Part shown: positions 1-64,000 of the stretch, piece after piece | How the letters are laid out: each line of letters opens with the position of its first letter | Position numbering within the stretch: position 1 is the stretch's first letter | Source of the DNA: Escherichia coli | GTDB taxonomy: Bacteria; Pseudomonadota; Gammaproteobacteria; Enterobacterales; Enterobacteriaceae | NCBI RefSeq assembly: GCF_022846255.1 | Contig: NZ_AP025682.1 | Direction: 5' to 3' (one strand) | Length of the DNA: 64,000 nucleotides | The notes under the pieces: generated by a model | Seen by the model: the letters and a program-made list of their open reading frames with translations, nothing else | Databases searched by the model: none | Told to the model about the DNA's origin: nothing | Program-made: the position numbers and the translations under genes

Positions 1-1115
1 TGCGGTGTGCGGGTTTTCTCGCTCCATTCCATCGCCTGGTGACCGCCGTCGTAACAGGAAATATAACAGCGTCCACAGCCAACACATTTATCAAGATTGA
101 TATGGGGATAGACAATATAACTGCGGTCTAAATCTTCCGCCGGGACAATATTGTGATTCGCCAGACCCACCATCTCCTGCAACGAATCAAACCCTTGATC
201 GGCGAGATAATGCGACAACCCGCTTGCCATATCTTCCACTATCCGATACCCGTACTGCATAATGCCGGTGGTCACCTGCAACGTTGCTGCGCCGAGCAAT
301 AAAAACTCCGCCGCATCTTCCCAGGTTTCAATGCCGCCGATACCGCTGATCGGGAAATCGTGCAGTTCTGGATGGGTGCGCATTTGCTGAATAAAGCGTA
401 GGGCGATCGGTTTTACCGCTTTACCGGAATATCCGGAAATACTCGATTTACCGTTAACGATCGGCATACCAATTTTCTGATTAAGATCGATATTGGTGAT
501 GGATTTAACGGTGTTAATCGCCGCAATGCCATCTGCGCCGCCGCGCTTCGCCGCCAGCGCCACTTCGCACATATCACCAATATTCGGCGTCATCTTCGCC
601 AGCATTGGCAGCGTGGAACCACGTTTTACTGCCCGACAATATTTTTCTACCAGCTCCGGGCTTTGCCCGACATCGCTACCCATCGCATGAGAAGTCATTT
701 GCGGACAGGAGAAGTTACACTCGATCATATCCGCGCCAGCTTCTTGCACCAGACGCGCCAGCTCTTCCCATTGCTGCTCATTTTCGCCCATGATTGAAGC
801 GATCAATACTTTGTCCGGATAATCTTCTTTCAGCCGACGCAGGGCGGCCAGATTCTCTTCCAACGGATGTTCAGCAATCTGCTCCATATTTTTGAAGCCG
901 ATAAAACCGGTATCTTCTTTCACCAGATGATCAAAACGCGGCGAGACTTCGTTGGCGATAAAAAAACCGATCGTTTTAAACACCACGCCGCCCCAACCTG
1001 TGTCGTAGGCTTTGGCACACATCTCATAGCAGTTGCCTACCGGTGAAGAAGAAAGGCAGAACGGGTTAGGAAACTTCACGCCGCAAAAGGTAATCGAAAG
1101 ATCTTTCGTTAACAT
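1..1115 (-). CDS. preA: NAD-dependent dihydropyrimidine dehydrogenase subunit PreA (N-terminal portion; C-terminus lies beyond window start)
   Basis: Minus-strand frame opens with ATG at complement 1113-1115 ([19 protein letters not shown]...) and stays open to position 1; start overlaps preT stop (ATGTTAA). Recognised as PreA/YeiA. Confidence 0.85.
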
Positions 1116-2347
1116 GAGCAAGCTCCCTCTAAATAGTGATGAATCGCCTCGGCGGCTTCTTTCCCGGTTTTCACTGCATAGACCACGGTTTTGTCACCCT
1201 CAACAATATCGCCAGCAGCAAAGACTTGCGGGTCGCGGGTCTGGTAATTTTGCGTTTCGATGGTGTTACGCTGCGGCTCTAACTCCGCAAAGGCATCCAG
1301 TCTGGCATGCTGACCGATGGCGAGAATAATTTTATCTGCCGCCATCGTCAGTTCGCCCGGTAACCGTACATGCTTAAACGTGACTTTATTGCCTTCCACG
1401 GCTACTGGTGTAAATCCATCGATGATCGAAACGCCCAGCTCTCTGGCGCTGGTAAACTCTTTTTCGCTTGCCGGAAACTCATCTAACTCTTCACGCGCTA
1501 CGCAGGTTACCGCCTGACAGCCGAGAACTTTCAGCGTGCTGGCTACGTCCATCGCGACATCACCGCCGCCGATAATTAATGCACTTTGTGGAATGCTGAT
1601 ATCGCCTTGCGCCTGTCGTGCACGTTGCAGGAAGTCTACGGCAATCTCAACGTCGCTATGCTCAAACAGCGATAACCCGGAACCGCTCGATAACCCTACG
1701 GTGACCAGTACCGCGCGGTTTTCCGCTTTCAGCTGCTCCAGGGTGAGTGTTTTACCGATTTCGTTATTGCACTTAATGGTCACGCCCATTTTTTCTATAC
1801 GGGCGATTTCTGCATCCAGCACCGATTGCGGTAACCGGAATTGCGGAATGCCGTTACGCAACCAGCCACCGGGTTGTGCTTCTTTCTCATAGATCGTGAC
1901 GTCATAACCCTGGTTTGTCAGCGTCACACTGGCCTGCAATCCGGCAGGACCTGCGCCAATAATGGCGACTTTGCCGAGCGTTTTAGTACCGGGCAGATAA
2001 ATTTCCATCCCAGTTTGTTGTTCAAAATCAGTAACAAAACGCTGTAAGCGACCGATATCAATGGGAGCATCAACACCGGCACGTGTACAACCGCTTTGGC
2101 ATAATTTCTCCGTCGGGCACACTCTGGCACAAACGGCACCGAGGGCATTATTTTCGCGAATTGTCTCGGCAGCGCCTTTAAAATTACGAAAGTAGATTGA
2201 GCGAATAAATTTCCCCGGATCGGTCTGTGCCGGGCAAGCCTGACTACAGGGAGCGTCATGACATAATAAACAGCGAGAGGCTTCTTTAATCGCCAGTAAA
2301 GGCGTAAAAGCCGGAGTGAGTTCATCCAGATAATTTTGTTGCGGCAT
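1109..2347 (-). CDS. preT: Dihydropyrimidine dehydrogenase subunit PreT (FAD/NAD-binding, 412 aa)
   Basis: ORF track 1109..2347; translation [14 protein letters not shown]... recognised as PreT/YeiT; Rossmann GxGxxG (IIGAGPAG) visible. Confidence 0.92.
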
Positions 2348-2540
2348 GTGATCTTCCTTAATGCTATGAGTAATTAAGGCGAACGCTAAATAAATATTGC
2401 GTGCTGATATTAAGGCTATGCGCGTGGGGAAATTTAAACTGTGAAAGGATTCACAAATAGCTGCGGTTCAGAATGTGATATCCGCAGCTTATTGAGTGAA
2501 GTAATAATTATTCTCAATAATTAACAGAAAAGGGAAAATA

Positions 2541-4536
<1,996 letters not shown>

Positions 4537-4595
4537 GGCGTTGCCTCATAATCATGTAATGGGATAACAGTTTACGAACCCGTTATGGCTTTATA

Positions 4596-4661
4596 TGTGA
4601 TCTGAATCTCATTAATTATGCAACGCGTGAAACTTACATCAAAAATGCGCGACGCATCGCA
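4596..4661 (-). promoter_or_regulatory. cdd promoter region with two CRP-like sites about 50 bp apart (CytR/CRP-type nucleoside promoter)
   Basis: Plus-strand tgtgatctgaatctca (about 4596-4611) and tgcgcgacgcatcgca (about 4646-4661), both TGTGA-N6-TCACA-like, upstream of the cdd ATG. Confidence 0.55.
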
Positions 4662-4665
4662 AATT

Positions 4666-5792
<1,127 letters not shown>

Positions 5793-5994
5793 TTAATTCG
5801 TAAAACGTGCTACCGATCACATTAAGAAATCAGCGCTTATTTTTTCGCTCCCCGGTATTACGCAATGCGCAGCGAACTCAGGCATACATCAAGCATAGAG
5901 AGGGATTGCAGTTTGCAGCAATCCCTCTTTGCAGACCTTTAATCCGTTGACCGGAGGCGCTAACATAGCGCCTCATTTTTTTGCGGGTGATGAT

Positions 5995-6945
5995 ATGCGT
6001 GTGTTACTGGCTCCGATGGAGGGTGTACTTGACTCTCTGGTGCGGGAATTACTGACCGAAGTTAACGACTACGATCTGTGCATCACCGAGTTTGTCCGCG
6101 TGGTGGATCAACTGCTGCCAGTAAAAGTCTTTCATCGCATTTGCCCTGAGCTACAAAATGCCAGCCGGACACCATCCGGTACGCTGGTGCGCGTGCAGTT
6201 GTTAGGGCAGTTCCCACAGTGGCTGGCAGAGAATGCCGCCCGTGCGGTGGAGTTAGGTTCCTGGGGCGTGGATCTTAACTGCGGCTGCCCGTCGAAAACG
6301 GTTAACGGTAGCGGTGGTGGGGCAACGTTACTGAAAGATCCTGAACTCATCTACCAGGGTGCAAAAGCGATGCGCGAAGCTGTACCGGCGCATTTGCCTG
6401 TCAGCGTAAAAGTGCGTCTGGGCTGGGACAGCGGTGAGAAGAAATTTGAAATCGCCGATGCGGTGAAACAGGCTGGCGCTACGGAGCTGGTAGTACATGG
6501 GCGGACAAAAGAGCAGGGTTACCGCGCGGAACATATTGACTGGCAGGCGATTGGCGAGATTCGCCAGCGGCTTAATATTCCGGTGATTGCCAACGGTGAA
6601 ATCTGGGACAGGCAGAGTGCGCAACAATGCATGGCGATCAGCGGCTGCGACGCAGTGATGATTGGTCGCGGGGCGCTCAATATTCCCAACCTGAGCCGGG
6701 TAGTAAAATATAACGAACCGCGAATGCCGTGGCCGGAGGTGGTTGCTTTGCTGCAAAAATATACCCGTCTGGAAAAGCAGGGCGATACCGGGTTATATCA
6801 CGTTGCGCGGATTAAACAGTGGTTGAGTTATTTGCGTAAAGAATACGATGAAGCAACGGAATTATTTCAGCATGTTCGGGTGTTGAATAATTCCCCTGAT
6901 ATTGCAAGGGCTATTCAGGCAATTGATATCGATAAGCTGCGATAA
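5995..6945 (+). CDS. dusC: tRNA-dihydrouridine synthase C
   Basis: ORF track 5929..6945; start placed at [10 protein letters not shown] (5995); Dus-family TIM-barrel motifs (DLNCGCP) visible. Confidence 0.9.
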
Positions 6946-7332
6946 TAGTGGAATCGCAGTTTATCAGAGACAATGAATCGCTTATTCAGCTTCATCATCT
7001 TGTTGCGCTCCTTTCATGAGCTAAGCCACATATTGCCACTGGCGCAAGGAGCGCGCAGGGGGAGGACAATCGCCTCCTCCCCCTGCACCCCCGGGCTCTG
7101 GCGAACAAAATCGCCGCTGCGCGGTACCTTCAGCTTATCCCCTTCGTCTACCGGGTCGGGCGCGAGGTAACGTCCTTGTAAGACGCGCCCTCAGCCCACA
7201 TCCATGTGGGCTGCCCCGGCCTTCGGGGAACGCTTCAGCGATTTTGACGCCACCAACACCGGAGCTGTTTGCAAATCAAGTACACAAAATATCTAGTTCC
7301 TGACCTGACAACTTATATGCCATATCTGATTT

Positions 7333-7416
7333 TTAAAATATCATCTTAAATACGCCAGTCACCACCAGTAGCCCAATCAGGAAAATAATCAATACAGCCC
7401 AGAGTATAATTTTCAT
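7333..7416 (-). CDS. yohP: Small membrane protein YohP (27 aa)
   Basis: Reverse complement of 7333..7416 translates MKIILWAVLIIFLIGLLVVTGVFKMIF*, a single TM helix recalled as the K-12 small protein YohP; below the ORF-track size cutoff. Confidence 0.7.
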   Translation of the reverse strand: MKIILWAVLIIFLIGLLVVTGVFKMIF

Positions 7417-7639
7417 TGGCGTTCCTTTATTTGTGAGTGCTGAATAAGTATAGGAAAAAACGAAGCCCTTTGCCGTTATCCATAAACGATTAAGATAAAT
7501 CGGAAGATATCATTCACTTAGTGTATATTTTTCTGGATATGTCGTTTTATTGCTACTGATGTATTGCCACGCGAAACTAAAAAATATATCGCAACACACG
7601 GTAATCTCCGCGCACCTTTTCTTACCTGATTATTCCCCC

Positions 7640-9076
7640 ATGAATCGTGATTCCTTTTATCCCGCCATCGCCTGTTTTCCGCTGTTACTGATGCTGGCCG
7701 GGTGTGCGCCTATGCATGAAACCCGCCAGGCGTTAAGCCAGCAAACGCCCGCTGCACAAGTTGACACCGCATTACCCACGGCGCTGAAAAATGGTTGGCC
7801 AGACAGCCAATGGTGGCTGGAGTATCACGATAATCAACTCACTTCCTTAATTAACAATGCACTACAGAACGCACCGGATATGCAGGTGGCTGAACAGCGC
7901 ATTCAGCTAGCTGAAGCCCAGGCGAAGGCAATTGCTACTCAGGATGGTCCGCAGATCGACTTTTCTGCGGATATGGAGCGGCAAAAAATGTCGGCAGAAG
8001 GCTTAATGGGGCCGTTTGCTCTGAACGATCCGGCCGCAGGTACGACCGGTCCGTGGTACACCAACGGAACTTTTGGCTTAACGGCGGGCTGGCATCTCGA
8101 TATCTGGGGAAAGAATCGGGCGGAGGTTACTGCCCGCCTGGGTACGGTTAAAGCACGGGCGGCGGAACGCGAGCAAACCCGCCAATTGCTGGCTGGCAGC
8201 GTAGCCCGCCTGTACTGGGAGTGGCAAACCCAGGCGGCGTTAAACACGGTCTTGCAGCAAATAGAAAAAGAGCAGAACACCATTATCGCGACCGATCGCC
8301 AGCTATATCAGAACGGGATTACTTCTTCAGTTGAAGGTGTGGAAACCGATATTAATGCCAGCAAAACCCGGCAGCAGCTCAACGATGTCGCGGGGAAAAT
8401 GAAAATTATTGAGGCACGGTTAAGCGCACTTACAAATAACCAGACAAAGTCATTGAAGCTTAAACCGGTCGCGTTGCCGAAAGTGGCAAGCCAGCTTCCT
8501 GATGAACTGGGGTACTCCTTACTGGCCCGGCGGGCAGATTTGCAGGCGGCGCACTGGTACGTTGAGTCATCGCTAAGCACCATTGATGCGGCAAAAGCGG
8601 CATTTTATCCTGACATCAACCTGATGGCCTTCCTGCAACAGGATGCGTTGCACTTAAGCGATCTGTTCCGTCATTCCGCGCAGCAAATGGGCGTTACGGC
8701 AGGCCTGACGCTACCCATTTTCGATAGTGGTCGTCTTAACGCCAATCTCGATATCGCAAAAGCCGAAAGCAACTTGTCTATCGCCAGCTACAACAAAGCG
8801 GTGGTTGAAGCGGTGAATGACGTGGCGCGGGCAGCCAGTCAGGTTCAGACACTTGCGGAGAAAAACCAGCATCAGGCGCAAATTGAGCGCGATGCCTTGC
8901 GTGTGGTAGGTCTTGCGCAGGCGCGCTTTAACGCGGGCATCATTGCTGGTTCCCGCGTCAGCGAAGCCAGAATCCCGGCGCTGCGTGAGCGGGCCAATGG
9001 CCTGTTATTGCAAGGGCAGTGGCTGGATGCTTCCATTCAACTCACTGGTGCGTTGGGCGGGGGTTACAAACGCTGA
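7640..9076 (+). CDS. mdtQ: Outer-membrane efflux lipoprotein MdtQ (OprM/TolC family), apparently intact (478 aa)
   Basis: ORF track 7550..9076; start placed at MNRDSFYPAIACFPLLLMLAGC (7640), a lipobox; single uninterrupted frame. Confidence 0.85.
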   Translation: MNRDSFYPAIACFPLLLMLAGCAPMHETRQALSQQTPAAQVDTALPTALKNGWPDSQWWLEYHDNQLTSLINNALQNAPDMQVAEQRIQLAEAQAKAIATQDGPQIDFSADMERQKMSAEGLMGPFALNDPAAGTTGPWYTNGTFGLTAGWHLDIWGKNRAEVTARLGTVKARAAEREQTRQLLAGSVARLYWEWQTQAALNTVLQQIEKEQNTIIATDRQLYQNGITSSVEGVETDINASKTRQQLNDVAGKMKIIEARLSALTNNQTKSLKLKPVALPKVASQLPDELGYSLLARRADLQAAHWYVESSLSTIDAAKAAFYPDINLMAFLQQDALHLSDLFRHSAQQMGVTAGLTLPIFDSGRLNANLDIAKAESNLSIASYNKAVVEAVNDVARAASQVQTLAEKNQHQAQIERDALRVVGLAQARFNAGIIAGSRVSEARIPALRERANGLLLQGQWLDASIQLTGALGGGYKR

Positions 9077-9128
9077 TGATATGCGCCTTCTATACTTAAC
9101 GTTTATTCAGCGTTAAGTGGAGAACTCG

Positions 9129-9890
9129 ATGGCACAGGTTGCGATTATTACCGCCTCCGATTCGGGGATCGGCAAAGAGTGCGCGTTATTACTGGCGCAG
9201 CAGGGGTTTGATATTGGCATTACCTGGCACTCAGATGAAGAAGGGGCAAAAGATACCGCGCGTGAGGTAGTTAGCCACGGCGTACGTGCGGAGATCGTGC
9301 AGCTGGATCTCGGTAAACTGCCAGAAGGTGCGCAGGCGCTGGAGAAACTCATTCAACGGCTGGGGCGTATTGATGTGCTGGTGAATAATGCGGGCGCAAT
9401 GACCAAAGCGCCGTTTCTTGATATGGCTTTCGATGAGTGGCGCAAGATTTTTACCGTTGATGTCGATGGTGCATTTTTATGCTCACAAATTGCGGCCCGC
9501 CAGATGGTGAAACAAGGGCAGGGCGGTCGCATCATCAACATTACGTCGGTACATGAACATACGCCGCTGCCGGATGCCAGCGCTTACACAGCCGCTAAAC
9601 ATGCGCTCGGCGGGTTAACCAAAACGATGGCGCTGGAGCTGGTCAGGCATAAGATTTTGGTGAACGCAGTCGCGCCTGGGGCGATCGCCACGCCAATGAA
9701 TGGCATGGATGACAGCGACGTGAAGCCCGACGCGGAGCCTTCGATTCCTCTGCGGCGTTTTGGCGCAACGCATGAGATTGCCAGCCTGGTAGCGTGGCTG
9801 TGCTCAGAGGGCGCAAATTACACCACCGGGCAGTCGTTGATAGTGGATGGCGGCTTTATGTTGGCGAATCCGCAGTTCAACCCAGAATAG
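9129..9890 (+). CDS. yohF: Short-chain dehydrogenase/reductase YohF (253 aa)
   Basis: ORF track 9117..9890; start at MAQVAIITASDSGIGK; SDR cofactor motif and YxxxK catalytic motif (YTAAK) present. Confidence 0.88.
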   Translation: MAQVAIITASDSGIGKECALLLAQQGFDIGITWHSDEEGAKDTAREVVSHGVRAEIVQLDLGKLPEGAQALEKLIQRLGRIDVLVNNAGAMTKAPFLDMAFDEWRKIFTVDVDGAFLCSQIAARQMVKQGQGGRIINITSVHEHTPLPDASAYTAAKHALGGLTKTMALELVRHKILVNAVAPGAIATPMNGMDDSDVKPDAEPSIPLRRFGATHEIASLVAWLCSEGANYTTGQSLIVDGGFMLANPQFNPE

Positions 9891-9930
9891 CGCAGTGAGG
9901 TGCGTGGTTATTTCAATGGGTAAAATTTTG

Positions 9931-10008
9931 GTAGGCATGATAAGACGCACAAGCGTCGCATCAGGCATGGTGCACCGGATGTCGGATGCGGCGCGAACGC
10001 CTTACCCA
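9931..10008. repeat. BIME-like pair of REP elements
   Basis: gtaggcatgataagacgcacaagcgtcgcatcaggcat and cggatgtcggatgcggcgcgaacgccttaccc between convergent yohF and yohD. Confidence 0.6.
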
Positions 10009-10019
10009 GGGCAATGGTT

Positions 10020-10598
10020 TTACGCCTGATGATCCGGCTTTTTCTTCCCGCGCCGTTTCAGCCACCAGCGCACGCCCACCACCAGAACCACGACCAGAAT
10101 CAACCAGACCCAGTGCTTCAAATGCTGGTCGAGATTGTGCAACCACGGCGCAATCACCTGACCACCAGCGTAACCAATAGTGGTAAAAATCAACGCCCAG
10201 GCAAATGCGCCGAGAATATTCAGCGGCAGAAAGATTTTCGGCGGCAGCTGGCTGGCACCAATCAGCGTCGGGCCAATCACCCGAAAGCCATACATAAAGC
10301 GCGTACCAATGACAAACAGATACGGATGGCGTTGGATAAGTTTCTGCGCCCGCTCAATTTTATCCTGATGTTTCGAGAAACGGCGTAACAGCTTGCCGCC
10401 AAAGCGCCGCCCGCACAGATAAAGCACCTGGTCGCCAATCATGCCGCCAAGCGCCACAGAAAGTACCACCAGCGGGAACTTTAATAGCCCCTGATGTGCC
10501 GCAACGCCTCCCAGCAAAGTCACGGTTTCACCTTCCGCCAGGCTACCGATCACCAGCGCGGCATAACCATATTGTGAGATGAGTGTATTGAGATCCAT
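10020..10598 (-). CDS. yohD: DedA-family inner-membrane protein YohD (192 aa)
   Basis: ORF track 10020..10634; start placed at MDLNTLISQYG (10598). Confidence 0.85.
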   Translation of the reverse strand: MDLNTLISQYGYAALVIGSLAEGETVTLLGGVAAHQGLLKFPLVVLSVALGGMIGDQVLYLCGRRFGGKLLRRFSKHQDKIERAQKLIQRHPYLFVIGTRFMYGFRVIGPTLIGASQLPPKIFLPLNILGAFAWALIFTTIGYAGGQVIAPWLHNLDQHLKHWVWLILVVVLVVGVRWWLKRRGKKKPDHQA

Positions 10599-10767
10599 AG
10601 GACAGTCTGTCTCCCTTTGCTTGCCTGTAAGCATACACCCTGTGAATCATTCACGCTGAAAAAGGACGTACATCAGACGGTGCAAATTACATGAGTGAAC
10701 AAAAAATAATCACAAGCTGACTTATACTTGAACTGTCAGGTTCATGAACTCACAACAAGGGGGCGGT

Positions 10768-11355
10768 ATGAGCCATGTCTGGGGTCTGTTTTCCCATCCC
10801 GATCGTGAAATGCAGGTGATTAATCGTGAAAACGAAACGATTTCTCACCATTACACCCACCACGTTTTGCTGATGGCGGCGATTCCGGTGATTTGCGCCT
10901 TCATTGGCACTACACAGATTGGCTGGAATTTTGGCGATGGCACTATCCTGAAGTTATCCTGGTTTACCGGACTGGCGCTGGCTGTCTTGTTTTACGGCGT
11001 TATGCTCGCTGGGGTCGCGGTGATGGGGCGGGTCATCTGGTGGATGGCGCGCAATTACCCGCAGCGTCCGTCACTTGCGCACTGCATGGTCTTCGCGGGC
11101 TACGTTGCAACTCCGCTGTTTTTAAGCGGTCTGGTGGCGCTTTACCCGCTGGTCTGGTTGTGTGCGCTGGTCGGCACGGTGGCGCTGTTTTACACCGGCT
11201 ACCTGCTGTATCTCGGTATTCCGAGCTTCCTGAATATCAACAAAGAGGAAGGCCTTAGCTTCTCCAGTTCGACACTGGCGATAGGCGTGCTGGTGCTGGA
11301 AGTGCTGCTCGCCCTTACCGTTATACTATGGGGCTACGGTTATCGTTTGTTCTAG
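10768..11355 (+). CDS. yohC: Yip1-family inner-membrane protein YohC (195 aa)
   Basis: ORF track 10744..11355; start at MSHVWGLFSHP (10768). Confidence 0.85.
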   Translation: MSHVWGLFSHPDREMQVINRENETISHHYTHHVLLMAAIPVICAFIGTTQIGWNFGDGTILKLSWFTGLALAVLFYGVMLAGVAVMGRVIWWMARNYPQRPSLAHCMVFAGYVATPLFLSGLVALYPLVWLCALVGTVALFYTGYLLYLGIPSFLNINKEEGLSFSSSTLAIGVLVLEVLLALTVILWGYGYRLF

Positions 11356-11528
11356 AAAGTTCTTTTGCGCTGCATTGCTGGCGTAAATGTCAGCAATGCA
11401 GCATTTCCTCACGATTCTTCTTTGACGATCGCACTTTTTGCTCGTTATGATGGCGTCGCTAGCCTCAGTAAATCCTTACTCCGGCGGTGCGCAACCCGTG
11501 CGCGTGAACCACTATCTGAATGCTCATC

Positions 11529-12461
11529 ATGCCGAAATTTCGAGTTTCTTTATTTAGCCTGGCCCTGATGCTGGCTGTGCCTTTTGCACCGCAGGCCGTT
11601 GCGAAAACGGCAGCCGCTACCACCGCGTCACAACCGGAAATTGCCTCCGGTAGCGCGATGATTGTTGATCTGAATACCAACAAAGTGATCTATTCGAACC
11701 ACCCGGATCTGGTGCGTCCGATTGCGTCTATCAGCAAATTAATGACCGCGATGGTTGTGCTGGATGCACGACTGCCGCTGGATGAAAAACTAAAAGTGGA
11801 TATCAGCCAGACGCCGGAGATGAAAGGGGTCTATTCGCGCGTACGACTGAACAGCGAAATCAGCCGTAAAGATATGCTGTTGCTGGCGCTGATGTCTTCA
11901 GAAAACCGCGCGGCGGCAAGCCTTGCGCACCATTATCCCGGTGGTTACAAAGCCTTTATTAAGGCGATGAATGCGAAAGCGAAATCGCTCGGAATGAACA
12001 ACACGCGCTTTGTTGAACCAACCGGATTGTCGGTGCATAACGTTTCAACCGCCCGTGACTTAACCAAACTACTTATTGCCAGCAAACAATATCCGTTGAT
12101 CGGGCAGTTAAGTACTACCCGGGAAGATATGGCAACCTTCTCTAACCCGACGTATACGCTGCCGTTTCGCAATACTAACCATCTGGTGTATCGTGATAAC
12201 TGGAATATTCAGTTAACCAAAACCGGTTTTACCAATGCGGCGGGCCATTGTCTGGTGATGCGCACGGTTATCAATAATAAACCGGTGGCGCTGGTAGTGA
12301 TGGACGCGTTTGGCAAATATACCCATTTTGCCGATGCCAGCCGCCTGCGTACCTGGATTGAAACCGGTAAAGTGATGCCTGTTCCGGCAGCAGCGTTGAG
12401 CTATAAAAAACAAAAAGCCGCCCAAATGGCGGCGGCGGGGCAGACGGCGCAGAACGATTAA
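11529..12461 (+). CDS. pbpG: D-alanyl-D-alanine endopeptidase PBP7
   Basis: ORF track 11520..12461; signal peptide; SxxK active-site motif (ASISKLMTA); recognised as PbpG. Confidence 0.9.
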
Positions 12462-12499
12462 ATGAATGACGGATGGCGATACTCTGCCATCCGTAATTA

Positions 12500-14215
12500 T
12501 TACTCCACTTCCTGCCAGTTTTTCCGCTTACTGGTTTTACCGATCCCCGGATTCATACTGTTGGTCGGATCGTTCTCGCGATAAAACTTCTGCAACGTCT
12601 CCGGTGCTTTATACAAATGACCGACGTTATGTTCGGCAGGGTATTGCGCGCCGCGCTGCTGTAGCAGTTCCAGCATCTGTTCTTTCAACGCATGCACATC
12701 CACGCCTTTTTTAACGATGTAATCCTGATGGAAGACATAGCACATAAAATGGCCGTAATAGAGCTTGTGCACCAGCTGGCAGTCGATCTCCGGCGGTAAA
12801 TGCTCATACCACTCGGTGTCGTTACGCCGCAGAGCGATATCCAGTGCCAGAATGTCTTCGACTTCATCGGAATGCACCGCCTGATAACGAATTGCTGCGC
12901 CCGCAGCGGCGAAACGGTGTAAAAACGCTTTGCTGCCTTCCTCCGGCGTACAGACAAAGAAATCGCCTTCGGCCTGTTTGAAATAATCCACCAGCCACGA
13001 TTTGGCTTCACCGACGCCATCGCCCGCCATTTTTAACAGCAGATGATGTTCGTATTTATCGCGCCAGTTTTTCATGCGCGGCGGTAAATGGCTGGGGAAC
13101 AGGTGACCGAATTTTTGCATCGCACGGTCGGTAAAATGCGGACGGAAGAATTTCACTTTCTCCAGCATCGCATCGGTGCGCCCCTTGAGATTAAAGAAGA
13201 ACGGCATCTTGTCGGTGCCTAACTTATCAATCATCAGGAAGGTGTCTTTGCCGTATTTTTCCGCTATATCGTAGATATCCCGGTGCATATATTCCCCGGC
13301 AACCGGCAGATTTTCGAAATTAGCCAGAATATGACGGCGGATTTCGGTCAGTACTTCCGGCTGGTTGGTGCCGATATAAAACACCTGCTGATTTTTTTCC
13401 GCTTCGAAGGTATCAAGACGAACCGCAAAGACGGCCAGTTTTCCGGCGCAACCGGAGGATTCAAACAGGCGATCCGGGTCGGCGTTATAACGTGCGGGCG
13501 TGTCGGCTTCAATATCACGAACGCGGTGGACATAGTCATAATCGTGGGCGTGACGGCCATCGTGGCGCACATCGTCATCTTTGATGCGATCGTCATCCAG
13601 CTTGCTAAGGATCTGCTCCGGCGTTTCGCCCAGATCAATCCCCAGATGGTTCACCAGCGTCAGTTTGCCATCTTCATTTATACGCGCGAATAATGACATT
13701 TCGGTATACGCCGGGCCACGTTGCACCAGCGAGCCGCCCGAGTTGTTACAAATACCGCCGATGACCGATGCGCCTATACACGATGATCCAATCACTGAGT
13801 GCGGTTCGCGTCCCAGCGGTTTGAGGGCTTTTTCCAGTGAATAGAGCGTGGTGCCCGGATAGGCCAGCACTTGTTCGCCCTTGCCGAGAACGTGCAGCTT
13901 GTCGAGACGCAGGGTGCTGATGATCACGATATCGCGATCATAATCGTTACCGTTTGGCGTCGATCCTTCGGTCAGGCCTGTATTGGCAGCCTGCATCAGA
14001 ATAATTTTGTCAGCGGTGACGCAGGCTTTCAGCACCCGCCACAATTCCAGTAGTGAGCCAGGGAAAACGACAGCCAGCGCGTCGCCCTGACCAGAACGGA
14101 AGCCCTTGCGATAGCGGGCCGTTTTGGCGGGATCGGTGAGCAGGTGTGAATGACCGACCAGACGGGCAAGTTCATTCAAAAAGGCTTTATTATCAGTTGT
14201 TGTCATGGAAGACAT
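12500..14215 (-). CDS. dld: FAD-dependent D-lactate dehydrogenase (571 aa)
   Basis: ORF track 12500..14248; start at MSSMTTTDNKAF (14215); recognised as Dld. Confidence 0.92.
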   Translation of the reverse strand: MSSMTTTDNKAFLNELARLVGHSHLLTDPAKTARYRKGFRSGQGDALAVVFPGSLLELWRVLKACVTADKIILMQAANTGLTEGSTPNGNDYDRDIVIISTLRLDKLHVLGKGEQVLAYPGTTLYSLEKALKPLGREPHSVIGSSCIGASVIGGICNNSGGSLVQRGPAYTEMSLFARINEDGKLTLVNHLGIDLGETPEQILSKLDDDRIKDDDVRHDGRHAHDYDYVHRVRDIEADTPARYNADPDRLFESSGCAGKLAVFAVRLDTFEAEKNQQVFYIGTNQPEVLTEIRRHILANFENLPVAGEYMHRDIYDIAEKYGKDTFLMIDKLGTDKMPFFFNLKGRTDAMLEKVKFFRPHFTDRAMQKFGHLFPSHLPPRMKNWRDKYEHHLLLKMAGDGVGEAKSWLVDYFKQAEGDFFVCTPEEGSKAFLHRFAAAGAAIRYQAVHSDEVEDILALDIALRRNDTEWYEHLPPEIDCQLVHKLYYGHFMCYVFHQDYIVKKGVDVHALKEQMLELLQQRGAQYPAEHNVGHLYKAPETLQKFYRENDPTNSMNPGIGKTSKRKNWQEVE

Positions 14216-14410
14216 TTTCCACTCCTTGTGGTGGCGAAAAAATATCACAAACTAGAATAGCGCCTTGTATGACAATTCAGCGAGTGAATATTTTGAAAAT
14301 TCAGACAATAAACTGAGCATTCTTTTTCTCTCTCCATCATGCTTATGGCAAACTACGGTTTTTGCACCATTTTCGCTGCCACGTCGGGCAACAAAGGAAG
14401 AAAAATCCAT

Positions 14411-16708
14411 ATGAAATGGCTATGTTCAGTAGGAATCGCGGTGAGTCTGGCCCTGCAGCCAGCACTGGCGGATGATTTATTCGGCAACCATCCATTAACG
14501 CCCGAAGCGCGGGATGCGTTCGTCACCGAACTGCTTAAGAAAATGACAGTTGATGAGAAAATTGGTCAGCTGCGCTTAATCAGCGTCGGCCCGGATAACC
14601 CGAAAGAGGCGATCCGCGAGATGATCAAAGACGGTCAGGTTGGGGCGATTTTCAACACCGTAACCCGTCAGGATATCCGCGCCATGCAGGATCAGGTGAT
14701 GGAATTAAGCCGCCTGAAAATTCCTCTTTTCTTTGCTTACGACGTGCTGCACGGTCAGCGCACGGTGTTCCCGATTAGTCTCGGTCTGGCCTCGTCTTTT
14801 AACCTCGATGCGGTGAAAACAGTCGGGCGTGTCTCTGCTTATGAAGCGGCAGATGATGGCCTGAATATGACCTGGGCACCGATGGTCGATGTCTCGCGCG
14901 ATCCGCGCTGGGGACGTGCTTCCGAAGGTTTTGGCGAAGATACGTATCTCACCTCAATAATGGGCAAAACCATGGTGGAAGCGATGCAGGGTAAAAGCCC
15001 GGCAGAACGCTACTCAGTGATGACCAGCGTCAAACACTTTGCCGCTTATGGCGCGGTAGAAGGCGGTAAAGAGTACAACACCGTCGATATGAGTCCGCAG
15101 CGCCTGTTTAATGATTATATGCCGCCGTACAAAGCGGGGCTGGACGCAGGTAGCGGTGCGGTGATGGTGGCGCTGAACTCGCTGAACGGCACGCCAGCCA
15201 CCTCCGATTCCTGGCTGCTGAAAGATGTTCTGCGCGACCAGTGGGGCTTTAAAGGCATCACTGTTTCCGATCACGGTGCAATCAAAGAGCTGATTAAACA
15301 TGGCACGGCGGCAGACCCGGAAGATGCGGTGCGCGTGGCGCTGAAATCCGGAATCAACATGAGCATGAGCGACGAGTACTACTCGAAGTATCTGCCTGGG
15401 TTGATCAAATCCGGCAAAGTGACGATGGCAGAGCTGGACGATGCTGCCCGCCATGTACTGAACGTTAAATATGATATGGGATTGTTTAACGACCCATACA
15501 GCCATTTGGGGCCGAAAGAGTCTGACCCGGTGGATACCAATGCCGAAAGCCGCCTGCACCGTAAAGAAGCGCGTGAAGTGGCGCGCGAAAGCCTGGTGTT
15601 GCTGAAAAACCGTCTCGAAACGCTGCCGCTGAAAAAATCTGCAACCATTGCGGTGGTTGGCCCGCTGGCAGACAGCAAGCGTGACGTGATGGGAAGCTGG
15701 TCGGCAGCAGGTGTCGCCGATCAATCTGTTACTGTGCTAACAGGGATTAAAAACGCCGTCGGTGAGAACGGTAAAGTGCTGTATGCCAAAGGGGCGAACG
15801 TTACCAGTGACAAAGGCATTATCGATTTCCTGAATCAGTATGAAGAAGCGGTCAAAGTCGATCCGCGTTCGCCGCAAGAGATGATTGATGAAGCGGTGCA
15901 AACCGCGAAACAATCTGATGTGGTGGTGGCTGTAGTCGGTGAAGCACAGGGGATGGCGCACGAGGCTTCCAGCCGTACCGATATCACTATTCCGCAAAGC
16001 CAACGTGACTTGATTGCGGCGCTGAAAGCCACCGGTAAACCGCTGGTGCTGGTGCTGATGAATGGGCGTCCGCTGGCGCTGGTGAAAGAAGATCAGCAGG
16101 CTGATGCGATTCTGGAAACCTGGTTTGCGGGGACTGAAGGGGGGAATGCGATTGCCGATGTGTTGTTTGGCGATTATAACCCGTCCGGCAAGCTGCCGAT
16201 GTCCTTCCCGCGTTCTGTCGGGCAGATCCCTGTGTACTACAGCCATCTGAATACCGGGCGTCCGTATAATGCCGACAAGCCGAACAAATACACTTCGCGT
16301 TATTTTGATGAAGCTAACGGGGCGCTTTATCCGTTCGGCTATGGTCTGAGCTACACCACTTTCACCGTCTCTGATGTGAAACTTTCCGCGCCGACCATGA
16401 AGCGTGACGGCAAAGTGACCGCCAGTGTGCAGGTGACGAACACCGGTAAGCGCGAAGGGGCGACGGTAGTGCAGATGTACTTGCAGGATGTGACGGCTTC
16501 CATGAGTCGTCCGGTGAAGCAGCTGAAAGGCTTTGAGAAAATCACCCTGAAACCGGGCGAAACTCAGACCGTCAGCTTCCCGATTGATATCGAGGCGCTG
16601 AAGTTCTGGAATCAACAGATGAAATATGACGCCGAGCCTGGCAAGTTTAATGTCTTTATCGGCACTGATTCCGCACGCGTTAAGAAAGGCGAGTTTGAGT
16701 TGCTGTAA
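14411..16708 (+). CDS. bglX: Periplasmic beta-glucosidase (GH3), 765 aa
   Basis: ORF track 14339..16708; start at MKWLCSVGIAVSLALQPALA (signal peptide); recognised as BglX. Confidence 0.92.
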   Translation: MKWLCSVGIAVSLALQPALADDLFGNHPLTPEARDAFVTELLKKMTVDEKIGQLRLISVGPDNPKEAIREMIKDGQVGAIFNTVTRQDIRAMQDQVMELSRLKIPLFFAYDVLHGQRTVFPISLGLASSFNLDAVKTVGRVSAYEAADDGLNMTWAPMVDVSRDPRWGRASEGFGEDTYLTSIMGKTMVEAMQGKSPAERYSVMTSVKHFAAYGAVEGGKEYNTVDMSPQRLFNDYMPPYKAGLDAGSGAVMVALNSLNGTPATSDSWLLKDVLRDQWGFKGITVSDHGAIKELIKHGTAADPEDAVRVALKSGINMSMSDEYYSKYLPGLIKSGKVTMAELDDAARHVLNVKYDMGLFNDPYSHLGPKESDPVDTNAESRLHRKEAREVARESLVLLKNRLETLPLKKSATIAVVGPLADSKRDVMGSWSAAGVADQSVTVLTGIKNAVGENGKVLYAKGANVTSDKGIIDFLNQYEEAVKVDPRSPQEMIDEAVQTAKQSDVVVAVVGEAQGMAHEASSRTDITIPQSQRDLIAALKATGKPLVLVLMNGRPLALVKEDQQADAILETWFAGTEGGNAIADVLFGDYNPSGKLPMSFPRSVGQIPVYYSHLNTGRPYNADKPNKYTSRYFDEANGALYPFGYGLSYTTFTVSDVKLSAPTMKRDGKVTASVQVTNTGKREGATVVQMYLQDVTASMSRPVKQLKGFEKITLKPGETQTVSFPIDIEALKFWNQQMKYDAEPGKFNVFIGTDSARVKKGEFELL

Positions 16709-16717
16709 TGCTTTAGT

Positions 16718-16750
16718 AAGGGCGCGACGTCTGCGCCCTTTAAGTATTTA
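16718..16750 (+). terminator. Putative intrinsic terminator after bglX
   Basis: GC-rich stem aagggcgc/gcgccctt with 7-nt loop, followed by ttaagtattta. Confidence 0.45.
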
Positions 16751-16856
16751 TCTGATTCTGCAACTGAATCCTTCCGCTCAGGCTAACCCCGCCATTATCA
16801 ACTATGCTTTTCTCTTAATTCGCTGAAAACAACAGTAAAAGAATGAGGAAAGCATC

Positions 16857-17774
16857 ATGCCACTCTCAAAGGTCTGGGCAGGTTCACTGGTTTTGTTGGC
16901 AGCCGTGAGCCTGCCGCTACAGGCGGCTTCCCCCGTTAAGGTTGGTTCAAAAATCGATACGGAAGGCGCGCTGCTCGGCAATATCATTTTGCAGGTGCTG
17001 GAAAGTCACGGCGTTCCTACGGTAAATAAAGTGCAACTGGGAACGACTCCCGTAGTGCGCGGGGCGATCACTTCTGGCGAGCTGGATATCTATCCGGAAT
17101 ATACTGGCAATGGCGCGTTTTTCTTTAAAGATGAAAACGATACGGCATGGAAAAACGCGCAGCAAGGCTATGAGAAAGTCAAAAAACTCGATGCAGAGCA
17201 AAACAAGTTAATCTGGCTGACGCCCGCGCCTGCAAATAACACCTGGACCATCGCCGTGCGTCAGGATGTGGCAGAGAAAAACAAACTCACTTCGCTTGCC
17301 GAGCTGAGTCGTTATCTGAAAGAGGGCGGCAACTTCAAACTGGCAGCCTCGGCAGAGTTTATCGAACGTGCCGATGCCTTACCCGCGTTTGAAAAAGCCT
17401 ATGGCTTTAAGCTCGGTCAGGATCAGTTGCTGTCACTGGCCGGTGGTGACACGGCGGTGACGATCAAAGCCGCTGCCCAGCAAACTTCTGGTGTTAATGC
17501 CGCAATGGCTTACGGCACCGACGGCCCGGTTGCGGCGCTGGGGCTGCAAACCTTAAGCGATCCGCAAGGCGTGCAACCTATCTACGCGCCTGCGCCAGTG
17601 GTGCGTGAGTCGGTGCTGAAAGAGTATCCGCAAATAGCACAGTGGCTACAGCCAGTCTTCGCCAGCCTCGATGAAAAAACATTGCAGCAGCTGAATGCCA
17701 GCATTGCAGTGGAAGGACTGGATGCCAAAAAAGTGGCAGCCGACTACCTGAAACAAAAAGGGTGGACGAAGTAA
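16857..17774 (+). CDS. osmF: Periplasmic substrate-binding protein OsmF (YehZ) of the YehZYXW ABC transporter
   Basis: ORF track 16857..17774; signal peptide; recognised; first gene of a four-gene ABC operon. Confidence 0.9.
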   Translation: MPLSKVWAGSLVLLAAVSLPLQAASPVKVGSKIDTEGALLGNIILQVLESHGVPTVNKVQLGTTPVVRGAITSGELDIYPEYTGNGAFFFKDENDTAWKNAQQGYEKVKKLDAEQNKLIWLTPAPANNTWTIAVRQDVAEKNKLTSLAELSRYLKEGGNFKLAASAEFIERADALPAFEKAYGFKLGQDQLLSLAGGDTAVTIKAAAQQTSGVNAAMAYGTDGPVAALGLQTLSDPQGVQPIYAPAPVVRESVLKEYPQIAQWLQPVFASLDEKTLQQLNASIAVEGLDAKKVAADYLKQKGWTK

Positions 17775-17780
17775 TTTCCC

Positions 17781-18938
17781 GTGACTTATCTACGTATTAA
17801 TCCTGTTCTGGCGCTGCTGCTGTTGCTGACGGCAATCGCAGCGGCGCTGCCGTTTATCAGTTACGCACCTAATCGTTTAGTTTCGGGTGAGGGGCGTCAT
17901 CTCTGGCAGCTGTGGCCGCAAACTCTCTGGATGCTGGTGGGCGTTGGTTGCGCCTGGCTGACAGCCTGTTTTATTCCCGCTAAAAAAGGCAGCATTTTTG
18001 CACTCATTCTGGCGCAATTCGTCTTCGTATTGCTGGTGTGGGGAGCTGGAAAGGCGGCGACACAACTGGCGCAAAATGGCAGTGCGCTGGCGCGTACCAG
18101 CCTCGGCAGTGGTTTCTGGCTGGCTGCGGCGCTGGCACTGCTGGCCTGTAGCGATGCCATCCGCCGAATCTCCACGCATCCGCTGTGGCGCTGGTTGTTG
18201 CATATGCAGATTGCCATTATTCCGCTGTGGTTGCTGTACTCCGGCACGCTTAACGATCTCTCGTTAATGAAAGAATACGCCAACCGTCAGGATGTGTTTG
18301 ACGACGCGCTGGCACAACATCTGACGTTGCTGTTTGGTGCGGTGCTGCCTGCGTTAGTGATTGGTGTGCCGTTGGGCATCTGGTGCTACTTTTCCACCGC
18401 GCGGCAGGGGGCGATTTTTTCTCTGCTGAATGTCATTCAGACCGTGCCTTCGATAGCGCTCTTTGGCCTGTTGATTGCGCCGCTTGCCGCGCTGGTTACG
18501 GCCTTTCCGTGGCTGGGAACGCTCGGCATAGCAGGAACCGGAATGACACCCGCACTGATTGCACTGGTGCTCTATGCCCTGTTACCGCTGGTGCGCGGCG
18601 TAGTAGTCGGCTTGAACCAGATCCCGCGCGATGTGCTGGAGAGCGCCAGAGCGATGGGGATGAGCGGGACGCAGCGTTTCCTGCATGTTCAGTTACCGCT
18701 GGCGTTACCGGTATTTCTGCGCAGCCTGCGGGTGGTGATGGTGCAAACCGTTGGCATGGCGGTGATTGCGGCGTTAATCGGCGCAGGCGGTTTTGGTGCG
18801 CTGGTTTTTCAGGGGCTGTTAAGCAGTGCCATTGATTTAGTGTTGCTGGGGGTGATCCCGGTAATTGTTCTGGCGGTGCTTACCGACGCGCTGTTCGATT
18901 TGCTTATCGCACTGCTGAAGGTGAAACGTAATGATTGA
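17781..18938 (+). CDS. yehY: ABC transporter permease YehY (GTG start)
   Basis: ORF track 17781..18938; polytopic permease; overlaps yehX start. Confidence 0.88.
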
Positions 18939-19857
18939 ATTTAGCCATGTCAGCAAACTGATCGGCGCACAAAAAGCCGTTAACGATCTCAATCTCAATT
19001 TTCAGGAAGGGAGTTTTTCGGTGCTGATTGGCACATCTGGCTCCGGCAAATCCACCACCCTGAAAATGATTAATCGCCTGGTGGAGCATGACAGCGGCGT
19101 GATCCGCTTTGCCGGAGAAGAAATTCGTTCGCTGCCAGTGCTGGAGCTGCGCCGCCGGATGGGCTATGCCATTCAATCTATTGGCCTGTTTCCCCACTGG
19201 AGCGTGGCGCAAAACATTGCCACCGTGCCGCAATTACAAAAATGGTCGCGGGCGCGGATCGACGATCGTATCGACGAATTAATGGCGCTGCTGGGGCTGG
19301 AGCCGGATTTGCGTGAGCGTTATCCGCATCAGCTTTCCGGCGGTCAGCAGCAACGTGTGGGAGTGGCCCGCGCGCTGGCTGCCGATCCGCAAGTCTTGCT
19401 GATGGATGAGCCATTCGGCGCACTGGACCCGGTAACGCGTGGCGCGTTGCAACAAGAGATGACGCGCATTCACCGTTTGCTGGGGCGCACTATTGTGCTG
19501 GTCACTCATGATATTGATGAGGCGCTACGGCTGGCAGAACATCTGGTATTGATGGATCACGGTGAAGTGGTGCAGCAGGGCAATCCGCTGACGATGCTGA
19601 CTCGTCCGGCGAATGATTTTGTTCGCCAGTTTTTTGGACGTAGTGAACTGGGTGTGCATCTGCTTTCGTTACGTAGCGTGGCGGATTACGTGCGCCGTGA
19701 AGAACGGGCTGAAGGTGAGGCACTGGAAGAAAGGATGACGCTACGCGATGCGCTCTCCCTGTTTGTTGTGCGGGGATGCGAAGTGCTGCCGGTGGTGAAC
19801 ACGCAGGGGCAGCCTTGCGGCACACTGCATTTTCAGGATCTACTGGTGGAGGCGTGA
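18931..19857 (+). CDS. yehX: ABC transporter ATP-binding protein YehX
   Basis: ORF track 18931..19857; Walker [13 protein letters not shown] signature LSGGQQQR, Walker B LLMDEP. Confidence 0.92.
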
Positions 19858-19861
19858 GTGT

Positions 19862-20593
19862 ATGAAGATGTTGCGCGATCCGCTCTTCTGGCTCATTGCT
19901 CTGTTTGTGGTGCTGATTTTCTGGCTACCCTATAGCCAGCCGCTGTTCGGTGCTTTATTTCCGCAGCTGCCACGGCCCGTTTATCAGCAAGAAAGTTTTG
20001 CAGCTCTGGCGCTGGCTCATTTCTGGCTGGTGGGGATCTCAAGTTTGTTTGCTGTAATTATCGGCGTTGGTGCCGGAGTTGCCGTCACTCGCCCGTGGGG
20101 AGCAGCGTTTCGCCCGATGGTAGAAACCATTGCCGCCGTTGGGCAGACTTTTCCACCTGTAGCGGTGCTGGCGATTGCCGTTCCGGTGATGGGGTTTGGT
20201 CTGCAACCGGCGATTATCGCGCTGATCCTTTACGGCGTGCTACCCATCTTGCAGGCGACACTTGCCGGGCTGGGAGCGATTGATGCCAGCGTGACAGAAG
20301 TTGCGAAAGGTATGGGAATGAGTCGTGGTCAGCGACTGCGTAAGGTCGAGCTACCGCTGGCGGCTCCGGTGATTCTGGCGGGCGTGCGAACTTCGGTGAT
20401 TATCAACATTGGTACGGCGACGATCGCCTCAACGGTAGGGGCCAGCACGCTGGGTACGCCGATCATCATCGGGCTTAGCGGATTTAATACCGCGTATGTG
20501 ATCCAGGGGGCGTTACTGGTGGCACTGGCGGCGATCATCGCAGACCGCCTGTTTGAAAGGCTGGTGCAGGCGTTCAGCCAGCACGCAAAATAA
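19862..20593 (+). CDS. yehW: ABC transporter permease YehW
   Basis: ORF track 19862..20593; membrane permease. Confidence 0.88.
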
Positions 20594-20681
20594 AGGTATA
20601 ACCTGCGAGCATGACGCCACCAATTCCGCCTAACGCCATAAACAGGAACAGGGCGATGACCCCAATTTTAGCTATGCGCAT
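20574..20681 (-). CDS. yohO: Small membrane protein YohO (35 aa)
   Basis: Reverse complement of 20574..20681 translates [35 protein letters not shown]; recalled as the K-12 small protein YohO; 3' end overlaps yehW 3' end by about 20 bp. Confidence 0.65.
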
Positions 20682-20740
20682 AATGCACTCCTTATGTTAA
20701 CGAAAGGATTGTACAGTAAAGCGCATTTGTTAACGAATCA

Positions 20741-21472
20741 TTAAATGCCGAGTGGGAAAATATCATGGCCTTGTTCCTGCCAACTGGTGAGTTGCTGCTG
20801 TTGGGCAGAGGTTCGATTTTCACCGCACCACACCAGCAATGTACGGCCTTCGAACAGTTCAGGGCGTAGTTGATTGAGCGAGTGAGCGAGGACATCAATG
20901 CGCCATCCTTGTTGACTGGCAATCCAGCCCTCCAGCCACAGACGGGTGGTATCGTGAATATTCCAGCCAACCACCAGCGCATCTTTACCCTGTTTTTTAC
21001 GTGCCGAAGCCAGACAAATGGCGATGTAGTTGATCAGTACGCCGTCGAGGATCGCCAGCAGCGCCTGGAGAGTCGGTTGTTGGCACTGAAGCCGTCGGCG
21101 CAGAGGAATAAACAGATGTGTGGTGAGTGTCTGGGCGGGGTAATCCTGACCGCGCTCTTTGATCCACGTTCGCAGGCTATGCAGATTGCCGCTTTGCAGG
21201 TAAGTCAGTAATGTTTCTTGCTGATCGCGCCAGCCGTTCTGCACATCAACATTTTCATTACTGAGCAGCATTTTTACTTTGCTGACCTGCACGCCGTTGT
21301 CGATCCAGCGTTTGATCTCGCGGATCCGGTCAATATCGGCATCGTTGAACAGCCGATGACCGCCGTCTGTCCGTTGTGGTTTCAGCAATCCGTAACGCCT
21401 CTGCCACGCGCGTAACGTGACAGGGTTAATATCACAAAGCAACGCCACTTCACCAATTGTGTAAAGCGCCAT
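20741..21472 (-). CDS. mlrA: MerR-family transcriptional regulator MlrA (csgD activator)
   Basis: ORF track 20741..21472; N-terminal MerR HTH (MALYTIGEVALLCDINPVTLRAWQRRYGLL). Confidence 0.9.
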   Translation of the reverse strand: MALYTIGEVALLCDINPVTLRAWQRRYGLLKPQRTDGGHRLFNDADIDRIREIKRWIDNGVQVSKVKMLLSNENVDVQNGWRDQQETLLTYLQSGNLHSLRTWIKERGQDYPAQTLTTHLFIPLRRRLQCQQPTLQALLAILDGVLINYIAICLASARKKQGKDALVVGWNIHDTTRLWLEGWIASQQGWRIDVLAHSLNQLRPELFEGRTLLVWCGENRTSAQQQQLTSWQEQGHDIFPLGI

Positions 21473-21693
21473 CGTCTCACCCTTGCTCGCGAGGTCCCGG
21501 TTTAACTTTAGACGCAGTTTTGCGAACCAGGTAGTTTTGCCCGTTTTTTGTGCATCTATAGGGTGATTTTATTTTTGCCAGGCGATTTTGAGTGATCGTA
21601 CTCACGAATTCTCATTTTTCTGCAAGAGTTCAAAGAAAGTTAAACGCAAGCAATGTATGTTACGCGTTTTAAAGGGAAGTGTGGTTTGCGGGT

Positions 21694-23379
21694 ATGTACG
21701 ATTTTAATCTGGTGTTGCTGCTGCTTCAGCAGATGTGCGTTTTTTTAGTCATTGCGTGGTTAATGAGTAAAACGCCATTATTCATACCGTTAATGCAGGT
21801 CACGGTTCGTCTGCCGCATAAATTTCTCTGCTACATCGTCTTTTCCATCTTCTGCATCATGGGCACCTGGTTTGGGTTGCACATTGACGATTCTATTGCC
21901 AATACCCGTGCGATAGGTGCGGTAATGGGCGGCTTACTCGGCGGTCCGGTCGTCGGTGGGCTGGTTGGTCTGACCGGCGGGTTACATCGATATTCGATGG
22001 GGGGCATGACCGCGCTAAGTTGCATGATCTCGACCATCGTTGAAGGATTGCTCGGCGGCCTGGTACACAGCATCCTGATCCGTCGCGGGCGCACTGATAA
22101 AGTCTTTAACCCCATTACCGCCGGTGCCGTCACGTTCGTCGCTGAAATGGTGCAAATGTTGATCATCCTGGCGATCGCCCGACCTTATGAAGATGCGGTG
22201 CGTCTGGTGAGTAATATTGCTGCGCCAATGATGGTCACCAATACCGTCGGCGCGGCACTGTTTATGCGTATATTGCTCGATAAACGCGCGATGTTTGAAA
22301 AATACACTTCGGCTTTTTCTGCCACTGCGCTGAAAGTGGCGGCCTCGACGGAAGGCATTTTGCGCCAGGGGTTTAACGAAGTGAACAGCATGAAAGTGGC
22401 ACAGGTGCTGTATCAGGAGCTGGATATTGGTGCAGTCGCGATTACCGATCGAGAGAAATTGCTGGCCTTTACCGGAATTGGTGACGACCACCATTTACCC
22501 GGCAAACCAATTTCTTCGACTTATACCTTAAAAGCGATTGAAACCGGTGAAGTGGTCTACGCTGATGGCAACGAAGTGCCTTACCGTTGCTCTTTGCATC
22601 CGCAATGCAAACTGGGGTCGACGCTGGTCATTCCGTTGCGTGGTGAAAATCAGCGAGTGATGGGTACCATCAAATTGTATGAAGCCAAAAACCGTTTATT
22701 CAGTTCAATCAACCGCACGCTGGGCGAGGGGATTGCGCAACTGCTTTCGGCGCAGATCCTCGCCGGGCAATATGAGCGGCAAAAAGCGATGCTCACCCAG
22801 TCAGAGATCAAACTGCTTCACGCCCAGGTGAATCCCCATTTTTTGTTTAATGCGCTTAACACCATTAAAGCGGTGATCCGCCGCGACAGCGAACAGGCCA
22901 GCCAGCTGGTGCAGTATCTTTCTACTTTTTTCCGCAAAAACTTAAAGCGGCCTTCGGAGTTTGTTACTCTCGCCGACGAAATTGAACATGTGAACGCTTA
23001 TCTGCAAATTGAAAAGGCGCGCTTCCAGTCGCGGTTGCAGGTCAACATTGCTATTCCGCAAGAATTATCCCAGCAGCAATTGCCCGCGTTTACCCTGCAA
23101 CCGATAGTGGAAAACGCCATTAAACATGGGACATCACAACTGCTGGATACAGGGCGAGTGGCAATCAGCGCCCGACGTGAGGGGCAACATTTGATGCTGG
23201 AGATCGAAGACAATGCCGGTTTGTATCAACCGGTAACCAATGCCAGTGGGCTGGGGATGAATCTGGTGGATAAGCGTTTACGTGAACGGTTTGGCGATGA
23301 CTATGGGATAAGCGTCGCCTGTGAGCCTGATAGTTACACCCGAATAACGTTACGACTACCATGGAGGGACGAGGCATGA
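21694..23379 (+). CDS. btsS: LytS-type sensor histidine kinase BtsS (YehU), 561 aa
   Basis: ORF track 21679..23379; start at [11 protein letters not shown]; N-terminal membrane domain and C-terminal kinase domain. Confidence 0.9.
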
Positions 23380-24095
23380 TTAAAGTCTTAATTGTCGATG
23401 ATGAACCGTTAGCACGGGAGAACCTGCGCGTATTTTTGCAGGAGCAGAGCGATATTGAAATCGTTGGAGAGTGTTCAAACGCCGTAGAAGGGATCGGCGC
23501 GGTGCATAAACTGCGCCCGGATGTGCTGTTTCTCGATATCCAGATGCCGCGCATCAGTGGTCTGGAAATGGTGGGGATGCTCGACCCGGAACATCGCCCG
23601 TATATTGTTTTTCTCACCGCGTTTGACGAATACGCCATTAAAGCCTTTGAAGAACATGCCTTTGATTATCTGCTGAAGCCAATTGATGAAGCGCGACTGG
23701 AGAAAACGCTGGCGCGATTGCGTCAGGAGCGCAGCAAGCAGGATGTTTCGCTGTTACCGGAAAATCAACAGGCGCTGAAATTTATCCCTTGTACGGGGCA
23801 TAGTCGGATTTATTTGCTGCAAATGAAAGATGTGGCATTTGTCAGCAGTCGGATGAGCGGTGTCTACGTGACCAGTCACGAAGGGAAAGAGGGCTTTACC
23901 GAACTGACATTACGTACCCTGGAAAGTCGTACACCACTACTGCGCTGCCATCGTCAGTATCTGGTTAACCTCGCGCATTTACAGGAGATCCGTCTGGAAG
24001 ATAACGGCCAGGCCGAGTTGATTTTGCGTAATGGCTTAACCGTGCCGGTCAGCCGCCGTTATCTGAAAAGCTTAAAAGAGGCGATTGGCCTGTAA
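23376..24095 (+). CDS. btsR: LytTR-family response regulator BtsR (YehT), 239 aa
   Basis: ORF track 23361..24095; start at [16 protein letters not shown] (receiver domain); ATGA overlap with btsS stop. Confidence 0.9.
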
Positions 24096-24141
24096 AAGAC
24101 TGCTAAAATGGCTTTTTGCCTCATCAACACCTGAAGGCCTC

Positions 24142-24612
24142 ATGCTAAGTAACGATATTCTGCGCAGCGTGCGCTACATTTTGAAAGCCAATAATAATGA
24201 CCTGGTGCGTATTCTGGCGCTGGGTAATGTCGAAGCCACCGCGGAACAGATCGCCGTCTGGCTACGTAAAGAAGACGAAGAGGGTTTTCAGCGTTGTCCG
24301 GACATTGTTTTGTCTTCATTCCTCAATGGCCTGATTTATGAAAAACGCGGCAAGGATGAGTCTGCTCCGGCACTGGAGCCGGAACGTCGCATTAATAACA
24401 ACATCGTGCTGAAAAAATTACGCATCGCGTTTTCGCTTAAAACCGATGACATTCTGGCAATCCTCACCGAACAGCAGTTCCGCGTTTCGATGCCGGAAAT
24501 TACGGCGATGATGCGTGCACCGGATCATAAAAACTTCCGCGAATGCGGCGATCAATTTTTACGGTATTTTCTGCGTGGACTGGCAGCGCGCCAGCATGTG
24601 AAGAAAAGCTAA
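24142..24612 (+). CDS. yehS: DUF1456-family protein YehS (156 aa)
   Basis: ORF track 24085..24612; start at MLSNDILRSVRY (24142). Confidence 0.85.
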   Translation: MLSNDILRSVRYILKANNNDLVRILALGNVEATAEQIAVWLRKEDEEGFQRCPDIVLSSFLNGLIYEKRGKDESAPALEPERRINNNIVLKKLRIAFSLKTDDILAILTEQQFRVSMPEITAMMRAPDHKNFRECGDQFLRYFLRGLAARQHVKKS

Positions 24613-24621
24613 GACGGGTAT

Positions 24622-24646
24622 GGCGGCCATGCGAAACATGGCCGCC
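24622..24646. terminator. Hairpin shared by convergent yehS and yehR (putative bidirectional terminator)
   Basis: Perfect 10-bp stem ggcggccatg / catggccgcc with 5-nt loop cgaaa, lying between the two stop codons. Confidence 0.5.
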
Positions 24647-24652
24647 GACAGA

Positions 24653-25114
24653 TTATTTCACTTCTTTAAAACCAGCGGCTTTCATCACCAGTTCCATTTG
24701 CGCCATAGTGATACCTTTTTTGGCATCTTCAGCAGAAACGTTGATTCCTGAAATACCCTGCAGGGCTTTAAAATCCACTTTTTCCATATCAATAGTCACG
24801 TTTTCCTGCGCGTAGGTATCGGTATAGGTTAATTTTTCTTCAACACCTGCGATGTTTTTGTATTTGGCGCTTAACGGCTCAAGTGTCCTGGCGGCATCTT
24901 CTTTGGTGGTTGCACCAATGGAGGCAAATTGAATTTTGGTTTCAGAAGATTGCTTAAGCACCTTGTCACCTTTGTAGACATAGGTAATGGCAATTTCAGT
25001 GCCGTTCAGATTGGCGCTGAATTTCTTTGATTCTTCTTTGTCACCGCAGCCAGCAAGAGAGAAAACCAGAACAGATGCAACAACAAGGGAAAACAGCTTA
25101 TTGAAAGCCTTCAT
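24653..25114 (-). CDS. yehR: Lipoprotein YehR (DUF1307), 153 aa
   Basis: ORF track 24653..25126; start at MKAFNKLFSLVVASVLVFSLAGC (lipobox). Confidence 0.85.
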   Translation of the reverse strand: MKAFNKLFSLVVASVLVFSLAGCGDKEESKKFSANLNGTEIAITYVYKGDKVLKQSSETKIQFASIGATTKEDAARTLEPLSAKYKNIAGVEEKLTYTDTYAQENVTIDMEKVDFKALQGISGINVSAEDAKKGITMAQMELVMKAAGFKEVK

Positions 25115-25238
25115 GTAAAACTCCATTTTATTTAATCAAGGAACTGGTGACTCTCACCAGGGGCTATATAGGATATGCCTAATACTGTGGCGTGAGCAGT
25201 CCGGAACAGGAGTAGAACTCTTAATAAAAAGCACTATT

Positions 25239-27242
25239 TCATCCTTGTTGCTGAAGCATGGGGAATAATTGTTCGCAAAGCAAAACACCGTTATTCATTG
25301 CTTCTACCCGTGCCTCGCTTTCTGTATTACGAAATTGTCCCAACACATGTGCCAGCCGATAAAAACCCACCGCGGTGAGGTCATTCGCCAGCAACTCTGC
25401 CTGACCAATAGCACTCTGTTCCTGATAGCGCCAGCCGTTATGGAGCAGTTGAATAAGTAACGCCTGGCAGCGCATCAGCAACTGATGAGCGGTAGACGGC
25501 ACAGGCAGAACGCTGGCAGAAGGTAGCGGTGCCACAGGCGCAGTTTCTGCGTCCAGCGCCCAGGCGCGGGTTTTTGTCATCATCACCCGTGGTTCCAGTG
25601 TTAATTGCCCCTCTACAAAACTGACAAAGCCAGAAACCAGGCTCACGGGGTCGTCTGTTTGTTGCAAAAGCGCCGCCATGCGTTCAACGGCAAAAGGAGA
25701 ACAGGCAGATGCCGGAAGGGATAACGTCAGCACATTATCTTCCCCTTCGCCGCTGATTACCTGCGCATCCAGTGTCTGGCGGCTGCTATCCCAACCGAGC
25801 GAAATACACTCCGCTACCGGCAGAATAAATAAGTTATCGACCTGGTTGAGTGGTCGTATGCAGGCGGGGGGACGCTGGCGTAAATATTCCCGCAAAGCCA
25901 CAATGCCCGGCTGGCGCAACGGCGCGCTCAACATTAGCCAGGCGTCTGGCGACAGTGGAACAACGCCACTCAAGCGGTTACGGGTCGCGAACAGCAGCTC
26001 GCAATCGGCACTGCGTTTTGCAGCTTGTGAAACAATTTGCCCACCTGCCAGTGCGCCAGCCTGAAAACTAAACAGCCGACGCGTCGCTGCCGGTGAGTTT
26101 TCCTGTTCGCTTCTCTGCCAACTACGCGAAAGATGCAAAATACTTCCTGTGTCGGGATCGGTAAACCAGATGCGTAAACCATACTGCTCAATATCCTGCC
26201 AGCAACGCATACCTAAAGACACCAGCCGCAGATGATCAAGTTTTGCTTCTCCGGCAATACCAGCGCCAACGACCGTGCGCCACGGCATGGGAGGAACTTC
26301 ACCGATACTGTCGCGTCGCGCCATCTCTTGTACGCAATTTAATCGACTGTTTAATGCCGCAAGCTGACGTAAGCATTCTCCGGCATGGTAGTGGCTGGCA
26401 CGGGCGTGGAAGGCATCAACACTGGCGCGCAATTGCCGTAGCGATTCACTCACCCATCGCCAGTTGCAGCGTTCCGCCGCTTGCTGCGCGCGACTGAAAG
26501 CGGCCTCGTAATGGATTGGCGGTTGACTTATCCCGCCCAGCCATAATGCCTGGCTTAATTGCTGAACATATTGACGACACGTTTTGCCTTCTTCGCTGGC
26601 AAACGGATCATCAGATGATGTGGCGTGTTCACTGCGCATCTGCCAGATTAAATGAGTAAATTCCGCTTGCTGAGTTTTGGCCTCGACGAAGGCCTGCACA
26701 GCCAGTACGACATGTTCGCAAAGTGTGCCTTCAATGCAATCACAGCGTGCGAAGCGAATGCTGCTGCGGGAATAAAAACGCACATCGCTCATCGGTAATC
26801 GGGCAGAGGGAATTTCGCCAGGCGCACAGAACAACTCAATGGTGATGCCTTTAGCGACCAGCGCCTGCGCGCGTTTGCGGGTGGCATCGGGCAAGGTAGC
26901 CAGTTCTTTCAGCCAGATTGCCGGATCCCACTCTTCTTCTTTTTTTTCCGTAGGCTGGGCGGTGGCACAAAGTCGTTGATAACTTAACACCAGCATCACG
27001 CGATGACGGCACATGCCGCTGGCCCCGCAGGTGCACTGAGCCTCTTTCAGTGCCTGACTGTTCGCCAGCTGTGTACGGACACCGTCACTGAAAGTGGCGA
27101 TTAAAGCGCCGTTCTCATGGCTGATCTCCGGGACGTTGCCATTTTCCAGTTCCTTAAGGCTGCGCTTAACAAAACCGGCATTGCTTAACGCCGTCAGTGC
27201 CTGTGGTGTCAGTTCTAATAATTCCGGACGTAGTGAATTCAT
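25239..27242 (-). CDS. yehQ: SWIM-zinc-finger protein YehQ (last gene of yehLMPQ)
   Basis: ORF track 25239..27266; start placed at Met overlapping the yehP stop (ATGA); two CxCx5CxH SWIM motifs (CTCGASGMCRH, CDCIEGTLCEH). Exact start uncertain. Confidence 0.8.
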   Translation of the reverse strand: MNSLRPELLELTPQALTALSNAGFVKRSLKELENGNVPEISHENGALIATFSDGVRTQLANSQALKEAQCTCGASGMCRHRVMLVLSYQRLCATAQPTEKKEEEWDPAIWLKELATLPDATRKRAQALVAKGITIELFCAPGEIPSARLPMSDVRFYSRSSIRFARCDCIEGTLCEHVVLAVQAFVEAKTQQAEFTHLIWQMRSEHATSSDDPFASEEGKTCRQYVQQLSQALWLGGISQPPIHYEAAFSRAQQAAERCNWRWVSESLRQLRASVDAFHARASHYHAGECLRQLAALNSRLNCVQEMARRDSIGEVPPMPWRTVVGAGIAGEAKLDHLRLVSLGMRCWQDIEQYGLRIWFTDPDTGSILHLSRSWQRSEQENSPAATRRLFSFQAGALAGGQIVSQAAKRSADCELLFATRNRLSGVVPLSPDAWLMLSAPLRQPGIVALREYLRQRPPACIRPLNQVDNLFILPVAECISLGWDSSRQTLDAQVISGEGEDNVLTLSLPASACSPFAVERMAALLQQTDDPVSLVSGFVSFVEGQLTLEPRVMMTKTRAWALDAETAPVAPLPSASVLPVPSTAHQLLMRCQALLIQLLHNGWRYQEQSAIGQAELLANDLTAVGFYRLAHVLGQFRNTESEARVEAMNNGVLLCEQLFPMLQQQG

Positions 27243-28375
27243 GACTGAAGATTCTCCGCAAGCCATGATGCCAGCTCGCCCGGTGTCATGGCGGCTATTT
27301 GTGCGCCGACATTTACCAGCGCCTGGGCCGTATCGTGGTCATAGCAAGGTGTTGCGCTGCTATCGAGCGCCGCCAGTCCCAGCACTTTGATGCCGCTCTG
27401 GACACACTTTTTCACCTGATGCGTCAGCAATGATGATGACCCACCTTCATAAAAATCGCTCACGAGAATAATGACACTTTTTGCAGGTTGTTCAATAAGT
27501 TGCCGACCATACTCCACGGCACTGGCGATATTGGTCCCGCCGCCCAGTTGTACTTTCATTAATAACTCTACCGGATCGGCAACGTCTGCCGTGAGATCAA
27601 CCACGCTGGTGTCAAAAGCGACCAGATGGGTACGAATGCCGGGTAACTGCCATAAACAGGCCGCCATCACTGCGGAGTGGATCACCGAATCAACCATCGA
27701 TCCGCTTTGATCAACCAGTAGGACCAGTTGCCATTGTTCGCTATGGCGTTTAATGCGGCTGTTAAAGCGGGGGGATTCGATATACAACTTGCCGTGTTGC
27801 GGGTGCCAGTGTTGCAGGTTGGCGCGCAGAGTACTTTTGAAATCAAAGTTTCGCGCCAGTGAAATAAATGAGCGGCGACGGCGATCGCGTACTCCAGAAA
27901 AAGCCTGACGAACTTCCTTTGCCAGTCGCGCCATAATCTCTTCAACAACCTGGTGCACTATCCGGCGGGCGGCAGCCAGTACTTCGGGATTCATCAGATG
28001 TTTGGCGTGCAAAACGGCGCGTAGCAGGCTTTCAGAAGGCTGCATACGTTCCAGCACGTCGAGATTCGTCACCACATCTTCAATGCCGTAGCGCAGCACG
28101 GCATCGCTTTCCAGCCGCTCGATCACCCGTTGCGGAAACAGCGTGTGAATGCTGTTGATCCACTCAGGGGTGGTGAGATTTGAACGACCTAATCCACCGT
28201 AACGTTCACCACGCTGGAGCCGTTCAGGATCGCGCCCATACAGCCACTCCAGCGCGTGGTCTATCTGCCGGGCGTTGTCATCCAGCCCACAAAGCGTCGT
28301 TTCTGCCGCTTCGCCAAGAATTAATCGCCAGCGTTGTAGCTCACGGGTGGTCAGAAGATCGTTCAGTTCAGACAT
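27239..28375 (-). CDS. yehP: von Willebrand factor A (VWA) domain protein YehP (378 aa)
   Basis: ORF track 27239..28603; start at MSELNDLLTTRELQRW; MIDAS DxSxS motif (LVDQSGSM). Confidence 0.88.
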   Translation of the reverse strand: MSELNDLLTTRELQRWRLILGEAAETTLCGLDDNARQIDHALEWLYGRDPERLQRGERYGGLGRSNLTTPEWINSIHTLFPQRVIERLESDAVLRYGIEDVVTNLDVLERMQPSESLLRAVLHAKHLMNPEVLAAARRIVHQVVEEIMARLAKEVRQAFSGVRDRRRRSFISLARNFDFKSTLRANLQHWHPQHGKLYIESPRFNSRIKRHSEQWQLVLLVDQSGSMVDSVIHSAVMAACLWQLPGIRTHLVAFDTSVVDLTADVADPVELLMKVQLGGGTNIASAVEYGRQLIEQPAKSVIILVSDFYEGGSSSLLTHQVKKCVQSGIKVLGLAALDSSATPCYDHDTAQALVNVGAQIAAMTPGELASWLAENLQS

Positions 28376-30646
28376 GGAAAACTCCCCAGTGTTGCAGCGA
28401 TGCCAGTGCCTGCTGTTCGAGTTGTTGATGATGTGCAATGTCTTGTGGTGGACAATGCAACGGCATTTGCAGTGCCGAAACGGGAAGTTGCACCAGTTGA
28501 TAATGCTCAAGCACCTGATGTGCCAGCGTCCCGCGTTCTCGTGGTGGTAGCCAGGCCATCGCCGCGCGTAAATCGGGCAGGGCATTGATAAAATCGGCAT
28601 CACTCAGTTGATTTAAATGACTGCTGAAACCGGCGATAAATACCGGCTGACAGGCCAGTTGATGACGGGCTAATGCCAGCAAACCGTGCAGCGCCTCGCC
28701 GGATTGTGCCGGGGATAACTGCGCCAGCATCGTCAGCGCCGTTTCGGCACTGGCGTTGGGATGTTCCAGACGCATCAGTGCGCCAAGAGTCGCGCCGCGA
28801 TCCAGCGCCGGGGCATGAATCGCCTGACTGCGGCGCTCCAGTAAGGCTACTGCCGCAGAAAGCGAAACGCCGGGTAAATTAACGCCGCTATGTAGATCGC
28901 GCAGGATATGGCAAAGCGCCTGCCAGCTATGCAGGTGAGTGTGAAACTCCTTTTCATCCGGTCTGCCGTTGGATTCACATAGCCAGAGTGTGCGATCGAT
29001 AGCCGCGCATAACGTCGTCTGTAATATCTGCGCGCCTTGCATACCGCTAATTTCATCCAGCCGCCATAAGGCATATAGCACTTCCAGCGCCTGGCCCATT
29101 TCGGCGAATTGATTTTCCTGGGCGATTAATAATGTGAGTTGCTCCAGTAATTGTTGACTGAAGGACGCCAGACCCGCTAACGCCGCCTGGCTAAGACATG
29201 TGGTGATACTGCCGATTCCACCCGCGTCCAGCATATCGGCTTCTAATTTATTGCGTGCGGCTTCCTGGAGTGTGGCACCAAAGCAGGCGGCCTCAATTAA
29301 TGCCGCATGTTGCTAAGCGGGCGGGTTAATTTCCAGCGTTCTTCACCGTTGCCTGCAAGTGTCAGTGTGCTTCCCTGCTGGCGTACAATCCCTGGGATCT
29401 CCAGTATTGCCAGCCGATGTAACACCTGACTTTGCGCTAGTCCATTGGGGGTAAAGCGATTTAAGGTAAGCTCCGCCGGAAGAGAGATTGCGGTACGTTC
29501 CAGTTCGCAGGTGACATCTTTTGGCAGAGGCGGTTGTGGCGTAGAAGGGGCAAGTTTACCGAATCCGTCACCCGCTAATGTGTCTATCAACGTTAGCAGA
29601 ATCGGATCGGTATCGGGATGAATAACGCCGCGATAGCTCCACGGCAACGGCGCATTCAGGGCTTCTTTAATCAGCGATCCTGCTATGGCATCCAGCCAGT
29701 CAGTGCGTAACGGTAGTGTATGACCGCGCAACTGTGCCAGTGCCATCGCATGCAGATGAGCGGCAGCCATATCCGCGGTCGAAGCAGGCAACTTGTGCTG
29801 GCGCAAACGGGTGAGAACCGTTTTTAGCAATTGTTCTCCCGTCTGCTGTAAGCCCCACTGCCAGCACCAGTTTTGCCAGACCGGGGCAGGCATTCCTGAA
29901 AGGTATCCTGCCAGCACATCAAGGCGCTTTTCACTGTAGGGGGTGAGATAACAACCTGTAACGGCATCTGCCAGCGACGGCAATTCTGGCGTGTTAATTA
30001 CCTGCGGACATTCGCGCCACATTTTTGCCAGTGCCGGAGCGTGCCAGCCACCGCAGACAACTAACACGTCGCCATTATTTTGCTGCATCGCCCATGTAAT
30101 CCAGCGGGCCATAAAGGCTTCGCGCTGACGATTGAGAGCATCTCCGGGGGAGTCGCCCCGCAGTTGGGCAAAATAGTGCGCCAGTGCAGAGGGTAATGCA
30201 GTTTGCTGGCTTTCATCTTCGAACAAGTGATCCCACAGGGTGTCGCTGTTATCCATGCGGGTGGCACGCAGCAGCAAGGTCTGGCTTTCCTCTTGCGTAT
30301 CAGGCGAATCGTCCTCTTCTTCACTCTGCGCCCAGCAAGGCAAATCGATGAAGTAAGTTTGTGCCTGAATACGACGAGCGGCTTGTAGCGCCTGCCACTC
30401 CGGCGAAAATTCAGCATATGGCGTCCAGGCACCACGCCCGGGGGCTGCACCGTCCTGATACTGGCAATAACTGTAAATAGCTACCGGAAGCTGGTGGGCT
30501 AAAAACAGTTCGTCTACCCGGTCATTAAAATCAGCCGGGCCTTCAATCAACACGTATCGTGGCCGCTGGCTTTCGATTAACGATTTCACCAGCCGGGCGC
30601 AGGCCGGACTATGATGCCGGATGCCGACAATTAACGGCTCGCTCAT
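28368..30646 (-). pseudogene. yehM: yehM, split into two overlapping reading frames by an apparent 1-nt frameshift near 29300-29312
   Basis: N-terminal frame (ORF track 29297..30814, yehM start MSEPLIVGIRHHSPA at 30646) ends at a stop at 29297-29299; C-terminal frame (ORF track 28368..29234) is open upstream to about 29312. Span is 2279 nt, one short of the 2280 expected for the 759-aa protein. Confidence 0.7.
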
Positions 30647-30656
30647 GCATCTTTCC

Positions 30657-31745
30657 TCACGGCAGGCGGTGGCGGGCTTGATAATAAGCCTGCCAGTGAG
30701 CTTCTTTATGTGTGGCGACTCGCTGTTCGAAGTAACGGCGCAGACGAGCGCGATCTTCTTCGTTATCTTTGACGATGGTTCCGGCAATACAGTCCACCAG
30801 ATCGGCTGGCTCACCTGCGCGATTCGCTAAAAACCAGGCGCGGACGCCCACTGCGTGGGCCACGTTCACGGCTTCAGCGGTGGACATAATTGCCGTCAGG
30901 GTATCCATTGACGTTTTCTTTTCGCCGTTGGCACGCAGATCGCGGAAGGTGCGGACCAGTAACTCCAGTACCGCGTCAGGCACTTTATGCGGAATACCGC
31001 TATGGGCCAGCAAACGCGCCGAAGCACTGGCGACCAGTTCCAGCTCCTGGGCGAAATCCATAATCGGAAAGACGGTTTCAAAATCGAAGCGACGCTTTAG
31101 CGCGGCACTCATCTCATTGACGCCGCGATCGCGTGTATTGGCAGTGGCAATAATATTAAAGCCTTCCCGCGCATAGAGCTGACTGGCTTCACCGGTGAGT
31201 TCCGGCACCGTCATCACCCTGTCAGAAAGCATACCTAACAGACAGTCTTGTACTTCCAGCGGTGTACGCGTTATCTCTTCAAAACGGACGATTTTGCCGT
31301 CGCGCATTCCCTGGTAAAGCGGGGCAGGGACCAGTGCTTCCGTTGACGGACCATGGTTGATAAGCAGGGCGTAGTTCCAGCCGTACTTGATTTGATCTTC
31401 GGTGGTAGATGCGCCGCCCTGGATGGTTAACCCGGCATCGCCGCTAATAGCGGTTGCCAGTAATTCAGACAGGAGAGATTTTGCGGTGCCAGGTTCCCCC
31501 ACCAACATCAAACCGCGCCCGGTGGCAAGAGTGACTAACATACGTTCGACAGCGGAGGGACTAATCACCACTTTACGGCTAATATTTTGCGCGCTATCGC
31601 CAAGGATAAAAGCACGGGCCGCAGGCAAACTTAACTGCCAACCGGGCGGGCAAGGTGCGTGATCATTTTGTTTTAATTTTGCCAGTTCATCGGCGTATAA
31701 CACAGCGGCAGGCGGACGCTGCAGATGATTATTCTGCGGTGACAT
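30657..31745 (-). CDS. yehL: MoxR-type AAA+ ATPase YehL (362 aa)
   Basis: ORF track 30657..31811; start at MSPQNNHLQRPP (31745); Walker A GEPGTAKS; MoxR-like architecture. Confidence 0.88.
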   Translation of the reverse strand: MSPQNNHLQRPPAAVLYADELAKLKQNDHAPCPPGWQLSLPAARAFILGDSAQNISRKVVISPSAVERMLVTLATGRGLMLVGEPGTAKSLLSELLATAISGDAGLTIQGGASTTEDQIKYGWNYALLINHGPSTEALVPAPLYQGMRDGKIVRFEEITRTPLEVQDCLLGMLSDRVMTVPELTGEASQLYAREGFNIIATANTRDRGVNEMSAALKRRFDFETVFPIMDFAQELELVASASARLLAHSGIPHKVPDAVLELLVRTFRDLRANGEKKTSMDTLTAIMSTAEAVNVAHAVGVRAWFLANRAGEPADLVDCIAGTIVKDNEEDRARLRRYFEQRVATHKEAHWQAYYQARHRLP

Positions 31746-31854
31746 ATATTCATCCCTGAAATGTATTAATGAAATAAACGATATTTTACGCGCAATAAAT
31801 GTTTGCCGCATTAGTTGTTTGAGCGAAAAATATCTGGAAAGCAGATCACAGTAA

Positions 31855-31939
31855 ATAAAAAAACCTGCTGGTGAGGCAGGTTCTTTTATTTACTATTTTC
31901 AGGCCTAACACCACAGCCTGTGCAACATCGTGTTCCAAC
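31855..31939 (-). ncRNA. Candidate antitoxin small RNA (OrzO-like), about 85 nt
   Basis: Minus-strand sigma70-like promoter (-35 TTGCAA at 31969-31974, 17-nt spacer, -10 TATAAT as complement of 31946-31951); intrinsic terminator (7-bp stem 31862-31868/31876-31882 followed by a U-run on the minus strand); 5' segment complementary to 32086-32105 of the toxin 5' UTR. Confidence 0.5.
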
Positions 31940-31945
31940 GAACGA

Positions 31946-31996
31946 ATTATAACCACGGCTGGACCCCGTTGCAATTAAGATAATGAGATTTATAAT
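31946..31996. promoter_or_regulatory. Divergent back-to-back promoters sharing one palindromic -35 hexamer (TTGCAA)
   Basis: Plus strand: TTGCAA (31969-31974), 16-nt spacer, TATAAT (31991-31996), predicted TSS about 32001-32004. Minus strand: the same TTGCAA read in reverse, 17-nt spacer, TATAAT (complement of 31946-31951). Confidence 0.5.
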
Positions 31997-32177
31997 CCAG
32001 ACCGTTGGGACGTTGCGCCGGATCGAACCTATTTCAAGTCCTGGCTACCGGACGGGTGGTGCTGCAGGTGGTGCCCTGATCCGGAGTGCAACATCGTGGT
32101 CCAACATACGTAAACCAGTATCGACAGGCAGTGTAAGGGTAAGGTGCTGGTGTTGCGCTCCTTAATAAGGAGAGCGG

Positions 32178-32267
32178 ATGGACACGCTGACACAAAAGTT
32201 AACCGTGCTCATTGCTGTACTGGAGCTATTAGTGGCTCTGTTACGGTTGATTGATTTGTTGAAGTAA
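32178..32267 (+). CDS. zorO: 29-aa hydrophobic type I toxin candidate (ZorO-like / TisB-like)
   Basis: ATG at 32178 preceded by SD TAAGGAGA (32166-32173); product MDTLTQKLTVLIAVLELLVALLRLIDLLK is a single amphipathic/hydrophobic helix with a basic C-terminus; predicted 5' UTR of about 174 nt; own terminator follows. Gene name assigned from memory of the Zor-Orz family, not verified. Confidence 0.6.
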   Translation: MDTLTQKLTVLIAVLELLVALLRLIDLLK

Positions 32268-32290
32268 CGGGCAAATTGAAACGCATCTAA

Positions 32291-32319
32291 GGGGGAATAC
32301 CGTTTCCCCCTTTAATAAA
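32291..32319 (+). terminator. Intrinsic terminator of the small toxin gene
   Basis: ggggga-ataccgtt-tccccc hairpin followed by tttaataaa. Confidence 0.6.
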
Positions 32320-32507
32320 GCTATACTCGCCATACTTCAAGTTGCATATGCTGCGACTTGAAGTATGATGAGTATATTATTCTATTTCTTGGTTGAATAT
32401 ATTCTGTAGTTCACAATTAAAAATTGCTATTACAGTTTCATGTGATTCACCTCGTAATTTCCGCTCATCAATAAACTCATCTCTTGTATAAATCAACGCA
32501 TCATTTA

Positions 32508-32693
32508 TTAGTGGTCGGCATCTTCTCGATCACGTTGATGAAATGTTGGATGTAGCCGGAATCGTTCCAGTCGATAGACGGAACCTGTAAATAATTCAGA
32601 GAATTTATGGATCTCAAGTCTGAAGGAAAACGGATCTTCAGGAGCAGGAACCTCATAATCGTAAATAGCAACCAGCTCTTTTTGCACGATCAT
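32508..32693 (-). CDS. Hypothetical small protein (61 aa); possibly a remnant or variant of the yehK-position gene
   Basis: ORF track 32508..32693; a 15-codon ATG-initiated frame immediately downstream of the yehI stop runs into it out of frame; no recognisable domain. Confidence 0.3.
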   Translation of the reverse strand: MIVQKELVAIYDYEVPAPEDPFSFRLEIHKFSELFTGSVYRLERFRLHPTFHQRDREDADH

Positions 32694-32753
32694 CGCTTTT
32701 CCCGGTGGTAGGTCGTGTTGATAACGGGCAGTTGCATCACTGCCCGCTGTGTT

Positions 32754-35700
32754 TTAATGGAAAATAACGTCGGGTGCGCTTAACGCTTCACTCAAATCAA
32801 ACACATCAAGTTCGGCAAAAGTGACGGATTTATTGTCACGGTAAACCCGAAGAGAACGGAAGCTCATTAGCGCTTTGCTATCAACATTGTAGTGGTTAAA
32901 GCCGGGTGAAAACTTAAGGACCAGCCGGTACGCACCTAAGTCATAGACAAATGCGTCCTCATAGCCTGACTCCCAGCCTTTGTATCGCATTCCCATAAGT
33001 TGACCAACGGTAGCGGATTTACCTTCCCAGCGAGTCAGGCTGTTACTGGCTGACTCGTCAGGTGTGAGCAGCACCGTGCGCCGCGCCAACTGGCGAAAAG
33101 GCGGCATAATTTCGTAATCGGCAAAAAGCTGTGCAAATTCACTGCGCATTTCTGCTGCCATTTCTAACGGGTGGGCAATGCCAATCAGAGCATCTGCAGG
33201 CAGGTCAATGGACTCATCTTGTGCATTGCAGAACTCCCCCTCTGCGGCCACACGAAAGGCGTTGAGTAAACGACGCGGTTCATTTGCCGGATAAACCCCC
33301 CATATTAATCGCTGGGTAACCAGGCGGGTAAAGGGATGATTAACAAACAGAGAATGAAAATCTGCCAGCGACCAGCGTCGGGTGGTGCGCAGGGCAGTTT
33401 CAAGACGCGGGAGCAGGTTTTTGCTCACCTGAGAGGCATCTTTTTTTAGCCCTTTTAGTCGGGCCAGTGCCTCGGGGGCTTTCAGTTGATCGTCATCGGC
33501 GCGCAACCGGGGAACGCTTTTCTGGCGAACGTTTTGTTGATCGTAGATAACCGGGTTGAGGTTTTCATCGAAGCGAACGGTAAATTGCCGTGGACCAAAA
33601 TCAAAAATCAACGCCTGCGGATCATCAAGACCCAGTGTTGGGACTAATCTGTCCGCTAACTCTTCCTGGCTTAGCCCGCGATTTTCTGCGACCACCTGAA
33701 GAAATTCCGCCGCGTTATCACGTAAGGAGCGGGATTTCGCCCGTTGGGATATATGGTGCAGCTGTATCAGCGCCATATCATTATTCATCAGGGTAAGGAT
33801 GTTCAGGCCACTGACAGCACGGGCAGATTTGCCTTCTTGTGGCCAGGCGAGGATCTGTGTCGTCAGATCCCGAGCCGTGCTTTCGTCACCAAAGAGACTT
33901 AACGCCAGAAATGCCCAGTTGTCTTTTGCGGGGGCTCCAGCTTGTTGCCATGCGGTGAAAAGATCCCAGGCAAAAGCTGCCAGCGTTTGCGGCTGGCAAA
34001 ACGTTTTCAGCTGTTCCAGTCCGCCATAAAAACGTCCGCCCTGGGTAAAGCGCAGCATTTCGCCGATAATTTCCAGAGCGTCATCGGTAACAGGCTGATT
34101 ATTCTTGATAAGGCGCGGCCTGGACCACATTGCCGGATGCCAGAAATCAGGAGCTTTTGGAATACGTGCCGGGTAAATTTCTATTGGACCCAGTTTAAGT
34201 AATTGCTCCAGGGCAGGCCATACATCTGTACGCTGCCAGCGGTTTGCCACGGTTTGCAGTAATTCGCCATGCCCTTGTTCATACAGTAAACGCAGGGCAA
34301 GTAATGCAGCTTCGCTATTATCGCTGGGTTTTGTAAAGACAAGAGGGATAAGTGCAGTAGCCGTATGTTCCGGCCATTGTAAAATCCACTGGCGAGCCAG
34401 ATCACGCTGCGCCGCGAAACGTCGCCAGACGCGGGCAACGGGCAGGGCCAGTTCTGTTGCGCCGAAATTTAAAATTAACGGAAATGTTTCTTTTGGATGA
34501 TGTGAAAAAGCCAATAACAGGCCAGGTAATGTATCCAACCCGAGGATACTGAGAAAATAGTCCTCACCCGCGAACAGATGCTTTTTCTCATTGATACGCA
34601 GCCAGAAAGTCAAAGCCATCTCACGCGGCAACTGTGCCAATAAATACAGGTTCCAGACACTCTTTTCCGGACGATAACGTGAGTAGCTATCATTTTCCCA
34701 GGTGTTAATTAACGCTTCAACGTCGCCGGAACGAAGCGCCTGTTCGGCTGATTTTGCTTCCGTGGAGTGCCAGCCATTGTTGATTTCCTCTACTCTGCGC
34801 GGGGAGTAATGCCACTGACCCACTAATGATTTGCGCGCCGCATCCAGTTTGCCGGGCAGTATATAATTCCGGAACAGCCATACATCATCCCCAAAACCTA
34901 GCTCCTGTAGTACAACTCGACCACTTTTTCGTTCCATGCGTTCCGTAAAAGATCCCGTGCTGAAATAACGGGCAGACTCTGTGGCGGCAAGTCTCTCTCG
35001 TTCGCCTGGTTGCCAGCGGGCTTTGGGCGCTAATTCAAGAGGCACTAAATCAAGGCGCAGCAATGCCGTTTTTTTCTTACCTCGCCACGGTGGAGAAACA
35101 AGTATTTCTGGCAGGTCGTTGCTATGAGTACTCTCGAAAGCAAGTTTTGGCGATGCCGATAAATAACCATTCACCACTGCCTGGGCTTGTGTACTTAAGC
35201 ACGGCATCACCTCTTCTGCCAGTTGTGGCTGCGATGCCATCAGCGTTTGTAACAGCGTATGCCAGTATTCATCACGTGCTTTTTGCTGTGCAGGCAGCTT
35301 TTTGTCTTCGATGATGGGATAACCAGGGCGCGCAGGGGGGGCTTTTAACGCCAGCAGTTCTGCCAGTGCGGCGAGCGTCGCATGGGGGAAGTTTTTACTG
35401 TATTTAGCCACACGTTGCAGGCTGGGTTTGTTTTTATCAGCCACCAGTAGCAAGGTGCGGATGACTTGCGGATGGTTAATTTGTACCAGCAGACTGCCGC
35501 AATCTTCTTTATGTGCATACATCGAGAGGCGCGGAACGGCTGCCAGTCCTTGTTCGCGCAAAAGGGCAGCGCAGGCCGCGTAGCCGAAGTGGTTTTCATG
35601 CGACATGTAGCTGGCTTCTCGATCGCTAAATATATCCTGGCTCCAGTAACGTGCGAGTTCTTTCACCGCCTTAGGGTCATCAGCAACAACTTTTAACCAC

Positions 35701-36386
35701 TCTTTTGAGCGAAAATGAGTTTGCGAACATTCAAGGCTTACCAGCTCGTTGGCGATTTCGGGTTTTTCCGGGAGGTTCAGAGCAATAAAAGGGCGGCGAA
35801 CTTTGGTTATTCCTGGCAGTGCGGCAATGAGTTTGTCGGCGCAACGCTGCCAGCAGGTTTCCTCTGCCAGAGAGAGATGCTTACGTAATCGGAGATCGAA
35901 TTCGTTATAGGTTTCTGAGCGATAACCATAGCCATAGTCCTCGTTCTGATACTGCAATGTTACTACCAGAGGATCACTCTCATAACACCGTACAATAAAC
36001 TGGCGTGCAATCACCACCTCAGTTGCATATTCCAGCCCCTCTTGTTGGACGATTTCGTCGAGCAACTGTTGGCTATCATTTTGCGCGATACAGGCTAGCG
36101 CCGCCATTGTCCGGGCCGTGATTGAGGGTTTGTGTTCGCCGATCAAGTTGATGGCCTGCGTGATGGCGGACTGCCACTCCAGTGAAAAGTTTTCATAACG
36201 CCAGACAATGTTTTTTTTCTTCTCTGCTTTTTGTAGCAATTCATCACCCAGTGTCTGAATGATGCTTTCAGTGATAACAGGCACCGGTTCGCCTGGCCAA
36301 TTGCGATGGCTGAGTGGTGTTTTGCCTTTTTTATATTTAAGTTCCAGTTGGGCGTTATCCGCCAGCCACGGTAATTCCTTGTCCAT
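32754..36386 (-). CDS. yehI: Large uncharacterised protein YehI (1210 aa), paralog of MolR
   Basis: ORF track 32754..36386; shares multiple sequence blocks with the adjacent MolR ORF (for example FxLRLRKHLSLAEE and LPEKPEIA). Confidence 0.85.
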   Translation of the reverse strand: MDKELPWLADNAQLELKYKKGKTPLSHRNWPGEPVPVITESIIQTLGDELLQKAEKKKNIVWRYENFSLEWQSAITQAINLIGEHKPSITARTMAALACIAQNDSQQLLDEIVQQEGLEYATEVVIARQFIVRCYESDPLVVTLQYQNEDYGYGYRSETYNEFDLRLRKHLSLAEETCWQRCADKLIAALPGITKVRRPFIALNLPEKPEIANELVSLECSQTHFRSKEWLKVVADDPKAVKELARYWSQDIFSDREASYMSHENHFGYAACAALLREQGLAAVPRLSMYAHKEDCGSLLVQINHPQVIRTLLLVADKNKPSLQRVAKYSKNFPHATLAALAELLALKAPPARPGYPIIEDKKLPAQQKARDEYWHTLLQTLMASQPQLAEEVMPCLSTQAQAVVNGYLSASPKLAFESTHSNDLPEILVSPPWRGKKKTALLRLDLVPLELAPKARWQPGERERLAATESARYFSTGSFTERMERKSGRVVLQELGFGDDVWLFRNYILPGKLDAARKSLVGQWHYSPRRVEEINNGWHSTEAKSAEQALRSGDVEALINTWENDSYSRYRPEKSVWNLYLLAQLPREMALTFWLRINEKKHLFAGEDYFLSILGLDTLPGLLLAFSHHPKETFPLILNFGATELALPVARVWRRFAAQRDLARQWILQWPEHTATALIPLVFTKPSDNSEAALLALRLLYEQGHGELLQTVANRWQRTDVWPALEQLLKLGPIEIYPARIPKAPDFWHPAMWSRPRLIKNNQPVTDDALEIIGEMLRFTQGGRFYGGLEQLKTFCQPQTLAAFAWDLFTAWQQAGAPAKDNWAFLALSLFGDESTARDLTTQILAWPQEGKSARAVSGLNILTLMNNDMALIQLHHISQRAKSRSLRDNAAEFLQVVAENRGLSQEELADRLVPTLGLDDPQALIFDFGPRQFTVRFDENLNPVIYDQQNVRQKSVPRLRADDDQLKAPEALARLKGLKKDASQVSKNLLPRLETALRTTRRWSLADFHSLFVNHPFTRLVTQRLIWGVYPANEPRRLLNAFRVAAEGEFCNAQDESIDLPADALIGIAHPLEMAAEMRSEFAQLFADYEIMPPFRQLARRTVLLTPDESASNSLTRWEGKSATVGQLMGMRYKGWESGYEDAFVYDLGAYRLVLKFSPGFNHYNVDSKALMSFRSLRVYRDNKSVTFAELDVFDLSEALSAPDVIFH

Positions 36387-36395
36387 GCTCTTTCC

Positions 36396-39300
36396 TTATT
36401 CAAACAGGGCTTCAATATCGTTAATTAGCTCGCTGGCGGTGATGGCATCGAGTACGGAGAACTGCGCTTCCTGTGTTGAATTACTCCCCCAGCCATAGCT
36501 TTCCGCTTTGCCTTCCCATAGCCACAGCTTGCTTAAGAGTTGCTCGGCACTCAGTTCGGCTGGCGACATGCCTACCGCAAAACCTTCATCGATTTCCATG
36601 ATTAACGACCAGCGGCCCAGGGGGTTGATCATCCAGCCGATCCAGCCAGCATCCTGCGGGGTGCCCTTTATCCAGCCTTTATTCGCCAGCCCCATTATCC
36701 GACCACTCGGGCATTTTCTGCCTGTCCAGCGTGTCAGTTCGCTGGCGTTGCGCTCGGCTTCTGTCAGCGCGTAACTGTTACGATCAAGCTGGCGGAACGG
36801 TGGTAACAGTTCGTAGTCGGCAAAAAGCTGCCCGAAGGCGGCAGCATCCGTCGGTGATATTTCCAGAACGTGAGGAATACCAATAGAGATATCGCCTTCC
36901 GGCAGGGTGAAAAGATCATCGTCAGCGGTGCTGTAGCTGTTATCTTCCGCTACGCGAAAGCAAGCCAGTAGCTGGTTTTCGGCGCTATAAACGCCCCAAA
37001 TCAGACGGCGGGTTAAGTGGCGGACCAGCGGATGCTCAACCAGGAAGAGCTGAAAGTTTTCCGGTGACCAGCGGCGACGCAGGCACATGGCGGATTCCAG
37101 CCTTGCTACCTGCTGGGCGGCGACGGTACGCGCATCTTTTTTCAGCAATTTGTAGCGGTTAACAGCATCGTTCGCCTGTGATTCATCATCGCTTTTGTTT
37201 GGTTTGGGCAGGTCTTTCAGACGACTGCCGGAAGCGTCACGCACAAACGGTTTTAAGGTTTCATCAAAGCTGACGGTGAACTGGCGTGGGCCGAAATCCA
37301 GCAACAACGAACCATTATCATCCAGACCGAGATCCGGTGCTAACCGATCTTCAAGCTCCGCCACCGTGAGTTCGCGGCTCTCGGCAATGTCGGCAATTTT
37401 TTCTTTTGCCCGCTCCTGTAATGCTTTGAATTTCAGTTTCTGGGCGATGCCGTTAAGCTGCATCAGGGCGATATCACTACCGATAGCAGCGAGAATATCC
37501 AACCCGACGGTGGCGCGTTTATGCTGGGATTCACCAGGCCAGGCGCGAATCAAAGGCGTCAGTTTGCGGGCGGTGTCATCGTTACCGAGAACGCCTAACG
37601 CAGTGAACGCCCAACTCTCTTTCGACGGCGCGCCAGCGGTCTGCCAGGCGGTAAACAGATCCCAGGCAAATTCAGCCAGTGAGTCGGCGGTACAGGCATC
37701 TTTCACCTGCAATAATCCCGGATACAGCGCCTCCTCCTGATGGAAGCGGAGCATTTCACCGAGGTGCTGGAGTGCGCTATCGGGCAGTGATTGGGCGTTT
37801 GCTTTTAATACCGGGCGGTTCCAGAGCGATGGCTGATAAAAGGCCGGAAGAGTGGGGATTTTTGTCGGGTGATTATCTAAGGGATCGAGCGCAAGCAGAG
37901 CGTTCACCGCGTCTGTTACTTCCGGCTGGTTATAACGCCGGGCGATTTCTTGCAGTAATGGCTGATGACCGTTTTCGGTAAGCATACGCAAGGCAGCGCG
38001 GGCGTTATCCTGGGCTTCACCGGCTTTGCCGAGCGCCGCAGGCAGCAGGCCGGTAATGGCGTGTTCCGGGTATTTCAGCAGCCAGATACGGGCATCTTGT
38101 CGTAGGGTTTTGAGTTTGTTGAAGGCGCGGGCGACGGCAGGTGCCAGCTCACTCGCTGCGAAGTAATTCGTTATGGGCAAGGCTTCCTGTGGATAGCGTG
38201 CAAGTGAGTTTACTAACCCAGGTAATCCTTTGAGTCCAAAATGTAACATGGCGTATTCGGTATCGGTATGCGGAGATAGAGTAAGGGCATTCCATGCTCT
38301 TACTGCTTTCTCCAGCGGCAATGTTGTCAAAATCCCCAAATGCCAATAATGCCCGGTAGGTGAATGAAACACCTTAAATTCACTTATTAAAGTTGAATAA
38401 TCTTCATTTAGCCATGCCTCAACTACCGCTTCGGGAGCTTTAATATATGTACCAGCGATCCGTCGTTGAAAACCCATCCTTGCCAACAGATTGGCAGTAC
38501 TTTCTTCATGACTAACCGTGATGTGTTTTGAATACCAGATATATTTCGCCAAAAGTTGATTACTGATTTCTTCTGTCAGATAACTGATTGGCTCAATACC
38601 TAATGGTGCTAAATCAAGCACTGGAATCGGCGATTTTTTCTTTTTCGAAAGCCATGGTGGGGAGACTACTATGACCGGCAGTAGATCGGCGCTGGCATGG
38701 TTTGAGGGCTGTGTCAGTTGTTGCTGGCATGATTTCAGCACTGCAACTGCGGGTGTCGAAAGCCAGGGAATGACCTGTTCTGCTAGTGTCGGTTGCGAGA
38801 TAAGCATCGTCATTAGCATAATGCGCCAACTATTCTCTTCTTTTTGCACTAGAAGTTCCGCCAGTGCTGCCAGTGCTGCGTGTGGGAACGCAGCGCAGGC
38901 TTTCGTCATTCGATCGTGACAGCGTTTAGTATGCCCGGCTACACGTATAAGCAGTGTTAATGCGAATGGATGATTGATATGACGCAACACATCGGCGCAG
39001 TAGTCACTTGCGACATAGGGAGCAAATCGGGGCAGGGCCGCAACACCTTGCTCCTGTAATACGGTGGCTGACCATATCGCACCACAATAGTAATCATCAA
39101 AAATGGCATATGGCTCGTGATATTTTTCTAATGAGGCAAGAATGTGCTCATCAGTCGCCACTATTTTTAGCCACTCAAGCGAGGGTAATTTCTTTTGCCC
39201 CAGTAGACGCTGGGCAATTTCATGTGCAATTTCTGGTTTTTCGGGTAATAACAAAGCAATTAATGGTTGCCGCCATTCTGGAATATGTGGAACTGCGGCA

Positions 39301-40190
39301 ATAAGTTTTTGTGCACATTTTTGCCAGAGAGACTCTTCCGCCAGTGATAAATGTTTACGTAGGCGTAATTCAAAGCTGGAATATTGCTGCAAATAATCAG
39401 GTGAAATGCCAGACGACAGGAAAACAATATTATTGTTGACATAATCCCATTCAATAGATATTTGTTGAAGATGTATTATTACATCAGTAGCATATTCCAG
39501 ACCGCCTTCCTGAATAATCTGATCCATAACATCCTCACGCTCTTTATATCTCGTGCAGTGCAGTTCAAGTGCCGCGAGTACAGCCATTACCGGTGATGGT
39601 AATTTTGTCGTTTTCGGGCTGTTAATCAGATCGATCGCCTGAGCGATGAAGTTTTGCCACTCTAAAGTACAGGCGCTGAAGTCAAATGTAGCTGTTTTGT
39701 TATCCCGTTGCGACACGCCACAGGCTAAGCGACGTAACTGGGTTAATTTATCTACAGGTGTAACAGGATCTCCGGGAAAGCGGCGATGGCTTAAGGTGGT
39801 GGGTACGACTTCAAGCGGAAAAACGACAGCAATATCTTTTGCCAGCCACGGTAAAATAACGTCTGTATTTTTGTCAGCCACGTAGATTTCTGGTGTAACT
39901 GAGGGCTGTTCCTGAATGATGGTAGAAAAGTCAGATAATTCGAGAGTTTTCGTTACCGTTCGAGTATGTTTCGATGTAGCATTCTCCGCTTGTTCCACAT
40001 ACCCCTTTTTCGTTTTCTCCGCAATCAGCTTGAGTTCCGCTTTTTCCGCCGCCGCAGCATCTGCAAAGCTTTTTACCTGACTTTGCCCGTTGGTGCCGAC
40101 TTTGCCCCAACTGATATTCAGTTCGTTTCCCTGCTGCTCCACCGCCCAGAATTTATGTGATTTTTCGTCCTGAAAGATAAAGTGTCTCAT
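36396..40190 (-). CDS. molR: MolR-like large protein with N-terminal WGR domain (1264 aa), apparently intact
   Basis: ORF track 36396..40190; N-terminus KFWAVEQQGNELNISWGKVGTNGQSQVKSF...KGYVE fits the WGR domain signature; single uninterrupted frame. Confidence 0.8.
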   Translation of the reverse strand: MRHFIFQDEKSHKFWAVEQQGNELNISWGKVGTNGQSQVKSFADAAAAEKAELKLIAEKTKKGYVEQAENATSKHTRTVTKTLELSDFSTIIQEQPSVTPEIYVADKNTDVILPWLAKDIAVVFPLEVVPTTLSHRRFPGDPVTPVDKLTQLRRLACGVSQRDNKTATFDFSACTLEWQNFIAQAIDLINSPKTTKLPSPVMAVLAALELHCTRYKEREDVMDQIIQEGGLEYATDVIIHLQQISIEWDYVNNNIVFLSSGISPDYLQQYSSFELRLRKHLSLAEESLWQKCAQKLIAAVPHIPEWRQPLIALLLPEKPEIAHEIAQRLLGQKKLPSLEWLKIVATDEHILASLEKYHEPYAIFDDYYCGAIWSATVLQEQGVAALPRFAPYVASDYCADVLRHINHPFALTLLIRVAGHTKRCHDRMTKACAAFPHAALAALAELLVQKEENSWRIMLMTMLISQPTLAEQVIPWLSTPAVAVLKSCQQQLTQPSNHASADLLPVIVVSPPWLSKKKKSPIPVLDLAPLGIEPISYLTEEISNQLLAKYIWYSKHITVSHEESTANLLARMGFQRRIAGTYIKAPEAVVEAWLNEDYSTLISEFKVFHSPTGHYWHLGILTTLPLEKAVRAWNALTLSPHTDTEYAMLHFGLKGLPGLVNSLARYPQEALPITNYFAASELAPAVARAFNKLKTLRQDARIWLLKYPEHAITGLLPAALGKAGEAQDNARAALRMLTENGHQPLLQEIARRYNQPEVTDAVNALLALDPLDNHPTKIPTLPAFYQPSLWNRPVLKANAQSLPDSALQHLGEMLRFHQEEALYPGLLQVKDACTADSLAEFAWDLFTAWQTAGAPSKESWAFTALGVLGNDDTARKLTPLIRAWPGESQHKRATVGLDILAAIGSDIALMQLNGIAQKLKFKALQERAKEKIADIAESRELTVAELEDRLAPDLGLDDNGSLLLDFGPRQFTVSFDETLKPFVRDASGSRLKDLPKPNKSDDESQANDAVNRYKLLKKDARTVAAQQVARLESAMCLRRRWSPENFQLFLVEHPLVRHLTRRLIWGVYSAENQLLACFRVAEDNSYSTADDDLFTLPEGDISIGIPHVLEISPTDAAAFGQLFADYELLPPFRQLDRNSYALTEAERNASELTRWTGRKCPSGRIMGLANKGWIKGTPQDAGWIGWMINPLGRWSLIMEIDEGFAVGMSPAELSAEQLLSKLWLWEGKAESYGWGSNSTQEAQFSVLDAITASELINDIEALFE

Positions 40191-40289
40191 TCTGCATCCC
40201 TGTAATTTTATCCAGTTGAATGCAGATGCTATCAGTATTTATGCGGGTTAGAGAGAGACAAAATCGCAAGAAAACAACTTTAGGAATTT

Positions 40290-40321
40290 ATAAAGAAAAG
40301 GCGCTGTCGATACAGCGCCTT
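40290..40321 (-). terminator. Putative metG terminator
   Basis: Hairpin aaggcgctg-tcgata-cagcgcctt just downstream of the metG stop on the minus strand, followed by a T-rich tract on that strand. Confidence 0.5.
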
Positions 40322-40330
40322 GAAAGGAGA

Positions 40331-42364
40331 TTATTTCACCTGATGACCCGGTTTAGCACCAGCATCCGGACTTAGCAGGAAAATATCTTTCCCGCCAGGA
40401 CCGGCAGCCATCACCATGCCTTCGGAGATACCGAAGCGCATTTTACGTGGTGCCAGGTTAGCCACCATAATGGTGTGACGACCAATTAGTGCCTGCGGAT
40501 CCGGGTAAGCAGAACGAATGCCGGAGAAGACATTGCGTTTTTCACCGCCGAGATCCAGCGTCAGGCGCAGCAGTTTGTCAGAACCTTCAACAAACTCTGC
40601 GTTTTCGATCAGCGCCACGCGCAGGTCAACTTTGGCGAAGTCGTCAAAGGTGATGGTTTCCTGAATCGGATCATCTGCCAGTGGGCCAGTAACTGGCGCG
40701 GCAGCTGCTTTCACTTCTTCTTTAGACGCTTCCACCAGTGCTTCAACCTGCTTCATATCGATGCGGTTATACAGCGCTTTGAACGGATTCACTTTGTGGC
40801 CCAGCAGCGGTTGCTGGATACCATCCCAGGTCAGTTCTGTATTGAGGAATGCTTCTGCGCGCTCGGTCAGTTTCGGCAGTACCGGCTTCAGGTAAGTCAT
40901 CAGCACGCGGAACAGGTTTATGCCCATTGAGCAAATTGCCTGCAGGTCGGCATCGCGGCCTTCCTGTTTTGCCACCACCCACGGAGCCTGTTCATCGACA
41001 TAGCGGTTAGCCAGATCAGCCAGCGCCATGATTTCGCGTACTGCTTTACCAAATTCGCGGCTTTCCCACGCCTCACCAATCACTTCAGCGGCATCAGTGA
41101 AGGTTTTGTACAACTGCGGGTCAGCCAGTTCGCTTGCCAGCACGCCGTCAAAACGCTTGTTGATAAAGCCCGCATTACGAGAGGCCAGGTTAACCACTTT
41201 GTTAACGATATCGGCATTCACGCGCTGAACGAAATCTTCCAGGTTGAGATCGATATCATCAATGCGCGAAGAGAGTTTCGCAGTGTAGTAGTAACGCAGG
41301 CTGTCGGCGTCAAAATGATTCAGCCAGGTGCTGGCCTTAATAAAGGTACCGCGAGACTTAGACATCTTCGCGCCGTTCACCGTCACATAGCCATGAACAA
41401 ACAGGTTGGTCGGCTTGCGGAAGTTGCTGCCTTCCAGCATTGCTGGCCAGAACAGGCTGTGGAAGTAAACAATATCTTTACCGATGAAGTGGTACAGCTC
41501 GGCGGTGGAGTCTTTCTTCCAGTATTCATCGAAGCTTACGCTGTCGCCGCGCTTGTCGCACAGATTCTTGAAAGAACCCATATAGCCAATCGGCGCATCC
41601 AGCCAGACGTAGAAATATTTACCCGGCGCGTTCGGAATTTCAAAACCGAAGTACGGCGCGTCGCGGGAGATATCCCATTGTTGCAGGCCAGATTCAAACC
41701 ACTCCTGCATTTTGTTTGCCACCTGCTCCTGCAACGCACCGCTGCGGGTCCATGCCTGCAGCATTTCGCTGAAAGAGGGCAGATCAAAGAAGAAGTGTTC
41801 AGAATCACGCATTACCGGGGTAGCGCCAGAAACCACCGATTTCGGCTCGATCAGTTCAGTCGGGCTGTAGGTCGCGCCGCAGACTTCGCAGTTATCGCCG
41901 TATTGATCCGGGGATTTACATTTCGGGCAGGTGCCTTTTACAAAACGGTCCGGCAGGAACATGCCTTTTTCCGGATCGTACAGCTGAGAGATGGTGCGGT
42001 TTTTAATAAAACCGTTTTCTTTCAGGCGAGAGTAGATAAGTTCTGACAACTGGCGGTTCTCTTCGCTGTGCGTCGAGTGATAGTTGTCATAGCTGATGTT
42101 AAAGCCTGCGAAATCAGTCTGATGCTCCTGACTCATTTCGCCAATCATCTGCTCCGGAGTGATACCAAGCTGCTGAGCTTTCAACATGATTGGTGTACCG
42201 TGGGCATCGTCGGCGCAGATGAAGTTGACCTCGTGGCCGCGCATTCGCTGGTAACGGACCCAGACATCAGCCTGGATGTGCTCCAGCATATGGCCGAGGT
42301 GGATTGAGCCGTTAGCGTACGGCAGTGCGCACGTCACCAGAATTTTCTTCGCGACTTGAGTCAT
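40331..42364 (-). CDS. metG: Methionyl-tRNA synthetase (677 aa)
   Basis: ORF track 40331..42373; start at [25 protein letters not shown] (HIGH motif); KMSKS present. Confidence 0.95.
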
Positions 42365-42495
42365 AGTAGGCATTACTTCTTAATAGTGAAAAGGGGTTAG
42401 ATAGTACCAAATGGGAAAATGTTAAGTAAGTACTTCTCTATATTCTTCAGGTAAACTATCAACTGATGGTTTATCTATACAAAAAAGGAGTCGGG

Positions 42496-43605
42496 ATGAA
42501 CGAACAATCCCAGGCCAAATCACCAGAAGCCTTGCGCGCAATGGTCGCCGGGACACTGGCCAATTTTCAGCACCCAACCCTGAAGCATAACCTCACAACG
42601 CTGAAAGCGTTGCACCATGTCGCCTGGATGGACGACACGCTGCATGTGGAACTGGTTATGCCATTCGTCTGGCATAGCGCGTTCGAAGAGTTAAAAGAGC
42701 AATGTAGCGCCGAACTGCTGCGCATCACCGGAGCGAAAGCTATCGACTGGAAACTGTCGCATAACATAGCCACTCTGAAACGCGTGAAGAATCAGCCGGG
42801 AATTAACGGCGTGAAGAACATTATCGCGGTCAGTTCCGGTAAAGGTGGCGTGGGTAAATCCTCCACGGCGGTAAACCTGGCGTTGGCACTGGCGGCGGAA
42901 GGGGCGAAAGTCGGCATTCTGGACGCCGATATCTACGGCCCATCAATCCCTACCATGCTGGGCGCAGAAAATCAGCGTCCAACTTCGCCGGACGGTACCC
43001 ATATGGCACCGATTATGTCTCATGGCCTGGCAACTAATTCAATTGGTTATCTGGTGACAGACGACAATGCGATGGTGTGGCGTGGCCCAATGGCGAGCAA
43101 GGCGTTAATGCAAATGTTGCAGGAAACCTTGTGGCCGGATCTCGACTATCTGGTGCTTGATATGCCGCCAGGTACCGGTGACATTCAATTGACATTGGCA
43201 CAAAACATTCCAGTAACCGGTGCAGTCGTGGTCACCACCCCGCAGGACATCGCGTTGATCGATGCGAAAAAAGGCATTGTGATGTTCGAGAAAGTCGAAG
43301 TTCCGGTGCTCGGTATTGTCGAGAACATGAGTGTGCATATTTGCAGTAACTGTGGTCACCATGAACCGATTTTCGGTACCGGTGGTGCAGAGAAACTGGC
43401 CGAGAAATACCACACGCAGCTGCTGGGGCAGATGCCGTTACACATCTCCTTACGTGAGGATCTCGATAAAGGCACGCCAACGGTTATCAGCCGTCCTGAG
43501 AGCGAATTTACCGCTATCTACCGCCAGCTGGCTGACCGCGTTGCAGCTCAGCTCTACTGGCAGGGTGAAGTCATTCCAGGCGAGATTTCCTTCCGCGCGG
43601 TCTGA
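42496..43605 (+). CDS. apbC: Fe-S cluster carrier P-loop NTPase ApbC/Mrp (369 aa)
   Basis: ORF track 42466..43605; start at MNEQSQAKSP; deviant Walker A SGKGGVGKSS; CxxC motif (CSNCGHH). Confidence 0.92.
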   Translation: MNEQSQAKSPEALRAMVAGTLANFQHPTLKHNLTTLKALHHVAWMDDTLHVELVMPFVWHSAFEELKEQCSAELLRITGAKAIDWKLSHNIATLKRVKNQPGINGVKNIIAVSSGKGGVGKSSTAVNLALALAAEGAKVGILDADIYGPSIPTMLGAENQRPTSPDGTHMAPIMSHGLATNSIGYLVTDDNAMVWRGPMASKALMQMLQETLWPDLDYLVLDMPPGTGDIQLTLAQNIPVTGAVVVTTPQDIALIDAKKGIVMFEKVEVPVLGIVENMSVHICSNCGHHEPIFGTGGAEKLAEKYHTQLLGQMPLHISLREDLDKGTPTVISRPESEFTAIYRQLADRVAAQLYWQGEVIPGEISFRAV

Positions 43606-43635
43606 CGCGTATTAACCATTCTGGTTATTCTTCAT

Positions 43636-43676
43636 ACACCGCAGAGATGTTACATTGATGCGGTGTATTTGTTTTT
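43636..43676 (+). terminator. Intrinsic terminator after apbC
   Basis: Stem acaccgca/tgcggtgt followed by atttgttttt. Confidence 0.55.
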
Positions 43677-43867
43677 GCAACATTAATGAACACTTATTTA
43701 ATGCTGCGAATATTCTGCGGACCTTCGTCCGAAACTCTACAAAGTCGATTGATCGTACCGGCGATGCTTCATTATCATCCTTCGTGGCTGTGTAGTGGAT
43801 GTACAGCTATAGTTTGTTATGCACTCATTCTTTCCAGGCATAACCTTTACTACAGGGATAACGTTCA

Positions 43868-44149
43868 ATGAATAAGTACTGGCTGTCAGGAATTATTTTT
43901 CTTGCCTATGGATTGGCTTCTCCCGCGTTCTCTTCAGAAACTGCCACATTAACGATTAATGGTAGGATCAGTCCCCCGACATGCAGTATGGCTATGGTTA
44001 ATGGTCAACCTCAACAGCATTGTGGTCAGTTAACGTATAATGTTGATACCCGTCATCAGGTTTCTTCGCCAGTTAAAGGTGTAACGACGGAAGTGATTGC
44101 TGCAGATAGCGATAGCAAACGTCGAATCGTGTTAAATCGCTACGATTAA
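43868..44149 (+). CDS. yehE: Small secreted protein YehE (93 aa)
   Basis: ORF track 43868..44149; signal peptide; upstream of the yeh fimbrial genes. Confidence 0.8.
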   Translation: MNKYWLSGIIFLAYGLASPAFSSETATLTINGRISPPTCSMAMVNGQPQQHCGQLTYNVDTRHQVSSPVKGVTTEVIAADSDSKRRIVLNRYD

Positions 44150-44179
44150 TTTGCCACCCTGGTTTAATTGGATTTAGAA

Positions 44180-44217
44180 AGCTTAAATCATTTACGTGAA
44201 TGATTTAAGCTTTTTTA
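44180..44217 (+). terminator. Intrinsic terminator after yehE
   Basis: Perfect 13-bp inverted repeat agcttaaatcatt / aatgatttaagct with 6-nt loop, followed by a T-run. Confidence 0.6.
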
Positions 44218-44440
44218 TTGATATTAATAATACCATTTATAGAAATCTACATTAATTAATAGATTTGATAAATATTTAATGTGCTTAAGTATTTGTTGTG
44301 TTTATATTGCAATGGTTAATTTGCTTTAAATCAATAAAACAATGTGTTTACATTGCGGCAACTTTTTGGGTGTGAGAAATTTGTTTCCAAGAGATACAGA
44401 CTCTTAACAACCAAAAATAGATTTTATTAAGGAGCATATT

Positions 44441-44983
44441 ATGAAACGTTCAATTATTGCTGCCGCTGTTTTTTCTTCTTTTTTTATGAGCGCTGGGGTA
44501 TTTGCCGCAGACGTTGATACCGGAACATTAACCATTAAAGGGAATATTGCAGAATCTCCGTGTAAATTCGAAGCAGGTGGCGATTCAGTAAGTATTAATA
44601 TGCCAACTGTACCAACTACGGTCTTTGAAGGTAAAGCTAAATACTCGACCTATGATGGTGCAGTCGGTGTAACCAGCAGCATGTTAAAAATTAGCTGTCC
44701 GAAAGAAGTTGCTGGTGTAAAACTCTCGTTGATTACCAACGATAAAATAACCGGAAACGATAAGGCGATAGCCAGTAGCAACGATACCGTGGGGTATTAT
44801 CTCTATTTAGGTGATAACAGCGATGTCCTGGATGTTTCTGCACCTTTCAACATCGAGAGTTATAAAACAGCGGACGGTCAATATGCTATTCCGTTTAAAG
44901 CAAAATACCTGAAGCTGACAGATAATTCAGTGCAATCAGGTGATGTGTTATCTTCTCTGGTTATGCGTGTGGCGCAGGATTAA
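44441..44983 (+). CDS. yehD: Fimbrial major subunit YehD (chaperone-usher pilus)
   Basis: ORF track 44441..44983; signal peptide; fimbrial subunit features; AT-rich upstream region. Confidence 0.88.
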   Translation: MKRSIIAAAVFSSFFMSAGVFAADVDTGTLTIKGNIAESPCKFEAGGDSVSINMPTVPTTVFEGKAKYSTYDGAVGVTSSMLKISCPKEVAGVKLSLITNDKITGNDKAIASSNDTVGYYLYLGDNSDVLDVSAPFNIESYKTADGQYAIPFKAKYLKLTDNSVQSGDVLSSLVMRVAQD

Positions 44984-45019
44984 TAAATAAAATTATAAAT
45001 TTTCCCAGGTAATAAACAT

Positions 45020-45050
45020 GGCCGCTATCCCCATGGCGGCCTTTTAATTT
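45020..45050 (+). terminator. Hairpin plus T-tract between yehD and yehC (partial terminator/attenuator)
   Basis: ggccgc...gcggcc stem followed by ttttaattt. Confidence 0.45.
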
Positions 45051-45063
45051 AAGAGGCATTAAG

Positions 45064-45738
45064 ATGAAAGGATTATTTGCTTTACTCATTTCTTCTATGG
45101 TCCTTCCTGCACATGCCGGTATTGTTATCTACGGGACGCGTATTATTTACCCGGCAGAAAATAAAGAAGTGATGGTGCAGTTGATGAATCAGGGAAACCG
45201 TTCTTCGCTGCTGCAGGCGTGGATTGATGATGGCGATACGTCGTTACCACCAGAAAAAATTCAGGTTCCTTTCATGTTAACGCCACCAGTGGCAAAAATA
45301 GGGGCAAATTCCGGGCAGCAAGTAAAAATTAAAATTATGCCGAATAAACTACCCACTAATAAAGAGAGTATTTTTTATCTGAATGTTCTGGATATTCCAC
45401 CAAATAGTCCAGAACAAGAAGGTAAGAATGCACTGAAGTTTGCGATGCAAAACAGAATTAAGTTGTTTTACCGGCCAGCGGGTATTGCTCCGGTAAATAA
45501 AGTGACCTTTAAAAAGTTACTGGTAAATCGCAGTGGCAATGGATTGGTGATAAAAAATGACTCAGCTAATTGGGTGACGATTTCGGATGTCAAAGCTAAT
45601 AATGTTAAAGTCAATTATGAAACTATTATGATTGCCCCCTTAGAAAGTCAGAGTGTTAATGTCAAAAGTAATAATGCAAATAACTGGCATCTGACCATTA
45701 TCGATGACCATGGCAATTATATTAGTGACAAAATTTAA
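45064..45738 (+). CDS. yehC: Periplasmic pilus chaperone YehC (PapD-like)
   Basis: ORF track 45064..45738; signal peptide; PapD-like N-terminus. Confidence 0.88.
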   Translation: MKGLFALLISSMVLPAHAGIVIYGTRIIYPAENKEVMVQLMNQGNRSSLLQAWIDDGDTSLPPEKIQVPFMLTPPVAKIGANSGQQVKIKIMPNKLPTNKESIFYLNVLDIPPNSPEQEGKNALKFAMQNRIKLFYRPAGIAPVNKVTFKKLLVNRSGNGLVIKNDSANWVTISDVKANNVKVNYETIMIAPLESQSVNVKSNNANNWHLTIIDDHGNYISDKI

Positions 45739-45753
45739 TTGCAGGAGCTGCCT

Positions 45754-48234
45754 ATGTTGAGAATGACCCCACTTGCATCAGCAATCGTAGCGTTATTGAT
45801 CGGCATTGAAGCTTATGCAGCTGAAGAAACCTTTGATACCCATTTCATGATAGGTGGAATGAAAGACCAGCAGGTTTCAAATATTCGTCTTGAAGATAAT
45901 CAGCCCTTGCCGGGGCAGTATGACATCGATATTTATGTCAATAAGCAATGGCGTGGGAAATATGAGATCTTTGTTAAAGACAACCCGCAAGAAACATGTT
46001 TATCAAGGGAAATGATCAAGCGGTTAGGCATTAATACCGATAGCTTTGCCAGCGGTAAGCAATGTTTAACATTTAAGCAACTTATTCAGGGCGGGAGCTA
46101 TACCTGGGATATCGGAGTTTTTCGTCTCGATTTCAGTGTCCCGCAGGCCTGGGTGGAAGAGCTGGAAAGTGGCTATGTTCCACCGGAAAACTGGGAGCGG
46201 GGTATTAATGCGTTTTATACCTCTTATTATGTGAGTCAGTATTACAGCGATTATAAAGCGTCCGGTAATAGCAAGAGTACATATGTACGTTTTAACAGCG
46301 GGTTAAATTTATTGGGGTGGCAACTGCATTCTGATGCCAGTTTCAGTAAAACAAATAACAATCCAGGGGGGTGGAAAAGCAATACCCTGTATCTGGAACG
46401 TGGATTTGCCCAACTTCTCGGCACGCTTCGTGTGGGTGATATGTACACATCAAGCGATATTTTTGATTCTGTTCGCTTCAGCGGTGTGCGGTTGTTTCGT
46501 GATATGCAGATGTTGCCTAACTCGAAACAAAATTTTACGCCACGGGTGCAGGGGATTGCTCAGAGTAACGCGCTGGTAACTATTGAACAGAATGGTTTTG
46601 TGGTTTATCAGAAAGAGGTTCCTCCTGGCCCGTTTGCGATTACAGATTTGCAGTTGGCCGGAGGTGGAGCAGATCTTGATATCAGCGTGAAAGAGGCGGA
46701 CGGTTCGGTAACCACCTATCTGGTGCCTTATGCAGCGGTACCAAATATGCTGCAACCCGGCGTGTCGAAATATGATTTTGCGGCGGGTCGTAGCCATATT
46801 GAAGGGGCGAGCAAACAAAGTGATTTTGTCCAGGCGGGTCATCAGTATGGTTTTAATAACTTATTAACGCTGTATGGTGGCTCGATGGTCGCGAATAATT
46901 ATTACGCGTTCACTTTGGGGACTGGCTGGAATACACGCATTGGTGCCATTTCCGTCGATGCCACGAAGTCGCATAGTAAACAAGACAACGGCGATGTGTT
47001 TGACGGGCAAAGTTATCAAATTGCCTACAACAAATTTGTGAGCCAAACGTCGACACGTTTTGGTCTGGCGGCCTGGCGTTATTCGTCGCGTGATTATCGG
47101 ACATTTAATGATCACGTATGGGCAAACAATAAAGATAATTATCGCCGTGATGAAAACGATATCTATGACATTGCCGATTATTACCAGAACGATTTTGGCC
47201 GTAAAAATAGCTTCTCTGCCAATATGAGTCAGTCATTGCCAGAAGGCTGGGGTTCTGTGTCCTTAAGTACGTTATGGCGAGATTACTGGGGGCGTAGCGG
47301 CAGCAGTAAGGATTATCAGTTGAGTTATTCCAACAACCTGCGAAGGATAAGCTATACCCTCGCGGCAAGCCATGCTTATGACGAGAATCATCATGAAGAG
47401 AAACGTTTTAATATTTTTATATCGATTCCCTTTGATTGGGGTGATGACGTTACGACGCCTCGTCGGCAAATATATATGTCTAACTCAACGACGTTTGATG
47501 ATCAGGGGGTTGCCTCAAATAATACGGGATTATCAGGAACCGTTGGAAGCCGGGATCAGTTTAACTATGGGGTCAACCTGAGTTATCAGTATCAGGGAAA
47601 TGAAACGACAGCTGGGGCGAATTTAACCTGGAACGCGCCGGTTGCGACAGTGAATGGCAGTTATAGTCAGTCGAGTGCTTATCGACAGGCTGGAGCCAGT
47701 GTTTCAGGGGGCATTGTCGCCTGGTCGGGTGGCGTTAATCTGGCAAACCGTCTTTCTGAAACGTTTGCTGTGATGAATGCGCCAGGAATTAAAGATGCTT
47801 ATGTCAATGGGCAAAAATATCGCACAACAAACCGTAATGGAGTGGTGGTATACGACGGAATGACACCTTATCGGGAAAATTACCTGATGTTGGATGTGTC
47901 ACAAAGCGATAGCGAAGCAGAATTACGTGGCAACCGGAAAATTGCCGCCCCTTATCGCGGCGCGGTTGTACTGGTTAATTTTGATACCGATCAGCGCAAG
48001 CCATGGTTTATAAAAGCATTAAGAGCGGATGGGCAACCATTAACGTTTGGTTATGAAGTCAATGATATCCATGGTCATAATATTGGTGTTGTCGGCCAGG
48101 GAAGCCAGTTATTTATTCGCACCAATGAAGTACCGCCATCGGTTAATGTGGCAATTGATAAGCAACAAGGGCTTTCATGCACAATCACCTTCGGTAAAGA
48201 GATTGATGAAAGTAAAAATTATATTTGCCAGTAA
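45754..48234 (+). CDS. yehB: Outer-membrane fimbrial usher YehB (826 aa)
   Basis: ORF track 45739..48234; start at MLRMTPLASAIVALL; size and composition typical of ushers. Confidence 0.9.
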   Translation: MLRMTPLASAIVALLIGIEAYAAEETFDTHFMIGGMKDQQVSNIRLEDNQPLPGQYDIDIYVNKQWRGKYEIFVKDNPQETCLSREMIKRLGINTDSFASGKQCLTFKQLIQGGSYTWDIGVFRLDFSVPQAWVEELESGYVPPENWERGINAFYTSYYVSQYYSDYKASGNSKSTYVRFNSGLNLLGWQLHSDASFSKTNNNPGGWKSNTLYLERGFAQLLGTLRVGDMYTSSDIFDSVRFSGVRLFRDMQMLPNSKQNFTPRVQGIAQSNALVTIEQNGFVVYQKEVPPGPFAITDLQLAGGGADLDISVKEADGSVTTYLVPYAAVPNMLQPGVSKYDFAAGRSHIEGASKQSDFVQAGHQYGFNNLLTLYGGSMVANNYYAFTLGTGWNTRIGAISVDATKSHSKQDNGDVFDGQSYQIAYNKFVSQTSTRFGLAAWRYSSRDYRTFNDHVWANNKDNYRRDENDIYDIADYYQNDFGRKNSFSANMSQSLPEGWGSVSLSTLWRDYWGRSGSSKDYQLSYSNNLRRISYTLAASHAYDENHHEEKRFNIFISIPFDWGDDVTTPRRQIYMSNSTTFDDQGVASNNTGLSGTVGSRDQFNYGVNLSYQYQGNETTAGANLTWNAPVATVNGSYSQSSAYRQAGASVSGGIVAWSGGVNLANRLSETFAVMNAPGIKDAYVNGQKYRTTNRNGVVVYDGMTPYRENYLMLDVSQSDSEAELRGNRKIAAPYRGAVVLVNFDTDQRKPWFIKALRADGQPLTFGYEVNDIHGHNIGVVGQGSQLFIRTNEVPPSVNVAIDKQQGLSCTITFGKEIDESKNYICQ

Positions 48235-48249
48235 TAGTCAGGTGGTTCT

Positions 48250-49284
48250 ATGGAAATTCGCATAATGCTATTTATAGTAATGATGATGGTTATGCCTGTG
48301 AGCTATGCGGCATGTTATAGTGAGTTATCTGTTCAGCACAATTTGGTTGTTCAGGGGGATTTTGCACTTACTCAAACACAAATGGCGACCTATGAGCATA
48401 ATTTTAATGATTCGTCATGCGTGAGTACAAATACTATCACACCTATGAGCCCGTCGGATATTATTGTTGGACTTTATAACGATACCATTAAATTAAATTT
48501 ACATTTTGAATGGACCAATAAAAACAACATTACGTTGTCAAATAATCAGACCAGTTTCACCAGTGGTTATTCGGTGACGGTGACACCTGCGGCCAGTAAT
48601 GCAAAAGTGAATGTTTCTGCGGGGGGCGGGGGTTCAGTGATGATTAATGGAGTTGCGACATTATCCAGTGCTTCATCATCGACACGCGGGAGTGCCGCAG
48701 TACAATTTCTACTGTGTTTATTAGGTGGTAAGTCATGGGATGCATGTGTAAATAGCTACAGAAATGCATTGGCACAAAATGCAGGTGTCTATTCCTTTAA
48801 TCTGACATTGTCATACAACCCGATAACCACAACCTGCAAACCGGACGATTTATTAATTACGTTAGAGAGTATTCCCGTTTCACAATTACCAGCCACAGGT
48901 AACAAAACAACAATAAATAGTAAAAAAGGGGATATTATTCTGCGTTGTAAAAATTTATTAGGTCAACAAAATCAAACATCACGGAAAATGCAGGTGTATT
49001 TATCAAGTTCTGATTTGTTAGCCGGCAGTAACACGATCCTGAAAGGTGCAGAAGATAATGGAGTCGGATTTATGCTTGAAAGCAATAGTTCGCCAGTCAC
49101 ATTTTTAAATATCACTGATAACAGCAAAGGGTACACAAATTTAAAAGAAATTGCGGCGAAGTCAAAAATTACAGATACAACGGTCTCAATTCCAGTAACT
49201 GCCAGTTACTATGTTTATGATAAAAATAAAGTAAAATCTGGTGCAATACAGGCAACCGCATTAATCAACGTGAAATACGACTAA
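48250..49284 (+). CDS. yehA: Fimbrial adhesin-like protein YehA (344 aa)
   Basis: ORF track 48250..49284; signal peptide; AT-rich, Asn/Ser/Thr-rich tip-adhesin-like protein. Confidence 0.85.
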   Translation: MEIRIMLFIVMMMVMPVSYAACYSELSVQHNLVVQGDFALTQTQMATYEHNFNDSSCVSTNTITPMSPSDIIVGLYNDTIKLNLHFEWTNKNNITLSNNQTSFTSGYSVTVTPAASNAKVNVSAGGGGSVMINGVATLSSASSSTRGSAAVQFLLCLLGGKSWDACVNSYRNALAQNAGVYSFNLTLSYNPITTTCKPDDLLITLESIPVSQLPATGNKTTINSKKGDIILRCKNLLGQQNQTSRKMQVYLSSSDLLAGSNTILKGAEDNGVGFMLESNSSPVTFLNITDNSKGYTNLKEIAAKSKITDTTVSIPVTASYYVYDKNKVKSGAIQATALINVKYD

Positions 49285-49340
49285 TAACAAGCAAGACGAG
49301 CAAGTGGCTAATAATAAAAAATAACAAGGTGTCTGCATTT

Positions 49341-49367
49341 CCCCCTCATGATGAGGGGGCTTTTTTT
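49341..49367 (+). terminator. Intrinsic terminator after yehA
   Basis: ccccctcat-g-atgaggggg palindrome followed by c and seven T. Confidence 0.7.
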
Positions 49368-49704
49368 AGCGATGATAAAAAATCTCACCGTCGTAGGCTT
49401 TAATGATTTTACCGTCGGTGTCGCTGATCAACACGTACGCGCCACCCATATAGGTCCAGTGCGTCCCGGCATCAGGCGCGGGCAGGTTACGTAACTGCCA
49501 CTGCTTAATGTTGTACTCATCGGTACGGTACATTTCTGGTACGGTGTCACCTGGTTTGAAATGCTTAAAGTCAGCAATGAAACTGCTTAACTCATACTTA
49601 GAAATTCCCGAGGTATTGGTCGAACCCGCGGTGGCTGGTGCGGCCCAGGCGGCACTGGTAACCAGCAAAAGCGCACCCAGCAACATCTTATTTTTAATGG
49701 TCAT
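49366..49704 (-). CDS. rcnB: Periplasmic nickel/cobalt homeostasis protein RcnB (112 aa)
   Basis: ORF track 49366..49884; start at MTIKNKMLLGALLLVTSAAWA (signal peptide). Confidence 0.85.
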   Translation of the reverse strand: MTIKNKMLLGALLLVTSAAWAAPATAGSTNTSGISKYELSSFIADFKHFKPGDTVPEMYRTDEYNIKQWQLRNLPAPDAGTHWTYMGGAYVLISDTDGKIIKAYDGEIFYHR

Positions 49705-49922
49705 AAACTCTCCACTTTGGGGATCTGTAATATCAGTCGCATATCTTTCCTGCCATACAATATAACTGACAAGCGATATTTTGTTAGTGATCCCATGATT
49801 TCGTAAAAAGTGTAAATGAAAGGATGCCCTAAAAGCATCCTTAGCGAGCAGAGAGTCAGCGGAAATAGCTGATTTAAGAATCATCCTGGGCTGAAGATAA
49901 CATGCAAGCCTAAAGGATTGAG

Positions 49923-50747
49923 TTATCGCATTATGCCCATGAAGCCATGTACGCCCATATACACACCAACTAAGCCAATCAACAGACTGGAAAAATAGGG
50001 AGCGCGTTTAGCGAGAGTGTTAAATCCGCTCCAGCGTTTTGCGACCTGCTGAACGCTGATTGCTGCGCCAACGCCTACGGTGACAAGCGTTAACGCCAGG
50101 CCGAGGCTGAAACTGACGACCAGTGTTGCGCCCAGTGTCAGGGCTTTCAACTGAATGCAAATCAACAGCACGGTAATTGCTGCCGGGCAGGGGATAAGGC
50201 CACCGGTTAAGCCAAATAGCAAAATTTGCCAGTTGGTGACCTCTCTACCATCAAAGCGTCGTTTAATGTCATTGGCATGGGCTCGTGCATGGGCATCCTG
50301 ATACTCGCCATGTTCGTGATGGTGATGATGTCCATGGTCGTGGTGATCTTCGTGATCGTGGTGATGATGCTCATGATCATGCTCGTGCATATTCTCCAGC
50401 CAGTTGCGTTCGCCGCGCCAGGTACGCCAGAACATCCAGAACGCGGTGCTAATAATGATCACTGCGGAAATCAACTGGAGCCACGGTTCTGCTGATTGAG
50501 CAGTAAAGCGTTTGCTGATCACCATCCCGCCAAAGGCAATTAACCAGACCACTGCGGTATGCGAAATAGTTGCTGCCAGTCCGAGCATCACCGCCTGTTT
50601 AATGGTGCCTTTGATGGCGATGATAAACGCCGCCATCATCGCTTTTGAGTGCCCCGGTTCCAGGCCATGAAGCGCACCAAGTAAGATGGCGCTGGGGATG
50701 AAGAACCAGGCGTTTCCTTGCTGAAGAAGTGTTGTAAATTCGGTCAT
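49923..50747 (-). CDS. rcnA: Nickel/cobalt efflux protein RcnA (274 aa) with His-rich loop
   Basis: ORF track 49923..50747; His/Asp/Glu-rich loop HEHDHEHHHHDHEDHHDHGHHHHHEHGE. Confidence 0.92.
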   Translation of the reverse strand: MTEFTTLLQQGNAWFFIPSAILLGALHGLEPGHSKAMMAAFIIAIKGTIKQAVMLGLAATISHTAVVWLIAFGGMVISKRFTAQSAEPWLQLISAVIIISTAFWMFWRTWRGERNWLENMHEHDHEHHHHDHEDHHDHGHHHHHEHGEYQDAHARAHANDIKRRFDGREVTNWQILLFGLTGGLIPCPAAITVLLICIQLKALTLGATLVVSFSLGLALTLVTVGVGAAISVQQVAKRWSGFNTLAKRAPYFSSLLIGLVGVYMGVHGFMGIMR

Positions 50748-50784
50748 GATAATAATTCTTAGTATTAATTCGGCAATCTGATTC

Positions 50785-50819
50785 TACTCCCCCCCAGTAC
50801 CTGATACTACCCCCCAGTA
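50785..50819. promoter_or_regulatory. Tandem RcnR operator sites (TACT-G6-N-AGTA type) in the rcnA-rcnR divergent promoter region
   Basis: tactcccccccagta (50785-50799) and tactaccccccagta (50805-50819); reverse complements read TACT-G7-AGTA and TACT-G6-T-AGTA. Confidence 0.7.
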
Positions 50820-50867
50820 GATTAATAGTGCTATGATTTTTCATATTCTTGTTAACCAGGTGTTGCC

Positions 50868-51140
50868 ATGTCTCATACAATCCGTGATAAACAGAAACTG
50901 AAAGCGCGTGCCAGTAAGATTCAGGGCCAGGTCGTGGCGCTCAAGAAAATGCTCGACGAGCCGCACGAATGCGCTGCAGTTTTACAACAGATTGCTGCTA
51001 TCCGTGGCGCGGTGAACGGTCTGATGCGGGAAGTGATTAAAGGTCATCTGACGGAACACATCGTTCACCAGGGGGATGAGCTAAAACGTGAAGAAGATCT
51101 GGATGTCGTTCTGAAGGTGCTGGATTCATATATCAAATAA
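50868..51140 (+). CDS. rcnR: Ni/Co-responsive repressor RcnR (CsoR/RcnR family, 90 aa)
   Basis: ORF track 50868..51140; [21 protein letters not shown]... Confidence 0.92.
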
Positions 51141-51235
51141 TTTATTAACGCGATTGTAAAACTGCCGTTTTTCCTCGTTTACAACGCGTGCGCTGGACAT
51201 TACCATCCTCCTTTGCGATTTATCATCGCAACCAA

Positions 51236-51362
51236 ACGACTCGGGGTGCCCTTCTGCGTGAAGGCTGAGAAATACCCGTATCACCTGATCTGGATAATGC
51301 CAGCGTAGGGAAGTCACGGACCACCAGGTCATTGCTTCTTCACGTTATGGCAGGAGCAAACT
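51236..51362 (+). ncRNA. TPP (THI-box) riboswitch in the thiM leader
   Basis: Conserved THI-element segments ggggtgccc...ctgagaaatacccgtatcacctgatctggataatgccagcgtaggga immediately upstream of the thiM start, with the SD caggagcaaa in the expression platform. Confidence 0.8.
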
Positions 51363-52151
51363 ATGCAAGTCGACCTGCTGAGTTCAGCGCAATCTGCGCA
51401 CGCGTTACACCTTTTTCACCAACATTCCCCTCTTGTGCACTGTATGACCAACGATGTGGTGCAAACCTTTACTGCCAATACCTTGCTGGCGCTCGGTGCA
51501 TCGCCAGCGATGGTTATCGAAACCGAAGAAGCCAGTCAGTTTGCGGCTATCGCCAGTGCGTTGCTGATTAACGTTGGCACACTGACGCAGCCACGAGCGC
51601 AAGCGATGAGTGCTGCCGTTGAGCAAGCAACACGATCACAAACGCCCTGGACGCTTGATCCGGTTGCGGTTGGTGCGCTCGATTATCGCCGCCGTTTTTG
51701 TGTGGAACTTCTGTCCCATAAGCCAACCGCCATACGTGGTAATGCTTCGGAAATCATGGCATTAGCTGGCGTTGCTAATGGTGGACGGGGAGTGGATACC
51801 ACTGATGCCGCAGCTAACGCGATACCCGCTGCACAAACACTGGCACGGGAAACTGGCGCAATCGTCGTGGTCACTGGCGAGGTGGATTATGTTACCGATG
51901 GACATCGTATCATTGGCATTCACGGTGGCGATCCGTTAATGACCAAAGTGGTAGGAACTGGCTGTGCACTATCGGCGGTTGTCGCTGCCTGTTGTGCGCT
52001 ACCAGGCGATACGCTGGAAAATATCGCATCTGCCTGTCACTGGATGAAACAAGCCGGAGAACGCGCAGTCGCCAGAAGCGAGGGGCCAGGTAGTTTTGTT
52101 CCACATTTCCTTGATGCGCTCTGGCAATTGGCGCAGGAGGTGCAGGCATGA
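51363..52151 (+). CDS. thiM: Hydroxyethylthiazole kinase
   Basis: ORF track 51363..52151; recognised as ThiM (262 aa). Confidence 0.92.
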
Positions 52152-52948
52152 AACGAATTAACGCTCTGACGATTGCCGGTACTGATCCGAGTGGTGGTGC
52201 GGGGATTCAGGCCGATCTTAAAACCTTCTCGGCACTTGGCGCTTATGGTTGCTCAGTGATTACTGCACTAGTGGCGCAAAATACCCGTGGCGTACAGTCG
52301 GTGTATCGCATTGAGCTTGATTTTGTCGCCGCCCAGCTCGATTCGGTGTTCAGCGATGTGCGAATCGACACCACTAAAATCGGTATGTTGGCGGAAACCG
52401 ATATTGTTGAAGCGGTGGCAGAACGGTTGCAACGTTATCAGATCCAAAACGTGGTACTCGACACCGTTATGCTGGCAAAAAGCGGCGACCCGCTGCTTTC
52501 ACCTTCGGCAGTTGCCACGCTACGCAGTCGATTATTGCCACAGGTTTCATTAATAACGCCAAACTTGCCCGAAGCAGCCGCCTTGCTCGACGCGCCACAC
52601 GCGCGCACCGAACAGGAAATGCTGGAACAAGGGCGATCGCTGTTGGCGATGGGCTGTGGCGCAGTGCTAATGAAAGGTGGTCATCTGGATGATGAGCAAA
52701 GCCCGGACTGGCTGTTTACCCGCGAGGGTGAACAACGGTTTACCGCACAGCGCATTATGACCAAAAACACTCACGGCACTGGTTGTACGCTCTCTGCGGC
52801 GTTGGCTGCACTGCGCCCGCGCCATACAAACTGGGCTGACACCGTACAGGAGGCAAAAAGCTGGCTTTCATCGGCGTTAGCCCAGGCCGACACGCTGGAA
52901 GTTGGTCACGGTATTGGTCCGGTTCACCACTTCCACGCCTGGTGGTGA
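52148..52948 (+). CDS. thiD: Hydroxymethylpyrimidine/phosphomethylpyrimidine kinase
   Basis: ORF track 52148..52948; ATGA overlap with thiM; recognised as ThiD (266 aa). Confidence 0.92.
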
Positions 52949-53003
52949 GCACCGTACTATAGCTGCTTTGGTTATTGTCAGCCTTTGGCACTGACATTCA
53001 GGG

Positions 53004-53834
53004 ATGAAACCAATGCAGCTAAGAATCACCAGTCGAAAAAAACTCATCGCTTTATTATGCGCTCTTGGGCTAATATCCATCGTTGCGATTCATCCGCGTC
53101 AGACGGTGAATTTTTTCTATTCGACAGCAGTTCAGATTAAAGACTACATCCACTTCTACGGTTATCGCCCGGTTAAATCTTTCGCTATTCGCATTCCTGC
53201 CAGTTACACCATTCACGGAATAGATGTTTCGCGCTGGCAGGAACGGATCGACTGGCAGCGGGTGGCAAAAATGCGCGATAACGGTATTCGCTTACAATTT
53301 GCCTTTATTAAGGCGACGGAAGGCGAAAAGCTGGTGGACCCCTATTTTTCGCGTAACTGGCAACTAAGCCGCGAAAATGGCCTGCTGCGCGGGGCGTATC
53401 ATTATTTTTCCCCGTCGGTATCCGCTTCAGTTCAGGCGCGATTATTTCTGCAAACGGTGGATTTCTCACAAGGCGATTTCCCTGCGGTACTGGACGTAGA
53501 AGAGCGAGGAAAATTATCGGCAAAAGAATTACGCAAGCGGGTAAGTCAGTGGCTAAAAATGGTCGAAAAACGTACGGGAAAAAAGCCAATTATTTACTCA
53601 GGAGCCGTTTTTTATCACACCAATCTGGCGGGCTATTTCAATGAATATCCGTGGTGGGTGGCTCACTATTATCAACGTCGCCCGGACAATGACGGCATGG
53701 CCTGGCGCTTCTGGCAGCATTCCGACCGTGGGCAGGTCGATGGCATTAATGGTCCGGTGGATTTTAATGTGTTTAATGGCACAGAGGAGGAGTTGAGGGA
53801 TTCGTTGATGGGATTAAAGAAACGCCTTAAATAA
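53004..53834 (+). CDS. yegX: GH25 lysozyme-family glycosyl hydrolase YegX
   Basis: ORF track 53004..53834 (alternative start at 53013, MQLRITSRKK); GH25 motifs (GIDVSRWQERIDW, FAFIKATEG). Confidence 0.85.
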   Translation: MKPMQLRITSRKKLIALLCALGLISIVAIHPRQTVNFFYSTAVQIKDYIHFYGYRPVKSFAIRIPASYTIHGIDVSRWQERIDWQRVAKMRDNGIRLQFAFIKATEGEKLVDPYFSRNWQLSRENGLLRGAYHYFSPSVSASVQARLFLQTVDFSQGDFPAVLDVEERGKLSAKELRKRVSQWLKMVEKRTGKKPIIYSGAVFYHTNLAGYFNEYPWWVAHYYQRRPDNDGMAWRFWQHSDRGQVDGINGPVDFNVFNGTEEELRDSLMGLKKRLK

Positions 53835-53881
53835 GAAGCAGTGATATACTCCTACCAGACTCCCCGGCAGGAAAAAGACAA

Positions 53882-54628
53882 ATGGAACAAGCGCATACCC
53901 AGCTGATTGCCCAACTGAACGAGCGTATTTTAGCGGCGGATAACACGCCGCTTTATATTAAGTTTGCCGAAACGGTAAAAAATGCCGTGCGCAACGGGGT
54001 GCTGGAGCATGGCAATATTTTGCCCGGTGAGCGTGATTTAAGTCAGTTAACCGGCGTTTCGCGCATTACGGTGCGCAAGGCGATGCAGGCGCTGGAAGAA
54101 GAGGGCGTGGTGACGCGTTCGCGTGGTTACGGCACGCAGATCAACAACATCTTCGAATACTCGTTGAAAGAAGCGCGAGGTTTTTCTCAGCAGGTGGTAT
54201 TGCGCGGGAAAAAGCCCGATACGCTATGGGTTAACAAGCGTGTCGTGAAATGTCCCGAAGAAGTCGCGCAGCAGCTGGCGGTCGAAGCAGGAAGTAATGT
54301 CTTTTTGCTTAAGCGTATTCGCTATGTCGATGAAGAGGCGGTATCGATTGAGGAATCGTGGGTTCCGGCGCATTTAATTCATGATGTTGATGCCATCGGA
54401 ATTTCTCTTTATGACTACTTCCGCAGCCAGCACATTTACCCACAACGTACGCGTTCCCGCGTTAGCGCCCGGATGCCGGATGCCGAGTTTCAGTCACATA
54501 TTCAGTTAGATAGCAAAGTACCGGTGCTGGTGATCAAGCAAGTGGCGCTTGACCAACAGCAACGGCCTATTGAGTACAGCATCAGCCACTGTCGCAGCGA
54601 TCTATACGTTTTTGTGTGCGAGGAGTAG
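53882..54628 (+). CDS. yegW: GntR/HutC-family transcriptional regulator YegW
   Basis: ORF track 53882..54628; N-terminal wHTH (ILPGERDLSQLTGVSRITVRKAM) and UTRA-like C-terminus. Confidence 0.88.
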   Translation: MEQAHTQLIAQLNERILAADNTPLYIKFAETVKNAVRNGVLEHGNILPGERDLSQLTGVSRITVRKAMQALEEEGVVTRSRGYGTQINNIFEYSLKEARGFSQQVVLRGKKPDTLWVNKRVVKCPEEVAQQLAVEAGSNVFLLKRIRYVDEEAVSIEESWVPAHLIHDVDAIGISLYDYFRSQHIYPQRTRSRVSARMPDAEFQSHIQLDSKVPVLVIKQVALDQQQRPIEYSISHCRSDLYVFVCEE

Positions 54629-55567
54629 TTCCTCGCGCGTTGGCGCACAATCACCGCCCCGATGCCCGACAACCCACGACGCCACTGCATTGCCCAGTAA
54701 TACGGCATCCGCCAGTGGCAGACCAGAGGCCAGCCCGGCAAGTACGCCGCCGGCATGACTGTCGCCCGCCCCAATGGTGTCTACAACTTGCGTTGGAAAT
54801 GCCGGAATGCAGCCAGAAGCGTCGTTGCTGAAATACCATGCGCCCTCTTTATCGAGACGAACGATCAACGGCGCGGCAAATTTCTCCTGCCATTGCTTGC
54901 CTAGTGTTGTTATCTCTGCGGATAGAGCAAAACGTTCGGCGGCAATCTCAGCCTCCTGACGATTGAGTGATACTAAAGGTCGACAGGCCATGATCCGCGC
55001 CAGTAATGCATCCTGGATATCGCCAATACGTGGGCCAAAATCGATAAACGGCGTCACGTCTTGCAGCTTTTCCAGCCATTCCACTAACAATTCGCCGCAG
55101 GGCGAGGCCAGTTGATAACCGGAAAAATAGAGCAGGCTGCCAGGTGCAACGGTTAATCGCGCCAACCATTGGCGATTCCACTGATTTTCCACACCGCTGA
55201 ATGACATAAAAGTGCGTTCGCCATCAGGCTCAACCAGCGCCAGACACCAGCCGTTATCATCTTCGGCGTTATCGATCAGGCTGATTAAGTCCTCTTTTGC
55301 CATCCGGTTGCGAATAATCTCCGCCCACACCCCCTGACCGAGCGGCAAGGCATTACCCGCTTCGATGCCGAGGCGCTTTAATGCCACGGCAATATTCAGT
55401 GCACAGCCGCCAACGTTAACGCTCTGCTGTTTCAGTTCGATATCGCACCCACGCCAGGGGAGGGCATAAGCGTCGGCGATCACATCAATGACCGCCGCGC
55501 CGACGACCATCACCGGCTGACGCGTGGTTAATTCAGGCAGCAGCGTGTGTAATCGAGCGCTGCTCAT
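54602..55567 (-). CDS. yegV: PfkB-family carbohydrate/nucleoside kinase YegV
   Basis: ORF track 54602..55567; ribokinase-like motifs (DTIGAGDSHAGG). Confidence 0.85.
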   Translation of the reverse strand: MSSARLHTLLPELTTRQPVMVVGAAVIDVIADAYALPWRGCDIELKQQSVNVGGCALNIAVALKRLGIEAGNALPLGQGVWAEIIRNRMAKEDLISLIDNAEDDNGWCLALVEPDGERTFMSFSGVENQWNRQWLARLTVAPGSLLYFSGYQLASPCGELLVEWLEKLQDVTPFIDFGPRIGDIQDALLARIMACRPLVSLNRQEAEIAAERFALSAEITTLGKQWQEKFAAPLIVRLDKEGAWYFSNDASGCIPAFPTQVVDTIGAGDSHAGGVLAGLASGLPLADAVLLGNAVASWVVGHRGGDCAPTREELLLAHKNV

Positions 55568-56568
55568 ACCGCCTCCCGTTGTTGGCGATACTTCGCCAGC
55601 GCTGTGGCATAGCGGTTGAAATCAAGCTGATTTACTGCATCCAGTTCCGCCTTTAACGCAGGATCGATAGCGTTAACGCCATGCAACGCGCCACAAATTG
55701 CCGTCGCCATAGCACCGATGGTGTCTGTGTCGCCGCCAAGGTTAGCGCAAAGGACGGCGCAACGGTTCGGATCGGTTTGTGCCAGTTCAACCAGCGCAAT
55801 GGCACACGGCACGGACTCAATGGTGCTGGTGCCTGCGCCAACGACCTGATAAAGCTGTTCGCTGGCGGATTCGGTGCCGTCGGCATTGCGCACTATTTTC
55901 AGCGCAATCTCCAGACGTGCCGCCAGTGAGGCGCTGAAGGTAGTGATGCGTTTTTGTTGAGCATGTCGCGCAATTGAGGGCAGTGAATCAACAATCGCTG
56001 ACCAGCTTTCTCCGTCAATGGCACGAGAAATCGCCCATGCGATGACTACCGCCCCCGCAACCGCCAGATCGGATTTATGGGTCGGGCTGGAGGCCAGCGC
56101 CACATCATCAATAAAAGAGTCAATATCGCGCGCCGGAAGCAAACAACCTAATGGCGAGACGCGCATCGCTGCGCCGTTGGTCACGCCGTTATTTTCCAGT
56201 TCAGCAACGGGTTTACCGTCGCGAATGGCGTTAAGCGCAATCTTCGAGGTCGGACCTAGTACGTTTTTGTTAAAGGCGTCGAAACGCAGCGCCCAGTCGA
56301 GAATATTACGCCCAATCAGATCCGGATCGATCTTGCCTTCACGTTCCAGTAACGCATCCGCCAGACACAGCGCCATCGAGGTATCGTCGGTGAATTCGGC
56401 GCGGTTAAAATAACAGGCTGCGTTATTCTCCTTTGGCCCAGGCAGAAAACGGTCAATCCAGCCAAAGTGTGCTTTAACGCGGCTGCGTGGCCAAAGCTCG
56501 GAGGGCATCCCCATCGCATCCCCTAACGCCTGCCCATAAAGAGCACCGAGAATACGTTCTGTTTTCAT
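55564..56568 (-). CDS. yegU: ADP-ribosylglycohydrolase-family protein YegU
   Basis: ORF track 55564..56568; overlaps yegV start and yegT stop by 4 bp each. Confidence 0.85.
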   Translation of the reverse strand: MKTERILGALYGQALGDAMGMPSELWPRSRVKAHFGWIDRFLPGPKENNAACYFNRAEFTDDTSMALCLADALLEREGKIDPDLIGRNILDWALRFDAFNKNVLGPTSKIALNAIRDGKPVAELENNGVTNGAAMRVSPLGCLLPARDIDSFIDDVALASSPTHKSDLAVAGAVVIAWAISRAIDGESWSAIVDSLPSIARHAQQKRITTFSASLAARLEIALKIVRNADGTESASEQLYQVVGAGTSTIESVPCAIALVELAQTDPNRCAVLCANLGGDTDTIGAMATAICGALHGVNAIDPALKAELDAVNQLDFNRYATALAKYRQQREAV

Positions 56569-57842
56569 TTAACTTCCCCTTGTGTCAACGCAATATCGCG
56601 ATCATCGACCTTGATAGCCGTAATTTCGTTGTCGGATTCGCGGAAAAAAATCATGAACAGCACGGCGATAATGGCAATCATCACCGCGCCGAAAGTCCAC
56701 ATCCCGGCCCAGTTGAAAGTCAGTCCGTTTACCGGTTCCTGATAAGCGAACATCTTTTCCATCATCACACCGCCAAGACGATAGCCGAGCAAACTGCCGA
56801 AGCCCTGGCAGCAGAGCGTGATCAGCCCCTGCGCAGCGGTACGCATATGCACGGGGGCTTTTTTATCGACATAGATGTAAGCGGTAACGTAGTAAAAATC
56901 GTAACTTACGCCGTGCAGCAAAATGCCGAGGAACAGTAACGCGTAGGTGAAATATTCATCCGCACTACCGTAAATAAAGAAGCCATAGCGGATCGCAGCG
57001 GTGACCAGACCAAGCAACAATACCTTTTTGATACCAAAGCGTTTGGTAAAAAACGGCAATGCCAGCATAAAGAAGATTTCAGAGAACTGGCCGAGCGTCA
57101 TCCAGCCAGTGGCGTTTTTCATGCCAACTTCGGTCAGATAACCGTTGGCAAAGATGTAATAGAACGCCAGTGGCATCGCAAACAGGAATGAACAGAAGAA
57201 AAAGACGAGGAAGTTCTTATCGCGCAGCAGGATCAGCGCATCCAGGCCGAGCATGACTTTAATATCCATTTTGCCGGTGCTTTTTGGTGGCGTGTCGGGC
57301 AGGAAAAACGCAAACACACCAAGCAGAGCAGAACTTCCGGCGGTAATCAGCAGCGGGATGTTAGTCGGAGAGATATCGGCATAACCCAGCATTTGCGGCA
57401 AAAATCCACATGCCAGACCGGAGGCAATCCAGCCGATAGTGCCCATCACACGAATGCGTGGGAAATCACGCTCCACATCCGGCACGTTGGCAAAAGCGAT
57501 ACTGTTAGTCAGCGCAATGGTCGGCATATAGGTTAGCGAGTAGGCCAGCAGTAACGGGAAGAACCCGGCAAAAGTGGTTTGTTGCGCGGCGAAATACATC
57601 AGCACCGCACCAGCGAACATCAATACCGCCAGCACTTTCTGCGCCGAGAAAAAGCGGTCAGTGATGGAGCCAACCAGAATCGGCGACAGGATCGCCGCAA
57701 TGGCGGTACAGGCATACGACCAGCCAATTTCTCCGGCACTAAAACCGCTTTTACTTAACCACAACCACAATGGCACAAACCACGCGCCCCAGATAAACCA
57801 TTCAACAAACATCATGAACGACAGCTTTGCTGTTGTTTTCAT
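56565..57842 (-). CDS. yegT: MFS nucleoside-type transporter YegT
   Basis: ORF track 56565..57842; 12-TM MFS-like protein. Confidence 0.85.
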   Translation of the reverse strand: MKTTAKLSFMMFVEWFIWGAWFVPLWLWLSKSGFSAGEIGWSYACTAIAAILSPILVGSITDRFFSAQKVLAVLMFAGAVLMYFAAQQTTFAGFFPLLLAYSLTYMPTIALTNSIAFANVPDVERDFPRIRVMGTIGWIASGLACGFLPQMLGYADISPTNIPLLITAGSSALLGVFAFFLPDTPPKSTGKMDIKVMLGLDALILLRDKNFLVFFFCSFLFAMPLAFYYIFANGYLTEVGMKNATGWMTLGQFSEIFFMLALPFFTKRFGIKKVLLLGLVTAAIRYGFFIYGSADEYFTYALLFLGILLHGVSYDFYYVTAYIYVDKKAPVHMRTAAQGLITLCCQGFGSLLGYRLGGVMMEKMFAYQEPVNGLTFNWAGMWTFGAVMIAIIAVLFMIFFRESDNEITAIKVDDRDIALTQGEVK

Positions 57843-58098
57843 CTTTTAATTCCTTCATGACAGGTAATGTAAGGTACGCGATGACAATACCACTTAGTAA
57901 TACCTTTTAAATACCTTTGCGGTGAAAACTTGACCGCGGTAACATTTTTTCTGATGAATCGAGCCAACAGAAAACGCTGAAAAAACATCCAAAAGATGGA
58001 AAAACTCGCCCGTAACGACCAGGATTATGATTGCCCGCAAAAGGCGGGCCAGGACAATCCATAGCCGATATCCAATCGGAATTTACGGGAGCATAGTA

Positions 58099-59151
58099 AT
58101 GACAGATATTGCGCAGTTGCTTGGCAAAGACGCCGACAACCTTTTACAGCACCGTTGTATGACTATTCCTTCTGACCAGCTTTATCTCCCCGGACATGAC
58201 TACGTAGACCGCGTGATGATTGACAATAATCGCCCGCCAGCGGTGTTACGTAATATGCAGACGTTGTACAACACCGGGCGTCTGGCTGGCACAGGATATC
58301 TTTCTATTCTGCCGGTTGACCAGGGCGTTGAGCACTCTGCCGGAGCTTCATTTGCCGCTAACCCGCTCTACTTTGACCCGAAAAACATTGTTGAACTGGC
58401 GATCGAAGCGGGCTGTAACTGTGTGGCGTCAACTTACGGCGTGCTGGCATCGGTATCGCGGCGTTACGCGCATCGCATTCCATTCCTCGTCAAACTTAAT
58501 CACAACGAGACGCTAAGTTACCCGAATACCTACGATCAAACGCTGTATGCCAGCGTGGAGCAGGCGTTCAATATGGGCGCGGTGGCGGTTGGTGCGACTA
58601 TCTATTTTGGCTCGGAAGAGTCACGTCGCCAGATTGAAGAAATTTCTGCGGCTTTTGAACGTGCGCACGAGCTGGGCATGGTGACAGTGCTGTGGGCCTA
58701 TTTGCGTAACTCCGCCTTTAAGAAAGATGGCGTTGATTACCATGTTTCCGCCGACCTGACTGGTCAGGCGAACCATCTGGCGGCAACCATAGGTGCAGAT
58801 ATCGTCAAACAAAAAATGGCGGAAAATAACGGCGGCTATAAAGCGATTAATTACGGTTATACCGACGATCGAGTCTACAGCAAACTGACCAGTGAAAACC
58901 CGATTGACCTGGTGCGTTATCAGTTAGCTAACTGCTATATGGGCCGGGCCGGGTTGATAAACTCCGGCGGTGCTGCAGGCGGTGAAACTGACCTCAGCGA
59001 TGCAGTGCGTACTGCGGTTATCAACAAACGCGCAGGCGGAATGGGGCTGATTCTTGGACGTAAGGCGTTCAAGAAATCGATGGCTGACGGCGTGAAACTG
59101 ATTAACGCCGTGCAGGACGTTTATCTCGATAGCAAAATTACTATCGCCTGA
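58099..59151 (+). CDS. fbaB: Class I fructose-bisphosphate aldolase (350 aa)
   Basis: ORF track 58027..59151; start at [16 protein letters not shown] (58099); recognised as FbaB. Confidence 0.92.
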
Positions 59152-59178
59152 TGCGCTTCATACGAACAGCACTACCCC

Positions 59179-59214
59179 GTAGGCCGGAAAAGGCGTTAAC
59201 GCCACATCCGGCAT
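59179..59214. repeat. REP element downstream of fbaB
   Basis: gtaggccggaaaaggcgttaacgccacatccggcat matches the REP consensus family. Confidence 0.6.
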
Positions 59215-59235
59215 AAAACCACGCGTACTTTGTTA

Positions 59236-59263
59236 CGGCTTCCCCCGGGAGGCCGTTTTTTTT
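59236..59263 (+). terminator. Intrinsic terminator after fbaB/REP
   Basis: ggcttccc-cc-gggaggcc hairpin followed by g and eight T. Confidence 0.65.
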
Positions 59264-59325
59264 GCCTTTCATTCCTCGAACAATTTTCACATTATCGTTT
59301 TTGTGATCGTTATCTCGACATTTAA

Positions 59326-61525
<2,200 letters not shown>

Positions 61526-61534
61526 GGACGGTAT

Positions 61535-61987
61535 ATGACTAACCTGTTTGTTCGTAGCGGAATTTCTTTTGTCGATCGTAGCGAAGTTTTAACCCATATC
61601 GGTAATGAGATGCTCGCGAAAGGTGTGGTTCATGATACCTGGCCACAGGCATTAATTACCAGAGAAGCAGAATTCCCTACCGGGATAATGCTTGAGCAGC
61701 ACGCCATTGCAATACCGCATTGTGAGGCGATTCATGCTAAGTCGTCAGCCATTTATCTGTTAAGGCCAACAAATAAAGTTCATTTTCAGCAAGCGGATGA
61801 TGATAACGACGTGGCGGTATCGTTGGTTATTGCGTTGATTGTGGAAAATCCGCAGCAGCAATTGAAACTTTTACGCTGTTTATTTGGCAAGTTACAACAG
61901 CCCGATATCGTCGAGACACTAATCACTCTTCCTGAAACCCAGTTAAAGGAATACTTCACAAAGTATGTTTTAGATTCAGACGAATAA
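61535..61987 (+). CDS. gatA: Galactitol PTS enzyme IIA
   Basis: ORF track 61535..61987; 150 aa; synteny in the gat operon. Confidence 0.9.
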   Translation: MTNLFVRSGISFVDRSEVLTHIGNEMLAKGVVHDTWPQALITREAEFPTGIMLEQHAIAIPHCEAIHAKSSAIYLLRPTNKVHFQQADDDNDVAVSLVIALIVENPQQQLKLLRCLFGKLQQPDIVETLITLPETQLKEYFTKYVLDSDE

Positions 61988-62017
61988 ATCCCTCTGTAAC
62001 AATAAAAAGGACTATTT

Positions 62018-62302
62018 ATGAAACGCAAGATTATTGTCGCTTGCGGAGGCGCGGTTGCGACCTCTACGATGGCGGCGGAAGAAATTAAAGAGTTGTGTCA
62101 GAGTCATAATATTCCTGTTGAATTAATCCAGTGTCGGGTTAATGAAATAGAAACCTATATGGATGGCGTGCATTTGATATGCACCACTGCCAGGGTGGAT
62201 CGTAGTTTTGGCAATATTCCGTTAGTTCACGGCATGCCTTTTGTTTCTGGTGTCGGTATCGAAGCATTACAAAATAAAATTCTGACTATCTTACAGGGGT
62301 GA
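62018..62302 (+). CDS. gatB: Galactitol PTS enzyme IIB
   Basis: ORF track 62018..62302; 94 aa; N-terminal Cys ([11 protein letters not shown]). Confidence 0.9.
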
Positions 62303-62305
62303 CCT

Positions 62306-63661
62306 ATGTTTTCAGAAGTCATGCGTTATATTCTCGACCTCGGCCCTACGGTGATGCTGCCGATTGTCATCATTATTTTTTCTAAAATATTAGGCATGAA
62401 GGCAGGCGATTGCTTTAAAGCGGGTCTGCATATCGGGATTGGCTTTGTTGGCATTGGCCTTGTGATTGGCTTAATGCTGGATTCCATTGGCCCGGCGGCG
62501 AAAGCGATGGCGGAAAATTTCGACCTGAATCTGCATGTGGTCGATGTCGGCTGGCCGGGCTCTTCACCCATGACCTGGGCGTCGCAAATTGCGCTGGTGG
62601 CGATTCCGATTGCGATTCTGGTTAACGTGGCGATGTTACTGACCCGTATGACGCGGGTGGTAAATGTTGATATCTGGAATATCTGGCATATGACCTTCAC
62701 CGGCGCGTTGCTGCATCTGGCAACCGGTTCATGGATGATAGGGATGGCGGGTGTGGTTATTCACGCGGCGTTTGTTTATAAACTCGGCGACTGGTTTGCC
62801 CGCGATACCCGAAATTTCTTTGAGCTGGAAGGAATTGCTATTCCGCACGGTACATCGGCGTATCTGGGGCCGATAGCGGTGCTGGTGGATGCTATCATCG
62901 AGAAAATCCCAGGGGTTAACCGTATTAAATTTAGTGCCGACGATATCCAGCGCAAATTTGGTCCTTTTGGCGAGCCCGTCACCGTGGGTTTTGTGATGGG
63001 ACTGATTATCGGCATCCTCGCGGGTTACGATGTCAAAGGTGTATTGCAGCTGGCGGTAAAAACGGCGGCAGTTATGCTGCTGATGCCACGGGTGATTAAA
63101 CCCATCATGGATGGTTTAACGCCCATCGCTAAGCAGGCCCGTAGTCGTTTACAGGCGAAGTTCGGCGGTCAGGAGTTCCTGATTGGCCTTGATCCGGCGT
63201 TGCTGCTGGGACATACGGCGGTGGTATCGGCAAGCCTGATTTTTATTCCACTCACCATTTTAATTGCTGTTTGTGTGCCGGGTAATCAGGTGCTGCCGTT
63301 TGGCGACCTTGCCACCATCGGCTTCTTTGTGGTGATGGCGGTCGCGGTGCATCGTGGAAATCTGTTCCGCACCTTAATTTCGGGTGTCATCATTATGAGC
63401 ATCACCCTGTGGATCGCGACGCAAACTATTGGTTTGCACACCCAACTGGCGGCTAATGCGGGCGCGTTAAAAGCCGGGGGTATGGTGGCTTCAATGGATC
63501 AGGGCGGTTCTCCCATTACCTGGTTACTGATTCAGGTTTTCTCCCCGCAAAATATTCCCGGTTTCATTGTTATCGGCGCAATTTATCTTACCGGTATTTT
63601 CATGACCTGGCGTAGAGCGCGTGGCTTTATTAAACAAGAGAAAGCCGTTCTCGCAGAATAA
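62306..63661 (+). CDS. gatC: Galactitol PTS enzyme IIC permease
   Basis: ORF track 62306..63661; polytopic membrane protein, 451 aa. Confidence 0.92.
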   Translation: MFSEVMRYILDLGPTVMLPIVIIIFSKILGMKAGDCFKAGLHIGIGFVGIGLVIGLMLDSIGPAAKAMAENFDLNLHVVDVGWPGSSPMTWASQIALVAIPIAILVNVAMLLTRMTRVVNVDIWNIWHMTFTGALLHLATGSWMIGMAGVVIHAAFVYKLGDWFARDTRNFFELEGIAIPHGTSAYLGPIAVLVDAIIEKIPGVNRIKFSADDIQRKFGPFGEPVTVGFVMGLIIGILAGYDVKGVLQLAVKTAAVMLLMPRVIKPIMDGLTPIAKQARSRLQAKFGGQEFLIGLDPALLLGHTAVVSASLIFIPLTILIAVCVPGNQVLPFGDLATIGFFVVMAVAVHRGNLFRTLISGVIIMSITLWIATQTIGLHTQLAANAGALKAGGMVASMDQGGSPITWLLIQVFSPQNIPGFIVIGAIYLTGIFMTWRRARGFIKQEKAVLAE

Positions 63662-63708
63662 TTTTTACCTGAGGGGGAGGTTATCCCCCTTAACAATCAG
63701 GAGTTTTT

Positions 63709-64000
63709 ATGAAATCAGTGGTGAATGATACTGATGGTATCGTGCGCGTAGCAGAAAGCGTCATTCCTGAAATTAAACATCAGGATGAGGTGCGGGTAAA
63801 AATTGCCAGCTCGGGCTTATGTGGTTCCGATTTACCCAGGATATTTAAAAATGGTGCACATTATTATCCAATAACGTTAGGCCATGAATTTAGTGGCTAT
63901 ATTGATGCGGTGGGATCCGGTGTTGATGATTTACACCCCGGCGATGCGGTTGCCTGTGTGCCGTTATTACCCTGTTTTACTTGTCCAGAGTGTCTGAAAG
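63709..64000 (+). CDS. gatD: Galactitol-1-phosphate 5-dehydrogenase GatD (N-terminal portion; continues beyond window end)
   Basis: ATG at 63709 after SD caggag; MKSVVNDTDGIVRVAE...; zinc-ADH motif GHEFSGY; frame open to window end. Confidence 0.85.
   Translation, partial: MKSVVNDTDGIVRVAESVIPEIKHQDEVRVKIASSGLCGSDLPRIFKNGAHYYPITLGHEFSGYIDAVGSGVDDLHPGDAVACVPLLPCFTCPECLK

Follow-up and report, generated by a model that had tools for sequence, protein, structure and literature searches.

By sequence comparison, the locus between yehL and yehK/yehI in the 64,000-nt stretch of E. coli DNA analysed here (hereafter the window) is a zor–orz type I toxin–antitoxin module (Table 1). The minus strand of 31857–31932 matched Rfam RF02083 (OrzO-P) over the full length of the model at 99.9 bits (gathering score 60), and the yehL and yehK/yehI flanks were recognised from the open reading frame map together with the RefSeq annotation of matching regions in O157:H7, K-12, D8, E7 and NT1W22. 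The first description of the zor–orz system came from E. coli O157:H7 (Fozo 2010, PMC2887945), and two later studies characterised it (Wen 2014, PMC3919570; Wen 2017, PMC5397157). In EDL933, overproduced Zor is toxic, and the rescue by Orz depends on RNase III (PMC3919570). The O157:H7 locus has the same position between yehL and yehK/yehI, the same 174-nt leader, the same ribosome-binding site (RBS) and the same 29-aa open reading frame (ORF) as the window, and the sequence of O157:H7 zorP/orzP is identical to the window from the sRNA to the zor −10 element. EDL933 carries two tandem zor–orz copies, whereas the window has one. In the EDL933 nomenclature, the stretch 31855–32267 is a mosaic, which combines a sRNA, promoter core and leader of the orzP/zorP type with the ZorO peptide: the 29-aa product matches ZorO exactly, including Thr3, where ZorP has Ser3.

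Table 1 Features of the zor–orz locus (window coordinates)
Feature	Position	Strand	Evidence or remark
orz antitoxin sRNA, OrzP-type, ~83–85 nt	31855..31939	−	Rfam RF02083; EF541 5′ end; predicted fold
orz intrinsic terminator stem-loop, followed by a U-run to ~31855	31862..31882	−	Terminator scan, inverted repeat, Rfam structure
orz −10 TATAAT	31946..31951	−	−12..−7; invariant in 14/14 copies
orz promoter spacer, 17 nt, G+C-rich	31952..31968	.	Length constant, sequence variable; ACCA adjoining the −10 conserved
Palindromic −35 TTGCAA common to both promoters	31969..31974	.	−35..−30 for both; 13/14 copies identical
zor promoter spacer, 16 nt, A+T-rich in the P-type copy	31975..31990	.	GAGATT adjoining the −10 conserved
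zor −10 TATAAT	31991..31996	+	−13..−8; invariant in 14/14 copies
zor 5′ UTR, 174 nt	32004..32177	+	No indels relative to the O157:H7 zorP copy
Predicted Orz binding site in the zor UTR (+83..+103)	32086..32106	+	Direct repeat, RNA duplex prediction
zor RBS AAGGAG	32167..32172	+	Read from the sequence; agrees with the published RBS in sequence and position
zor toxin ORF, 29 aa, hydrophobic, MDTLTQKLTVLIAVLELLVALLRLIDLLK	32178..32267	+	ORF list; aligned to both O157:H7 copies
Putative zor terminator hairpin GGGGGAA...TTCCCCC, then TTTAAT	32291..32310	+	Read from the sequence; conserved in O157:H7

The published length of the orz transcript is about 80–85 nt, and the predicted Orz fold ends in a terminator hairpin, the 21-nt core of which is invariant in 14 of 14 copies. 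Around this terminator extends a longer palindrome (31850–31894; arms of 19 nt) that has T-runs on both strands and on paper could terminate transcription from either strand. At the DNA level, the predicted Orz binding site is a direct repeat of 31920–31944. Duplex prediction pairs 19 of the first 20 nucleotides of Orz with the zor UTR (6 bp, one mismatch and 13 bp), which reaches the pairing published as required for repression, namely 15 contiguous base pairs or 17 bp with one internal mismatch (PMC11264685); the published Orz target lies 72–92 nt upstream of the ATG. The putative zor terminator hairpin was not called by the terminator scan, its T-run being short.

Several features of the neighbourhood were observed alongside. 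The ATG of yehL (31745) lies 110 nt past the orz terminator, and both genes are oriented in the same direction. The promoter scan found no further consensus promoter between orz and yehL, so that read-through of the orz terminator could feed the yehL operon. On the other side, yehK (32377–32693, minus strand) carries a 1-bp deletion at about 32512 relative to K-12 and O157:H7 that splits it into ORFs of 39 and 61 aa; it is probably a pseudogene in the window, similar to yehK of strain D8, which is annotated as frameshifted. Between yehK and the terminator hairpin of zor, 32322–32376 holds an inverted repeat whose arms, 25 nt each and 88% complementary, are separated by a 5-nt gap. O157:H7 has this inverted repeat too; it may be a short enterobacterial intergenic repeat. 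The far end of the deletion found in K-12 MG1655 (L002 2501–2735 aligned with window 31800–32035) falls within the right arm of the inverted repeat; in K-12, the toxin gene is gone and orz, the shared −35 and both −10 elements are kept together with about 30 nt of the zor leader. Known as the ‘orz-only’ state (OrzPmg), this arrangement leaves the zor promoter as an orphan that aims into the 3′ end of yehK, in antisense orientation.

The two genes are transcribed divergently from promoters that are built around a single −35 element. Direct reading and the promoter scan agree that TTGCAA at 31969–31974 is its own reverse complement and is separated by 16 nt (31975–31990) from a plus-strand TATAAT and by 17 nt (31952–31968) from a minus-strand TATAAT, as the first-pass annotation had described. 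Its assignment of these elements to divergent promoters of the toxin (zor) and of the antitoxin sRNA (orz), which use one palindromic −35 in common, is borne out by the Rfam match and by published start sites. Primer extension has mapped the start sites of both zor mRNAs and both orz sRNAs in EDL933, and the zor leader is described as 174 nt long with the RBS at +164..+169. Transferred to the window, the published leader and RBS, together with the indel-free alignment to O157:H7, set zor +1 at G32004. The orz +1 was set at G31939 from the design of the cloning primer EF541, in which the AatII site stands immediately 5′ of GTTGGAAC and immediately 3′ of GGTTATAAT. The two start sites are 65 bp apart, which places TTGCAA at −35..−30 for both promoters. 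The mapped start sites thus lie 7–8 nt downstream of each TATAAT, in agreement with the first-pass annotation, which had named start sites elsewhere as an argument against its reading. In vivo activity has been documented by northern blots and primer extension in EDL933 and by a northern blot for OrzP in K-12; since the promoter core is identical to that of O157:H7, we take this activity to apply to the window as well.

In the promoter scan, the zor and orz promoters each agree with the consensus at 10 of 12 positions. The pattern TTGCAA-N15–18-TATAAT occurs twice in the 64-kb window, both times with the hexamer at 31969–31974, against 0.05 occurrences expected from shuffled sequences, and the complete 51-bp layout, with up to three mismatches allowed, occurs once against 0.06 expected. 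The arrangement of the three hexamers is far from chance. The two −10 hexamers are separate elements, 39 bp apart, and the −35 is the element held in common; the zor spacer (31975–31990) is at the same time the −36 to −51 region upstream of the orz promoter. No hexamer other than TTGCAA has the trinucleotide TTG in register on the two strands. As only this sequence offers the critical TTG in both directions, it is the natural solution for a −35 element read two ways. An origin of the two promoter arms by inverted duplication was considered and rejected: when the arms were compared, just TATAAT and GTTGGRAC aligned, and the alignment score of 17 was close to that of shuffles that kept the hexamers (14.8 ± 2.2, p = 0.17).

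For the analysis of conservation, copies of the locus were collected with an anchor that is independent of the promoters, the invariant 21-nt core of the orz terminator. This yielded 14 copies from six E. coli strains (including the window and the orz-only K-12), E. whittamii and two other Escherichia species; with only three non-coli Escherichia genomes recovered by the anchor scan, the phylogenetic depth of the set is shallow. The arrangement ATTATA-N17-TTGCAA-N16-TATAAT is exact in 13 copies, and none of the 14 has an indel in either spacer. Variable columns are found at 1 of the 18 hexamer positions and at 20 of the 33 spacer positions (Fisher p = 1e-4). The base composition of the spacers is retained: the orz spacer is G+C-rich in all variants (A+T fraction 0.24–0.53) and the zor spacer A+T-rich (0.50–0.81). 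A published survey of 2,439 loci reported conservation of 99.4% for the −35, 99.8% for the orz −10 and 100% for the zor −10 (PMC11264685). Judged from these comparisons, the hexamers and their spacings are constrained as promoter elements by purifying selection. Such constraint does not by itself indicate selection for sharing, because the two promoters could obtain separate −35 elements only through an insertion that rebuilt one at the same time. The sole changed hexamer, CTGCAA, was found in the middle one of the three copies of E. coli NT1W22 (L005 ~3755–3805). The substitution affects position 1 of the zor −35 and position 6 of the orz −35, and this copy thus offers a natural variant on which asymmetric use of the palindrome can be examined.

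As a sequence feature, the shared −35 is already known. Fig. 1A of Wen 2014 (PMC3919570) boxes the predicted −35 and −10 elements, and Table 3 of a 2024 mSystems study (PMC11264685) gives ‘−35 (TTGCAA)’ for Zor and Orz alike with identical percentages, as is expected if both entries refer to one hexamer; the −10 published for the two genes is likewise TATAAT. The first-pass annotation had remarked that the geometry was not emphasised for this locus. This is fair for the running text of the papers searched, which does not discuss it; the hexamer itself already stands in the cited figure and table. In the zor–orz papers searched, we found no text that terms these promoters shared, palindromic, bidirectional or interfering, and no experiment on promoter interference; the published functional work on zor–orz was done entirely with the heterologous PBAD and PLlacO promoters.

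The layout is moreover of an ordinary and recurrent kind. A scan of viral contigs for ATTATA-N16–18-TTGCAA-N16–18-TATAAT gave more than 120 matches, among which 80 loci (L012–L091) were examined. The 80 loci among the matches listed comprise 70 distinct cores in 59 sequence clusters. Among these listed matches, 73 arms have a 17-nt spacer, compared with 17 arms at 16 nt and 28 at 18 nt (p = 2e-10), and the 17/17 combination was observed 23 times against 6.6 expected. The extended −10 dinucleotide TG at −15/−14, which was not part of the search pattern, is present in 33% of the arms of the matches listed, against a background of 5.8% (p = 1e-19). Also among the matches listed, about 13–14% of the viral sites lie in divergent intergenic regions, compared with 1.7% of random positions, and convergent intergenic regions are avoided. 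As a control, we used matches centred on TTCGAA, a palindrome of equal composition (L132–L158), in which 17-nt spacers were not preferred (p = 0.15) and the TGn signal was missing, with TG on 2 of 40 arms. The raw counts (>120 for TTGCAA, 27 for TTCGAA) are not evidence, given that TTGCAA is about 4.5 times commoner in those contigs, and the inference from the viral sites is drawn only from the statistics on spacer length, TGn and genomic context. On these statistics, the double promoter with a shared TTGCAA appears to be a functional and recurrent design that is not peculiar to zor–orz. A literature search that paired TTGCAA with divergent or bidirectional promoters found no paper naming such a promoter class.

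Among characterised promoter arrangements, one close counterpart is the tail-to-tail class of Bendtsen 2011 (PMC3167631), made up of back-to-back promoters whose reverse start site is at most 80 bp upstream of the forward one; the 65 bp of zor–orz lie within this limit. The −40..+10 footprints of the two promoters overlap by 16 bp (31964–31979), from which an occupancy-dependent mutual exclusion would be predicted by analogy. The examples cited for this class include aroP P1/P3 and lambda PR/PRM (PMC3167631). The overlap at zor–orz differs from that of other tail-to-tail promoters in being exact and symmetric, with one hexamer for both. At lambda PR/PRM, the start sites are reportedly 82 bp apart, and both polymerases are said to be bound at once and to interfere at a later step. 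A second counterpart is the group of natural −10-sharing promoters (Warman 2026, PMC12825309), in which, as at zor–orz, a symmetric element can be bound by polymerase in either orientation, each binding event precluding the opposite one. These promoters share a pseudo-symmetric −10, whereas zor–orz shares the −35 with start sites 65 bp apart and falls outside the definition. The start sites of −10-sharing promoters are said to lie about 18 bp apart. ‘Separate promoters that are divergent’ were set aside as not clashing by the same authors (PMC12825309); with the categories divided in this way, the −35-sharing geometry of zor–orz falls between the two. Among toxin systems, tisB/istR-1 and shoB/ohsC resemble zor–orz in having a divergent sRNA that is complementary to the long 5′ UTR of the toxin over only about 18–21 nt. 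Their −35 elements are, unlike those of zor–orz, treated as separate sequences (PMC11264685), and tisAB is under LexA control, whereas zor has no LexA box.

Based on this geometry, we propose a hypothetical mechanism in which (i) Pzor and Porz act as two sigma-70-type promoters placed back to back, with transcription from Pzor starting at G32004 and running to the right through the 174-nt toxin leader, and that from Porz starting at G31939 and running to the left through the ~85-nt antitoxin sRNA; (ii) sigma region 4 of one holoenzyme at a time would sit on TTGCAA, making binding at the two promoters mutually exclusive; (iii) each promoter would be slowed by approximately the fraction of time for which its partner is occupied; and (iv) Porz, as the likelier more-occupied side, would partially damp toxin transcription, so that the known post-transcriptional repression would be supplemented by a modest transcriptional one. 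From the established structure of sigma region 4 on the −35 element, two holoenzymes should be unable to hold one hexamer together, and the first-pass annotation was on sound ground in this point. The asymmetry is expected because the spacer of Porz has the optimal length of 17 bp, the flank upstream of Porz is rich in A+T, and its product is abundant in growing cells, Orz sRNAs having been published as abundant in exponential phase. As both −10 elements are perfect and the spacers near-optimal, occupancy may suffice to matter, especially at Porz. An all-or-none switch is not expected, as no feedback or dedicated regulator is evident. We regard this reading, in which the shared −35 leads to mutual exclusion and a partial, asymmetric damping of Pzor by Porz and does not form a switch, as evenly poised between right and wrong.

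The quantitative expectation follows work on synthetic constructs, in which overlapping tail-to-tail promoters interfered in proportion to occupancy and not to strength (Bendtsen 2011, PMC3167631). In that model, a promoter loses at most the fraction of time for which its partner is occupied. As we read it, relative activity is given by (1+a1)/(1+a1+a2), where a1 and a2 are the occupancy-tendency ratios of the promoter itself and of its partner (PMC3167631); a weakly occupied promoter would accordingly fall by about its partner’s occupancy. Three sets of observations count against the damping. Promoter overlap need not mean interference, and one base change in a consensus −10 abolished it without lowering promoter strength (PMC3167631). 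Five of five natural −10-sharing promoters showed no polymerase competition at basal activity, competition becoming clear once one direction was strengthened (Warman 2026, PMC12825309). Supercoiling between back-to-back promoters can also couple them positively (Masulis 2015).

The first two of these sets equally favour the reading that the locus is a compact architecture with no regulatory effect, its promoters being too rarely occupied to compete and the sharing being a by-product of a short intergenic region. Overlap is indeed commonplace, as 314 of 2,281 E. coli promoters (~14%) overlap an opposite promoter (PMC3167631), and chromosomal zor expression has been published as very low, with ZorO undetectable when expressed in single copy from its native promoter. 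Against this stand the perfect TATAAT elements and near-optimal spacers, which bring zor–orz much closer to consensus than typical bidirectional promoters and into the ‘aggressive’ class of Bendtsen 2011, and the abundance of the Orz sRNA, which implies frequent initiation at Porz. We consider an absence of any regulatory effect a possible but somewhat doubtful explanation.

Positive coupling could also be the dominant effect, if the negative supercoils left behind a departing polymerase help the opposite promoter to open. Documented examples of this twin-domain effect among back-to-back pairs are ilvY/ilvC and leu-500, and divergent promoters of E. coli are responsive to inhibition of gyrase (Masulis 2015). 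The discriminator of the zor promoter (CCAGACC) is G+C-rich, which fits such coupling. G+C-rich discriminators often go together with sensitivity to supercoiling. However, at a distance of only 65 bp between the start sites, the −35 has to be free before the partner can bind, and in partly overlapping pairs 64 bp apart competition can outweigh the topological benefit (Masulis 2015). A dominance of topological coupling at zor–orz is thus very improbable.

The first-pass annotation had gone further and seen in the geometry a built-in switch, that is, a selected toggle in which initiation is either–or, cells flip between making antitoxin and making toxin, and the loss of one promoter strongly de-represses the other. 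Steric exclusion should be guaranteed by the geometry, the hexamers and spacings are invariant, the published fall of Orz in stationary phase would release Pzor, and polymerase interference alters cell-to-cell noise at PacrA/acrR (PMC12825309). A toggle would, however, need something to latch its state, and no feedback loop or regulator site was found in the sequence. Its maximal repression would be bounded by the occupancy of the partner, so that a switch would need an occupancy of at least ~90% in the model of PMC3167631, and the fact that the layout recurs in many phage contigs, in varied contexts, speaks for a compact design of a general kind and not for a device specific to toxin–antitoxin systems. 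The switch is consequently not supported as stated, as interference is bound by occupancy (Bendtsen 2011; Warman 2026), and we judge a selected toggle to be unlikely.

The sequence was also searched for a regulator site capable of making a switch out of the competition, and such a site was not supported. In 31900–32060, there is no CRP site with up to three mismatches and no LexA site with up to two. A Fur-like box, GATAATGAGATTTATAATC, overlaps the zor spacer and −10 at 31979–31997 and matches the consensus at 15 of 19 positions; it was noticed post hoc as one of three motifs tried, and 0.33% of spacer-shuffled promoters reach the same match. The box is present in all P-type copies and absent from O-type and other copies. 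In Fur ChIP-exo tables from nine strains, the peaks assigned to yehK/yehI (in W, KO11 and BL21 only) map beside metG, several kb away, and none of the peaks is assigned to the vicinity of yehL or falls in this intergenic region. A further Fur data set likewise contains no entry. Fur binding to the box in vivo is not supported by these data.

A bolder version of the proposal would have the shared −35 act as a device that partitions polymerase, each initiation event yielding either antitoxin or toxin RNA with an anticorrelation in single cells, and TTGCAA-centred promoters forming a distinct and widespread class. We think that this is improbable. If true, a drop in Porz occupancy, for instance in stationary phase or after a carbon shift, would release toxin transcription just as the antitoxin supply falls, rare toxin-ON cells would arise, and TTGCAA-centred double promoters would take their place as a bidirectional class alongside the −10-sharing one.

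In summary, our analysis describes a zor–orz module whose toxin and antitoxin promoters are arranged around one palindromic −35 hexamer. Damping of Pzor by Porz remains our preferred reading of this arrangement, at the even confidence given above. As things stand, the result is mostly a re-reading of published promoter annotation, and the mechanism is the standard expectation for overlapping promoters. If the competition is substantial, toxin control would gain a transcriptional level in addition to the known repression at the RNA level, and this may help to explain how a chromosomal type I toxin stays silent and yet is released in a few cells.

Follow-up and report, generated by a model that had tools for sequence, protein, structure and literature searches.

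What stands between yehI and yehL in this strain of Escherichia coli, a new small gene or a broken old one? K-12 has yehK (b4541) there, which encodes the uncharacterised protein YehK of 105 aa. In this study, we analysed a 64,000-nucleotide stretch of E. coli DNA (NCBI RefSeq assembly GCF_022846255.1, contig NZ_AP025682.1), referred to below as the window. A 61-aa ORF was found at the position of K-12 yehK, with the same spacer and the same start context. The preliminary description had reported this ORF and a 15-codon ORF before it, and the ORF listing and the translations agree with it; its statement that K-12 has a yehK of about 105 aa between yehI and yehL was also correct. It suggested that the strain may carry a frameshifted or remodelled yehK. 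The features of the interval are given below.

32377..32693, minus strand: the entire yehK pseudogene, 317 nt against 318 nt in K-12, located by blastn and tblastn against K-12 yehK.
32508..32693, minus strand: the 61-aa ORF (MIVQKELVAIYDYEVPAPEDPFSFRLEIHKFSELFTGSVYRLERFRLHPTFHQRDREDADH), with an ATG start, consisting of yehK codons 1-60 and one out-of-frame His codon, then TAA TAA.
32512..32514, minus strand: the frameshift site, from DNA alignments and from two tblastn segments that join at 32514.
32377..32511, minus strand: the stranded 3' part of yehK, 44 codons (LINDALIYTRDEF...NQEIE) and the stop, open in the -1 frame.
32754..36386, minus strand: yehI, intact, encoding a DUF4132 protein of 1210 aa, with its stop at 32754-32756.
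30657..31745, minus strand: yehL, intact, the next gene of the operon, encoding a MoxR-type AAA+ ATPase.

A tblastn search of the 64-kb window with K-12 YehK gave two adjoining matches and no second copy of yehK. Residues 1-60 corresponded to 32693..32514 with 95% identity, and residues 61-105 corresponded to 32514..32380 with 91% identity in the neighbouring frame. The similarity to K-12 YehK covers the whole length (residues 1-105) in two frames, and the locus sits in the yehI/yehL interval on the same strand, as in an orthologue. A chance origin of the 61-aa ORF was rejected by its match to YehK 1-60 and by the adjoining frame. yehK runs from its ATG at 32693 to its original stop codon at 32377-32379, about 130 nt past the 32508-32693 span in the preliminary description.

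DNA alignment of K-12, EDL933, and CFT073 with the window located the lesion. K-12 and EDL933 read GAT GCT GAC CCG CTA ATA, whereas the window reads GAT GCC GAC CAC TAA TAA; the CCC run has lost one C, and the adjacent G is replaced by A. The window therefore differs from K-12 yehK by a 1-bp deletion at codon 60/61, and the frame ends after 61 codons. Because the uninterrupted frame of about 100-106 codons found in yehK orthologues is interrupted here, the locus is a pseudogene of the yehK family, without functional membership. The frameshift suspected earlier was confirmed by the length, the deletion, and the two-frame match. The alignments with the K-12 gene and the O157:H7 (EDL933) interval identified the 61-aa ORF as yehK, and an intact yehK elsewhere in the window was not found.

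We propose that the inherited deletion at codon 60/61 has very probably inactivated yehK (32377-32693, minus strand). Translation from the normal ATG would produce 60 native codons and one wrong codon (His) before stopping at TAA TAA. The final 44 codons (LINDALIYTRDEFIDERKLRGESHETVIAIFNCELQNIFNQEIE) are probably untranslated and would not have decayed so far.

The preliminary description had implied that the lesion separates the 15-codon frame from the 61-aa ORF, in a spacer with the following features.

32690..32737, minus strand: the 15-codon ORF (MQLPVINTTYHREKR) in the yehI-yehK spacer, identified by translation.
32725..32746, minus strand: a hairpin that immediately follows the yehI stop; 8 perfect pairs form its stem (CGGGCAGU / ACUGCCCG), and its loop has 6 nt.

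The spacer is 60 nt long. The ATG of the 15-codon ORF (32737) is located 16 nt past the yehI stop, and its stop codon (TGA) and the start codon of yehK overlap in the sequence ATGA. Both the short ORF and the ATGA overlap were also present in K-12 (MQLPVINTTYQRGKR) and E. fergusonii, in each case beside an intact yehK. The frame is in fact broken where the 61-aa ORF ends on its 3' side, and the position implied earlier is not supported. The start of the short ORF was absent in E. albertii (ATA) and E. marmotae (ACA), and both species had indels within it. Judged from these alignments, the 15-codon ORF is a chance ORF that lies outside yehK and is unconnected with the lesion.

RNA folding lengthened the hairpin stem to 10 pairs, and the fold of the 76-nt spacer had an energy of -22.7 kcal/mol (z = -3.0). 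The ATG of the 15-codon ORF is located in the hairpin loop. Every Escherichia species in the alignment (E. coli, E. fergusonii, E. albertii, and E. marmotae) retained the stem, with one G-U pair in E. marmotae. No T-run was found at the hairpin on the yeh strand. The hairpin may serve in processing or stabilising the transcript between the two cistrons.

The ancestral state of yehK was examined using its orthologues. Those of K-12, EDL933, E. fergusonii, E. albertii, and E. marmotae were all in one frame, and the last three species encoded full-length proteins of 101-106 aa. The dN/dS of intact yehK orthologues (Nei-Gojobori) was 0.10-0.25 between species. This was comparable with yehI (0.13-0.28), and yehL was under stronger constraint (0.02-0.05). 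The dN/dS values and the full-length orthologues indicate that yehK truly codes for a protein, that purifying selection on it is moderate, and that the one-frame state is ancestral.

In the frameshifted alleles aligned, no further stops or indels were found in the stranded 3' segment of 44 codons, and I70T was the only substitution in it specific to the two alleles. This segment thus shows no positive sign of decay; with such a small number of changes the comparison has little power in either direction, and continued use of the 3' part is conceivable. Other alleles of the gene were also observed (L008 and L011, alleles P0023 and P0015; protein P0059). In some intact E. coli alleles, 15 nt are deleted in frame from the linker of YehK (residues 52-56). 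One of them, the 100-aa allele P0023, shares F31, H85, and C94 with the window allele and was considered as a frame-restoring revertant. This was rejected, as P0023 has an independent in-frame 15-nt deletion and a full-length GAC TCG CTA at the site. A K-12-like allele carries a separate frameshift after codon 37, and its product is also 61 aa; this second frameshift shows that yehK has been disrupted more than once.

The effect of the truncation was assessed from the protein family and a predicted fold. No family or fold match to YehK was found in Pfam, NCBIfam, PADLOC, or a PDB sequence-profile search. An exhaustive HMM search found 58 representative relatives at E <= 0.001, many of them full-length (100-120 aa) with 25-48% identity to K-12 YehK. 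The relatives have the motifs FRLE, YRxExYRLxPTFPQ, DDALIYVxD, and GxSxxEV in common. The model that AlphaFold2 built from just the 13 Escherichia sequences could not be used (pLDDT 48), and a confident one (pLDDT 89.5, pTM 0.78) was obtained only with a 34-sequence alignment. In this model, strands were predicted at residues 6-15, 22-31, 34-47, and 64-71 and a helix at residues 85-100, forming one compact domain in which a four-stranded β-sheet packs on the C-terminal helix and strand 4 pairs into the sheet. According to the model and the alignment, the break after residue 60 cuts off strand 4, the helix, and the motifs DDALIYVxD and GxSxxEV. Since these elements are removed, the truncated YehK is likely to lose its function.

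The relatives belong to a wider unnamed family (proteins P0075-P0119, loci L015-L018). One of them (P0080) has two tandem copies of the YehK domain, and a protein of 2,094 aa (P0077) has 28 matched stretches. On short contigs, the neighbours of the distant relatives were small unknown genes (DUF4265, DUF4288), not DUF4132/MoxR genes, and these neighbourhoods resemble arrays of small immunity-type genes. No consistent partner gene was found on these short contigs.

Could the locus be a remodelled gene in which the 61-aa N-terminal fragment, or a separately started C-terminal fragment, keeps a function? The candidate for the latter is a 39-aa ORF with a TTG start at 32377-32496. The break comes where the segment that varies most within the family (residues 50-62) ends, and this segment tolerates a 5-aa deletion in intact alleles. 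However, the compact domain predicted by AlphaFold2 has strand 4 paired into the sheet and the helix packed on it, no Shine-Dalgarno-like sequence was seen by eye before the TTG, and no full-length relative among those listed ends near residue 60. We consider retained function in either fragment very unlikely, and inactivation of yehK by the deletion is the preferred reading.

We also considered whether transcriptional slippage or programmed -1 ribosomal frameshifting still yields full YehK. In favour of this, no stop closes the downstream frame, and the age of the allele has sufficed for its fixation in a large clade. Such recoding would require a -1 shift, however, and no X XXY YYZ heptamer was found in frame anywhere in yehK. 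The site (GCC GAC CAC TAA) has neither a homopolymer nor an A/T run, and the related intact alleles point to a simple deletion. The frameshift arrangement, which in programmed -1 shifting is conserved across orthologues, was not found across those of yehK. Production of full YehK by recoding is therefore highly improbable. A phase-variable (contingency) gene was a poor fit as well, as the deletion shortened a run of only three bases, CCC, to CC, and no long homopolymer or repeat is present.

The distribution of the frameshifted allele was determined in 5,426 complete E. coli genomes. An exact 33-mer over the lesion, which matches solely when the deletion and both flanking variants are present, was found in 909 of them, including CFT073, UTI89, F11, Nissle 1917, and an O25b:H4-ST131 strain. 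The K-12-type in-frame 34-mer was found in 3,327 genomes. About 1,000 genomes had neither exact k-mer and carry other alleles, some of them intact variants of 101 or 106 aa. The listed carriers of the frameshift are known B2-type strains with the same flanking variants, a pattern that also fits a contingency locus poorly. A 421-bp yehK segment of the window was 100% identical only to E. coli O150:H6 FEX669 and 97.2% identical, with equal length, to CFT073, Nissle 1917, and ATCC 25922. RefSeq PGAP labels the 317-nt locus 'yehK, protein YehK, frameshifted' in FEX669, CFT073, DETEC-P881, SCU-115, and Rb-23, that is, in all five carriers whose annotation was read. A literature search found no paper treating a yehK frameshift, and most 'yehK' matches were apparently author names.

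The CFT073 pseudogene (C_RS12550) was compared with the window in particular. It is also 317 nt long and has the same deletion, its sequence from the lesion to the stop is identical, and a single-copy zor-orz module is located downstream in both. All nine substitutions between the two alleles fall within the first ~135 nt of the gene, a pattern that suggests a recombinant mosaic. The allele fixed in the CFT073 / UTI89 / Nissle 1917 / ST131 group and that of the window are very probably identical by descent.

A missing base may also be a sequencing or assembly error in a truly intact yehK. Single-base indels are the usual assembly error, and the window has another 1-bp deletion, in yehM, that occurs in no other genome. 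However, 909 complete genomes, each sequenced independently, have the yehK deletion together with its flanking substitutions, and the site lies outside any homopolymer of at least 5 bases. An error at this site is extremely improbable: the same deletion in 909 genomes excludes a sequencing error and shows that the allele is inherited and widespread. These results show that the yehK frameshift is real, inherited, widespread, and already recorded in RefSeq, an ordinary known pseudogene.

The other deletion affects the following gene.

28368-30646, minus strand: yehM (DUF5682, 759 aa in K-12), with a 1-bp deletion that breaks it near 29312.

At this lesion, K-12 has TTAGCCAGC and the window has TTAG-CAAC, and the deletion splits yehM into ORFs 29297..30814 and 28368..29234. 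Since a 34-mer over the deletion was found in none of the 5,426 genomes, it is either private to the strain or an assembly error. Upstream of yehI, yehH (36396-39254, minus strand) is a pseudogene in K-12, and K-12 and the window differ by one base in length. The window yehH corresponds to an intact 1262-aa DUF4132 protein in FEX669, and the broken copy is that of K-12. The segment 27000-37000 of the window had no match of at least 99% in the 5,426 genomes; the best match was 98.3%, and CFT073/Nissle-type strains matched at 97.9%. In FEX669, the 17 kb surrounding the identical yehK segment were 98.4% identical. Compared with K-12, dS was 0.22 for yehI and 0.16 for yehL. The yeh region of the window looks mosaic and unusually diverse in these comparisons. 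No PADLOC matches were found for YehI, L, M, P, and Q.

The preliminary description had also suggested a possible link of the disruption of yehK to insertion of the toxin-sRNA module next to it, which has the following features.

32178..32267, plus strand: zorO, a type I toxin gene of 29 aa, an ORF convergent with yehK.
31857..31932, minus strand: the OrzO antitoxin sRNA gene, matched by Rfam RF02083 with 99.9 bits against a gathering score of 60.
31946-31996: divergent promoter-like sites.

The zorO-orzO type I toxin-antitoxin locus is known from E. coli O157:H7 (Fozo 2010; Wen 2014). As in that locus, the window has a 29-aa hydrophobic ORF and a divergently transcribed OrzO sRNA upstream of it. 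The ZorO peptide of the window is identical to published ZorO (PMC6669753), and OrzO scores 99.9 bits in Rfam. The window differs from O157:H7 in that it has one copy, compared to two in EDL933.

Although the module abuts the yehK stop and the divergence from K-12 begins about 10 nt past it, there is virtually no chance that the frameshift is a by-product of zorO-orzO insertion, as the module starts about 10 nt after the stop and about 135 nt from the lesion, yehK is intact both in EDL933, beside two copies of zor-orz, and in E. albertii, beside a 29-aa gene at the same place, P0023, the closest intact relative of the window allele, has the same downstream junction, the complete module is present in 3,393 genomes compared to 909 with the frameshift, K-12 retains OrzO, and Fozo et al. 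can be cited against it. The proposed link is refuted by this co-occurrence of module and intact gene. The O157:H7-type module adjoins yehK and is no part of the lesion, which in the mechanism proposed here would be independent of both zorO-orzO and the 15-codon spacer ORF. As a whole, the preliminary description was confirmed in what it observed and partly supported in how it interpreted this.

In K-12 MG1655, the yehK-yehL spacer (L003 8410-8485) holds an OrzO-P sRNA gene (99.9 bits) without zorO, and this antitoxin gene is thus an orphan. Partial matches to the module, mostly over about 41%, the OrzO-containing end, were found in about 1,840 complete genomes. Because K-12 has retained OrzO and these partial matches exist, the short K-12 interval looks like loss of zorO rather than a module never gained. 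Between the zorO and yehK stops (32291-32376), an inverted repeat (AAGGGGGAA-TACCG-TTTCCCCCTT) and a second one with a 12-bp stem (CATACTTCAAGT...ACTTGAAGTATG) were observed. Both were present in EDL933 and CFT073 and absent from K-12, and they are probably the terminators of the convergent zorO and yehK transcripts.

For annotation, the appropriate label of the 61-aa ORF is the 5' portion of the yehK pseudogene 32377-32693, not a new small gene, and no gene call is warranted for the 15-codon ORF. The lesion itself matters little, being a lineage-wide frameshift pseudogene of a small uncharacterised gene that RefSeq has flagged. The frameshift can be used as a lineage marker of the CFT073/Nissle-type yeh allele. 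It is conceivable, though we hold it to be very doubtful, that YehK loss in this lineage was adaptive rather than neutral, with YehK as a small partner (e.g., an inhibitor or immunity-like subunit) of the YehI/L/M/P/Q DUF4132-MoxR-VWA-SWIM cluster and a member of a wider uncharacterised family found elsewhere in small-gene arrays. If this were true, extra-intestinal pathogenic E. coli would have a yeh cluster whose activity is altered by the removal of YehK. No Pfam family exists for YehK. Its distant relatives occur outside Escherichia, and an α+β fold is predicted for it with confidence. These relatives and this fold are a starting point for the study of the unexplained yeh MoxR-VWA cluster.

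Follow-up and report, generated by a model that had tools for sequence, protein, structure and literature searches.

Two giant genes, molR and yehI, lie next to each other on the minus strand of the window, by which we mean the whole 64,000-nucleotide stretch of Escherichia coli DNA that was analysed. The initial annotation had described them as two neighbouring open reading frames (ORFs) of more than 1200 aa on the same strand with a gap of 9 bp, which proved exact in its coordinates, the strand being minus. The pair and its recognizable domains are:

36396..40190 (-): molR, intact ORF of 1264 aa for a WGR, alpha-solenoid and DUF4132 protein (translation; Pfam)
39984..40178 (-): WGR domain of MolR, aa 5–69 (Pfam PF05406, E = 3.6e-18, model positions 6–77 of 79)
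36672..37229 (-): DUF4132 domain of MolR, aa 988–1173, within the conserved C-terminal half (Pfam PF13569, E = 4.6e-51, model positions 1–179 of 179)
32754..36386 (-): yehI, intact ORF of 1210 aa for a WGR-less paralogue of MolR (BLASTP to MolR)
32973..33527 (-): DUF4132 domain of YehI, about aa 954–1138 (Pfam PF13569, E = 8.6e-47)

The two proteins had been said to share sequence blocks, and pairwise alignment by BLASTP bears this out with 38% identity over about 1190 aa (1187 columns, E = 0), MolR 110–1204 being matched to YehI 2–1163; the length of the ORFs and their mutual similarity are far beyond what chance can explain. The initial annotation had also described molR of K-12 MG1655 as fragmented. 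Indeed, in that strain the gene is split into yehF (WGR, 274 aa) and the pseudogene yehH by one stop (TTA>TGA at window position 39368) and one 1-nt insertion (an extra G at 37345), and both lesions are absent from the window, where molR is, as claimed, a single frame. This intactness is not special to the strain. E. coli sequences number in the tens of thousands in the clusters of full-length MolR (1262–1264 aa), and intact MolR is the norm in the species. The MolR of the window is 97.6% identical to a protein of E. coli TUM14771 named “WGR and DUF4132 domain-containing protein”, and its YehI is 91.6% identical to that of K-12; the family comprises 2,632 clusters (50% identity, E ≤ 1e-30). 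It should be noted that the facts at the level of the genes are already known, the RefSeq name being the one just quoted. The WGR domain, the paralogy and the pseudogene status in K-12 are all in RefSeq/EcoCyc-type annotation and are therefore not discoveries.

Domains and predicted fold of the giant proteins

Pfam searches, which were run on trimmed proteins, found the WGR domain that had been proposed for the N terminus of MolR, with most of the model covered, and gave no WGR match for YehI; DUF4132 was matched in 38/38 family representatives. Like PARP1–3 and bacterial WGR proteins, MolR matches the WGR profile with its N-terminal 70 aa, and the family profile, when compared with the PDB, hits the WGR of 2ra8 (E = 7e-24) and the PARP3 WGR of 2eoc (E = 0.002). 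In PARPs the WGR module reads DNA breaks, and in MolR it is a putative nucleic-acid-binding module. Unlike PARP1–3, however, MolR has no PARP catalytic domain downstream of its WGR, and its central motif (ISWGKVGTNGQ) contains WGK, with K replacing R, whereas most relatives have WGR (consensus WGRIGTxGQ).

The AlphaFold model of a giant WGR-DUF4132 protein (pLDDT 88) consists of an alpha-solenoid of about 800 aa and a conserved alpha/beta C-terminal module and contains no catalytic fold; the AF2 model of the C-terminal part of MolR has a pLDDT of 92.8. Conservation is graded along the giant proteins, the N-terminal halves being variable and the C-terminal halves conserved. Sequence searches of the PDB revealed no solved relative of the solenoid/DUF4132 body, of YehM or of YehQ, and NCBIfam has no family for the giant proteins, the WGR part of which resembles LIC_11051 far under the curated cutoff. 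A literature search found no paper on the function of DUF4132.

The yehLMPQ genes and their linkage to the giant genes

Downstream of the pair lie the yehLMPQ genes and, between the two halves of the locus, a stretch of about 1 kb with further features:

32380..32693 (-): yehK, frameshifted by a 1-nt deletion at 32514 (tblastn frame change; K-12 alignment)
32178..32267 (+): zorO type I toxin ORF of 29 aa, between yehK and yehL (exact ORF MDTLTQKLTVLIAVLELLVALLRLIDLLK)
31857..31932 (-): OrzO antitoxin sRNA and intrinsic terminator (Rfam RF02083, 99.9 bits, E = 4e-17), some 110 nt upstream of yehL
30657..31745 (-): yehL, intact, MoxR-type AAA+ (AAA_5) ATPase, 98.9% identical to K-12 YehL
28368..30646 (-): yehM (DUF5682), pseudogene frameshifted by a 1-nt deletion at 29312, leaving ORFs of 505 and 288 aa
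27239..28375 (-): yehP, intact, VWA protein (Pfam VWA_CoxE, E = 2.6e-71) with the MIDAS motif DQSGS at aa 222
25239..27242 (-): yehQ, intact, double SWIM zinc-finger protein of 667 aa (Pfam SWIM, E = 0.0014 and 0.21)

YehL has the P-loop GEPGTAKS and the Walker B motif FEEITR; its homologues belong to Pfam AAA_5/bpMoxR, and its closest PDB sequences are the AAA domains of midasin (E = 3e-10) and also 2r44. The YehL subfamily was reportedly defined by Snider and Houry in 2006; we know of no member of it with a known function, and to our knowledge YehL represents the sole MoxR subfamily of E. coli besides RavA to which no role has been assigned. YehL is the type member of this “YehL subfamily” of MoxR ATPases (PMC3893208). 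The CxCx(n)CxH motifs of YehQ start at aa 70 and 167. In YehM, which when intact, as in K-12, is a DUF5682 protein (E = 3e-98), the frame changes at aa 439–446 according to tblastn, and the alignment with K-12 agrees. Since yehM is frameshifted, the YehLMPQ machine as a whole is probably non-functional in the strain of the window.

Of the claim that the pair lies directly upstream of yehLMPQ, the upstream position and the common strand hold, but not the immediate contact, because yehK and zorO/OrzO lie in between. The zorO/OrzO locus, which was placed between yehI and yehL by Fozo et al. (2010; PMC2887945), accounts for 325 bp missing from K-12, and OrzO is preceded by the promoter-like sequence TTGCAA-17-TATAAT (31974..31946). 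The position of the OrzO terminator, close upstream of yehL, favours separate molR/yehI and yehLMPQ transcripts in Escherichia.

In other genera the two halves are close together. Among 45 loci from other genera or species with 5 kb or more of sequence on each side, homologues of yehL, yehM, yehP and yehQ all adjoin the WGR-DUF4132 gene or genes in 36, some of them do so in two, and none in seven. These loci come from the 80 top-ranking tblastn matches, a sample that favours Proteobacteria; their genera belong to the Gamma- and Betaproteobacteria, Geobacterales, Myxococcota and Actinobacteria. Linked loci carry one to eight tandem copies of the WGR-DUF4132 gene, at a median distance of 104 nt from yehLMPQ (15–540 nt in other genera). 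The co-occurrence thus strongly supports the super-cluster with MoxR/VWA genes that the initial annotation had suggested. Some relatives sit in other gene contexts. A literature search gave nothing useful on WGR together with MoxR or on yehLMPQ.

LexA-type box and variation within E. coli

Upstream of molR the following two features were found:

40200..40215 (-): LexA-type box CTGGATAAAATTACAG (CTG-N10-CAG; sequence), ending 10 nt before the molR ATG
40298..40321 (-): metG terminator hairpin (10-bp stem with 6 GC pairs, then a T-run), upstream boundary of the transcription unit of molR

Lists of LexA-regulated E. coli genes have included molR for many years, with no function attached to it. 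The gene is counted among the LexA-regulated genes with known SOS boxes (PMC6590174; PMC11039860). As in other genes of the E. coli SOS regulon, the box is immediately upstream of the gene; CTGGATAAAATTACAG, with its AT-rich spacer, is the sole E. coli-type box within 300 nt upstream of the molR ATG, and the first paralogue of Klebsiella oxytoca has the same LexA-type box at the same distance. Among the loci examined, only Escherichia and Klebsiella have the box: crude scans of 72 loci with E. coli-type, Cheo/actinobacterial, Xanthomonad, Geobacter and myxobacterial patterns revealed no LexA-type boxes outside these two genera. In our reading, the giant genes of Escherichia and Klebsiella are tied to the SOS response via this box.

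Within E. coli, different members of the cluster are broken in different strains, namely molR in K-12, yehM and yehK in the window, and yehQ, yehM and yehK in TUM14697, which suggests weak selection. When compared with K-12, the giant genes have a dN/dS of about 0.2 overall and of at most 0.45 in any window of 100 codons, the overall value being 5 to 17 times those of yehL and metG. Since dS is likewise raised in the divergent patches, old alleles or recombination are indicated rather than positive selection, for which both observations argue against a clear signal. The MolR of the window was also considered as a chimera of the two WGR paralogues (A and B) of three-paralogue strains. The segment identities led us to reject this: to paralogue B they are 97–100% in the first two-thirds of the gene, falling to 89–97% in the rest, and to paralogue A 43–89% throughout, the similarity between A and B being limited to the first 200 nt (86%).

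Candidate roles of the module

We propose that MolR and YehI are non-enzymatic, nucleic-acid-tethered scaffolds that serve YehLMPQ as dedicated partners, either interchangeable adaptors or clients, a reading that in our judgement could go either way. In the giant proteins a HEAT/ARM-like solenoid (about 800 aa) leads into the alpha/beta module with DUF4132; in MolR, as in most family members, WGR precedes it. YehLMPQ would contribute a MoxR AAA+ ring (YehL), a VWA/MIDAS bridge (YehP), the DUF5682 protein YehM and the double-SWIM protein YehQ. The conserved C-terminal halves would dock on this shared engine, and the variable N-terminal halves together with WGR would choose a nucleic-acid-associated target; target or scaffold would then be remodelled through ATP hydrolysis by YehL. 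With the first gene under LexA, as may be the case in Escherichia and Klebsiella, the scaffolds would be made after DNA damage. Several observations count against this adaptor/client model: the well-flanked loci that lack yehLMPQ (7/45), the splitting of the Escherichia halves by yehK, zorO/OrzO and a terminator, the pseudogenes that vary between strains, and the narrow distribution of the LexA-type box (two genera, 72 loci).

The characterised MoxR-VWA pairs (CoxD/E, NorQ/D, CbbQ/O) serve the maturation of metalloenzymes or enzyme complexes, and their genes lie beside those of their clients. YehLMPQ is like such pairs (RavA-ViaA, CbbQ-CbbO, NorQ-NorD, CoxD-CoxE) in that the AAA_5 protein YehL is encoded together with the MIDAS-bearing YehP, and like other MoxR operons in that it adjoins large genes which are candidates for clients or adaptors. 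It differs from them in its DUF5682 protein, its double-SWIM protein and its one to eight giant WGR-solenoid-DUF4132 proteins, which have no characterised counterpart, and in that no metalloenzyme client is linked to it. That the cluster is a MoxR/VWA chaperone for the maturation of metal cofactors or molybdoenzymes, with the giant proteins as assembly scaffolds, is very improbable, even though YehP matches VWA_CoxE strongly and MolR was historically named “molybdate metabolism regulator”, a name which PMC8533742 attributes to Lee et al. (1990). No metalloenzyme or molybdenum gene is conserved beside the operon, the neighbours differing between genera; WGR, LexA control and paralogue arrays would be unexpected in such a chaperone; K-12 has no intact molR; and in Deinococcus the molybdenum genes did not share the regulation of the DUF4132 and WGR genes (PMC8533742).

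Several features of the locus would fit an anti-phage or other biological-conflict system, in which tandem, fast-diverging WGR-solenoids would sense invaders and YehLMPQ would act as NTP-dependent switch, comparable to the vWA-MoxR-VMAP ternary systems (Kaur et al., 2020; PMC7159879). With these the locus has in common the MoxR/vWA core, large diversifying partners and paralogue expansion, here in arrays of up to eight; VMAP or effector-associated domains were not recognised among the Pfam and PADLOC matches. Hypervariability within the species is high: over the yehF part, residues 1–274, MolR is only 76.6% identical to K-12 as compared with 99.7% for MetG. Some E. coli have paralogue A and others lack it, and pseudogenes are frequent. 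The locus of the window contains a toxin-antitoxin pair, one metagenomic locus is preceded by an AbiEii gene, transposons insert into the region in ST131 (PMC9334617), and the locus is listed as SOS-inducible (PMC6590174). Nevertheless, we consider this reading unlikely. The search for effector folds, such as nuclease, protease or TIR, detected none. The eight cluster ORFs gave no matches in PADLOC-DB 2.0 (E ≤ 0.01), and among 29 immediate neighbours from 15 genera, a small sample, three had matches, all partial and helicase-type; the cluster is therefore not classed as a known or island-linked defence system. The family occurs in 0 of 50,697 phage and 27 of 72,556 plasmid records, the low dN/dS values point to old alleles or recombination, and WGR, DUF4132, DUF5682 and YehL are unmentioned in the paper on the vWA-MoxR conflict systems (PMC7159879). 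Finally, the adjacency in Escherichia could be a relic, molR/yehI and yehLMPQ being independent and decaying, with no joint function and in this strain perhaps none at all. In the window yehM and yehK are frameshifted while molR and yehI are open, in K-12 it is the opposite (molR broken, yehLMPQ open), between the halves stand an sRNA terminator and a convergent toxin gene, and the dN/dS of the giant genes exceeds that of yehL and metG. A value of 0.2 on ORFs of 3.6–3.8 kb is, however, still a sign of purifying selection, and the abundance of intact MolR across E. coli, an operon structure kept across phyla and a LexA-type box common to Escherichia and Klebsiella make the relic distinctly unlikely.

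Returning to the adaptor/client model, midasin/Rea1, the AAA+ mechanoenzyme of eukaryotic ribosome assembly, combines the same blocks as YehLMPQ and the giant proteins together: AAA_5, long helical repeats and a MIDAS domain. Here, unlike in midasin, they are on separate polypeptides, with no ubiquitin-like ligand or ribosome link, and the resemblance is an architectural analogy rather than membership. It is conceivable, if rather doubtful, that the WGR-solenoid-DUF4132 proteins and YehLMPQ are an undescribed, widespread “split-midasin-like” machine, in which interchangeable, nucleic-acid-tethered HEAT adaptors would steer a MoxR/VWA motor to sites of DNA damage or to nucleoprotein complexes that are foreign or stalled. 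Such a machine would add a new branch to the DNA-damage response or to immunity, with enterobacteria having wired it to LexA and Deinococcus, independently, to DdrO.

The window alone is of modest value, its genes being already annotated and its module partly inactivated. For the family, the giant WGR-DUF4132 proteins constitute, together with YehLMPQ, a single conserved module, in which the variable half of the giant proteins would serve in targeting and the conserved half in docking. What has been an annotation curiosity thereby becomes a testable hypothesis, that of an ATP-driven remodeller which may be linked to DNA damage.

Domains and order of the locus

MolR and YehI are encoded by tandem giant genes on the minus strand, in a locus that is ordered in the window as follows:

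40321..40298, minus: terminator hairpin following metG, which heads the locus
107 nt before molR: promoter region holding a LexA-type box
40215..40200, minus: LexA-type box CTGGATAAAATTACAG, ending 10 nt before the molR ATG
40190..36396, minus: molR, ORF of 1264 aa
36386..32754, minus: yehI, ORF of 1210 aa, separated from the end of molR by 9 bp
after yehI, minus: yehK, frameshifted by a 1-nt deletion relative to K-12 at 32514
32178-32267, plus: zorO type I toxin ORF of 29 aa, between yehK and yehL, on the strand opposite to the cluster
31932..31857, minus: OrzO antitoxin sRNA with terminator (Rfam RF02083, 99.9 bits)
after OrzO, minus: yehL, intact
minus: yehM (DUF5682), frameshifted into two ORFs by a 1-nt deletion relative to K-12 at 29312
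after yehM, minus: yehP and yehQ, both intact

That the two long adjacent ORFs are paralogous, as proposed in the initial annotation, was borne out by BLASTP, which aligns MolR 110-1204 with YehI 2-1163 at 38% identity (E = 0). The WGR domain predicted for the N-terminus of MolR was found by Pfam at aa 5-69 (E = 3.6e-18), together with a DUF4132 domain at aa 988-1173 (E = 4.6e-51); DUF4132 is also present in YehI (E = 8.6e-47), in which Pfam found no WGR domain. Solved WGR domains matched by the family profile are those of PDB 2ra8 (E = 7e-24) and PARP3 (E = 0.002). AlphaFold2 modelling of MolR aa 65-1264 (pLDDT 88.4, pTM 0.83) confidently predicts that helical repeats extend over about aa 148-949, with a mixed alpha/beta structure from there to the C-terminus. 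Column identity is 16-23% over aa 165-664 of MolR versus 43-61% over aa 765-1164, and the paralogues from Massilia behave likewise (39% identity in the N-terminal half, 60% in the C-terminal half). Invariant residues of the MolR C-terminal half (aa 640-1264) are W703, W849, W884, R969, D1001/D1002 and R1137. The simplest reading is that a docking half is shared and a recognition half has diversified.

In K-12 MG1655 molR is split into yehF, which carries the WGR part, and the pseudogene yehH. Two lesions break the gene there, a TTA>TGA substitution and a single inserted G; both are missing from the window, where molR is a single frame, as had been noted. The 7.4-kb molR-yehI region is present in 5,404 of 5,426 complete E. 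coli genomes (megablast) under the existing names "WGR and DUF4132 domain-containing protein" and "DUF4132 domain-containing protein YehI". The clusters of full-length MolR have tens of thousands of member sequences, which means that an intact molR is the rule and K-12 the exception. The gene-level facts had all been annotated before, and an "intact molR" is ordinary.

The initial annotation placed the pair immediately before yehLMPQ, with all genes on one strand. Order and strand are right, but approximately 1 kb lies between, including the sRNA terminator. The downstream yehLMPQ module is damaged in the window strain. In TUM14697, the closest RefSeq relative, yehM and yehK are likewise flagged as frameshifted, and there is an internal stop in yehQ too. 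The yehQ ORF of the window (667 aa) continues for 53 codons (25239-25397) past the end of the 614-aa K-12 YehQ annotation; the 3' end of K-12 yehQ may be truncated. The single zorO/OrzO type I toxin-antitoxin locus (31857-32267) corresponds to the 325 bp that K-12 is without.

Linkage to yehLMPQ and copy number across genera

Scanning the family alignment against one genome per species (GTDB) yielded 72 distinct loci, a sample drawn from the best 80 tblastn matches and biased towards Proteobacteria. These loci were searched by tblastn with the proteins of the window, and linkage was counted only on the 45 loci flanked on either side by 5 kb or more. Homologues of all four genes, yehL, yehM, yehP and yehQ, were found at 36 of the 45, usually on the same strand and right after the WGR-DUF4132 gene or genes, the median distance being 104 nt. 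Two well-flanked loci have part of the set, and tblastn detected no yehLMPQ homologue at the other seven, which are mostly extra copies in Massilia. In Burkholderia yehLMPQ comes first and the order is reversed, adjacency being kept. The genera belong to the Gamma- and Betaproteobacteria, Geobacterales, Myxococcota and Actinobacteria. A metagenomic relative with 45% identity has the same gene order, closed by a further DUF4132 gene, its precomputed Pfam labels being AAA_5, DUF5682, VWA and SWIM. The interpretation given in the initial annotation, above all the link to yehLMPQ in a "super-cluster" with MoxR/VWA genes, is thus supported. On one metagenomic contig (L003, 866-1870) a gene of the AbiEii toxin family lies directly upstream of the WGR-DUF4132/yehLMPQ operon.

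YehP is a VWA_CoxE protein (Pfam, E = 2.6e-71) with the MIDAS motif DQSGS, YehQ contains two SWIM CxCx(n)CxH motifs, K-12 YehM matches DUF5682 (E = 3e-98), and YehL has a P-loop, its nearest PDB sequences being midasin AAA domains.

The family comprises 2,632 clusters (50% identity, E<=1e-30). In the Pfam census DUF4132 was present in 38 of 38 representatives and WGR in 30 of the 37 whose full length was scanned. Most genera have one giant gene. Klebsiella (L006/L007) and some E. coli (e.g., TUM14771, L078 5143-12747) have three: paralogue A, paralogue B (= MolR) and YehI. Paralogue A (WGR+DUF4132, 1265 aa) is encoded between metG and molR and is 44% identical to MolR; the first 200 nt of its gene are 86-90% identical to those of molR, which suggests that the WGR-coding ends of the two genes have recombined or undergone gene conversion. 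In Massilia aquatica (NZ_VVIW01000005.1, merged loci L036 and L017, 10001-43824) a 29-kb tandem array of seven intact and one split WGR-DUF4132 genes is followed by only one yehL-yehM-yehP set. Elsewhere in Massilia genomes there are several orphan WGR-DUF4132 copies. In a 1776-aa relative (L079, 6883-12213) a histidine kinase (HisKA/HATPase_c) is fused to WGR-DUF4132, the fusion gene being preceded by a response regulator gene and followed by a bpMoxR/AAA_5 gene.

Regulation and divergence

Lists of LexA-regulated genes with known SOS boxes include molR (PMC6590174; PMC11039860), and the molR promoter is activated by BglJ-RcsB (PMC3950696). In Klebsiella oxytoca a LexA-type box precedes the first paralogue at the same distance as in the window; among the loci examined, none was found in genera other than Escherichia and Klebsiella. 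In Deinococcus radiodurans depletion of DdrO, the repressor of the DNA-damage response regulon, strongly up-regulates drA0166 (DUF4132) and dr2173 (WGR) (PMC8533742).

Protein identity to K-12 is 99.7% for MetG, 98.9% for YehL, 91.6% for YehI and 76.6% for the first 274 aa of MolR; dN/dS against K-12 is 0.21 for molR, 0.19 for yehI, 0.012 for metG (dS = 0.106) and 0.044 for yehL. Divergence from K-12 peaks in mosaic patches, molR codons 1-300 (39290-40190) and yehI codons 400-600 (34590-35190), with 77-88% nucleotide identity, dS of 0.2-0.5 and dN/dS of 0.24-0.45, the cluster outside them being about 95% identical. Since dS is also high in the patches, they indicate that purifying selection is relaxed and that the alleles are old or have recombined, and there is no clear signal of positive selection on molR or yehI. 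At neither flank (1-25000 and 40200-64000) does identity to any genome in the set of 5,426 complete E. coli genomes rise above 98.5%; the strain therefore appears to belong to a somewhat divergent Escherichia lineage without a close representative among these genomes.

A putative MoxR-VWA machine

The domains, fold, paralogy, synteny, conservation gradient and LexA-type box are established by the analysis. As to docking, nucleic-acid binding, target and biological role, we infer, with about even confidence, that MolR and YehI are non-enzymatic, nucleic-acid-tethered adaptors or clients of a YehL-YehP (MoxR-VWA) motor that acts together with YehM and YehQ. MolR and YehI would bind the motor through their conserved C-terminal half, targets would be selected by the WGR domain and the variable solenoid, and ATP hydrolysis would drive remodelling of target or scaffold; in enterobacteria DNA damage would lead to scaffold production.

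A conflict or anti-phage system, to which the paralogue arrays, hypervariability, gene decay and the toxin-antitoxin locus embedded in the cluster could point, is unlikely, there being no PADLOC matches for the eight cluster ORFs scanned, no defence-island signal in the 29 adjacent proteins screened across 15 genera and no effector fold, and the family being missing from 50,697 phage records and rare on plasmids. A recognized defence system was rejected for want of PADLOC matches to those eight ORFs. Somewhat less probable again is that the genes are a decaying relic in Escherichia without a joint function. The role that the old gene name suggests, that of a metal-cofactor chaperone, is very improbable; molybdenum genes were not up-regulated by DdrO depletion in D. 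radiodurans (PMC8533742).

The proposed adaptor-motor system would work like a MoxR-VWA chaperone pair. In its building blocks, AAA_5, long helical repeats and MIDAS, it is analogous to a midasin whose parts are individual polypeptides. Lacking a catalytic domain, it does not qualify as a PARP, and it is not among the vWA-MoxR-VMAP ternary systems described. The functionally uncharacterized "YehL subfamily" has YehL as its type member (PMC3893208), and in the literature no functional study of DUF4132, DUF5682 or PF13569 was found. The whole system is an uncharacterized variant of MoxR-VWA machines. The window's own instance is partly inactivated, which limits its value; the system gives a concrete starting point for testing the roles of a large DUF family and of an SOS gene that has long been an orphan.

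Follow-up and report, generated by a model that had tools for sequence, protein, structure and literature searches.

Is the AT-rich fimbrial gene block at positions 43868-49284 of this Escherichia coli sequence a recently imported island, a decaying relic, or a long-standing resident of the core genome? The window analyzed here is a stretch of 64,000 nucleotides, and the block in it is the known, normally silent Yeh (Stc-type) fimbrial cluster of E. coli, a textbook case of a fimbrial operon that belongs to the core genome, is cryptic, and is bound by H-NS. The locus itself is already known, and only side points are new, i.e., a conserved stem-loop after yehD, very divergent yeh alleles together with a recombinant strain, and the pilin-like N-terminus and operon linkage of YehE. 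Gene content, intactness, composition, hairpins, synteny, and allele divergence were computed in the present analysis. The block comprises the following genes:

43868-44149, plus strand: yehE, a 93-aa DUF2574 protein
44441-44983, plus strand: yehD, 180-aa major subunit of the fimbriae (Pfam Fimbrial at 30.8 bits, cut-off 25.6)
45064-45738, plus strand: yehC, PapD-like periplasmic chaperone, 224 aa (PapD_N, E 3.8e-41; PapD_C, E 3.6e-9)
45754-48234, plus strand: yehB, outer-membrane usher, 826 aa (PapC_N, E 2.8e-35; Usher, E 2.4e-193; PapC_C, E 1.2e-8)
48250-49284, plus strand: yehA, two-domain tip adhesin, 344 aa (Pfam Fimbrial at residues 184-344)

All five ORFs are intact, that of yehE lying where a sequence-only reading of the window had placed it. 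The start of yehB was read from the sequence as the ATG at 45754, which follows a GGAG ribosome-binding site; the TTG at 45739 proposed by a mechanical ORF call was set aside in its favor. A 61-aa ORF at 43686-43871 was ruled out as a gene, being disrupted in O157 and missing in Citrobacter. Domain searches recovered the components of a chaperone-usher operon, namely an usher, a two-domain chaperone, a secreted pilin with a Fimbrial domain, and a two-domain adhesin, and the earlier claim of a complete pilus set (major subunit, chaperone, usher, adhesin) held up, with all four found by Pfam domains. More specific NCBIfam models matched the usher YehB (NF011763, 1743 bits, cut-off 933) and the adhesin YehA (NF011788, 675 bits, cut-off 395). 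For the chaperone YehC, the closest NCBIfam model was StcB with 347 bits, under its cut-off of 500, which points to a protein akin to StcB that falls outside the group of that model. The C-terminal part of YehA is a pilin domain, and its N-terminal ~180 residues matched no known family in Pfam.

The block is 96% identical to K-12 b2108-b2112 with matching order and neighbors, which bears out its identification as the yeh chaperone-usher cluster. Naming the operon yehABCD listed the right genes but in the wrong order, as transcription runs yehD-yehC-yehB-yehA. Orthology to the Yeh/Stc type follows from the metG-apbC...rcnB position and from sequence. Salmonella enterica stcABCD occupies the same chromosomal slot with its genes in the same order, and Yeh and Stc are treated as equivalent by Wurpel 2013 (PMC3559732); the Salmonella proteins are only ~30-40% identical in the one record compared, a poor, frameshift-ridden assembly. 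The literature assigns Yeh to the gamma4 class (PMC7098969, PMC3559732).

A windowed GC calculation showed the block to be AT-rich relative to its flanks, as had been proposed, with 41.4% GC versus 50.7% and 52.1% in the stretches on either side. It is the lowest-GC 5.4 kb in the 64 kb, where 5.4-kb windows have a mean of 50.7% (sd 2.9) and 0.2% are this low. The AT content is highest at the promoter region: the yehE-yehD spacer (44150-44440), singled out earlier as an AT-rich region of about 290 bp, measures 291 bp and has 25.8% GC, a value reached by 0.1% of 291-bp windows. GC3 is 0.34-0.44 in the yeh genes versus 0.57-0.61 in metG, apbC, and rcnA. Asn, Thr, and Ser account for 30.5% of YehA, in agreement with its description as rich in these residues, for 21-25% of the other Yeh proteins, and for 15.3% of ApbC. 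A GC deficit of 5-13 points recurs in the O157 allele, two Citrobacter loci, Superficieibacter, and one further lineage, and a GC dip is also present at the Salmonella yeh-type locus; the AT bias of the locus is retained across genera. It may be maintained, e.g., to preserve control by H-NS, or renewed when alleles are replaced.

The transcriptional layout is described by the following features:

43634-43668, plus strand: likely apbC/mrp terminator, an inverted repeat forming a hairpin with T-run, with compensatory changes in Citrobacter
43749-43778, plus strand: candidate yehE promoter, sigma-70-like TTGATC, 18-nt spacer, TATCAT (9 of 12 consensus positions)
44150-44440, plus strand: yehE-yehD spacer, the yehDCBA regulatory region and counterpart of an H-NS-bound 'promoter island' of K-12
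44176-44215, plus strand: yehE intrinsic terminator, a perfect AT-rich 18-bp stem with 4-nt loop, then a T-run
45020-45041, plus strand: GC-rich stem-loop between yehD and yehC, GGCCGCTAT CCCC ATGGCGGCC, then TTTTAATTT
49341-49367, plus strand: yehA/operon intrinsic terminator, CCCCCTCATGATGAGGGGG then CTTTTTTT, with hairpin and T7 at 49341-49359

Terminators at about 44180-44217 and 49341-49367 had been said to bracket the block. Both hairpins are real, but the left one lies inside it, between yehE and yehD. This hairpin folds with a z-score of -5.5 (equaled by none of 200 shuffles), and a hairpin with T-run, with compensatory substitutions, stands at the same position in nine sequences that represent about six lineages. 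Because it is yehE's own terminator, yehE forms a separate transcription unit. The hairpin after apbC/mrp is likely the apbC terminator and would isolate the yeh region from upstream transcription. The operon terminator stands where yehA and rcnB converge, its stem is kept in E. coli alleles and Citrobacter, and it mainly serves yehA, as the minus strand has no T-run. For the promoters, the yehE candidate is a consensus match only, with similar sites no commoner in the region than in shuffles, and a consensus scan of the yehE-yehD spacer gave no convincing yehD promoter (13 promoter-like sites versus 20.7 in shuffles).

The stem-loop after yehD does not appear in the sequence-only reading. A GC-rich stem-loop occurs in the yehD-yehC spacer of all ten compared sequences, built from six unrelated stem sequences; in the present allele its T-tract is weak and its folding z-score is -1.2. 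It is probably a partial terminator or mRNA 3'-end stabilizer that would raise the output of major subunit well above that of the assembly proteins, a role for which the analogy is drawn from the pap and fim operons.

Comparison of alleles revealed both a close and a distant relative. The K-12 locus (yehDCBA, b2111-b2108, and yehE, b2112) shares genes, order, lengths (93/180/224/826/344 aa), neighbors, and terminator positions, with per-gene nucleotide identities of 94.7-97.2% and 98.3% amino acid identity in YehD; identity in the yehE-yehD spacer reaches only 89%. The terminator stem differs between the two by compensated changes, CTTA/TAAG here and CCGA/TCGG in K-12. The present allele is nearest to B2-type strains (best 98.4%). 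The O157:H7 allele (ECs2914-ECs2918) has the same locus, the same five genes, and the same gene lengths, but yehE through yehB show 76-87% nucleotide identity, whereas the flanking genes show 97-98.5%, and synonymous divergence is 0.7-2.4 versus 0.06-0.15 in the flanks. Its YehA protein is only 33% identical to the present one, which would effectively make it a different adhesin specificity. A recombinant strain between yeh alleles is also present among E. coli. Such divergent recombining alleles are consistent with selection, diversifying or frequency-dependent, that acts on the exposed subunit and on the adhesin. With their swapped adhesin, and with the tightly linked YehE, they offer testable handles on variation and assembly of an understudied core fimbria.

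Taken together, Yeh is very probably an AT-rich, ancient fimbrial locus of two units, H-NS-silenced by homology, with divergent recombining alleles. A recently acquired, AT-rich xenogeneic adhesin island silenced by H-NS as foreign appears improbable by comparison: of 5426 complete E. coli genomes, 5423 carry the block, at one locus, even though its GC content of 9-12 points under the flanks and GC3 of about 0.35 have led composition predictors to call the K-12 locus an island (GIST in PMC5797941; island column in PMC3661553). In Citrobacter and Salmonella, the locus sits in the same metG-apbC...rcnB-thiMD slot. The block has no tRNA, no significant flanking repeats, direct ones included, and no mobility genes (integrase, insertion sequence) in the RefSeq annotation, so that the patchy distribution, mobility genes, and tRNA or repeat boundaries of a genomic island were all lacking. 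Wurpel 2013 described Yeh as core-associated, equal to Stc, and inherited by Escherichia and Salmonella from their common ancestor (PMC3559732). From this conclusion and the synteny in Citrobacter and Salmonella, any acquisition must be older than the Escherichia-Salmonella split, and given such strong AT bias in a locus at least that old, AT-richness is by itself an unreliable sign that a locus was transferred horizontally in recent times. The saturated dS of the O157-type allele (0.7-2.4) could mean that foreign alleles were imported by homologous replacement. The recent events are allele exchange, not locus gain; for locus gain, the island explanation is largely refuted, and the earlier description of the locus as horizontally acquired finds no support where recent acquisition is meant. 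Yeh is an ancient core resident of the metG-apbC/rcnB slot.

Relaxed selection offers another account of AT-richness and crypticity, in which the locus would be a decaying, functionless relic and yehE a pilin gene remnant. Disruptions of the expected kind exist, including IS1, ISApl1, or IS903 insertions in some strains, yehC and yehA pseudogenes in Shigella flexneri (PMC6854044), and a frameshifted usher in Citrobacter CFNIH2, yet at least 80% of the block is retained in 5224 of the 5426 complete genomes. Weak expression of the K-12 locus in laboratory culture (PMC5797941) would also suit a relic, but cloned operons make fibers (PMC7098969), and dN/dS values of 0.05-0.31 across all five intact yeh genes indicate purifying selection, even between alleles with saturated dS. 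Terminator structure is likewise kept by compensatory changes. Half as large as a pilin, YehE resembles one at its N-terminus only, but across genera the family conserves a length of 90-94 aa, a Cys pair, and a C-terminal motif at 30-55% identity. Decay is thus highly improbable.

In the ancient, two-unit locus favored here, the block, chiefly its 26%-GC spacer, would be coated and silenced by H-NS/StpA in laboratory conditions, with SlyA as antagonist; silencing in the present strain is carried over by homology from K-12 publications, while fibers and adhesion are known from the K-12 and O157 literature. In K-12, yehDCBA belongs to the H-NS regulon according to two ChIP data sets (PMC5797941, Table 2) and is reported as cryptic, H-NS-repressed, and 3.6-fold upregulated by SlyA (PMC5797941). 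Korea 2010, as cited in PMC5797941, found that the K-12 operon forms surface fibers, with yeh function and derepression in an hns mutant. The yehD/yehE region is listed as a promoter island, overlapping with an H-NS site and with a region predicted to be a genomic island (PMC3661553), and yehEDCBA lies inside an extended, static protein occupancy domain (bioRxiv 10.1101/2024.06.20.599902). Loss of this domain alone does not induce yehDCBA (bioRxiv 10.1101/2024.06.20.599902), and H-NS is therefore not the sole factor. A motif scan placed four near-matches to the H-NS motif within 44142-44274, a local cluster at the spacer; as a weak proxy, such matches over the whole window (77) were not above shuffles (67 +/- 9). 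Whether the locus is cryptic depends on strain and conditions: in O157:H7, the yeh promoter shows activity in static LB that is higher at 28 °C (Low 2006, as cited in PMC7098969). When cloned, the O157:H7 genes ECs2914-2918, yehE included, yielded fimbriae of gamma4 type, thin and flexible, and a HeLa adhesion of 377% (PMC7098969).

From family knowledge, the first unit, yehDCBA, would constitute a complete chaperone-usher pathway whose subunits are exported by Sec across the inner membrane. YehC would cap each subunit through donor-strand complementation, and YehB would polymerize YehD under the two-domain tip adhesin YehA via donor-strand exchange. The conserved stem-loop behind yehD probably holds yehD mRNA above that of the assembly genes, and the strong terminator closes the operon ahead of rcnB. 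The second, separately terminated unit, yehE, would supply a secreted protein of 71 aa whose N-terminus resembles that of pilins.

YehE matches PF10836 over its full length (E 1.9e-51, covering all 93 profile positions), and family alignments show a signal peptide, an N-terminus like that of pilins (TATLTINGRISPPTC), a pair of conserved Cys, and IVLNRYD as an invariant C-terminal motif. In hhalign comparisons, the YehD family is matched with 95.7% probability with the signal peptide and with 83% (E 9e-6) without it, the alignment covering only the N-terminal 20-42 residues; the C-terminal halves of YehE and YehD showed no similarity, nor did YehE and the YehA pilin domain. A Pfam search found no Fimbrial (PF00419) match in YehE and no full pilin Ig-like domain (~150 aa), BLASTP comparisons with YehD (E 5.8) and YehA (E 23) gave nothing significant, the YehE profile met solved structures at chance level only (FimG, E 0.93), and no full-length pilins turned up among 1.8 billion representatives. 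AlphaFold2 models were too poor for fold comparison for YehE itself (13-sequence alignment, mean pLDDT 51.8) and averaged pLDDT 54.1 for a YehC-(G4S)6-YehE fusion (9 paired and 10 unpaired rows), in which the chaperone itself was badly modeled and which is thus uninformative on a complex of chaperone and YehE. The IVLNRYD of YehE resembles LINVKYD of YehA, an anecdotal likeness outside any hhalign similarity.

We tentatively propose that YehE may be a pilin-derived mini-protein taking part in Yeh/Stc fimbrial biogenesis, although we regard this as doubtful. The N-terminal likeness to the YehD family persists without the signal peptide, yehE adjoins a yeh-type four-gene operon in six of seven contexts, including one at a different chromosomal site and in divergent orientation in Superficieibacter, and the gene is under purifying selection (dN/dS 0.19-0.22) with its own conserved terminator. 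An orphan copy next to an rRNA operon in Klebsiella and a C-terminus without pilin homology argue against such a role. In the proposed mechanism, a donor-strand-like N-terminus (TATLTINGRI..C, alternating hydrophobic) would precede a small disulfide-bonded beta unit and a penultimate Tyr; the N-terminal strand could insert into the last YehD, or compete for YehC/YehB, and thereby cap, anchor, or throttle the fiber. Elsewhere this is the task of full-size PapH or FimI, and yeh operons have no subunit of that kind annotated.

Fim and pap pili have their assembly logic and domain families in common with Yeh, and all place the major subunit gene first with a stem-loop behind it and carry a two-domain tip adhesin. 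Unlike them, Yeh has no phase-variation switch, recombinase genes, or dedicated papB/papI-type regulator, and no annotated minor tip/adaptor or terminator subunits (FimF/G/I, PapH). The one extra gene of Yeh encodes the mini-protein YehE.

The AT-rich block at 43868-49284 (+ strand) is the Yeh fimbrial locus. The sequence-only reading was accurate in its observation, and its main interpretation, though already known, is correct; it was wrong or unsupported only in implying recent horizontal acquisition and in taking a hairpin near 44.2 kb as an outer boundary. Follow-up might be merited only by an ancient, persistent AT bias, a deep allelic dimorphism with recombinants, and an operon-linked, pilin-like mini-protein.

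An ORF scan of the window returned five co-oriented ORFs in the block, at exactly the coordinates read earlier, and Pfam profiles bore out the complete pilus set (subunit, chaperone, usher, and a C-terminal Fimbrial domain in yehA). The gene set written as yehABCD was found as claimed, with its order reversed: transcription runs D-C-B-A. The features of the locus are:

43868-44149, + strand, yehE (Pfam DUF2574)
44176-44215, + strand, hairpin with T-run 3' of the yehE stop codon, predicted yehE terminator
44441-44983, + strand, yehD, major subunit (Pfam Fimbrial)
45020-45041, + strand, GC-rich stem-loop between yehD and yehC
45064-45738, + strand, yehC, chaperone (Pfam PapD_N/PapD_C)
45754-48234, + strand, yehB, usher (Pfam PapC_N/Usher/PapC_C)
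48250-49284, + strand, yehA, two-domain adhesin (Pfam Fimbrial, C-terminal domain)
49341-49359, + strand, hairpin with T-run 3' of yehA, yehA terminator

The mechanical yehB ORF starts earlier, from a TTG at 45739; the GGAG-ATG start at 45754 agrees with RefSeq. Flanking genes are metG (-), apbC/mrp (+), rcnB (-), rcnA (-), rcnR and thiMD. The mechanical ORFs of metG (40331-42373; 680 aa vs 677 aa in RefSeq) and apbC (42466-43605; 379 aa vs 369 aa) are longer solely through an in-frame start codon upstream, which is no real difference. A 61-aa ORF at 43686-43871, which shares an ATGA overlap with the start of yehE, has an unbroken frame in the window and in B2 and K-12 sequences but is broken in O157 and absent in Citrobacter; it is probably no gene. 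Directly after the YehA signal sequence, an invariant cysteine (SYAAC, TWAGC or similar) was aligned in six of six lineages (window 48250-48320); a lipobox-like site and the first cysteine of a disulfide are both possible roles.

By megablast, the block is present in 5,423 of 5,426 complete E. coli genomes, as a rule in single copy, and matching E. coli genomes always annotate it as yehE/D/C/B/A. The closest matches in this set are B2-type strains at 98.4% identity, and the K-12 locus is about 96% identical with the same gene lengths and neighbours. This makes the window a normal stretch of E. coli chromosome that includes the Yeh locus.

Windowed composition confirmed the AT-richness of the block relative to its flanks: at 41.4% GC it is the lowest 5.4 kb in the 64-kb window (mean 50.7%, sd 2.9), with a GC3 of 0.34-0.44 in the yeh genes vs about 0.6 in flanking genes. 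The AT-rich region of about 290 bp noted upstream of yehD corresponds to the yehE-yehD spacer (291 bp, 25.8% GC), and the Asn/Thr/Ser richness attributed to yehA is likewise real, these residues making up 30.5% of YehA, double the ApbC share.

That the operon is cryptic and silenced by H-NS is established knowledge for K-12, and would carry over to this block by homology. In K-12, yehDCBA has been described as cryptic and as an island according to GIST; two ChIP data sets place it in the H-NS regulon, and it was found to rise 3.6-fold upon SlyA overproduction (Curran et al. 2017, PMC5797941). According to Korea et al. 2010, as reported in PMC5797941, H-NS represses the operon, which is functional when constitutively driven. 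Among K-12 "promoter islands" bearing H-NS sites is the yehD/yehE spacer (PMC3661553). A static extended protein occupancy domain takes in yehEDCBA; loss of this domain alone did not induce yehDCBA (bioRxiv 10.1101/2024.06.20.599902). Cloned ECs2914-2918 of O157:H7, amplified with a forward primer starting at the yehE start codon, yielded thin, flexible gamma4-type fimbriae and HeLa adhesion of 377% (Elpers and Hensel 2020, PMC7098969); Low 2006, as cited there, is credited with a promoter active in static LB, more so at 28 C.

Recent horizontal acquisition found no support. The locus showed no tRNA, no annotated mobility genes and no meaningful flanking repeats. The order metG-apbC-DUF2574-pilin-chaperone-usher-adhesin-rcnB recurs in two Citrobacter lineages (L005, Citrobacter sp. 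CFNIH2; L010/L011) and in a relative (L006), and in Salmonella (L015) the metG-apbC...rcnB fimbrial order and the GC dip are clear, though the assembly is poor. In all of these syntenic loci GC lies 5-13 points below the flanking genes; since the deficit is common to the syntenic genera, the AT bias is older than their split. It is a property of the locus and not a mark of recent arrival, and its persistence could be explained by selection for H-NS control or by repeated allele replacement. Earlier work classed Yeh as a "core-associated" fimbria, intact in 92% of strains studied, equated it with Salmonella Stc, noted the same locus in Citrobacter and inferred its presence in the Escherichia-Salmonella common ancestor (Wurpel et al. 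2013, PMC3559732). The syntenic operon of Citrobacter sp. CFNIH2 has an usher gene (L005, 10869-13369) that is split into frames of 669 and 209 aa and is therefore probably a pseudogene.

Comparison with the O157:H7 allele shows that yeh occurs within E. coli as two allele types that are deeply divergent. The window and O157:H7 alleles share 76% of nucleotides in yehE, 79% in yehD, 84% in yehC and 87% in yehB, and yehA is unalignable as DNA (33% protein identity), against 97-98.5% for metG, apbC, rcnB and thiD. Synonymous divergence reaches 0.67-2.4 within yeh vs 0.06-0.15 outside, and the exposed major subunit and the adhesin have changed most. As dN/dS between the alleles stays at 0.05-0.31, both are functional genes. 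About 334 of the 5,426 megablast-searched genomes match the block at 80-90% identity. Strain UTME-8 is a recombinant with its transition inside yehC: it combines O157-like yehE and yehD, an intermediate yehC and K-12-like yehB and yehA. The pattern is compatible with long-lived or introgressed alleles exchanging by homologous recombination.

Both hairpins proposed as bracketing terminators exist and carry T-runs; the one at 44176-44215 falls inside the block and is no outer boundary. A stem-loop with T-run immediately follows the yehE stop in nine of nine sequences from about six lineages. Its stems vary by compensated substitutions (GCTTAAATCATT/AATGATTTAAGC here, GCCGAAATCATT/AATGATTTCGGC in K-12, GCCAAAATCATT/AATGATTTTGGC in O157) and are unrelated in more distant lineages, a conservation pattern indicating yehE's own terminator. 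A conserved hairpin belongs to apbC as well, which makes a monocistronic yehE most likely. The yehA terminator (CCCCCTC...GAGGGGG plus T7) is conserved in E. coli, and Citrobacter keeps the stem. Missed earlier was the yehD-yehC stem-loop, present in 10/10 sequences with six unrelated stem sequences; the copy in the window folds unremarkably (z = -1.2) and has a weak T-tract. By analogy with the pap and fim operons, it is likely a partial terminator/attenuator or 3'-end mRNA stabiliser enriching major-subunit mRNA.

DUF2574 is a very small family: when 1.84 billion sequences were searched exhaustively with a profile, 29 representatives came up, nearly all 87-94 aa or fragments. Its members are limited to Escherichia/Shigella, Citrobacter, Salmonella, Superficieibacter and some Klebsiella. 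Family alignments show a signal peptide followed by a (D/E)TATLTI-G-v--pTC motif, a second cysteine 13 residues after the first, GV-TE, and an invariant C-terminal R-I-L-(N/S)-YD. In profile-profile comparison, residues 1-42 of YehE matched the YehD family with 95.7% probability, and with signal peptides removed the first 20 mature residues still matched (83%, E 9e-6); in the C-terminal half, homology to neither YehD nor YehA could be detected. YehE did not match the Pfam Fimbrial profile, and two AlphaFold runs were uninformative. At the DNA level, yehE and yehD share a 16-nt stretch in the N-terminal segment (14/16 identical). In six of seven informative contexts yehE adjoins a yeh-type four-gene operon, including Superficieibacter, where the chromosomal site is a different one and yehE is divergently oriented; an orphan copy lies beside an rRNA operon in a Klebsiella lineage (Klebsiella huaxiensis-type genomes). 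The dN/dS of yehE is 0.19-0.22. With modest confidence, YehE may be regarded as an accessory protein of the Yeh fimbriae that derives from a pilin; that it caps or throttles Yeh fibres is speculation.

Elsewhere in the window, Rfam identified three RNA features:

11444-11524, + strand, Peptidase-S11 RNA motif
31857-31932, - strand, OrzO-P type I antitoxin RNA (99.9 bits vs gathering score 60)
51232-51328, + strand, TPP riboswitch upstream of thiM

The OrzO-P match implies a zor-orz toxin-antitoxin locus in the window. In rcnA, short tandem repeats rich in His codons occupy 50320-50381; the His-rich loop of RcnA is polymorphic in length, the protein having 274 aa in this window and in K-12, 281 aa in UTME-8 and 285 aa in O157:H7.

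Follow-up and report, generated by a model that had tools for sequence, protein, structure and literature searches.

A conserved RNA hairpin at the 3' end of the pilin gene yehD in the Escherichia coli yeh operon: a predicted leaky terminator and mRNA stabiliser

The gap between the major-subunit gene yehD and the chaperone gene yehC of the Escherichia coli yeh fimbrial operon contains a GC-rich hairpin that is directly followed by a T-tract. The present analysis covers a stretch of 64,000 nucleotides of E. coli DNA (the window, in what follows) and related operons; it establishes that the structure exists, is widespread and is under selection, and which polarity and position it has. We favour, with moderate confidence, the explanation that this cis-acting hairpin at the 3' end of yehD makes a yehD-only mRNA by leaky intrinsic termination and then protects it. 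For every usher and adhesin, a pilus takes up hundreds to thousands of major subunits, and pilus operons must therefore break equal gene expression. The yeh hairpin would do so by setting the ratio of pilin to assembly proteins, and the unequal-expression design of the operon belongs to a known class, of which pap, CFA/I and fimA-FimR2 are examples.

Operon context and the element between yehD and yehC

Pfam matches and annotation give the gene order major subunit, PapD-type chaperone, usher and two-domain adhesin (Table 1). This is the order of gamma4 chaperone-usher operons, and Yeh has been placed in the gamma4 clade (PMC12778044). The K-12 nomenclature is used here, and within it the naming of yehD as the major subunit and yehC as the chaperone in the earlier note was right according to Pfam and annotation; in UPEC papers the lettering is reversed, with yehA as the major subunit and yehD as the adhesin (PMC12778044). 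Yeh occurs in most E. coli and has been associated with colonisation of the gut and binding of pectin, and the yeh region of the window is 96-98% identical to that of most E. coli genomes. The operon is silent in laboratory K-12. A sister operon, found in O157:H7 Sakai, has been named Yhl (PMC12778044).

The gap of 80 nt between yehD and yehC is the only sizeable one in the operon, as the yehC-yehB and yehB-yehA gaps measure about 0-15 nt; the true start of yehB probably lies about 15 nt further in than that of the longest ORF, as in the K-12 annotation. The yehD stop codon (TAA, 44981-44983) is followed by a second in-frame TAA. Behind it comes a spacer that is poorly conserved in the alignment of Escherichia relatives and for which RNAalifold predicted no consensus structure. 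The Shine-Dalgarno sequence of yehC at the other end of the gap is invariant among the Escherichia relatives and takes no part in conserved pairing.

Table 1. Features of the yeh region, with positions in the window.
Feature	Position	Strand	Basis and remarks
metG		-	start of the gene order near the operon; followed on the plus strand by mrp/apbC, yehE, yehD, yehC, yehB and yehA
yehD (K-12 name), major pilin subunit, 180 aa	44441-44983	+	ORF list; Pfam Fimbrial PF00419; RefSeq annotation of matching genomes
Spacer, AU-rich, 36 nt, yehD stop to hairpin	44984-45019	+	sequence; alignment; RNAalifold
RNA hairpin, 9-bp stem, CCCC loop	45020-45041	+	folding; covariation; RNAalifold; single copy
T-tract TTTTAATTT (U4A2U3 in RNA), directly 3' of the stem	45042-45050	+	sequence; scan; d-score
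Shine-Dalgarno AAGAGG of yehC, 7 nt 5' of the ATG	45051-45056	+	sequence; alignment; RNAalifold
yehC, periplasmic PapD-type chaperone, 224 aa	45064-45738	+	ORF list; PapD_N and PapD_C domains; frame comparison with K-12
yehB, outer-membrane usher	45739-48234 (longest ORF)	+	ORF list; annotation; Pfam
yehA, two-domain tip adhesin, 344 aa	48250-49284	+	ORF list; annotation; Pfam; PMC12778044
Operon-end intrinsic terminator after yehA, CCCCCTCA-TGA-TGAGGGGG, then CTTTTTTT	49341-49367	+	scans; d = +31.1

The hairpin, GGCCGCUAU-CCCC-AUGGCGGCC, folds at about -15 kcal/mol and stands 36 nt downstream of the yehD stop codon and 22 nt upstream of the yehC start. Its arms are GGCCGCTAT (45020-45028) and ATGGCGGCC (45033-45041), with the loop at 45029-45032. 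Seven of the nine stem pairs are Watson-Crick G-C or A-U pairs, and a U-G wobble is present at 45026/45035; the stem holds six G-C pairs. The adjoining UUUUAAUUU has seven U in nine positions, four of them contiguous at the base of the stem, and is at the same time AU-rich single-stranded RNA. A segment of 37 nt folds at -15.7 kcal/mol (z = -3.55), which only one of 200 dinucleotide shuffles equalled, and the energy of the perfect stem within the 80-nt intergenic region was reached by none of 200 such shuffles.

A loose consensus scan of 42-51 kb had the hairpin as its top terminator-like site, within a set that showed no overall enrichment (8 sites found and 9.4 expected). Stringent criteria (at least 6 bp, dG of -12 or lower, and five or more T among eight positions, three or more of them within the first four) returned nine sites on both strands of the whole 64-kb window as compared to a mean of 0.5 in block shuffles, and these include the hairpin as well as the sites after metG and after yehA. 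The hairpin at 45020-45041 is thus beyond chance, and the folding, the shuffles and the stringent scan bear out the earlier note, which had described a hairpin with T-tract between yehD and yehC at 45020-45050. The remaining stringent sites are at 24995-25021, 5954-5974, 53932-53952 and 59235-59256 on the plus strand and at 12436-12417 and 5701-5680 on the minus strand. The Yeh allele with the T-tract is present in about 4,892 of 5,426 complete E. coli genomes, and the hairpin occurs at a median of one place per genome (4,901 genomes).

The position of the hairpin bears on the annotation of yehC. In MG1655, yehC (b2110; 4927-5646 on the minus strand of the K-12 locus, L001) is annotated with 239 aa, and its start ATG extends into the hairpin's 5' arm. 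The frame that opens at the ATG at 45018 of the window reads ATG GCC GCT ATC CCC ATG GCG GCC TTT TAA and stops after nine codons, because the loop is one C longer than in K-12 (CCCC versus CCC). Matches of 66 and 67 nt suggest that E. coli genomes commonly have either loop length. PGAP places the start at 45064, which gives a protein of 224 aa with the Shine-Dalgarno sequence AAGAGG. The 239-aa form was rejected as coding, since its extension runs into the TAA in the window; the 15-aa extension is almost certainly non-coding and the MG1655 start inside the hairpin wrong.

Three further observations concern the surroundings of the operon genes. Firstly, an 18-bp AT-rich perfect inverted repeat (AGAAAGCTTAAATCATTT-ACGT-GAATGATTTAAGCTTTTT, 44176-44215) lies 27 nt past the yehE stop codon, and yehD begins about 225 nt further on. 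It resembles a terminator of yehE, or else a structured element upstream of yehD, in a region for which control by CsrA and H-NS has been reported. Secondly, the first ~44 residues of YehD (44441-44575) show a weak match to DUF2574 (E = 8e-4, under the gathering score), the family of the small upstream protein YehE (43868-44149); by this match YehE may be related to the pilin's N-terminus, for example the signal peptide and N-terminal strand. Lastly, the terminator behind yehA adjoins a convergent minus-strand ORF (49366-49884) and may work in both directions.

Conservation, strand and distribution of the hairpin

Nine versions from the Escherichia clade were aligned (the window, K-12, O157:H7, two other E. 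coli, E. whittamii, E. albertii and two further Escherichia species). In this alignment 97.5% of the stem cells are paired, versus 16-62% after a shift of the 3' partners by 1-3 columns. Two stem positions show compensatory double changes from G-C to A-U, and a third has U-G in some versions and C-G in others; this covariation sample is small (9 sequences with 3 compensatory cells) and the shuffle control only indicative. The loop diverges (CCCC, CCC, CTCC, ATTC) and so do both flanks, and RNAalifold on the Escherichia relatives gave the hairpin as the sole consensus structure. A second group of nine paralogous operons, from Citrobacter, S. enterica diarizonae and a second locus in some Escherichia, led to the same result, with one compensatory change and several G-U pairs. 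Judged from these alignments, the hairpin is under selection for pairing.

To cover more distant operons, YehC was used as a query with one genome per species, which yielded 80 loci, so that 81 were examined together with the window. A subunit-sized ORF ends just 5' of the chaperone gene in 78 of the 81. Hairpins were counted in gaps of at least 25 nt (75 loci), and only with a perfect stem of -10 kcal/mol or lower that was more stable than at least 99% of shuffles. By this count 55 of the 75 operons have a hairpin at the same position; these are 53 distinct sequences, and many of the stems are unrelated to each other. Four more loci (L041-43 and L058) have bulged stems that the perfect-stem scan missed. 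The genera with a hairpin are Escherichia, Salmonella, Citrobacter, Klebsiella, Serratia, Pluralibacter, Edwardsiella, Gallibacterium, Acinetobacter, Pseudomonas, Luteibacter and Cupriavidus, and the median hairpin of the survey has 10 bp and an energy of -17.3 kcal/mol. The intergenic gaps are also more structured than usher coding windows of the same length from the same loci (-0.36 versus -0.24 kcal/mol per nt, p = 6e-10). The T-tract is optional: 19 of the 53 distinct hairpins have at least five T in the next 8 nt, and another 19 have two or fewer. The sampled Yeh-type (gamma4-like) operons share a strong hairpin directly 3' of the pilin gene, with a T-tract that comes and goes between lineages.

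Other operons of K-12 were compared as well. The elf, yra and yad operons have strong hairpins after elfA, yraH and yadN, each the first fimbrial-subunit gene and by its position the major subunit. Behind fimA there is a weak hairpin only, and the gap behind sfmA is long and complex. Two genomes of the survey, E. whittamii (L005/L023) and Escherichia sp. E1V33 (L006/L024), each contain two YehC-related operons, one of Yhl type and a second that is ~57% identical, and in both genomes each subunit gene is followed by an unrelated hairpin of its own. A 1,980-bp contig labelled 'MAG: Flavobacterium psychrophilum' (QFQM01000522.1, L015) encodes a Citrobacter-type yeh-like operon that has exactly the hairpin arms found in C. 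werkmanii (L013); it is very likely a mis-binned enterobacterial contig.

The survey also indicates the strand on which the element acts. The plus strand folds more stably in 46 loci and the minus strand in 21 (p = 0.012). The 8 nt 3' of the stem contain on average 3.53 T, as compared to 2.25 expected from composition and to 2.08 A in the 8 nt 5' of the stem (p = 0.003). Furthermore, the stems contain G-U pairs, which favour sense-strand RNA, since on the opposite strand or in DNA they would turn into A-C mismatches. The polarity of these sequences points to a sense-strand RNA element. Both these G-U pairs and the asymmetry between the strands speak against a minus-strand RNA and a DNA-binding palindrome, and a dispersed REP/BIME repeat was rejected because there is one copy per genome. 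An Rfam scan of 43.5-46 kb at a permissive E-value gave sub-threshold chance matches only (miRNA, scaRNA and histone stem-loop).

Termination, stabilisation and alternative explanations

The hairpin has the stem of a Rho-independent terminator, with 9 bp, a 4-nt loop and an energy of -15.7 kcal/mol, and the Yeh allele also has the U-tract, which Yhl and 19 of the 53 related hairpins lack. Its d-score, calculated with the d'Aubenton-Carafa 1990 formula, is +13.5, which lies between the scores of the metG terminator (+6.1) and of the operon-end terminator. On sequence alone, the Yeh allele would be classed as an intrinsic terminator of moderate strength. The U-tract is interrupted, which suggests leaky termination. 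A scan of the gap found no promoter-like (sigma-70-like) site between yehD and yehC, and K-12 made functional Yeh fimbriae from one promoter placed upstream (Korea 2010, as cited in PMC11287998). Any termination at the hairpin would thus have to be leaky for yehCBA to be expressed. For the Yhl-type locus of EHEC, RT-PCR shows a single transcription unit (PMC11287998).

The Yhl allele (O157:H7, E. albertii, E. whittamii) is 82% identical and keeps the hairpin, which is longer by one or two outer pairs (positions 2120-2160 of the O157:H7 locus, L002; also L005, L006, L007 and L029). The stem is followed by AGCATAAATAT and the tail is AGCATAAAT, which is not a T-tract, and the d-score drops to -35. 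As the T-tract is absent from Yhl and from about a third of the related operons, termination cannot be the universal mechanism. The mark of a 3'-stabilising hairpin, a structure conserved irrespective of the U-tract, is seen both in the covariation and in the 55 of 75 operons. The conserved function across the family is therefore probably 3'-end formation and protection by the hairpin, and the T-tract, and hence true intrinsic termination, is probably an add-on in some lineages, Yeh included. Partial termination, as proposed in the earlier note, fits the terminator score, the sense strand and the position directly after the major-subunit gene, but the T-tract on which it relies is not the conserved part. 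The Term-seq tables of Adams 2021 and the TERMITe supplements have no entries for yehD or yehC, which is as expected from the silence of the operon in laboratory K-12.

We infer termination, a read-through fraction and stabilisation in the following way. RNA polymerase coming from the yehD promoter would transcribe the 9-bp GC stem and then U4A2U3, and some polymerases would release at the U-tract in a leaky, Rho-independent manner to give a short yehD-only mRNA. The remaining polymerases would read through into yehC, yehB and yehA. In whichever way a 3' end is made, through termination or through an endonuclease cut within the AU-rich tail, the hairpin would block 3'-to-5' exonucleases and the yehD segment would thereby outlive the distal segment.

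The first half of this scheme is comparable to leaky intra-operon intrinsic attenuators, which have a GC-rich 9-bp stem with a 4-nt loop and an adjoining U-rich tract, on the sense strand and past the stop codon, with a positive d-score, as in yeh. It differs from these in that the yeh U-tract is interrupted and is missing from the sister allele and from many relatives, and in that termination at yeh is predicted. The second half resembles the malE-malF REP element and the Clostridium cip-cel stem-loops, where a stable hairpin is likewise found at the 3' end of a cistron that is needed in excess. Orthologous stem-loops are retained between species although their sequences change (PMC4423207). 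The yeh hairpin is not a REP copy.

A purely post-transcriptional role, without useful termination, is the main rival explanation but rather unlikely. RNase E would then cut a full-length yehDCBA transcript within the AU-rich single strand beside the hairpin, or an end made further downstream by Rho would be trimmed back, and the hairpin would shield the 3' end of yehD from PNPase and RNase II. Several points agree with this: Yhl and 19 of the 53 related hairpins do without a T-tract, the EHEC locus gives one transcript by RT-PCR, and the tail UUUUAAUUUAAG may be an RNase E site, to judge from its resemblance to one. In addition, pap and CFA/I rely on cleavage by RNase E and on differential decay. 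In pap, RNase E splits the primary papBA transcript into pieces that differ in stability (PMC4546395), and both operons are listed as classic examples of selective RNA processing and stabilisation (Nilsson & Uhlin 1991 and Jordi et al. 1993, as cited in PMC4423207). In these chaperone-usher operons the major-subunit message exceeds the assembly-gene message post-transcriptionally. They also encode fimbriae of the pi and alpha clades, not gamma4 as Yeh (PMC12778044), and the sequences are unrelated. Moreover, pap has a papB-like upstream cistron in the same transcript, which yeh does not. A terminator-like stem-loop was reportedly found after papA by Baga et al. in 1985/1988.

The fim operon is another system with a processed pilin message. 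Term-seq places a primary 3' end at 4543708 in the fimA-fimI gap, which is the exact 3' end of the annotated sRNA FimR2 (4543674-4543708, MG1655); this end is generated by RNase E, without a U-tract, and FimR2 depends on its stem-loop (PMC9723502). As in yeh, an E. coli chaperone-usher operon here has its stem-loop in the gap that directly follows the major-subunit gene. The fim hairpin has 5 bp, folds at -7.7 kcal/mol and is not significant against shuffles, so that the yeh hairpin is much stronger. It also has a GGA loop that is bound by CsrA, and its RNase E-generated product acts in trans, whereas yeh has the CCCC loop and the U-tract. The statement in the earlier note that partial termination is the usual way for fimbrial operons to make excess major subunit was too narrow, since in pap, CFA/I and fimA, the precedents studied best, the surplus of pilin mRNA comes largely from RNase E processing and differential stability. 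Against processing alone in the Yeh allele stand the four U right after a stem of -15 kcal/mol, a terminator score like that of genuine terminators in the same window, and the family-wide T enrichment 3' of the stems, which has the correct polarity. We prefer termination followed by protection for the Yeh allele. Our literature searches, including yehD combined with terminator, did not return a description of the yeh hairpin. Those on mrkA/mrkB with terminator gave nothing relevant, and papers on F9 and the PapB family use 'terminator' in other senses.

That the element serves the translation or the 5' end of yehC is highly improbable. The hairpin would in that case insulate the ribosome-binding site, provide a standby platform or protect the 5' end of a processed yehCBA mRNA. 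The distance from the stem to the chaperone start codon is indeed tightly clustered among the survey hairpins (median 24 nt, IQR 19-27), and that from the stop codon to the stem is looser (median 13 nt, spread 2-44 nt). Such compact spacing is, however, also expected when a hairpin, its tail and a Shine-Dalgarno sequence share a minimal gap. RNAalifold gives the hairpin alone, without conserved pairing to the Shine-Dalgarno sequence or the start codon, and a role in yehC translation leaves the downstream T enrichment unexplained. A structure that hides the yehC Shine-Dalgarno sequence was also considered; the minimum-energy fold of K-12 contains a weak long-range helix of this kind, which is absent from the fold of the window and from the consensus, and it was rejected.

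It is extremely doubtful that the hairpin is the stability module of a short trans-acting RNA derived from the yehD 3' UTR. The precedent is FimR2, an RNA of 35 nt from the equivalent position in fim that needs its stem-loop for stability (PMC9723502). The sequence 5' of the yeh hairpin is poorly conserved and thus holds no conserved seed, the CCCC loop lacks the GGA motif that forms the CsrA site of FimR2, no Rfam family matches at threshold and no such RNA has been reported.

Lastly, a reading in which the element is not RNA (a DNA palindrome bound by a dimer, a REP-like repeat, a full stop combined with a separate yehCBA promoter, or a chance palindrome) is hardly tenable: the arms form a near-perfect inverted repeat that by itself would also fit a DNA site, but the element is single copy and so not REP-like, the stems of related operons are unrelated in sequence with pairing always kept, G-U pairs occur and the plus strand folds better, no promoter-like site follows the hairpin, and a chance palindrome is excluded by the shuffles, the stringent scan and the survey.

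Implications for pilin dosage in Yeh and Yhl

Yeh and Yhl offer a natural comparison, in which the U-tract is present in one and absent in the other at the same operon position, and which can serve to separate termination from RNA stabilisation. Two extensions of the favoured explanation are, together or singly, quite improbable. The T-tract may switch the element between terminating plus stabilising in Yeh and stabilising only in Yhl, and the hairpin-ended 3' UTR of yehD may accumulate as a FimR2-like RNA. Deletion of the yeh locus in EHEC is reported to have genome-wide effects on expression (PMC11287998), and a FimR2-like RNA, if it exists, could help to explain these. If the T-tract is such a switch, the Yeh and Yhl alleles would set different ratios of pilin to assembly proteins, and hence a different length or number of pili, across E. 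coli lineages.

Follow-up and report, generated by a model that had tools for sequence, protein, structure and literature searches.

The window (the whole 64-kb stretch of Escherichia coli DNA that was analysed) carries on its minus strand an ORF of 825 nt that the initial annotation called rcnA, and Pfam, gene order, and RefSeq all agree with this name. The NicO profile (PF03824) matched the translated ORF with an E value of 1.4e-69 and 235.1 bits (cut-off 27.7), residues 13-273 aligning to profile positions 1-285 of 287; rcnR and rcnB are found in synteny; and, among the matches listed, the RefSeq label under the match was rcnA. In a megablast search, the gene was found in 5365 of 5426 complete E. 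coli genomes, near full length in 5357 of them. The closest of the matches listed, CFT073 included, showed 99.8-99.9% nucleotide identity to the window gene, and K-12-derived laboratory strains showed 98.1%; the window allele belongs to a CFT073-like group. The coordinates of the gene, its neighbours, and the features discussed below are given in Table 1.

Table 1. Features of the rcn locus in the window, with the basis on which each was assigned.
Feature	Positions	Strand	Basis
rcnB (yohN), accessory periplasmic protein, downstream of rcnA	49366..49704	-	Pfam RcnB PF11776, E=1.7e-18
rcnA (yohM), 274 aa, NicO-family nickel/cobalt efflux permease by orthology	49923..50747	-	ORF list, Pfam, RefSeq
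TR7 reverse primer site, TGCTGAAACTGACGACCAGT	50105..50124	+	1 mismatch; primer from PMC2246123
Whole central hydrophilic loop of RcnA, residues 109-174, between third and fourth membrane helices	50226..50423	-	Hydropathy
His-rich stretch, RcnA residues 121-148, HEHDHEHHHHDHEDHHDHGHHHHHEHGE	50304..50387	-	ORF translation
TR7 forward primer site, CGCAGTGATCATTATTAGC	50448..50466	-	0 mismatches; primer from PMC2246123
Two operator-like sites, rcnA-rcnR intergenic	50785-50799, 50805-50819		TACT-C7-AGTA and TACT-A-C6-AGTA, read in sequence
rcnR, divergent Ni/Co-responsive repressor of the CsoR/RcnR type, upstream of rcnA	50868..51140	+	Pfam Trns_repr_metal PF02583, E=3.5e-21; RefSeq in related loci

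The surroundings are those of an rcn locus, with a divergent rcnR, G/C-tract operator-like sites, and a downstream rcnB. The two intergenic sites were kept in six rcnA alleles, and both fit TACT-G6-N-AGTA, which we take to be the form of the RcnR operator. In the O157:H7 strain SS17 (L008, 1159-1277), the first C7 tract reads C6, and the TACT-AGTA spacing would lose one base; either a true homopolymer indel or an error in sequencing may be the reason. For rcnB, the mechanical ORF taken from the first ATG spans 49366-49884 on the minus strand and encodes 172 aa. Because RefSeq annotates rcnB in related loci with 339 nt (112 aa), the start is probably the internal Met at 49704, which opens a signal-peptide-like N-terminus (MTIKNK...).

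A few genomes depart from this arrangement. One rcnA copy among the complete E. coli genomes is plasmid-borne, and 61 of the 5426 genomes gave no rcnA match. In strain ZF31 (NZ_CP047455.1, 1234477-1234587), 111 nt of the 3' end (query positions 715-825, in plus-strand orientation) are left beside yehA, which indicates that most of the gene was deleted. Elsewhere in the window, Rfam matches include a TPP riboswitch (RF00059, 71.2 bits) at 51232-51328 on the plus strand, just upstream of the ORFs 51363-52151 and 52148-52948, which are presumably thiM and thiD. A match to the OrzO-P antitoxin RNA (Rfam RF02083, 99.9 bits) at 31857-31932 on the minus strand suggests a type I toxin-antitoxin locus of the zor-orz type, and Rfam RF03039 (72.8 bits), the Peptidase-S11 RNA motif, was matched at 11444-11524 on the plus strand.

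The initial annotation described about 30 codons within rcnA that encode almost only His, Asp, and Glu. The peptide is exactly as quoted there, but it comprises 28 codons and includes two Gly: residues 121-148 hold 17 His, 4 Asp, 5 Glu, and 2 Gly. At a background of 2.3% His, 17 or more His among 28 residues would be expected with a probability of about 2e-21. When all six frames of the 64 kb were scanned, 39 stop-free windows of 28 residues contained at least seven His, and all of them lay at the rcnA stretch. The His-rich stretch is confirmed as real and far beyond chance. Plus-strand ORFs that cross the loop (e.g., 50226-50495, 89 aa) have no support of any kind and were dismissed as antisense artefacts of the low-complexity stretch.

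By hydropathy analysis, the stretch is part of a central loop of 66 residues with 7 Lys+Arg, 15 Asp+Glu, and 19 His. The seven basic residues predict, by the positive-inside rule, that this loop is cytoplasmic. DeepTMHMM likewise predicts a cytoplasmic RcnA loop (PMC11247825), and the same paper gives the central loop 17 His. An AlphaFold2 model of RcnA, built on 32 diverse homologues, had a mean pLDDT of 82 and a pTM of 0.73. Residues 121-151 of the model are coil, with pLDDT values of 67, 54, and 50 in blocks of ten residues, and are flanked by confident helices at residues 83-120 and 152-166. The latter helix, which follows the His run, corresponds to the motif DAHxxAHAxxIxxRF, conserved in the homologue alignment. 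The His-rich part of the loop is predicted from this model to be disordered. In a sequence search against the PDB, no solved relative of RcnA was found; the matches that were returned, to the His-rich tails of cobaltochelatases and to a bacteriocin-type signal-sequence protein, were rejected as compositional only.

The membrane motifs HxxEPGHxK, in the first half of the protein, and GxxGGxxPCP, in the second half, are invariant in the 32 diverse homologues (H27, E30, P31, G32, H33, K35, G179, G183, P186, and C187). The window RcnA has the profile match, the membrane motifs, the rcn context, and the His-rich loop by which we recognised members of the NicO family. We surveyed the family with one representative per cluster of 50% identity (n=58). 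A His-rich segment of 14-230 residues, with recurring HD, HG, HE, and HS dipeptides, was present at the loop position in 51 of the 58 full-length homologues. With the criterion used, no such segment was detected in the remaining seven representatives, two of which are fragments (168 and 181 aa). Because of these seven, the His-rich loop may not be essential for transport. In several distant RcnA/NicO homologues (P0125, P0131, P0134, P0166, and P0246), the His-rich loop is interrupted by a non-His segment of about 100 residues (IDTGHG..ELSVFE.GVPPRFRL...IPEPHEF), bordered by His runs, which suggests that a folded domain was inserted into the loop in some lineages.

At the DNA level, the stretch had been described as repeated gtgatg/atcatg units on the plus strand. 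The DNA is indeed of low complexity, but GTGATG occurs three times and ATCATG once, with no regular tandem. Tandem Repeats Finder reported imperfect arrays only, the best with a period of 18, 3.2 copies, 74% matches, and a score of 72. No perfect tandem in the window allele is longer than two CATCAC units (12 nt), and a perfect array of at least three units, as we required of a VNTR, was not found in this allele. We recoded the peptide synonymously 20,000 times using E. coli codon frequencies. Codon choice neither avoids nor favours repeats, judged by the longest tandem (12 nt, P=0.54) and the longest repeated word (11 nt, P=0.65). The window stretch is compositional low complexity and not a microsatellite; its simple look stems from the amino acid composition, which draws on CAY, GAY, and GAR codons. 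The description of the tract as prone to slippage applies more to other alleles, such as those with (GACCAC)n, than to the window allele, which has at most two perfect 6-nt units and a length that was constant in the sampled carriers.

The initial annotation also held that loop length may vary between strains and proposed a comparison of loop lengths. We made this comparison, and the length was not invariant: it differs among annotated genes, among loops of public proteins, and, in copy number of a repeat, within O157:H7. Judged from three systematic samples, about 12-15% of complete E. coli genomes have an rcnA of another length. The samples were systematic ("spread") but small, with 59 rows each. 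With the window rcnA gene (825 nt) as query, 8 of 59 rows had another length (genes of 804-870 nt); the O157-type gene (858 nt) gave 9 of 59 (798-858 nt), and the loop region of the window (164 nt) gave 4 of 59 (regions of 143-188 nt). Gene lengths ranged from 798 to 870 nt and were always a multiple of 3, full-length matches giving ten of them (798, 804, 810, 822, 825, 840, 849, 852, 858, and 870 nt). Four further lengths of the loop region likewise differ by multiples of 3. A span of 821 nt in one genome (H55) is an alignment effect, as the match begins at query base 2 and the annotated gene has 822 nt.

According to the identity bands, the loop region of the window is matched at 95% identity or more in about 4,710 of 5,365 genomes (88%). 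Of the sampled genomes, 55 reach 96.3% identity or more to this region; all of them have the window length, and no copy-number polymorphism was seen among these carriers of a window-type allele, which are a small sample. Length variants of the window type are present in the protein database as rare sequences, one longer by six residues (P0075) and one by three (P0071).

Eight variant alleles, encoding proteins of 267-289 aa, were fetched and aligned with the window allele. Every indel in this alignment of nine alleles fell within the His-rich stretch. Variable positions made up 14 of 28 in the loop versus about 10 of 246 elsewhere. Among public proteins, the best 120 cluster representatives from E. 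coli and Shigella had loops of 21-54 residues with about 45 distinct sequences, and the segments flanking the loop were constant in length, differences in gene calling aside. The changes within the loop include extra His-Glu or Asp-His dipeptides, duplications of 9 nt (CATCATCAC), and duplicated segments of 9-18 residues. The His-rich loop is the in-frame indel hot spot of rcnA.

Alleles of the O157 type contain a perfect (GACCAC)n array encoding (Asp-His)n, together with a 9-nt insertion, GACAACGAA, that encodes DNE. The aligned alleles of this type hold 6-9 GACCAC units and qualify as VNTR arrays. In two of them (L006 and L007), 1416 flanking nt are the same, and the sole difference is 9 versus 6 units. 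We counted the units in 59 genomes sampled from about 325 matches to the O157-type loop, a sample that includes four divergent non-O157 alleles, and found every copy number from 4 to 10, six being the most frequent; Sakai carries 4 units and EDL933 (genome H157) carries 6. Where the codons are uniform, as in the O157 type, the array changes fast; where they are mixed, the length was constant in every sampled carrier.

The O157-type array is an established typing marker. The repeat GACCAC and a primer pair have been published for MLVA locus TR7 of E. coli O157, which belongs to the Noller scheme (PMC2246123), and both primers map within the window rcnA, bracketing the His-rich stretch. The reported TR7 value of EDL933 is 6 (PMC3777172), in agreement with our count from the EDL933 genome, and in serial passage TR7 mutated at a rate of 1.3e-4 per generation (PMC3777172). 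TR7 of O157:H7 shares its position with the window stretch, whereas the GACCAC array, with 4-10 perfect units in O157-type alleles, is absent from the window allele. Two further assignments were dropped: TR7 and O157-37 are not the same but two separate loci in PMC3777172, and a location of the generic E. coli MLVA locus CVN014 in rcnA is not established, as PMC3407997 names no gene.

Similar markers are found in related genera. The Salmonella enterica marker STTR5, widely used in typing, is a CACGAC repeat in yohM (PMC5183578); it lies in the same loop of the orthologue, where the GACCAC hexamer, in a different register, encodes (His-Asp)n. STTR5 arrays commonly have 8-14 units in S. Typhimurium (PMC5183578) and are typically longer than those of any E. 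coli allele considered here. Salmonella rcnA has also been seen to lose 54 nt, corresponding to (HD)9, in the course of in vivo passage (PMC6760104). The rcnA of Klebsiella pneumoniae contains the repeat CATGGT, which is typed as MLVA locus 27 and occurs in 0-19 copies (PMC3948817). This too is a coding hexanucleotide VNTR; however, its unit, and hence the dipeptide, differs from Asp-His. The difference in repeat unit points to repeats having arisen independently in this gene.

E. coli RcnA (YohM) was described as a Ni/Co efflux protein by Rodrigue et al. (2005), as cited in PMC5183578 and PMC3391293. That protein is the product of the same gene, with 274 aa, the neighbours rcnR and rcnB, and a loop with 17 His, and the window protein differs from it by allelic substitutions only. 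We take the window RcnA to be a Ni(II)/Co(II) efflux permease on the strength of this likeness, the activity itself being taken from the literature on the E. coli orthologue, as cited in PMC5183578, PMC3391293, and PMC11247825. How RcnA confers resistance is not fully understood, and export has been discussed versus chelation through the loop (PMC11247825).

We consider it probable, at roughly 0.8, that the stretch encodes a disordered, cytoplasmic, His-rich loop of RcnA with a putative role in metal capture, and that its length changes are in frame and mostly near-neutral. The stretch would be the disordered His-rich part of the large cytoplasmic loop that joins the two three-helix halves of the RcnR-regulated permease. 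The clustered imidazole and carboxylate side chains would bind Ni2+ and Co2+ on the cytoplasmic side. As a site of metal capture or buffering, the loop may feed or gate the pathway through the membrane that is built around HxxEPGHxK and GxxGGxxPCP. Disordered, His-rich cytoplasmic loops also occur in metal transporters of the CDF and ZIP families, where they are proposed to be metal sensors or buffers; the likeness to the RcnA loop is a functional analogy only, as folds and families are unrelated. Changes in length would come about when replication slips or when short direct repeats recombine unequally. Because the length variation is so broad, we infer that most of these changes are near-neutral, with selection probably keeping the reading frame and removing extreme lengths.

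A different explanation is that loop length is adaptively tuned: it would set the binding capacity or affinity for Ni/Co and hence the set-point of efflux, each lineage would keep the length that fits its niche, and the repeat would supply rapid adjustability. An effect of loop length on metal affinity, raised in the initial annotation, had already been suggested as speculation (PMC3391293; PMC5183578); our literature search found no experiment on loop length versus metal handling, including in the two papers found to mention STTR5 together with nickel. The length classes are associated with lineages, the O157 type having a long (DH)n loop and the DNE insertion. In a set of 12,112 S. Typhimurium isolates, mid-range STTR5 alleles dominate, and the authors interpreted this as a sign of functional constraint (PMC5183578). 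The nickel-heavy cable bacteria all have RcnA loops of 100-123 residues with 33-53 His (PMC11247825); they share the family, loop position, and His-richness with the E. coli protein, but their expansion is fixed across the clade and not polymorphic. Against these observations, the single clonal serotype O157:H7 contains 4-10 copies, a spread that resembles mutational drift more than a set of niche-specific optima, and in about 88% of E. coli the loop varies in sequence but has a single length. On balance we find tuning unlikely.

Slightly more doubtful is a specific form in which in-frame gain or loss of repeats changes the number of Ni/Co ions held, lineages such as O157:H7 keeping a mutable array and most E. 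coli having frozen the loop at 28 residues. If this were true, the efflux threshold would shift with copy number, (Asp-His)n would be a fast-adjusting trait, and freezing would have occurred through codon mixing.

The His run could also serve mainly as a cytoplasmic metal store or chelator, giving tolerance by sequestration, with length altering capacity and not kinetics. The view that RcnA is an exporter or acts as a chelator through its His-rich loop is cited in PMC11247825. However, one membrane protein with 17 His binds only a few ions per molecule, and the conserved transmembrane motifs and the NicO membership point to transport. We regard chelation as the main role as improbable, although a role in assisting transport and one in chelation are not mutually exclusive. 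That slippage frameshifts rcnA on and off, as in a phase-variable contingency locus, can practically be dismissed: some lineages do have a repetitive, mutable region here, but the units measure 6 nt, 9 nt, or a larger multiple of 3, all ten gene lengths are multiples of 3 and belong to rcnA genes annotated as intact, no frameshifted allele was found among the nine that were translated, and phase variation is contradicted by all length changes being in frame.

As a discovery the stretch matters little: the gene, its His-rich loop, and the length polymorphism of this loop are all already known. An effect of loop length on nickel and cobalt handling is an often-repeated suggestion. Outbreaks of E. 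coli O157, Salmonella, and Klebsiella are routinely typed by the polymorphism of the rcnA loop. For annotation, the allele in the window is the common, length-stable form of this loop and not a repeat array.
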